Shown: piece after piece, positions 1 to 32,000 of the stretch
Position numbering within the stretch: the stretch's first letter is position 1
Layout: every line of letters starts with the position of its first letter
Assembly: GCA_054661495.1 (NCBI GenBank)
Contig: BAAFSQ010000021.1
Location: 42,409-74,408, forward strand
Direction of reading: 5' to 3'
DNA from: Zygophlyctis sp. KS116
Taxonomy: Eukaryota; Fungi; Chytridiomycota
DNA: 32,000 nt
Position numbers and translations under genes: made by a program
Notes under the pieces: model-generated
The model's database searches: none
The model's input: only the letters and a program-made list of their open reading frames with translations
Told to the model about the DNA's origin: nothing

Positions 1-23
1 TTTTAAATAATTTAATATTATAG

Positions 24-840
24 ACTTGGAAACCACTTTATGTATTATCTGAACATAAGGATGCAGTGTCATTTTTGGCATGGAGTCCAAATGATTTAAT
101 GTTACTAACTGCTTCAAATGATCATTCACTAAAATTATGGCAAGTTTCTACAGGGAAATGTATGAATACATTTTCAAAACATTTAGAAGCTGTGACTTCT
201 TGTGCTTGGTTACCAGATAATAGTGGATTTGTCTCTGGATCTCTTGAAAAAGCTATATACCTTTGGAATGTCGATGGTACAGTGCTTCATAAATGGTCTG
301 GTATTCGTGTTATGGATCTTGCAATCACAAAAGATGGAAAAACATTGATTGCAACTTCTGAAAAGAAGATTAGGCTATATAATCTAGAAGACAGTAATAA
401 GTCTGAAAAAGGGTATTATTGTTTTTAAAATCTAATTAAAGTTCCTTGACTGAAAACGAATCTATTACTTCTGTATTTTTAAGTTCAGATAATAGATATA
501 TATTAGTCAATCTATCAGTGCAAGTAATTTTTTTAAAAACTAAATATTTTAGGAAATTCATTTATGGGATTTGGAAGAAAAGAGAGTCTTGGCAAAATAT
601 ATTGGACAAAAGCAAGGAAGGTTTGTAATTAGATCTTGTTTTGGAGGAACTCATGAAAACTTTATTCTTAGTGGAAGTGAAGACTCACATGTATATGTCT
701 GGTCTAGAGAACACGGAAATGTTTTAGAAGTGCTTTCTAGCCACACTGGTTGTGTAAATTGTGTTAGTTGGAATCAAACCAGAAACATATTTGCATCCGC
801 CTCTGATGATCACTCAATCCGTATTTGGAGTACTGATTAA
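24..840 (+). CDS. WDR26: WD40 protein, WDR26/GID7-like (CTLH complex); 5'-partial
   Basis: Introns 413-441 and 524-552 (29 nt each) join the ORF fragments. Motifs AVTSCAWLPD, EIHLWDLEE and GQKQGRFVIRSCFGG...FILSGSEDSHVYVW match the WDR26/GID7 C-terminus. Confidence 0.85.
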
Positions 841-843
841 AGA

Positions 844-1467
844 TTATTTTTCTATATTTTTCAAGTGTTGATTTAAAATCTGTCCCAATTTTGACGGTAA
901 AAATCCTAGTGTATGAACCAATTGTTGAGCAGGAGAAGATAATAAACCAACTAGCTGTGATTGAAGCTGTAACAAATTTGGTAATTTTGTAATTGATTCT
1001 AATGCATCTGCTGATAAAACTATCCCATCATATTTTGCACCTGCGACCATTGTTTTTGCTTTAAATTTCAGAGCAATCTTATTAAAATCCTTTAGTAGAT
1101 TAGGAGATTCTCCATCTGATGCATTTGAATACACTAGAATGGACGGCCCAACCAACAAATTTCTAAATGTATTTGCTGATGGTTCAATATCTGAAACAGC
1201 AGCCCCAAAAATAGAATTCCTGACCAAGAGAACAGAGAATCCACTTTTCCGACATTCTCGTTTTAGATCCTGGATGGCATTTGAAGTCATATTATTATTC
1301 TGCAACACAAAAATTGCTCTAGCAGGCACTACATCCTTGTAAACTTCAAATAAAAAAGTTTTCCTTAGCGGGATCTGATTTCCTCGCATTGATTTCTTTG
1401 CATTCTTAAATGCCTCTACTGCCCTGGCCTTTTGAATCATACCATTGAACAATTGCAACTTGTTCAT
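844..1467 (-). CDS. MRPL10: Mitochondrial ribosomal protein uL10m (MRPL10)
   Basis: L10 motifs LLVRNSIF, LLVGPS and ITKLPNLLQLQSQLVGLLSSPA. Likely start is ATG 1467 (MNKLQLF, basic presequence-like). Confidence 0.85.
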   Translation of the reverse strand: MNKLQLFNGMIQKARAVEAFKNAKKSMRGNQIPLRKTFLFEVYKDVVPARAIFVLQNNNMTSNAIQDLKRECRKSGFSVLLVRNSIFGAAVSDIEPSANTFRNLLVGPSILVYSNASDGESPNLLKDFNKIALKFKAKTMVAGAKYDGIVLSADALESITKLPNLLQLQSQLVGLLSSPAQQLVHTLGFLPSKLGQILNQHLKNIEK

Positions 1468-1560
1468 TCTATTAATTTTAACAGAATTCTGTTTAGGGCT
1501 TATTACTGTTAAAGATTGAATCTGTTGATTTATTTCTAGACTTATACTTGCATTTCTGCT

Positions 1561-1609
1561 TACTAGCACTTGATGAATACTAGTACTGAATACTAGCACT
1601 TGATGAATA
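1561..1609. repeat. Intergenic 19-bp direct repeat, 30-nt period
   Basis: TACTAGCACTTGATGAATA at 1561-1579 and 1591-1609. Confidence 0.9.
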
Positions 1610-1624
1610 TAGGTAAAATCATAA

Positions 1625-2169
1625 TCACGATGCAATAACTTGATAAAAATGAGTTATAGATTCTGTATCCACCAGACCGATTTCTAAATCACATTCTATA
1701 CATTTTACTGGATGATATATTGAATCATCACTAGTATCCCTTTGAATCACATCTTTTAGTATTTCACAATTTTCAATGTATGCAGTTTCATACTGATGAT
1801 TTCCAAGTCTAGAGTTAATGGTTATAATGTACCTAGAGAAATAAAAAGATACCGGAGTAAAACATAATGCACAAGATAGCGTTCCTTTTTGATAGTCTTT
1901 GGATATTTTAAATTTTGATAATTTCTTTGAGAGCCATTTCTCATCATCAAAGTCTTGATTTTCATCTGATGTTAGTTGGTAGTCTTACTGTATAAATGAT
2001 CTTGATCAAGGGTTTGATCTGCAGGGACTAGTAGATCAGAGGGATCAATGTCTGAATTGGATTCATCTTCTTTCAGCGGTGGATCTTGTAGTTTTCTATG
2101 ATTTCCAGATGCTAATTTCCCAGAATTAACAAGAGCATCAAGTGAATCTAAACTCTTTGACTTTAGCAT
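1625..2169 (-). CDS. EAPP: E2F-associated phosphoprotein (EAPP)-like
   Basis: Removing introns 1966-1988 (23 nt, CTAAC branch) and 1809-1832 (24 nt) gives LYNENQDFDDEKW...LSCALCFTPV...IYHPVKCIECDLEIGLVDTESITHFYQVIAS*. This matches the EAPP C-terminal double-CxxC domain. Confidence 0.85.
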
Positions 2170-2200
2170 GGGCAGCCTAGACCTGAAAGCTGTGGCACCA

Positions 2201-3107
2201 ATGGCATGGGAAAAGATTCTCTACAAGGAGCAGGAGTATCCTGATAATTATGTGGATTCTTCGTTTTTACAAGAGATGGAAAAGAATGTTAATGTCAGGC
2301 CATTGAGTTATTGGGATGTGGTTTGGGAAACTATTCCTGTGAGCATTCATACGTCTGCAATTCTATTTTTTGTCGGAATATTTATCCATTTGTATAATAA
2401 TCTGTTGAGCGCATCCTTATTGATCTCAATGTCATTTTTAACTTGTATTTCAGGATACTTTATATGGGATTTTTATTTGGATGGCGTGCAAAGATCATAT
2501 GCAAATGGTGAAACTAGAGCAAAAATATTATCCAGTTCTATAATATTAACAATAATAATAATGGGGCTCTCTCCGTTATTGAAGACTTTAACAAGAGATA
2601 TTTCTTCAGATTCATTATGGGCAATGACAATGTTTATGTTGATTGGAAATGCTGCTTTTCATGATTATACTTGTCCAAATAAGACAACTGCACAATTTCC
2701 TGATTCTCTCTCAATTAATGCAGCTATATTCTCTTGTGTCTTGTTAGCGTCAAGGTTGGATTTAGTAATTGATGTTTTTGCATTAATGTTGGTTGGATTA
2801 GAGATTTTTGGACTTTTCCCAGTGTTTCAGAGATATTTAAGGGTATTTTTCTTCATCTTTATTATAGAGGAAATCAGAAAATATGCATGTAATTTTATGC
2901 CTGATTCTAATGATTTCTACATGTATTTTATTCAAGACAATTCATCAAATTATTATAGTATTTTATCTAGGATTTCTAGTACTAGTGACTTTTCTAAGTC
3001 CTGCTCTTCTAATTTGGATTCAACAGTATAAATCAGAAATTAGAGGACCATGGGATGAAGCAAAGATTTTGAAGATGAAATCTAAAAGATTGAATTTAAT
3101 GTTTTAA
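2201..3107 (+). CDS. GPI2: GPI-GlcNAc transferase subunit PIG-C/GPI2
   Basis: WEKILYKEQEYPDNYVD, LSPLLKTLTRDISSDS, SINAAIFSCVLLASRL, YKSEIRGPWDEA. Intron 2843-2867 (25 nt). An in-frame upstream ATG exists at 2168. Confidence 0.93.
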
Positions 3108-3189
3108 AGGATTTCTGATTCTCTTTTAAATCGCGTGTCGCCGTTGCTTTAGAGCGCGTTTTGACTTTGTTTGAATATTAAATTTAGAT

Positions 3190-5024
3190 ATGGTAGATGT
3201 TACGCTGATTGTGACTTCTGTCATTTTCGCTGCTCTTGTGATTATATCGTCAATTTATTTTGTAGTATATTTTCAACATCCAGAAGACAAGAATGTTGCT
3301 TGGTTTCCAAAGATTGTTACGGTACAATAGGCGCGTAATCAAGTAGGTCTCTGCGATATCTATTGCATGTTTCAATGTTTTCTTGATCCCTTTAGATGTA
3401 GGGAATCAGGGTAATTCTACTGCAATGTATGGTCAGGGAGGTCTTCCCATGGCTTATATTACAGTAGTCTTTTATTCGATATCAATGATTTACATGCTGC
3501 TTGTGATTCCATTCACAGTATTCTTTTATGAAGGGGATGATGAGACAGATAGGGGTGCAGATTCTAGGTAATGCTTTTATAACTTATTTTGAAAGTGGAA
3601 GAATAGGAAAACAGATTGCATTTGCTTTAAAATGGACGATTCCGTTATGGATTTTAATCATAATAATCGTTTGCTCATTATACTATTCTGGATATGCTAA
3701 TGCAACAATTCAAACTTCGGTTGCGGCAAATACTCTATACGAAATCGATTATAATGCTCCTGATGAATCTTGGATTGGAAAAGATTTTTTTTGCAACCTG
3801 ACACTCATTGCAAAAGAAGCCACGAATTCGACACTTTATTCGCAATTTGTACTTGATTTTACTGGTGGATATGGATGTGACAAGGCCAATTATGTACTTA
3901 TTTAATTTAATGATTTAAAGCCATGTTGCAAGACGATTGTTAATAATATTTTCTCAATTTCCCCTCTAGTTTTTACAATTGGAATAGTGATGTTTATTGG
4001 ATGGATTCTCTTTGCGATTTTTGGTGGAATCGGATTGGCTTCGTTACCAATTGATCTAATTCAAGAGTTTCAGCATCGTCCGAAACCGATAACACAGGCA
4101 GAGTACGTTTTTCCATTTTCATGGTTTATCTAACACAAAAGGTATCAAGAAAAGAAGAATATCATTGGCGTTGAGGCTCAAATTCTGATGGAGTCTGGCA
4201 AAACTCTGAGTGAAGAATTGCAAGAAGTTTCCAGGCTAGGCGTGACTAATAGAAGATATCGTAATGTTAAAACAAAGGAACAAAATTTTAGAAAGGTATT
4301 GATTGAAAGTTTATTTTAGGATGTAATCATTCTTGAATACCATTATCTGAATCTTGAAGAATCATACAAATATCAGGGCGGGAATATACTTTTACAATAC
4401 GTAAAACTTGCAGGCGGTATAATTGGGTAATTTTTAAAAGTTTAACTCAAAGACTTATTTTATCCATCTCTTGGATTCTCCACATTTTATTATATACAAT
4501 CGAGAAGGCTATCAAAGATTGGACATATTTAGATACCTTTTTAAACAATATGCTAATTTCCGCATCTGCTGTAGCTCCTTTTTTCGCCACATTCTTATAT
4601 ATTGTTTTTGCACTTTATCTATTTTTGTGTGTAATCAAGGGAAATCAGAAGCTTGGTATGAAGGTTTTCTTTGTGGCTATACATCCTTTAAAGTAATTAT
4701 ATTTTATAATCATTTAGAGTCGGTGATACATTGATGTCTGGACTTGTTTTCAATGCTGGTGTCCTATTAACCACATCTTTACCAATCGCACAATTTCTTA
4801 CAATTTCATTCTCAGAATTTGGAGTTTTAACTCAAAATAACTGTAAGATTTTGTATATTTAGATTATAGCTCTTTTTGGTATTCAGTTGCAAACCCTAGC
4901 TGGTTTCAATTATGCATATGCATCATTAATATTTTTACTAATTACATGCACGACTCTGACTGTAATATACTACTCTGTTCGGCCATACCGGAAGCAAAAG
5001 GAGAATATGCTAAACTTTAAATAA
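3190..5024 (+). CDS. LMBR1-domain (LIMR family) membrane protein
   Basis: N-terminus YFQHPEDKNVAWFPK, then IPLDVGN, IPFTVFFYEGD, FGGIGLASLPIDLI. Eight mini-introns, e.g. 3322-3346, 3568-3595, 4103-4141. Confidence 0.85.
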
Positions 5025-5051
5025 TTCCAGTTTTGAATTTAATGATTTGAA

Positions 5052-5057
5052 ACGCGT
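5052..5057. promoter_or_regulatory. MCB-like element ACGCGT upstream of MCM5
   Basis: Perfect ACGCGT about 30 nt before the MCM5 ATG, in a CpG-poor background. Confidence 0.5.
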
Positions 5058-5084
5058 TCGGACGTTTCTTAATTAAAATACTTT

Positions 5085-7592
<2,508 letters not shown>

Positions 7593-7596
<4 letters not shown>

Positions 7597-7932
7597 CAAT
7601 TATCTACTGGAGTAGAACCTCTTTCACACAGCTTTTTTTTAAATTATTAAAGATACCTCTTGAGGGAAAGGCACATTACGCTCCCACTTTGTCCCACCTG
7701 GAGCTGTAGGCCTTATATAAGGCTGTGGATGAGCATACAAGGCCAACAAGTATTCGGTGCGTTTTAAAGCAGAAATAATCTCTTGCTGAGAAGTCAAATT
7801 TCGATTATCTTCAAACAATTGTCTTATCATTAATGACTTTGCTCTTGCTTCATCTAGCTGCCAGTACCAGTCATTAACCAGTTTTAGACTTTTCTTGTAG
7901 AGCTTTTGAACATATTTTGTGTGGACAGACAT
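7593..7932 (-). CDS. NDUFB9: Complex I subunit NDUFB9 (B22, LYR family)
   Basis: LYKKSLKL..DW, HPQPYIRPTAPGGTKWERN. Intron 7632-7656, last exon LCERGSTPVDNC*. Confidence 0.9.
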
Positions 7933-8035
7933 TAGGGTAGGAGGGTAGGTTCTTGTTGGATTTGGAGAAAATTCGTTTCAATTAACACGGAAAACGGAAT
8001 AATATTTGTTTGTTTATTTAAATATTCCGAAAGAG

Positions 8036-10064
8036 ATGAAAGGCTTAAAGGTGACACTATATCTTTTTAAATTTAGATTCCATCGATAAGTAGAAAATCT
8101 TCAATTTCCAATGATAAAGATGAAGCTAAATCCCCTAAACCTCCAGCAGCAGTTCCAGCAGCGCTAGCACAGAAGAAGCCGGCAGTTCCAGGGACTGTAA
8201 TTGTTTATTTTTAATTTTAAGAGCTCTCCGTCAGACTTGAAAATAAGGCCAGATAGAGAAAATAAGGAAATTCCAAAGACTACAGCATTGAATAGAATTA
8301 AAAGTGGTAAAGATGTGGTAATAGGACAACCAAAGTCGCCGAAAAGACAACGCTCTTCAAGATTTCATGTTACAGAACATGTTGAATTAGAAAAACTTCC
8401 AGGGTTTAAAGACGTCATGCCAACAGAAAGACAGGATCTTTTTTTTAAGAAATTGAAACAATGCTGCGTCATATTTGATTTTTCTGATCTAACATCGGAT
8501 CTAAAGGGAAAAGAGATTAAAAGACAGGCATTGACAGAATTGGTTGAATATGTGACTCTTAATAGGGGATGTATAACGGAAAATGTATATCCGGAAATCA
8601 TTCAAATGGTATTTTTTTTATACTTAATACTTCAAGTTTTCTATAAACTTGTTTAGAACTCTTCCACCACAAAGTAATCCTATGGGGGATGCTTTTGATC
8701 CAGAAGAAGATGAACCTGTTTTAGAAGTTTCATGGCCTCATTTACAAACTGTTTATGAATTATTTTTGCGTTTTCTAGAATCTCCAGATTTTAATACCAA
8801 TATTGCAAAGAAACATATAGATCAAAAATTTGTATTGGAGGTAATTTTGGGTTGGAATGTTTAATTAAAGTTGCTAGAATTATTTGATTCTGAAGATCCT
8901 AGAGAAAGAGACTTTTTAAAGACTACATTACACAGAATTTATGGGAAATTTTTAAACTTACGGGCTTTTATTAGAAGATCAATCAATAATGTATTTTTTC
9001 ATTTTGTCTATGAATCGGAAACACATTATGGTATCGCAGAATTATTGGAAATTCTTGGGAGGTAATTCCAGTTTTATTAATTGAAAGTATTATTAATGGT
9101 TTTGCATTACCTTTAAAAGAAGAACATAAGGTATTTCTGGTCAAGGTGTTGATTCCGTTGCATAAGGCGAAATCTTTGGCTTTATACCATCCGCAATTAG
9201 CTTACTGTATTGTTCAGTTTTTGGAAAAAGATCCTTCACTAACAATTGATGTTGTAAAGGGATTATTGAGACTCTGGCCAAAAGTAAATTCACCAAAAGA
9301 AGTCATGTTCTTGAACGAGACTGAGGAAATCTTGGATGTAATGGAGCCTACCGAATTCCCAAAAGTTGTGAACCAACTATTTTCTCAAATTGCCAGATGT
9401 GTAGGAAGCCCACACTTTCAAGTCGCCGAAAGAGCATTGTTCTTGTGGAGCAATGACTACATTGTAAGCCTTATGAGTGATAATGTCAATACCGTTTTAC
9501 CTATTGTATTTCCAGCTCTTTACAAGAATTCAAAATCCCATTGGAACCGGTAATATTTAAAAATTTAATATATAAGAACCATTCATGGACTAATATACAA
9601 TGCTTTAAAGTTATTTATGGACATTAGTCCCAAGTTATTTGATGAATGCACCAATAGATATAAACAATTTAGGCAAATAGAAAAGAAGAAGCAAAAAGAT
9701 CATGATGACATTTGGTTAAAAATCGAGGCCTTAGCTGTCCAAAACAATGGAAAAAATCATGTTTCTTCAAATGCAAATCCCGGTACACGAGGAATCAAAA
9801 TCAGTTCTACTAATGACAATAGTGCCTCTGATCAGGAAGAAAGTGGATCAGATTATGAAGAAGATGATGTTCTTACAAAGGATATTACCCGCTCAAAGTT
9901 TAATGTAATTTAATTTTTTTTAAATATAGCCCAATAATACTGGAGAAAATGCACGGTTCCGCAGGAAATCAACGCTTCCCGTGGACGAAAAAGTTTTATC
10001 TGAATTGGCAAGACATAAATCATTAGAAGATCTACTCAAGAAAAAGGATGGTGAATTAGCCTAG
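8036..10064 (+). CDS. RTS1: PP2A regulatory subunit B' (B56; RTS1/Par1-like)
   Basis: [55 protein letters not shown]-terminal RRKSTLP. Seven mini-introns. Confidence 0.95.
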
Positions 10065-10161
10065 TATTTAAGAGATTATATTCTTTTTTTAAAAGGCGTT
10101 TTGAGACGTCTCCTAGCCCGTAAGTTGGCCCTAGTTTTAGTCCTAAAAAAGAAAAGATTCA

Positions 10162-11056
10162 ATGCTGCAATGGAAGAGATTTGTATCTACAATTCCCAAG
10201 GAAACAGACGCTGCATTAAAGGCTTTTAGCGCACGATCTGGAATTGATCTTCCGTCAAATGCCTTATTGAATGCATTAACTCACAGATCTTACAAATCAC
10301 AAGATGACTCCTCTGAAAGATATAAACTGATGGGAAGATCCGCTCTATCTTATTTTGTCACAGAATCAGTAATGTGCCAATACCCGAAATTGCCAGCAGG
10401 TGCATGTTTTTCAATCGTTCAATCATTGATTGGGGGATCTGCTTGCTCATCTGTTGGTAAGCAGCTGGGTGTGACATTGGTAATGAGATGGAAAAATGTA
10501 GAAGAACAGAAAGCCGAACAGTTTTTGAAGAAGAGATTGGCTAAAAAGGAAGAACGAGTGGCGGCTGATTTGGGAGAGGCTGCAGCAGTCGGATCAGTGG
10601 TTGAATCTCTCATTGGCGCATTGCATCAAGAAGCAGGAGCCAAGAGTGCAAGAAATTTCATTAAAGCACATTTTTTATCTAGAGCAATAGATATGGACGC
10701 TCATGTTGATCTCTATTTGAAATTGCAAGAGCCAAGACTATTATTATGGCGTATATGTAAAACAAAAGGTTTAGCTCCTCCCGTTGCAAGACTCATGAAA
10801 GAAAGTGGAAGGCTATCAGTATCTCCGATATTCATTGTGGGAATGTATTCTGGGGTTACAAAGGTTGGAGAAGGATATGGTAGTTCAAAGAAAATGGCAG
10901 AAAAAAAGGTATTTGAAAATATATTTTATACATAAGGCGATCAAAGATGCTCTTTTAAAACATTACTCTGAACATATAAAAGATATAAAGGTACCTTCTG
11001 AGGATGGATTAGAGGAAGAATCAATATCTTTTTTTGAAGCAGAAGACAAGAAATAA
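10162..11056 (+). CDS. MRPL44: Mitochondrial ribosomal protein mL44 (RNase III-like plus dsRBD)
   Basis: ALTHRSY, RLMKESGRLSVSPIFIVGMYSG..KVGEGYGSSKKMAE. Intron 10909-10936. Confidence 0.88.
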
Positions 11057-11076
11057 TAGAATTTGGGATTAAAATA

Positions 11077-13153
11077 TCAAGTATGAGGAAATAATCCATT
11101 TGAAATTCGAAAATACCTTCCATCATTTAATTTGAGAGCGCTTTCAGGATCATCTAAAGCAGTTAAATTAAGTTCACAAGCAGAAACCAAGTTTTTAAAC
11201 TAAAATGTAAAAAAGTCTAGGCATACCTCTTGGGATTTGATATTCTTGGTTAATTTTGTTGCGCAAGCTAATGACTCTTGAAAGAGAGAGTTGGAAGCAT
11301 CTTTGGTATTATCATTCTATATGTTTAGTTTTATTTACGAAATACCTTGAGTAAATTTTCCCAAAAATCAGAAAACAAATCAAAATCTTGATAAGCAAGG
11401 TTGTTCAAATCTTCAAAGATCTTAAATCTATACCGATATTGATGCGTGTAAGAAAAAATCCTGTTATTTGGGAATCTTATATAATCTTTTTGATATAGAA
11501 ATGCAATGAAATATGCCAGGCCATGAAAGAATAGTTCTGAAGCTTTACATTTCAATATTTCTAAATTAAAATCGATGCCAGTTGAAGATATTGATAAGCT
11601 CTCAATAGATAGCCCATCAACTTGTTTCTTCTTTAAAGACTGTAATTTTGCTAAAAACTCTTGTCTTCTTTTGAAAATGTAAATGAGATTGAAACAAACC
11701 GCACATAATTCTATATCACTATAAATATACAATTGAAATCCAATCATAAGATAGTATATAAGTAGCCGAAGCTTAAAGTCAAACATTACCGAGCCAACCA
11801 TATTAATTTCGGGATTTCCATACTCTGACAGTAATAAGACATTATCTAGAGGAGAACACTAAACATAAGACATGAAATAACTTACCAGTTTTTCTTCTAA
11901 ATCCCATTCTTTTATAACATTATAAAATTTACGATGCCTTCGACAAGGATTGTAAAACATTACTTGTATACATTTTATCCAAACCTCTTGAATCTGAAAA
12001 AATCTATTTTTTGATTCATTTTGAGACAAGACAAGATTCAAAAGACTAGAATTGCCATGAAAAGACCAAATAAAATGTCCAAAAAGGTCAATTTCAGTAA
12101 ATTCCCCTAATATTCTCTTATTTGAGTGAAATATAGAATTCTAAAATTAATTTTTAATCTAAATACAATCAACACAGACCTTCCTAAAGTAGTAGAATTT
12201 GGAAAACAATCCACAAAATCATAAACCAATTCCTAATATACGTAAATATTATAAAAACGTACCCATAGCTCTATACTCTTGAAATTGATCATAACTCTTT
12301 CTAGTATCCATTTCCATTCCTTAAAAACGCTTCTTAATTCATTTACACACTGATCAAATGACATAAATTCCAATGGTTTTGTCTGTACTTGTACATATAA
12401 ATGTCTATTTAACTCTACATCAAAAAAAGATTCTTTTTCATCTTGATTTTCCAAGATTACTTTCAATTTTTCCAAATCCTGTCCTAGTATTTCTAGCAAG
12501 GAAATTGAAGATTTGTATTCATTACACTTTAGTAAACCCATTATTTCATATAATTTCTAAATATTTAAAATCTAAAAATTCTAAAATACATTAAAGAAAC
12601 CGATTATAATTCTTAAGTTTGCAGCGTCTTTTGGCCATTTACTAGTTAAATTCAAAAATTCAGAGTCTATAATTTGCTCTATATCATCCATACTTAACCA
12701 ATCATAGTATTCAAACCCAGTATCTATAGACTCTAAAAAATAATCTTCGTATAAAAGAAAATTTCTGTTTATAGTTTGCAACAATGAACCGCCATTTACA
12801 ATTCTAGCACCTAGTATTAAGAATGCATGTCCCTGTAACGGTTTAACCAATTTACAAGCGAATAAAGTTGTAGATAATGAAGTTGCCTTTATCAAATGTT
12901 GAAAAATCCCAACAAGAATTTCACTGATAAATTTATAAAATTTAGAAATGGATGGGAAATTGTAATTGATGACAAGATTTTGATCATTGTCGGTGCAATT
13001 CATGAAATTGTCCATATTCTCCTTATCTATTTGTATAGCAGAGACTGAATCATAGAGATTAAATTTTGAGCTCGAGACAAATGGATTCATGATTGGATCT
13101 AATTCCTTGGAAATGCAATCTTTCAGCTCCATTGTTATATCTAGTTGTCGCAT
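11077..13153 (-). CDS. MAK10: NatC auxiliary subunit NAA35/MAK10 (divergent)
   Basis: N-terminal LDIT..L...FNLYDSVSAIQIDKENMD, central NPCRRHRK, C-terminal YRYRFKIF...NLTAL...LFP. Six introns of 26-33 nt. Confidence 0.75.
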
Positions 13154-13209
13154 AACTTTTTCAGGAAATTCTGTAGGGCTCCCGTCAGACAATAAACTAG
13201 TCAATACTC

Positions 13210-14055
13210 TTAATTTTTATTGGCCTTGACTCGCATTGACTTGTTGTAAATGATTTTTGCAATATCTAAATAGCCCTTGTTTTTAGCCATATTGTATGCA
13301 TTATTTCTATTAGAAAATGGATCAACTTTAGGATGATCTATAAGATATTGAACAATCTAATTTTAATATATAATAATTACTCCAGTTTTTCCTTGTGTAC
13401 TAGCTACTCTAAACGCATTATTAGAATCTACTCCAGGATTTACTCTAGGATCTTTAATTAGTAATTCAACAATATCAAAATGTAAATTAACCACAGAGTA
13501 TCGAAGAGCATGATCATTATCTGCTGATGGATTTACTCTAGGATCTTTTAATAATTGTTGTACTAATTCAAATCTTCCATGTTCTGCACAAGATTTAATT
13601 GCAATATTCTTTCCTGCGGATGGATCTATTCTAGAATCTTGAAGGAGTCTAGATAAGATGAAAAAGTTTCTAAATTTAGCAGCAATTACAAATGCATAAC
13701 AATCATCCACAGATGGATCAATTCTAGAGTCATTTAGTAACAATTCCAAGAGATTAAGATCTCCGAGCCTGCAAACTTGATTTAGTAAAGAATTCTTATT
13801 AAAGCAAGGATTGACTCTAGAGTCTGATAGTAAATATTCAATCGCTTGAAAGGATTTATGTTTAAGAGCAACTCTGATTGCTAAATCATTTTGTTGAGAT
13901 GGATCAATGAGATTTGAGTCTAGTACTTTCTTTACAAAGTAGAAATTCTTCTTTTTTATAGCATCGATAAATGAAGAAAAATAGTCTGATTTTGAATTCG
14001 GAAGTCTGATCCCTAATATATTGGTTTGATTGAGAGCTGCAAGAGATCTTTTCAT
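13210..14055 (-). CDS. Ankyrin-repeat protein, LL(x)D(P/S)RV(D/N)PS type
   Basis: About seven repeats such as LLQDSRIDPSAGKNIAIK and LLKDPRVNPSADNDHALR. Intron 13357-13380 (24 nt) extends the frame to TAA at 13210. Confidence 0.88.
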
Positions 14056-14093
14056 GTTTTCAGTTTAGGCCAGAATTTCCAGGATTTTGGAAC

Positions 14094-14145
14094 CAAGTGC
14101 TTGTAGGTGCTTGTAGTGATATCAGAGGATTTTAGGGTGCTTGTA
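14094..14145. repeat. Three copies of GTGCTTGTA in the divergent spacer
   Basis: At 14097-14105, 14107-14115 and 14137-14145. Confidence 0.85.
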
Positions 14146-14206
14146 CGTGTGAAAATTTCCCCACAAATTTTGTCAAAATTTTTTTTTGTTTTTATCAATT
14201 TTAAAA

Positions 14207-16216
14207 ATGATTGTCGCAATCTTGTGCATTTTTCTGCAATTAGTATCGCCTTATCCATCAAAGAATCTTAATACTATGGCAAAGGATGGGGTTATAGAGA
14301 AATTGGCAAAAAGACCTAGGTTGGATTTACCAGTGATTTCAGCTGATAATGTTGGAAAAATTATGGCTTTTGCTGGGTTTTCATTTAAAAAAGCTTTTAA
14401 AGTTATTAGTGGGAAAGAGTTTGCGCCCGGTGAATCAATGATGCCTAGAAATTCTCATTTTTTTTCGGTTTTAAGATATCATGATGCAAAAAAGGATGAT
14501 AATTTTGCATTAAGGAATTGGTTTGATCTTGAGCCTTCAAAAGAGAAATTGGAGCAATTAAAATTTCTATTAGATAATCCTACAGTACACTTTTTTATTG
14601 AAAAAATGTATGTATTGGAACAAGCTTCTCAATTGGGAGATTTGCAAATCATTCAGAAACTATTAGAAAAGGGACTTGTGCCGAATTCAAAAGCAGTGAT
14701 TCAAGCTTCAAAATATGGGCATGATCATATTGTAAAGTTCTTTTGGAAGTATCCAGATTTGATAAAAGATAGACTATTAGAATTTGCAATGGAAAATGGA
14801 GATTTGAAGCTGGTAAAGGATATTATAGAAGATCAAAATTTACGAGGGGATCTTGATGATGTTGATTTGTTGGCGAATGCTTGTGAACAAGGAAGTTTGG
14901 AAATCGTAAAGTTTTTATACGAAGAAAAGGGATTCAGATTCAGACAATATTTTGTGGATGAATTTCTGATTGGAAGTACAATAGGAGGTGGAAATGTAGA
15001 GGTCTTAAAATATTTTTTGGATACTATCAATATATTGGATGTTTCTGACGCGGATATTAGATGGGAAATTCTTGATGAGGCTGCAGGTAGTGGAAATTCA
15101 AATATTTTAAGATTTTTATTTCAAGATGAAAGATTTAGTCTTGAAGCTAGTAGAACTACGGATTTGATCATGGAAGCAATTAATTGGACAAATTTAGACA
15201 TTTTAAAATTCTTGACGATTGAAAGAAATATTACTCTTCCAGAGAGTTTTGATCCTGTCTTGATTGCAAGAACTTTTGATACTGCTTGCTTTGTTGGAGA
15301 ATTGGAATTTGTGGAATATTTTGCCAATGAGTACCCGTATCTACGGGCTCGAAAAAATTCTGCATGGCTTGCTCTAAAGTATGCAGTCCGCTCTGGTAAT
15401 AGTCCAATGATGGAATATCTTTTTAGCAATTTTGATTTACAGGATAAAACTCTTGATTTTGAAGAGATTATTAGAATATCTAAAAAAAATGGTCATGGAT
15501 TGAAATCTTTACAGGAATATTTTAAATCAATTAATTTTCTATTTAATAAACTAGGAATTAATGGAAATACAGAGTTAATGAATCTTGCTATTTCAAACAA
15601 AAACACAAACCTGGCACGATATCTATTGCATGAATGGAAAGTAGTACCAAATCAAGAATCTATTGATCTCTCAATTTCTTCTACTAATTTGAATAATCGA
15701 GACTTTAGTCTGGTCAATTATCTGGTTGAAACGTATAATCTTTTACCAAATCCTCAAACACTTAATTGGTTAGTTTTTATTAATTCCTTGTCTCAATATG
15801 ATTATTTATTAAGGAAAGGAATGAAGCCACAAATAAGAGATTTAAATACTGCTATTTTTCTTCGACAAGATGCATTTATCAATTACTTTTTGGAGAATGG
15901 AGTGGTTCCAATCAAAACCAGTCTTGATATTGCCAGTTTTGAAGGAAATTTGAAGCTTGTAAAGTTATTTTGTGAAGACTTTGGCATCATGCCTGATGAA
16001 ATCACTTTTGAAGCAGCAGCTGTGGAGTTTGGTAATGAATTAAGCATAAGTCCCGAGCATCCAGAAGTAATACGTTATTTACAGTCATTGGCTGATTTAC
16101 CTGCAGATCAAGAAAGTTTGGAAGGGAGATTATACTCATTACTAAAGTCTAATTTCTATCAACAATTGCATGTGAATGCTGCGACTCTAGTAAAAGTTCA
16201 GTATGGATCAACATAG
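14207..16216 (+). CDS. Intronless ankyrin-repeat protein with predicted signal peptide, KRPR motif and F-box-like segment
   Basis: MIVAILCIFLQLVSP, AKRPRL, LPVISADNVGKIMAFAG, then repeats ASQLGDLQIIQKLL, ACEQGSLEIVKFL, ASFEGNLKLVKLF. Confidence 0.8.
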   Translation: MIVAILCIFLQLVSPYPSKNLNTMAKDGVIEKLAKRPRLDLPVISADNVGKIMAFAGFSFKKAFKVISGKEFAPGESMMPRNSHFFSVLRYHDAKKDDNFALRNWFDLEPSKEKLEQLKFLLDNPTVHFFIEKMYVLEQASQLGDLQIIQKLLEKGLVPNSKAVIQASKYGHDHIVKFFWKYPDLIKDRLLEFAMENGDLKLVKDIIEDQNLRGDLDDVDLLANACEQGSLEIVKFLYEEKGFRFRQYFVDEFLIGSTIGGGNVEVLKYFLDTINILDVSDADIRWEILDEAAGSGNSNILRFLFQDERFSLEASRTTDLIMEAINWTNLDILKFLTIERNITLPESFDPVLIARTFDTACFVGELEFVEYFANEYPYLRARKNSAWLALKYAVRSGNSPMMEYLFSNFDLQDKTLDFEEIIRISKKNGHGLKSLQEYFKSINFLFNKLGINGNTELMNLAISNKNTNLARYLLHEWKVVPNQESIDLSISSTNLNNRDFSLVNYLVETYNLLPNPQTLNWLVFINSLSQYDYLLRKGMKPQIRDLNTAIFLRQDAFINYFLENGVVPIKTSLDIASFEGNLKLVKLFCEDFGIMPDEITFEAAAVEFGNELSISPEHPEVIRYLQSLADLPADQESLEGRLYSLLKSNFYQQLHVNAATLVKVQYGST

Positions 16217-16242
16217 TTTTAAACCTAATAAAACCCTAAGAA

Positions 16243-17534
16243 ATGAATTTATTTCAATTCCTTCCAATTGCTCTTATTCAAGTGTTTTCCATGACTTTAA
16301 GCCCTATATCCTCTAATAGTCTTGTCACCAATGCAATTGTGGGAATTTTTTGGAGTTTGTCCCTAGAAAATGGAGAAATTACTACTTTTAATAGAAATTT
16401 CAGATCAAAACTTAAACTTGTTTTATTCAAAAATATTAGCAAAACATGGTTCATTTTTGCTAAAAATTTCTATAAATTCTCAATTCTGGCTATAATAGGA
16501 ATTTTTTTGCAAAGGCAAGTGTTTTTGTGGATCAAAACAATCTTTGCAAGTTTAATCACTATTTATGTCATGCAAATAATTAATTCAGATTTTTCAGAAT
16601 TGAAATTTAATAGTCCAAAGGAGGATTTAAGAAAATTTTCATGTCAAAAGATGGATGCCAAGGTTTTGTATACGCTAAATAATTTGCCAAAGAGTCATAT
16701 TAGAGAGTTATTTGTGGAAAAGGATCCTGATCCGACTCTATGGACAGTATTTTCAGAGATTTATGTCAATAGAATCAAGGATTTTATTCAAGGGACTAGT
16801 GGTCAGACTGTAAAAGTAATTGATAAAAAAGAATCTGGTTTTGCTCCTGGAAGAGCAGTATCTGGAGAAACTATGAGATCAAGGACAAATAATACTCTAA
16901 AGAGTAAATGGACAAAATTCTGGGAATTAATTTATGAAGAGGATAAAAAAACAGAAAATTTAGATCAAGGACAACAAGATTCAAGTTTTTCATTACCAGA
17001 TTTATTAAAGTCACGGAAAACTCAAGAATTGAAAGACTTGGAAAAGAAGGCTAAAATCAAGAAACTCTCATATTTTTCTTTTGAATCTATTTTCAATTCA
17101 TGGATTACTAGTCCTAAAAAAGAATTTGATGCTGTTTTATGGATTTCAAAAGACTTTGAGTCTCATGTATGGACTTTCTCAAGTATTTTTTTTCAAGTTT
17201 AATAGTAGCATTGTGTAATTGGGTTGTTGCAGCTACAAAGTTAGATAAATATGGTATTGTGGTGAGTCAATTACCCACTTTGTTGACAGTTATGATGGAT
17301 GCCCTTGAAGTTTTGGAAAAAATAGATACAGAACAAACTCAAGCAAAGAAAATAAAGTCTACTCACATTTCTAGTCTTATTGATGGTAAATATTTTGTAT
17401 TTTAATTTGGAAAAGTGATCAAAACCGGTGTTTACAATATTAGAATTGCATTAGGAGACGAAGCTCCTAGAATAGTCCGTGAATTATCAGGTTCTGCTTC
17501 ACGATTTGAAAAGTTTGTACTCTATTCAGAATAA
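16243..17534 (+). CDS. NDC1: Nucleoporin NDC1-like (short, divergent)
   Basis: Hydrophobic N-terminus. Introns 17183-17208 and 17386-17415 give WTFSTLCNWVVAATKLDKYGIVVSQLPTLL and IKTGVYNIRIALG...RFEKFV, matching NDC1 C-terminal motifs. Confidence 0.72.
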
Positions 17535-17617
17535 ATTTAAAAGTTTATTTCATTTTGTAGTGATTCGTATTCTTTATAAACTGGTTTTACATCTAGTTCT
17601 GGTTCTAAAAAACTATT

Positions 17618-18720
17618 TTAATTGCGTGACTTTTTCATTGGTCTTTGGGAACTACTCTTTGGCGAATGAGTTCTTTTCTTCTATTTTCTTTAGCAAATCA
17701 AATTACCGCTACAAGACCCTTTTTACCAACAGAACCTACTGATTCATCTCCAATAAAATGATCATCAGAAATTTCTCCTTTTTTAATTTTAACTACTTTC
17801 AAGTCATGTTCTAATTTTTCCAATTGTTTCTTCATTTCCAATATATCCTTTGCCTTTTCTCGTAATTCATCATATTTTGCCAAAATTGCGCTTGTTGCCA
17901 TTTTTGGCTTTATAGGAACTCCTGCTTCTTCTAAAAGTACATTTACTTTTGTTTGTAGTCCACTTTTTACTGGAATCATTTTTGTAGATCTAAGAGATAT
18001 ATTTGAAACTTTAACTCGAGTTAATATTTCATCCAAAGATTCTCTAGAACCTTCAATTGACGGCCTTTTCCTCTTAATTTCATAATCATCCTTGACACTA
18101 CTTTTCCTCTTCTTTTTATCTAATAAACTTGTTAATGTAGAAGGAGGAACTGAAGGTGGTTCTACTCTATGATCCTTTAAATGTGTAACAATTTCATCAT
18201 GTTCCTTTTCCCAAATTTCCTGATAGTATTGTCTTCTCTTAATTTCCTTGAACAAAATTTCCTCTTCCTTCAAGACTGATTCTGATCTAGAATATAATAT
18301 TTCTAAATTCCTTCTTCTTTCATTTTCTTTAAATTTATCATAATGATATTTCTGTAAAGACTCCTTGACTATTGGATCTGAAGATGAATGAGATTCTAAA
18401 ATTCTTTTCCTTTGAATTTGACAATACCTGTCCTTCAAGTCTGTTAAACTCCTATTAGACCCACTAAATTCAAATCTATCATGAATTATTGACCAACGAG
18501 CATCATATTCCAACACTAAATCCAAGAGATAATTAGTTTCTTCCAGACTCCAGTCTCCATCGGCAGTAGCAACGGGTTTAGATAATTTTGTATTAAAGAG
18601 AGAGAAATCCCCATCATTTCCTCTTGTCCAGTAAGAAATCCCATTTCTTTTTTTCAGTTCCCATTTTCTAGACTCTACTGATTTACTGAAATTTGGGACC
18701 AGCGGCGGCAGTGAAAACAT
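17618..18720 (-). CDS. SWC4: SWC4/EAF2/DMAP1 SANT-domain subunit of NuA4/SWR1
   Basis: WSLEETNYLLDLVLEYDARWSIIHDRF, RSLTDLKDRY, ENERRRNLEILYSR, ISLRSTKM, PKMAT. Intron 17681-17706. Confidence 0.88.
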
Positions 18721-18755
18721 TTTTATTTTTAAGATTTTCAAGATTTAGCTTTGAT

Positions 18756-18838
18756 GCTCTACTGCTCTTCAGGATCTACTGCTCTTCAGGATATACTGCT
18801 CAGCGGTCTTTAGGCTCTACTGCTATTAAAGCTATTAA
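18756..18838. repeat. Intergenic micro tandem repeats
   Basis: 17-nt unit TACTGCTCTTCAGGAT(C/A) x2.5 at 18760-18801, GCTCTACTGCT x2, GCTATTAAA x2. Confidence 0.85.
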
Positions 18839-18858
18839 ACTCTTAATGCTAATCCGCG

Positions 18859-19731
18859 TCAAGGCCCAGAGTAGAGAACTTTGGAAAATGATTGCGGTGA
18901 CTTTGTATCTAGTAAATCATTTGCCAAATCCCCCAAATCATCCAAAACATCTTGTGCTCTCATACATCTTTTTCTTCTTTTAAATGCAGACAAGGATGCA
19001 TTTCTTACTAGATTACACGCTTGTAAAGATTGTTCCAAAAAACATGATTCATCCTTTTCTTCCCATCCTATAAAAGTACCCAATGTTCCAGCTAAAATAT
19101 CTCCCAGACCTCCTACTCTACGTAATCCAGATTCACAATCACTTAAAAGTGTATTTTGACCATTACTAATCACATCTTCTTGTCCTTTACTAATAATTGT
19201 TAAATTTAGTTTTACAGCTAATTTTTCTACATTTCTTAAATGATCTTTTTCAAAGACTAGATTAAAAGATTCAAATAATCTTTGAAATTCACGAGCATTT
19301 GGAGTTAATATAGAATTTGAAAAATATTTAGGATATTTAGGTACTAGTAATAGAGCATCGGCATCTATAATTAGAGGAATTTTGTATTTTGAAGCTTGTT
19401 GAATGAATTTAAAAGCAGATTCCAACATTATAGGACAATTTGATAGGCCAGGTCCAATTACTAGAGCTGATAATCTTGAAAATATTCTAGGTAATTCAGT
19501 TAATACAGAATCATTATTAAGAATAGGAAATACAATTAGATCAGGAGAATAAGATTTAATCACTGGTGCAGCATCTTTATGAGTAAAAATATAAACTAGA
19601 TCAGATCCTACCAAAAGACTTGCCATTGCTGCAAAATAAGGAGCGCCAGTGTATTCTAAAGATCCACCAACTATTCCTATTCTTCCACATGCACCTTTAG
19701 TAAGAGATTTTGATAAAACAGGAACAATCAT
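18859..19731 (-). CDS. NAXD: ATP-dependent NAD(P)HX dehydratase (NAXD/CARKD/NNR2)
   Basis: KGACGRIGIVGGSLEYTGAPYFA, IKSYSPDLIV, LVIGPGL, IIDADAL, ILTPNAREF, RRVGGLGDILAG. Confidence 0.93.
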   Translation of the reverse strand: MIVPVLSKSLTKGACGRIGIVGGSLEYTGAPYFAAMASLLVGSDLVYIFTHKDAAPVIKSYSPDLIVFPILNNDSVLTELPRIFSRLSALVIGPGLSNCPIMLESAFKFIQQASKYKIPLIIDADALLLVPKYPKYFSNSILTPNAREFQRLFESFNLVFEKDHLRNVEKLAVKLNLTIISKGQEDVISNGQNTLLSDCESGLRRVGGLGDILAGTLGTFIGWEEKDESCFLEQSLQACNLVRNASLSAFKRRKRCMRAQDVLDDLGDLANDLLDTKSPQSFSKVLYSGP

Positions 19732-19755
19732 TCTTGGCCAGACCTTGAACTATTA

Positions 19756-20651
19756 ATGTGCATAATATTCTTTATTAAAGACACTCAACACTATAAATTC
19801 ATAGTTGCAGCCAACAGAGATGAATTTCTAGATAGACCAAGTCTTGAAGCAGATTTCTGGAAAGAGAATTCTAGTATTTTAGGAGGAATAGATCTTGGAT
19901 TTTCATCTAATGCATCTAATGCATCTAGTATAAAAGTATCCAATTTAGAAAAATATTATGGGACTTGGATGGGGATTTCTAAAAATTATAGATTTGCTTT
20001 TCTAACAAACAAGAGACAAGATCCAAAACTCATAAAACCAAACATGCGCTCAAGAGGATTACTAGTTAAAGATTTTTTACTCTCGAATACTGATCCAATC
20101 ACTTATTGTAATTCTATTATTCCTCAAAATTATAATGGATATTTTCTTGTTGTAGGGAATTTAAACGATGGAATGTATTTAACTACTAATGATCAAGATG
20201 ATTCTATTAAATTATATTCTCTAAATTCAAATAGAATATATGGTCTCTCTAATGGTCCATTTAAAACTGAAAATTCTAATTGGCCAAAAGTAGAAAAAGG
20301 AAAAAGATTGTTTAAACAAGCTATAGAAAATTTCAAGGATAGGGATGAATTAGTCTCTAATTTGTTTAGTATTTTAAAGTAATTTTTGGATTTTAATACT
20401 ATAGAGACTCTACTTTTCCAAAAAAAGAAGAATTACCAGATCCTATATATAATTCAAAAGTAGAATATGAATTATCATCAATTTGTGTTGATTGTATAAT
20501 AGATGGAAAGCTTTATGGTACAAGAACTCATACAGTCATTTTAGTAGATAAGCAAGATAATGTATATTTTGAAGAGATTGATAGATTTAAACCAAATTCT
20601 AATTCTACAAATATTGGGAAAAGTTTTGAATTTAAATTGGATCAGATTTAA
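19756..20651 (+). CDS. TANGO2: TANGO2/NRDE family protein
   Basis: MCIIF, AANRDEF..RP, GTWMG, SRGLLV, WPKVEKG. Intron 20379-20404, then YGTRTHTVILVD. Confidence 0.93.
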
Positions 20652-20652
20652 G

Positions 20653-21195
20653 ATGACGACGCTTCCAGATATTACAGAGTTGAATCAATTGTCTTTTGAG
20701 GAATTTAATAATGCTATTTCAGTACTATTTGAGCCTGTACAGCCTTTAGCAGAAGCACTTTATAGTCAACGTCCATTTTTAAATTACAAACAATTACTAG
20801 AGAATGCAAAACAAGTATTTTCTAAACTTTCAACGGAACAACGAATAATTCTTGTTAATGCTCATCCAAGACTTGGAGAGACAAAACTATCTGCAATGTC
20901 TGAAATGGAACAGTCTAAAATTAAAGGAAATGGAGTGGATGAGCAACTTGCTTTATTAAATACTCTATATCAAGATAAACATGGATTCAAGTTTATCACT
21001 TTTGTTAATGGGCGGTCAAGAAGAGATATTTTACCAGAAATTGAGTCACGGATGGGAAATAAGACTGAATTAGAACTAGAAAGAGGTGATTACAGATAGA
21101 TTTAAATCTTAGGACTTGATGCAATGATATCGATTGCTTTTGATCGTCTTGAAAAGATTAATTCCAAAATTCAAAATTCAAAATCTAAAATATAA
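20653..21195 (+). CDS. URAD: OHCU decarboxylase (URAD), C-terminal SKI
   Basis: LFEP, RPF, NAHPRLG, SEMEQS, YQDKHGFKFITFVNGR. Intron 21086-21112, then IAFDRL...SKSKI*. Confidence 0.88.
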
Positions 21196-21213
21196 CTTTG
21201 ACAATTGTATCTT

Positions 21214-22402
21214 TTATTGCAAGGATTTCTGATGTATGATAATCTGTCCTAGAAGCATTGCATTTACAAGATAAAATATACAACTAGACATCCACAAGTA
21301 ACGAAAAGTAGAAACTCCGTTAAATTCTAATTGATACGCAAAATATAACCAAAGTCCTTGAGATAGACCCCATAAAATAAGATAAAAAAGTCCTTTTCTC
21401 CAATGAGTCTTGGTTAAAGAGTTTACAGGTAAAATTATTGGTAAAAAAAATAAATACCACATAAAATACTGAGATGTCACGACCTTGTTTAACATTACAA
21501 AAGCAAAAGTCTGTGCAAAACATGCTAAAAACAGATTATTTGATAAATACCATCCGAGAAAAGAAACTAATCCTAGCTGTGGTAAAAAAGAACCTAGAGG
21601 TCCCAAAAGCCATTTAGATACAGACAAGTTACCATGATTAGAACATGACAAGTAGAGTGGATAAAAGTATAATGAAAAATTATGTCGATGATCCCTTCTA
21701 ATAACATGATATAAATATGTTTCATAAAGAAATTTATAGCCATATCTATAATTAGAAAATTTAAAACTGTTACATTGAATAAAACAATCCAGTTAATCCA
21801 AAAAAAACTCCTGCACTAATCAATCCAAAAACCACTCTATTCCAACTCCAAAAAGATTTTCTACTCATATTATTTTTCCTGAATGGAATGTTAAACCAAA
21901 TCGGAAGAGCATAAATAATTGGAAAAATCTTGAAATGTACACTTGTTCCAAACAAGAGCGCTGATAAGAAGCGTGAATTTAACCGTATCATTTCCAGTGT
22001 TGACAATACCAATAAACATACAATAGATTCTGCAGATCCTCTCATTGATATTACCGCTACAAAAGGATTCAATACCCAAAATCCCAAAATCCAATATTTC
22101 ATTTTCCCATTAACTAACCGAGTCATTAAAAGACCTGCGATCAAGTCACAGATCCCAAAAATCCATTTTCCAAAGCCAAGGAAAAGAAAATGATTGGGAA
22201 TATTTATAAACGCCAACAATGGAGTATATCTAAAAGTTGATCGATCATAAGGCGATTGCCCATTGGAAACTAAAAGAGCAGCATCACTAAAAACAGAATA
22301 ATCAATATCTGTAAATTTCAAATTTGTAGAATCTTGTATAATAGAATAAACATACAATACTATTCTTAAAATCAATCCAAGAGATAGTAGAACCTTGGTC
22401 AT
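21214..22402 (-). CDS. GPI14: GPI mannosyltransferase I PIG-M/GPI14
   Basis: KFTDIDYSVFSDAA, SPYDRSTFRYTPLLA, VHFKIFPIIY, YHVIRRDHRHNFS, NKVVTSQYFMWY. Intron 21746-21773. Confidence 0.95.
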
Positions 22403-22409
22403 TTTGACC

Positions 22410-23850
22410 CTATTCAGAAAACAGAAGAGCTTCATTCACCATAAATTCAAGTCTGTCCAGATCAATAATCACTGAAGCATCATCCCTATAAGATTTACCC
22501 CCTTCAAAATCCCATTGAAGATCTTTTTCGCTAAATAATTGATAGTACATTTTGTTAAAGTGAGGCCATAAATTCCAAAATGAAACTTCCATTGATGCAC
22601 TTTCTCCATTATCATACTGAAAAAAGAATTTCTTTTCGCCACCATAATAATCCATAATAATTGCAAAAGAATCAATTGCAATAAATGGTAAAATCATTGA
22701 CACTCCACCACTCGGAGTAAGAAATATTGTCGTGTCCAACATTTCCCGTAATTGTTCCTTGATTCCAAGTTTTGATAAATCTATGGCATCTACTTGAATC
22801 TGCTGAAATTTAGATTTTAAAAAATCAGTAACTTGTTCTATATTTGCAATTGATCTAAATTTTGTCCGACCATCTTTTGCAAGATTTTCAGAATTCTGTT
22901 TTAGATTGATTAAAATTCTATTTTTTTTAGGTTTTGAGTATGGATTTAGATTATAGTAAGATAATACTTGATTTCTGAATGTAAATAAAAGTGATTCTTT
23001 CCCTTCATTAAATGAATCTGTATAATCTAGAAAGAATCTAGTAAAACTAGGAACCAATAACCTTTTAAAACAAACAAAATCCTTTTTAAATCCATCCAAA
23101 TAATCCCAAGTATATTTTACAGTTTCATTAGTGATTACAGGTAGAAAATATGACATGAATTTCTCATACGCATGTTTACCTTGAGATTCCCTATAATCTG
23201 CAGCATCCATGACTACACTTGATGATCCATCCATACTAAACCTCTGAAGAGTAAGAAAAATTGCTCCTAATTCTTCCCAAACTAAATGACCAAAATTAAA
23301 ATCAGGCATATTATCTAGTTTTGAGTCTTTACTGCTTACGTGACCAATATACATGTAAATTAGATAATTCTACTACATTTCCCATTGTTGGATAATCACT
23401 AAATTCCACCACTGGAGAAAAATAATCTCTAAAAAAAAATAGAGGAGACATTGATATGAAATTATCACCAAAACCAAAAAGTGGTCCTACATTTTTATCA
23501 TAGAAAACTGGTCTTTTTGTAGGATTATAATAGATAATTTTCTTATCAGAGGCTCTATAGCATACATTTTTAAAAATACATCCTCTTCTATCATTTTCCA
23601 TGAATACATTTTGTTTCCCCAAACATTTATAAGAAGAGACTGGTTTTCTATACTGAGAATACAATAAATTATTTTGCCTGACATAAGTACTAAAGCTTTT
23701 TCCCTTGTTCTGTGGCTCTGGCTGTCTATTTTTAATAGACTTGTGTTGGTGAGTTTTGAATATTCTAGAAATTGTGAATATAGCAGAGAATATAATAAAT
23801 AGTTTAACTAAAAGCCGCTTTCTATGTAGCAGTTTTCTCTTGAAAATCAT
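22410..23850 (-). CDS. Type II membrane glycosyltransferase, GT61/DUF563-like
   Basis: Basic N-terminus plus TM, CIFKNVCY, NFGHLVWE, VCFKRLLV, RSIAN, EQL..M.DT.IFLTPSGG. Intron 23315-23339 joins the two ORFs. Start codon uncertain. Confidence 0.7.
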
Positions 23851-23908
23851 TATAATATCGGACATGTGTGCAAGCAGAGAAAAGAATCTTTTATCAAGTG
23901 ACATCAAC

Positions 23909-23916
23909 TGACGTCA
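23909..23916. promoter_or_regulatory. Perfect CRE/ATF palindrome TGACGTCA
   Basis: Lies in the divergent spacer, preceded by near-match TGACATCA at 23899-23906. Confidence 0.45.
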
Positions 23917-23937
23917 CTTTAGCAGCTCTAAAATTAA

Positions 23938-25084
23938 ATGGGAGAGATTGATGATATTCTAGAATCACATCCGCTTACAGAATCTAGCACTTTTAGTTGG
24001 ATTAGAACCAGTCATAAACAGTGCAGAGAAGCAGAATATAAACTGTTGGAGACTGTTTTAGACGTTCATTATCCAGCAATTGGAGTGAGAAAAGAGTCTG
24101 GCTCTAAAATTAAAGTCTCTATCGGTTGGGTTAAAGCAGGACAAGATAAATACATTAATACTCTTTGTAATAATGCTAATTCTGATAAAGTATTACTGAT
24201 AACTCATGGATACGGTGGTGGATTGGGAGTTTATTATAAGAATTATGCTCAGATTCTAAGTTTACAGGGATGGAGAGTATATTCTATAGATTGGATGGGA
24301 ATGGGGAATTCTAGTAGACCGGAATGGAATTTAAATAAGGATCTCTCTGAACAGGAATCTGTCTTTGAAGCTGAAAATTTCTTTATTGATGCCTTGGAAG
24401 ACTGGAGAATTGCTACTGGAATTAGTAAAATGACTATACTTGGTCATAGTTATGGTGGATATTTATCAGCCTGTATTTTTAAATTCTGAAAATATAGGTT
24501 ACGCTCTAAAATATCCAGAAAGAGTAGAAAAATTAATTCTGGCTTCTCCTGTGGGTGTTCCAAAAGCTCCTCAAGATCAAGAATCACGTTTAAGGAATAT
24601 GAAAGGAGTGTTGGTGTCACTTTTTGTTAGAGGTTGGAAACGTGGAATGACTCCATTTGATTTAATAAGATCTTTTGGACCTTTTGGGTCAATGTTTTTT
24701 AGATCTTATACTTCTAGAAGATTTAAGCATTTAGAAAAACAAGAATTGGAATTATTACATGATTATCTGTATCATATTTCTTGTCAACCAGGATCAGGAG
24801 AATATTCACTCTCTGCTATTTTACATGTAGGTGCATGGGCAAAATATTCTTTGCAAGAAAGAATTCATACTCTGAATATCCCTGTTAGTTTTATTTATGG
24901 ATCTCATGATTGGATGGATCATAATTGGGCTCTATTAGTTAAAAATAAGGAAAAAGATAAAGTAATACTTTTGGAAAATTCTGGGCATCATTTGTATATT
25001 GATCAGCCTGAATTGTTTAATATGGCAGTTTTAGGGGAATTGACAGACACTAGAGTACAACTTAAAGGAGTTCAGTATATTTGA
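23938..25084 (+). CDS. Alpha/beta hydrolase, ABHD4/ABHD5/CLD1-ICT1 family
   Basis: HGYGGG, IDWMGMGNSSRP, GHSYGG nucleophile elbow, YGSHDWMD, GHHLYID (HX4D). Intron 24473-24497. Confidence 0.9.
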
Positions 25085-25127
25085 AGGATTAGGAACTAGA
25101 TTAGAAAATAAATTCATTGGTTGATAA

Positions 25128-25356
25128 ATGGATGACATAGAACAAGATCGGCAGAGAAAGGTTGATGCAAAGTTTGGTCCTGGGTAAATCATAGATTTTT
25201 AAAAGGATTAGAGCTTATGAGCGAGCAAAAGCAAAGATTAAACCGCATCAGTGTGCACCAGAGTTACAATTGTTTTTGAAGGATTTGGTAGATTTTAAAG
25301 GCATAGACTCTTTCCAAAATTTCTTATCATGTGTATGGAATAATTCTAAGAAATGA
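25128..25356 (+). CDS. Putative 68-aa small protein (two exons)
   Basis: ATG 25128 and a 22-nt GT-AG intron at 25184-25205 give [68 protein letters not shown]. It fills an otherwise oversized gap. Confidence 0.55.
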
Positions 25357-26938
25357 TTTTATTTATCAGAGGTATTGGTTGCAATCTCTTGAATAGTAAA
25401 CCAAACATTGATACAAAAAACATTGAAAGAATCGTGCAGGTTAGAGTTATAACATTATAAGGCATGCTGAAATCAGGTGTTGGAAGAGCTATTAAAATTG
25501 GATCTGTATAGATTCTTTTGGTTTGATTCTCACTCTTTAAGGATATTATAGCAGATCTAGTCTTAGTTGTAAATATATTACCCAATATCAAATCCTCTAT
25601 TAGCATCAGGAGGATGTTCAGTGATTCTCAAGTGCGTTTTTTCAAAATCAATCTTTAAAAGAGTATGAGATTTTGAAGGTAAAACAAGTGCCATTTCCAG
25701 TACGGTTGGATTCTTTCTATTGATAGATCCTTTATAATACATGTCCTTGACAATACCTAGTATTAGTTTTAAAATAAATACTCAAGTCATCGGTGACAAG
25801 GAACCCGTCTTGATGAATTTCCAAGGTATGAAGATACAGTTTTAGAATCCATGGAATAGTTTCCAAATATACAATTTCTAAAGACCGATCCATATTATTA
25901 TAAATATCAACGACTAATCCTCCTCTTTCTTGTCCGTACCCAGTTTGATACCGTGAAACATGTAAAGGAGGATTTGGAAGTGGTTCTATTCATAATCAAA
26001 TAATCAAATATACCAATTTTTGGATTTTTCCATTTGACTCCAAGATCTACATTTTGCATTGCATCAAGATCGTATTCAGCAACTATAAACTTATTCTTTT
26101 GAACTGAGAGAGGTTTAACCGCCCAATCCACATCAGCATTCAGAGGTAGTTTAATTCTAGCACTAGTTTTAGATATCAAACACGAAGATTGAAATGAAGA
26201 ATCTAATAGCCCTTTTAAACTCCAATCTCTAGCATACATATTAATCTCTCTAGTAGGATCAAAAACAACATCTAGAGACTGTTCAAAATATGCCTTTTTT
26301 GATGTACAATCTGAAGTTGTACAAATAACTCTCAAACGCATTTGCATAGAAACGTAATTAGCATCAAATATCTTGTAAGCATTCAACAATTTTCCTAGGC
26401 CAGCTTTAGTTTTACAAGGCAACAATTTTGCCCATGGAGTCAAGTTTTCAGTACATACAATTTCTCTTGGTAATTTTGCATATCTTAGACTCCCAGTCAC
26501 TTTAGACTCTGGACGAAAACTAGAAAATATTGAAGTAGCAGCAGAATTAGACATGTAATTTAATGATCCACAAAATAATCCAGCAAGAATATTTGTGAGT
26601 CCATTCCAATTTTCATCAGTGCCATTTCCCATCCAAGTCCATAATTCCACACCGGGTGGAGCCTGATGGAAGCCGTATCCCCATACATCATTATCCCATC
26701 TTCCCTGAGTCATTGACAATGAAAGCTCTTGAACATCAAAACTATTTAAAATTTCGCCAATTCCCTTTGGAAAAGTACCAAAATGCACAGACTCTGTAAA
26801 CTCTGTTTTCCATGTAAAATGTGACAAAACCTTTCCATCATTAAATTGCTGAAGCGTTAAATCTTCTGACCATTCCTTGGGCTGATTTAAGGCGACTACT
26901 AATGCCAATGCAGCGATAATCAATGACTTTTGAGACAT
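25346..26938 (-). CDS. GPI16: GPI transamidase subunit PIG-T/GPI16
   Basis: [71 protein letters not shown]. Three mini-introns. Confidence 0.95.
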
Positions 26939-26962
26939 AATCTCCTACAATTTCTCGCGTCA

Positions 26963-28485
26963 ATGCATCAGATCTCCAATTTCATTAATAATTCTCTTTT
27001 GGCTCCAGCAAAAGGAAACTATTTAGAGTCTATTAACCCCGCTAATGGTCAAGTAGAAGTTCTTGTGCCAGACTCTACAAGTGAAGATGTCGATGCCGCA
27101 GTTTTAGCTGCAACTAATGCGTTTGAAAGTTGGTCTCTGTCAAGCGTTGAGTATAGATCAAATATTTTATTCAAAATTGCAGATCTTATCCAAGAGAATC
27201 TGGAAAAGTTTGCAATTGCAGAATCAAAGGATAATGGGAAACCGCTCTCAGTATCTAGATCGGTTGATATTCCAAGAGCTATTCATAATTTTAGGTTTTT
27301 TGCAAGTGCTATTCTAAGTTCTAAAACATATGCTAGAGAAAATTCAAATGTTTTAAATTATACTGTAAAAACTCCAGTTGGTGTAGCTGCATTGATCTCT
27401 CCTTGGAATTTACCGCTTTACCTTTTAACTTGGAAAATAGCTCCTGCTATGGCGTATGGATGTACATGTGTATGTAAGCCTTCTGAATTTACTTCTTGGA
27501 CCGCGTCTTTATTGTGTTTGGTTTTAGTAGAATCTGGGGTTCCTCCAGGAGTTGTAAATATGGTTTTTGGGAATGGGAAAAATGCTGGTGCTCCGCTAGT
27601 TTCGCATCCAAATGTTCCTCTTGTTTCTTTTACGGGTGGAACTGCAACTGGTGAGTTGATTTATAAATCTTGTGCACAGCTGAATAAGAAAATGTCTTTA
27701 GAATTAGGTAATTTATAAAACTTATATAAAGGAGGGAAAAATGCTTGTATAATATTTCAGGATTTTGACTTTAATGAAGAGGCAATGGATGTAATTACAA
27801 GATCGTGTTTTGCTAATCAAGGTAAATCTTTAAACTTTTAAGATGTAATTAGGGCAGATTTGTCTTTGTGCATCTCGATTATATGTACATGAGTCAATTT
27901 TCCAAAAATTTCTTGATATTTTAAAGCAGAAAGCCCAGGGAATAAAGGTGGGGGATCCTTTTGATTCAAGTACAACAATGGGGCCTCTAATCTCTAGTCA
28001 ACACCTTGAAAAAGTTCTCTCGTATATTAAAATAGCCCAAACGGAAGGTGGGCAAATTATTACAGGCGGAAAGCGTTTAGAAGCAGATTTAAATCCAAAT
28101 GGGAATTATTTAGCGCCAACCATTATAATAGGAGTTGATCCAATCGATTGCAGAATACAACAGGAAGAAGTTTTTGGACCAGTTGTCACTGTTACGGCAT
28201 TTTCTAGTGAAGATGAAGTTGTTAAATGGGCAAATGGGACCAAGTATGGGTTAAGTGCCTCTATATGGACGCAAGATATAAAAAGGGCGCATAAAGTTGC
28301 AAGACAAATGCATGGTGGGACAATTTGGGTGGTAACTTAAATTAGTAACGTTTTAGAATTGTTGGATGGTGCGTGACTTAAATATGCCTTTTGGAGGAGT
28401 GAAAGCATCAGGATTGGGAAGAGAAGGAAATGAGTACAGTTGCGATTTCTTCTGCGACGAAAAAACAATTTGTATAAAATTATAA
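26963..28485 (+). CDS. ALDH8A1: 2-aminomuconate semialdehyde dehydrogenase (ALDH8A1 family)
   Basis: DIPRAIHNFRFFAS, ISPWNLPLYLLTWKIAPA, LELGGKN, FANQGQICLCASR, CWMVRDLNMPFGG. Introns 27708-27731, 27822-27852, 28332-28356. Confidence 0.92.
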
Positions 28486-28709
28486 ATCGAAGCACATCAT
28501 TTAGTTACTGCGGCCTGTTAATTGAATCAAAACAAGTCTACTCTACATTCTATGTAGTGGTGTTTGATCGGATTATATAGTAGAGAATTAACTGATCCGA
28601 TAAAATGAAAATAAATTCTTGAAGAACTTTTAAAAAATAAAGCATTTATTTTATATCGTATTCGAACGGAAATTCATCTCAACATTTACGTAAAATTCCA
28701 TGGGTTAGA

Positions 28710-29212
28710 TCAAGAGACTGCGGCAACCGATTTTATCTCAATCAATAAGCGAGGATTGGGAAGCTCTTTTACAGAAACTGTCCTTTGTTGTTAGTTAAAA
28801 TTGATTACGTTCTAGATGGTCCCGATTGAGCATTAAAGTATTCATTATACACTGCATTCATCTTGGCGTAATCTTTCATGTCCTATTGTCAACATAGTTC
28901 GACTCTACCACTAGAAAAACTGTAACATCAATTAAATCCAACAGACTTGATCCAGCAGCCTCAAGAATAACTTTAATACTTTGTATAAATTCTAATGAAA
29001 CATTACTTCTCAATAACTGCTCGTGTTTGTGCTGATATATCCAGATCAAATCCACCATCAGGCCTCTCAACTACACCCTCCCAGGTCCCATCTAATTTTC
29101 TAGAGGAGATGCCTGATACAAACACCAAATTGCCTACTTTCCTAGCATGAGGATAGTTTGCGAGTGCCTGTGCACGATTAGAAAGGATGATTGCATCGCC
29201 ATTTTTCGCCAT
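28710..29212 (-). CDS. Rid/YjgF-family protein, 2-aminomuconate deaminase (NbaF/AmnD-like), 140 aa
   Basis: Introns 28979-29006, 28883-28908, 28783-28808 give YPHARKVGNLVFVSGISSRKLDG...LDISAQTRAVIENIK...GPSRTTVSVKELPNPRLLIEIK. Confidence 0.85.
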
Positions 29213-29240
29213 TGTCGTTTAACAAATTTGATACTGCAGG

Positions 29241-30289
29241 AATATTAGCAAAAAGCACCGAATGATACCATTTTAGTTTAAATGAAATTCTCTGATAAAC
29301 TCATCCAAACTGAGGCAATAATTCTTAAATAAACCCAGTCCAGTTTCATATACAAGTTTTCTTATCAATAATTAAGTATGAAATTCGCGAAAAAACAAAA
29401 ATGTCGGAAAAGCTCTGGGTTGCACACCACTACTGCAAAGACATTTGGTCCTTCAAGAGTCTCAATTGATGGATGCGAATATGTCGATGACTTTCTCAAC
29501 ACTCTCTATCAAAGACGATTACTCTCCATCCCTTCAAAGACTCCCATCACTCTCTAAGATCTTTTGATGCATTTATTAGTGGGAAAGTGTACAAGTTGCG
29601 TTATGAAATTGACGATGGATATGATGAGTCTATTGGCTTGTCAGACGCGAAACTTGACAAGGTGGAAAAGCATTTTAATTTGTGTATCCCTCAAAGATTC
29701 TTACCTGTAGAGGAATATCCTCAGGTAGATATCCCAAATTCCCTCTTCGAACAGCTTGTTCTTTTACACAAACGCAATTCTCTGTTTTCGGAAAATGCTC
29801 GACGTACATTGATATCACTTTTCCTTGCCAACGCAATTGAATATGCCGATGTAGAGGAAAAGCTGCTTGTCGAAGAGGAAATGTCGTTTTCGTGTGTTTT
29901 AAAAGAAAATGGGAAGAGAATCAAGTACAATGGACCAGTTGACTTTGCAATCGGACATTCACCCGTCGATACAAGACTGAATCAGGACTGTGCTCTTCTG
30001 GTGGTACAATCGCCAAATTAGGAGAGGCTCTTGGACAAGCCTTGGCTCAAGCTGCGACCAACTTTATCATCGGAAAACAAGAGGGCCGAGGGGTAAATGG
30101 ACATCTCAAGGTATATTGGTGTACATCCGATGGAGAATCCTGGAGATTTGGGTTCATCACTGAGGGCAAGGGGGTAACACTTGACGTTTATTTTCCAACT
30201 GTTTCTTTTAAATCATGCATTCCGAATTTCATGGGATGCATTTAACAATTACGTCCTTTAATTTTTCTTGCCGCAAATATTAGCAAAAA
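29241..30289. repeat. 14-bp direct repeat flanking the Crinkler relic
   Basis: AATATTAGCAAAAA at 29241-29254 and 30276-30289. Confidence 0.8.
29401..30245 (+). pseudogene. Crinkler (CRN)-like effector pseudogene: header domain plus PD-(D/E)xK REase-like domain
   Basis: MSEKLWVAH / frameshift / TAKTFGPSRVSIDGCEYVDDFL...PITL* (TAA 29555). Then RRTLISLFL..VEEE..YNGPVDFAIG..LLVV / frameshift near 30008 / GQALAQAA..VYWCTSDGESWRFG. Confidence 0.7.
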
Positions 30290-30319
30290 ACAAATTTGAG
30301 CATAAATTATCAAGAATTC

Positions 30320-31099
30320 TTAGATGGCAGTATTTTCCAAGCGTTGCTGTTCTTGTGCAGCTTTTAACATTGATGTAATTTTAGACTGATTATATATCCT
30401 GGAAATTTTGACTGAGCTGTGGAGATTAGACTTTAAAACAGATGGCTCTTTTAACAATCTCTCCACGATTCTACTGAATCCATTTTGAGAGGCTATTCTG
30501 ATTGCTCTATTTGAACGTGCAGATGGGTCAACACGGGGATCTTGTAGTAATAATTCAACCATTTTAAGTCGTCCCAATTGACAAGCTTCCTTGAGAGCAA
30601 AATTAGAAAATTCAGGTTGCACTCTGGGCAATAGTATTTTGATCATATCAAGCTGATTTCTGGCAATAAGAGCCTGGAAAATATATAGATTATTGCCGGT
30701 AATTGAAATCCGTTCATCGTTTAACAAGCGTTCAACAATATTAACATGTCCATTTTTGATTGCAACTAAAAGACACATATTTCCTCCATCTCCAGGACTT
30801 GTTAAATGATTTGAAATCAAATCTTCAAGTTTAGCCAAATTTCCATTAGCACAAGAGTCAAACAATTCATCTTGGAGCTTCTTGTATTTATAAATACTTT
30901 CTAAAATGTCCCAATGATGATTCTGAATGGCGATTTTGATCATATCAGTCAAATATGAAAATATACTGTAATTATCCCCACTAAAGAGTATTTGATCTAC
31001 TACATCTACATTTCCAGCATTAACAGCAGCTGCTATATTATACCATTGTGCGGCAACTAGATTCCAAAGAAATAGTAAATGAAAGTGGACAATCATCAT
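30320..31099 (-). CDS. Predicted secreted ankyrin-repeat protein (DPRVDPS type), intronless
   Basis: Signal-like MMIVHFHLLFLWNLVAA-Q. Repeats AIKNGHVNIVERLL and LLQDPRVDPSARSNRAIRIASQNG. Confidence 0.85.
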   Translation of the reverse strand: MMIVHFHLLFLWNLVAAQWYNIAAAVNAGNVDVVDQILFSGDNYSIFSYLTDMIKIAIQNHHWDILESIYKYKKLQDELFDSCANGNLAKLEDLISNHLTSPGDGGNMCLLVAIKNGHVNIVERLLNDERISITGNNLYIFQALIARNQLDMIKILLPRVQPEFSNFALKEACQLGRLKMVELLLQDPRVDPSARSNRAIRIASQNGFSRIVERLLKEPSVLKSNLHSSVKISRIYNQSKITSMLKAAQEQQRLENTAI

Positions 31100-31732
31100 T
31101 GTTAAGCTGTTTACGATTGATGCAGGATTTACAGCGAAAAACTTTCTAGCTGCGAAGTCTCTGACAAACTTTTCATCAGCTGCGCTGTACTTTCAGACTT
31201 ATTGACATTTGATCGATTTATTCTTAATCTGGTCATTCTAAATTCATGCTAATAACCTTAATTATTTTCGTAAAGTGTTGTTTCAGTCCTCCATATTTTA
31301 AGAATATTTGTCCACTTATTCAGCTCGATTCTCACTCTAGGCCTACCACTGGGAGCGTATGGTGGAAAATGGCATCGTCTCACTAAATTTCCCACATTAG
31401 ATTTAGTGATATGCTGATTTCGACCGAGCAAAACGGTCAAACTCTTTCTAGAATCAGCGAATTGTGACGACGCTTTGTTGCCATGTGATCATTTTTCATC
31501 TGTGAGATAAATATGCACGATGCATCTTAGCTTATTTCCATATGATTGAGTTTGATATGCTTGCATTACTTGCTATGCGCATTAGATACCAGAAGAAGAT
31601 ATTCAAAAATTTGAGTATAAATCAGAATACTTGTTTAAAATTCACTCATATACATCTGTATGAAACAAATCATTAAAAAATTATTTATATAACAATTTCG
31701 TACATATTTCACTTCATTTTCCCCAATTGCGC

Positions 31733-32000
31733 TCACAAAACAGTATTTTCCGAGCGTTGTTGCTTTACTGCCGCTTTTATTATTGTTGCTATTTTAGAAT
31801 GATTATATTCCCTAGAATTTCTGACTGAGCTGTGGAGATTAGACTTTAAAACAGATGGCTCTTCTAACAATCTCTGCACAATTTTACTGAATCCATTTTG
31901 AGAGGCTATTCTGATTGCTCTATTTGAACTTGCAGATGGGTCAACACGGGGATCCTGTAGTAATAATTCAACTATTTCAAGCCGTCCCAATTGACATGCT
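31733..32000 (-). CDS. Tandem paralog of the 30320-31099 ankyrin gene (3' part, runs off the window)
   Basis: 66 of 85 C-terminal residues identical to the neighbour, with long identical nucleotide runs. Confidence 0.88.
   Translation of the reverse strand, partial: ACQLGRLEIVELLLQDPRVDPSASSNRAIRIASQNGFSKIVQRLLEEPSVLKSNLHSSVRNSREYNHSKIATIIKAAVKQQRSENTVL

Follow-up and report, generated by a model that had tools for sequence, protein, structure and literature searches.

An intron-bearing gene of the 2-aminomuconate deaminase group adjoining ALDH8A1 in the chytrid-like fungus Zygophlyctis sp. KS116

For decades the eukaryotic kynurenine pathway had an open end after 2-aminomuconate. Two answers have now been published: fungi use a 2-aminomuconate deaminase (AMD), and animals use ASPDH. 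A putative fungal AMD was described in an ascomycete 3-hydroxyanthranilate cluster (Martins et al. 2021, PMC7842363), and the Aspergillus flavus enzyme, F9C07_710 / A0A7U2MQ13, has been reported to deaminate 2-aminomuconate in vitro and to be inactive on 2-iminopropanoate (Sassi et al., bioRxiv June 2026, 10.64898/2026.06.05.730449). According to the same preprint, whose text does not mention chytrids, human RIDA has no activity on 2-aminomuconate, and animals, which are without AMD, reduce this compound by means of ASPDH instead. The bacterial enzymes used for comparison here were AmnD/AmnE of Pseudomonas sp. AP-3 (PDB 6izh), NbaF and the Burkholderia AMD, from amn, nba and cnb operons; the operon contexts that were found agree with the statement in the initial annotation of our locus that dehydrogenase and deaminase are encoded together in bacterial amn/nba operons. 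That annotation also held the deaminase gene to be unassigned in animals and fungi, which the reports of 2021 and 2026 have made out of date, and proposed the KS116 gene as a candidate for the missing eukaryotic enzyme. Since animals use ASPDH and a fungal AMD had already been published, the gene cannot count as the enzyme that was missing in animals, nor is its assignment in fungi a novelty.

The window, a stretch of 32,000 nucleotides, contains two neighbouring intron-bearing genes, one of the ALDH8A1 type on the plus strand and one of the Rid family on the minus strand (Table 1). The positions first proposed for them, their convergence and the gap between them were all reproduced from the sequence, as were three mini-introns in each gene, and all six introns have the form GTA...AG. 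Full-length colinear alignments with homologues support the gene models. On its other side the ALDH gene stands head to head with a gene for Gpi16, 24 nt separating the two ATG codons; Gpi16 lies outside the pathway and is of use as a syntenic marker. Each exon was a separate query in the Pfam, NCBIfam, PDB and homology database searches, and joined exons were used for local BLAST, alignments and trees only.

Table 1. Positions of the ALDH8A1-type and Rid-family genes and of the adjoining Gpi16 exon within the window
Feature	Position	Strand	Description
ALDH8A1-type 2-aminomuconate-6-semialdehyde dehydrogenase gene	26963..28485	+	480 aa, 4 exons, ATG 26963, TAA stop
ALDH exons	26963-27707, 27732-27821, 27853-28331, 28357-28485	+	
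ALDH intron 1	27708..27731	+	24 nt, GTA...AAG; interrupts ELGGK glutamate motif; removal rebuilds LELGGKN
ALDH intron 2	27822..27852	+	31 nt, GTA...TAG; immediately upstream of catalytic-Cys motif GQICLC; removal rebuilds FANQGQICLC (from sequence)
ALDH intron 3	28332..28356	+	25 nt, GTA...TAG; removal rebuilds GTIWVNCWMVRDL
Intergenic spacer	28486..28709		224 nt between stop codons; genes convergent (tail to tail)
Rid-family AMD-group gene	28710..29212	-	140 aa, 4 exons, ATG 29212, TGA stop
Rid/AMD exons	29212-29007, 28978-28909, 28882-28809, 28782-28710	-	
AMD intron 1	28979..29006	-	28 nt, phase 2; inside Asn codon following AVIE
AMD intron 2	28883..28908	-	26 nt, phase 0; splits VFLV / DMKD
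AMD intron 3	28783..28808	-	26 nt, phase 2; within GPSR|TTV
Gpi16/PIG-T gene, first large exon	25907..26938	-	PF04113 Gpi16, 233 bits

All four ALDH exons match PF00171 at colinear profile positions, and the best PDB matches of the protein are the AMSDH chains 4i1w and 4oe2. Residues 1-480 align with chytrid ALDH8A1 proteins at 59-61% identity; identity falls to 41-44% with the ALDHs of bacterial amn/nba operons and to at most 37% with other ALDHs of the same genome. A search with the ALDH at the syntenic place on a related contig retrieves proteins called ALDH8A1 or 2-aminomuconic semialdehyde dehydrogenase. The motifs of the catalytic Asn, Glu and Cys are present as ISPWN, as (L)ELGGK across intron 1 and as GQIC across intron 2. 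The two arginine motifs that the initial annotation described as intact, DIPR and WMVR, do align with those of Pseudomonas fluorescens AMSDH: DIPRAIHNFR with DIPRAIANFR, in which residue Arg103 of the 483-residue AMSDH chain is Arg120, and NCWMVRDL with NTWYLRDL, in which Arg447 of that chain is Arg464. The top PDB matches of both segments are all AMSDH. The best NCBIfam models are those of HpaE and of hydroxymuconic-semialdehyde dehydrogenase relatives, both under their equivalog cut-offs. As judged from these alignments, the gene is an orthologue of ALDH8A1/AMSDH.

The Rid protein matches PF01042 in four colinear pieces, its successive exons covering profile positions 3-31, 52-74, 75-99 and 101-121; each match alone scores 13-20 bits, below the cut-off, and together they come to roughly 62 bits. 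Full-length homologues that carry PF01042 align over residues 2-137 at 54-64% identity. In the PDB, exon 1 is most similar to AmnE, a 2-aminomuconate deaminase (6izh, E 3.6e-7), as against E 0.05 for a yeast hypothetical protein of the Rid family (1jd1). Identity is 59-61% with bacterial proteins annotated by JGI as 2-aminomuconate deaminase and 40-46% with Rid genes of amn/nba operons (P. veronii, B. cenocepacia, Polaromonas), of which the Polaromonas gene adjoins genes for HAO and ACMSD. Alignment places in the KS116 protein the extended Lp2 loop, described for AmnE together with its signature features (PMC6742747), and the motifs YPH.R/K, VSG.SSR, GP.RTTV and LP.P..(I/V)E.K.

In a maximum-likelihood tree of 76 rows, in which YoaB is a rogue long branch, a branch with support 98/95 parts the AMD group, including the KS116 protein and the amn/nba deaminases, from RidA, RutC, YjgH and other operon Rids. 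The phylogeny thus recovers the AMD group as a unit apart from RidA/RutC/YjgH, and on these grounds the KS116 protein is, as originally proposed, a member of the 2-aminomuconate deaminase group and not an ordinary RidA. Within the group it falls outside the operon subclade, several well-supported inner branches lying between. The tree, built on 140 columns, does not resolve a single clade for fungal AMDs; a constraint uniting the KS116 protein with those of Podila and Synchytrium is not rejected (p-AU 0.36), and the clade is not thereby proven. A relative from Apiospora, whose gene sits in an ALDH-AMD-ACMSD cluster, is placed in the tree, and a homology search seeded with this protein (P0120) had Sordariomycete and other ascomycete relatives, and not A. 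flavus, among the matches listed. The subgroup of the KS116 protein also contains eukaryotic proteins fused to acireductone dioxygenase (ARD), and a fusion of Rid with FAA hydrolase is known within the AMD group.

The rest of the kynurenine pathway is encoded elsewhere in the genome, where two IDO genes and genes for KMO, kynureninase, HAAO, ACMSD and QPRT were all found; the initial annotation had named HAAO, ACMSD and downstream enzymes as those to look for. HAAO lies on contig C42 and ACMSD on C93, so that neither is linked to the ALDH8A1-AMD pair. FAA-hydrolase matches occur on contigs C3 and C4.

Conservation of the adjacency, for which a synteny survey had been suggested, is borne out: in five further genomes or contigs ALDH8A1 lies directly next to an AMD-type Rid gene. 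The two genes are convergent and 91 nt apart in Batrachochytrium, divergent in Entophlyctis, Amoeboaphelidium and one metagenome contig, and in the ascomycete Apiospora marii they occur in the order ALDH-AMD-ACMSD. In Synchytrium the two genes are about 7 kb apart; adjacency is absent in Rhizoclosmatium, Paraphysoderma and Thecamonas. Recurrence in five genomes or contigs, together with the looser linkage in Synchytrium, places the arrangement beyond chance. Gpi16 also adjoins ALDH in Synchytrium; in Batrachochytrium and Entophlyctis it is found within 5-8 kb. Chytrid synteny is therefore partly a matter of shared ancestry, and these genomes are not independent counts. The AA|GT site of AMD intron 1 recurs in Batrachochytrium, Entophlyctis, Podila and two metagenome contigs, so that its position is common to Chytridiomycota and Mortierellomycota; Thecamonas and Apiospora lack this site.

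The pair probably represents, in a chytrid, the final two steps of the fungal kynurenine (3-hydroxyanthranilate) branch to which enzymes have been assigned, carried by nuclear genes that lie side by side. By analogy with the A. flavus and bacterial enzymes that have been assayed, the ALDH8A1 orthologue would oxidize 2-aminomuconate-6-semialdehyde, the product of ACMSD, with NAD+ to 2-aminomuconate, the substrate carboxylate being gripped by the arginines of the DIPR and WMVR motifs. The 140-residue Rid-fold protein would then act as the 2-aminomuconate deaminase (EC 3.5.99.5), accelerating hydrolytic loss of ammonia from the unstable enamine, whose spontaneous decay has a half-life of about 160 min at pH 7.6, to give 2-oxohex-3-enedioate (4-oxalocrotonate / 2-hydroxymuconate). 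The two genes may be co-regulated. Counted against this reading were the separation of the subgroup from the operon deaminases, the ARD fusions, the replacement of Arg56 by glycine, the shared ancestry behind part of the chytrid synteny, the three genera that lack the adjacency and the lack of linkage to HAAO and ACMSD.

Some of these points would also fit a protein of AMD ancestry whose substrate is a different enamine or imine, or more than one such compound, and whose place beside ALDH8A1 is retained synteny. The inner branches that part the KS116 subgroup from the operon-encoded deaminases are supported, the ARD-Rid fusions of eukaryotes within that same subgroup hint at another or a broader role, and the presence of Gpi16 near the chytrid loci means that the adjacency is in part nothing more than conserved synteny. 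Yet the adjacency has persisted through changes of orientation and across Aphelida, Chytridiomycota and Ascomycota, the fusion with FAA hydrolase and the operon contexts tie the AMD group to tryptophan breakdown, and the assayed fungal AMD is specific for 2-aminomuconate. We regard this alternative as unlikely.

More improbable still is that the Rid protein is an ordinary RidA/Mmf1, a housekeeping imine deaminase guarding PLP enzymes, that simply stands beside the ALDH. The Rid fold and the conserved arginine and glutamate would suit it, both residues occurring also in RidA, but a canonical RidA is encoded separately in the same genome, on contig C84. With RidA proteins the KS116 protein shares 31-33% identity, and the signatures YPHAR, FVSGISSR, the long loop and GPSRTTV...LPNPRLLIEIK, common to the operon-encoded bacterial deaminases, are absent from RidA. 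No dedicated AMD model of NCBIfam was matched; its weak RidA and RutC matches concern one exon only, that to the RidA model TIGR00004 being of 20 bits. That the pair is a bacterial contaminant or came very recently from bacteria, as might be read from the bacterial MAG proteins among the closest full-length Rid relatives (59-64% identity) and from the operon-like pairing, is scarcely credible against six spliceosomal-type mini-introns in the style of the rest of the genome, eukaryotic neighbours such as Gpi16, an AMD intron 1 held in common with other fungi and an ALDH orthologous to those of chytrids and animals. The introns rule out contamination, much as the initial annotation had argued from them, and a 25-nt intron also interrupts the RidA gene of this genome, at the place homologous to AMD intron 2. 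The contamination and generic-RidA readings were accordingly rejected, on the introns, the eukaryotic neighbours, the separate RidA and the 98/95 split.

The probable assignment as the chytrid ALDH8A1-AMD pair makes the KS116 locus an independent example, from an early-diverging fungus, that backs the fungal answer to the fate of 2-aminomuconate. Three modest points are new: early-diverging fungi have an AMD with introns, one intron position is common to different fungal phyla, and ALDH8A1 and AMD form a core of two genes. The deaminase gene, single copy in KS116, appears as an old nuclear gene with introns, whose linkage to ALDH8A1 extends well past the ascomycetes. It is possible, though we hold it to be somewhat more doubtful than credible, that ALDH8A1-AMD, and not HAAO/ACMSD, is the ancient core of the fungal kynurenine cluster. 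On this view the last common ancestor of aphelids, chytrids and Dikarya would already have had an AMD gene with introns in linkage with ALDH8A1, repeated inversions would have left the linkage intact, and the ascomycetes would have acquired their four-gene cluster and lost the AMD introns later. More speculatively, the ARD fusions in protists may mark a second, hitherto undescribed role of AMD-type proteins beyond tryptophan breakdown. The locus opens no new question. It helps to date the formation of the cluster, and it helps annotation because many AMD-type proteins still go by the name "hypothetical" or "L-PSP endoribonuclease".

Among the systems described, the ascomycete cluster is close in kind. 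Its AMD belongs to the same Rid subgroup, with 43.6% identity between the KS116 protein and Apiospora marii P0120 and 48% between the KS116 protein and P0055, a clade-mate of P0120, and it too is genomically linked with ALDH8A1. In KS116, however, only these two genes are linked; with HAAO and ACMSD on other contigs, it lacks the head-to-head HAAO/ACMSD arrangement that ascomycetes are reported to conserve. The AMD of ascomycetes is described as intronless, whereas that of KS116 has three introns.

With the bacterial operon deaminases the KS116 protein shares the Rid fold, the extended Lp2 loop, Met96 and Pro126 of the AmnE hexamer residues, the cleft residues Ser35, Gly36, Arg117 and Lys135, and a gene position beside that of a semialdehyde dehydrogenase. 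It differs in its identity of only 40-46%, in belonging to another AMD subgroup, and in having Gly and Lys at the hexamer-interface positions of Arg56, which holds the AmnE hexamer together, and His123. Its gene is a monocistronic, convergent, intron-bearing nuclear gene, and near the pair there are no genes for 4-oxalocrotonate decarboxylase, hydratase or aldolase, unlike in the bacterial operons.

Canonical RidA/Mmf1/HRSP12 (UK114) has the same fold and superfamily (PF01042), and the equivalent of RidA Arg105 is conserved in the KS116 protein, which is set apart by a loop insertion of about 10 residues, by its motifs and by its place in a separate clade. In humans ALDH8A1 is followed by ASPDH, acting as a 2-aminomuconate reductase. 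The dehydrogenase step is orthologous, the KS116 protein having 52-53% identity to animal ALDH8A1 (coral and shark), but for the step that follows the KS116 genome has the deaminase solution.

The gene pair is real, was correctly read at the outset and is conserved. Both strands were read and the exons translated singly, giving the structures tabulated below. The two genes are convergent, and their stop codons (TAA for ALDH and TGA for Rid, the standard code being in use) lie 224 nt apart in AT-rich DNA, the GC content of the window being about 33%. All six introns start with GTA and finish with AG, the 3′ end being AAG in three, where TAG or CAG is usual. Each exon of the ALDH gene matches Pfam Aldedh, and each exon of the Rid gene Pfam Ribonuc_L-PSP, at consecutive profile positions. 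Database searches used one exon at a time, and script-joined exons served for local alignment and trees. Because the spliced products can be aligned along their entire length with full-length homologues, both gene models can be taken as sound; the coordinates, lengths, spacing and motifs of the initial annotation all held on exon-wise re-reading.

Features of the gene pair, its source genome and related loci
Feature	Location	Strand	Details
ALDH8A1-type gene	window 26963-28485	+	introns 24, 31, 25 nt; 480 aa
Rid-family (AMD) gene	window 29212-28710	-	introns 28, 26, 26 nt; 140 aa
Introns ending AAG	window 27708-27731, 28979-29006, 28783-28808		
AMD intron 2	window 28883-28908		VFLV/DMKD
Gpi16–ALDH8A1 gap	window 26939-26962		24 nt between start codons
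ORF upstream of AMD gene	window 29587-30021		144 aa
KMO (kynurenine 3-monooxygenase)	C21 about 32000-33600		best PDB match 5x68, E 1e-39
HAAO	C42		
ACMSD, true	C93		best solved relative human ACMSD, E 2.8e-52
IDO			two genes
Kynureninase			present
QPRT			present
Canonical RidA	C84 about 1480-1870 (L006)		25-nt phase-0 intron, VFLK/DMND
Further Rid-domain gene	C312:1710-2367 (L008, L009)		two weak Rid-domain matches in tandem
Second Amidohydro_2 gene	C95:13191-14240 (L004)		isoorotate decarboxylase
Synchytrium microbalum public model (GCA_006535985.1)	L021 13737-19702		1306 aa
ARD with AMD-type Rid	L027 5665-6856; L028 2847-4038		also proteins P0019, P0049, P0060, P0083, P0106

For the first exon of the ALDH gene and its short final one, the best solved relatives are chains of 2-aminomuconate-6-semialdehyde dehydrogenase (AMSDH), and AMSDH entries are the exclusive top PDB matches for the DIPR and WMVR segments. 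The DIPR segment aligns with DIPRAIANFR of the P. fluorescens enzyme, placing its arginine at Arg120, and the WMVR arginine aligns with Arg464; both are known to bind the substrate carboxylate. Identity of the spliced product to the ALDH8A1 proteins from Cladochytrium, Homolaphlyctis, Batrachochytrium and Entophlyctis is 59-61% over its whole length; the values are 52-53% for coral and shark ALDH8A1, 41-44% for the ALDHs encoded in bacterial amn/nba operons, and no higher than 37% for any other ALDH of its own genome. Judged by sequence, the dehydrogenase is an ALDH8A1 orthologue and the source genome chytrid-like.

Exon 1 of the Rid gene matches AmnE, the 2-aminomuconate deaminase (AMD) of Pseudomonas sp. 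AP-3 (PDB 6izh), with E 3.6e-7, and a yeast Rid-family hypothetical protein (1jd1) with E 0.05. A HMMER scan with this exon returned 192 relatives, many of them exon-sized fragments called on eukaryotic DNA. The window protein is 64% identical to a full-length relative from GCA_000142905.1, which we take to be Thecamonas, 61% to one from a Myxococcota MAG, and 54% to one from Synchytrium microbalum that UniRef names “2-aminomuconate deaminase,” as JGI names large numbers of the bacterial relatives. Plasmid-borne bacterial relatives lie within amn/nba-type operons; in Polaromonas JS666 the deaminase gene directly adjoins those for 3-hydroxyanthranilate dioxygenase and ACMSD, and the P. veronii and B. 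cenocepacia genes are part of 2-aminophenol clusters. A maximum-likelihood tree (76 rows) is divided by a branch supported at 98% (ultrafast bootstrap) and 95% (SH-aLRT): on one side lie the window protein and the deaminases of the operons, on the other RidA, RutC and YjgH of E. coli, the RidA of the genome itself and the remaining, “other” operon Rid genes. One caution is that, inside the AMD group, the window protein falls outside the subclade of the operon deaminases. The group traits YPH.R, VSG.SSR, GP.RTTV and LP.P..IEIK, all present in the window protein, match those described for AmnE (PMC6742747), and the AMD-group loop is about ten residues longer than that of RidA. Identity is 46% to the Polaromonas deaminase and 40-42% to those of Pseudomonas and Burkholderia, but 31-33% to RidA proteins. 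A second caution is that, unlike AmnE, whose hexamer is held together by Arg56, the window protein has glycine at this position.

Elsewhere in the assembly (12.7 Mb, 1175 contigs), IDO, KMO, kynureninase, HAAO and ACMSD were all found, so that, within the genes sought, the pathway that would feed the pair is complete; HAAO and ACMSD had been named initially among the genes to seek. KMO shares the contig of the pair, about 36 kb upstream of it and about 10 kb ahead of the window, a distance too great for a cluster. The window Rid gene is present in one copy, and a canonical RidA encoded on another contig already covers the housekeeping function. A second Amidohydro_2 gene is not another ACMSD; it encodes isoorotate (uracil-5-carboxylate) decarboxylase, of the fungal thymidine-salvage pathway.

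Adjacency of ALDH8A1 and AMD is conserved. A synteny survey found the genes convergent and 91 nt apart in Batrachochytrium dendrobatidis (with Gpi16 5 kb away), head to head in Entophlyctis luteolus (113 nt), the aphelid Amoeboaphelidium protococcarum (179 nt) and a metagenome contig, and in the order ALDH-AMD-ACMSD in the ascomycete Apiospora marii. In Synchytrium microbalum they are about 7 kb apart. The Rid genes beside ALDH8A1 in these genomes are of AMD type, not RidA. Adjacency is absent from the Rhizoclosmatium, Paraphysoderma and GCA_000142905.1 assemblies and was not seen on a short Podila contig. Among chytrids, part of the adjacency is shared ancestry; because the pair persists across orientation changes and very distant fungal lineages, its conservation argues for a functional link.

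The surroundings of the pair have features of their own. Gpi16 (PIG-T) and ALDH8A1 are divergent, and the gap between their start codons is so short that promoters or 5′ UTRs must overlap the neighbouring gene; the equivalent head-to-head pair in Synchytrium has a gap of about 380 nt. A public Synchytrium model that combines an ABC-transporter ATPase part with an ALDH8A1 part probably represents two genes that the annotation has merged. No Pfam match was returned for the ORF immediately upstream of the AMD gene.

Intron 1 of the AMD gene, at an AA/GT junction in the codon after AVIE, recurs at the identical site in Batrachochytrium, Entophlyctis and Podila, as well as in two metagenome contigs; an intron in Synchytrium is one base off, and the GCA_000142905.1 and Apiospora genes lack an intron there. 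Because this position is shared among these AMD genes, bacterial contamination or recent transfer is ruled out, which bears out the initial argument from host-style introns. The shared site shows that the gene was intron-bearing before these fungal phyla split. A tree holding window, Podila and Synchytrium proteins together is not rejected (p-AU 0.36), the tree being too short to decide between a single clade of fungal AMDs and several. The intron of the genome's RidA gene corresponds to AMD intron 2 in both position and phase, although the proteins are just 31% identical; either introns were inserted in parallel at similar sites, or the intron is very old.

Several relatives carry additional domains. 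In P0044, a 406-aa JGI metagenome protein, an AMD-type Rid is fused to an FAA-hydrolase domain to which JGI gives the name 2-keto-4-pentenoate hydratase, joining neighbouring steps of the bacterial pathway. Acireductone dioxygenase (ARD), of methionine salvage, is fused to or abuts an AMD-type Rid in several eukaryotes; one such protein, from a transcriptome of the amphipod Hirondellea gigas, is possibly contaminant-derived. We know of no reason for a link between these two activities. In P0007 (289 aa), exon 1 of an AMD-type Rid gene continues in frame from a nicotinamidase-like isochorismatase domain, which could be either a real fusion or read-through of two adjacent genes on eukaryotic DNA.

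The initial view that the deaminase gene has no assignment in fungi has been overtaken by publications. A 3-hydroxyanthranilate catabolic cluster that includes a putative AMD has been described across Ascomycota (Martins et al. 2021, PMC7842363), and Sassi et al. (bioRxiv 10.64898/2026.06.05.730449, June 2026) show that some fungal Rid proteins group with bacterial AMDs that have been validated. [quoted passage not shown] Family placement and this published fungal AMD uphold the functional reading of the pair as a predicted ALDH8A1 and 2-aminomuconate deaminase. The window gene does not encode the enzyme missing in animals, which use ASPDH as 2-aminomuconate reductase; the distributions of AMD and ASPDH in fungi and animals exclude each other (10.64898/2026.06.05.730449). 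The preprint text makes no mention of chytrids or other early-diverging fungi. The ascomycete clusters that it describes span 5-10 kb; a head-to-head HAAO/ACMSD arrangement is what they conserve, and AMD alone among their genes lacks introns. To this picture the present locus makes small additions: shared-intron evidence of age in fungi; a core of two genes, ALDH8A1 and AMD, to which HAAO and ACMSD are not linked, in contrast to the ascomycete cluster; and a chytrid AMD that, unlike its reportedly intronless ascomycete counterparts, has three introns.
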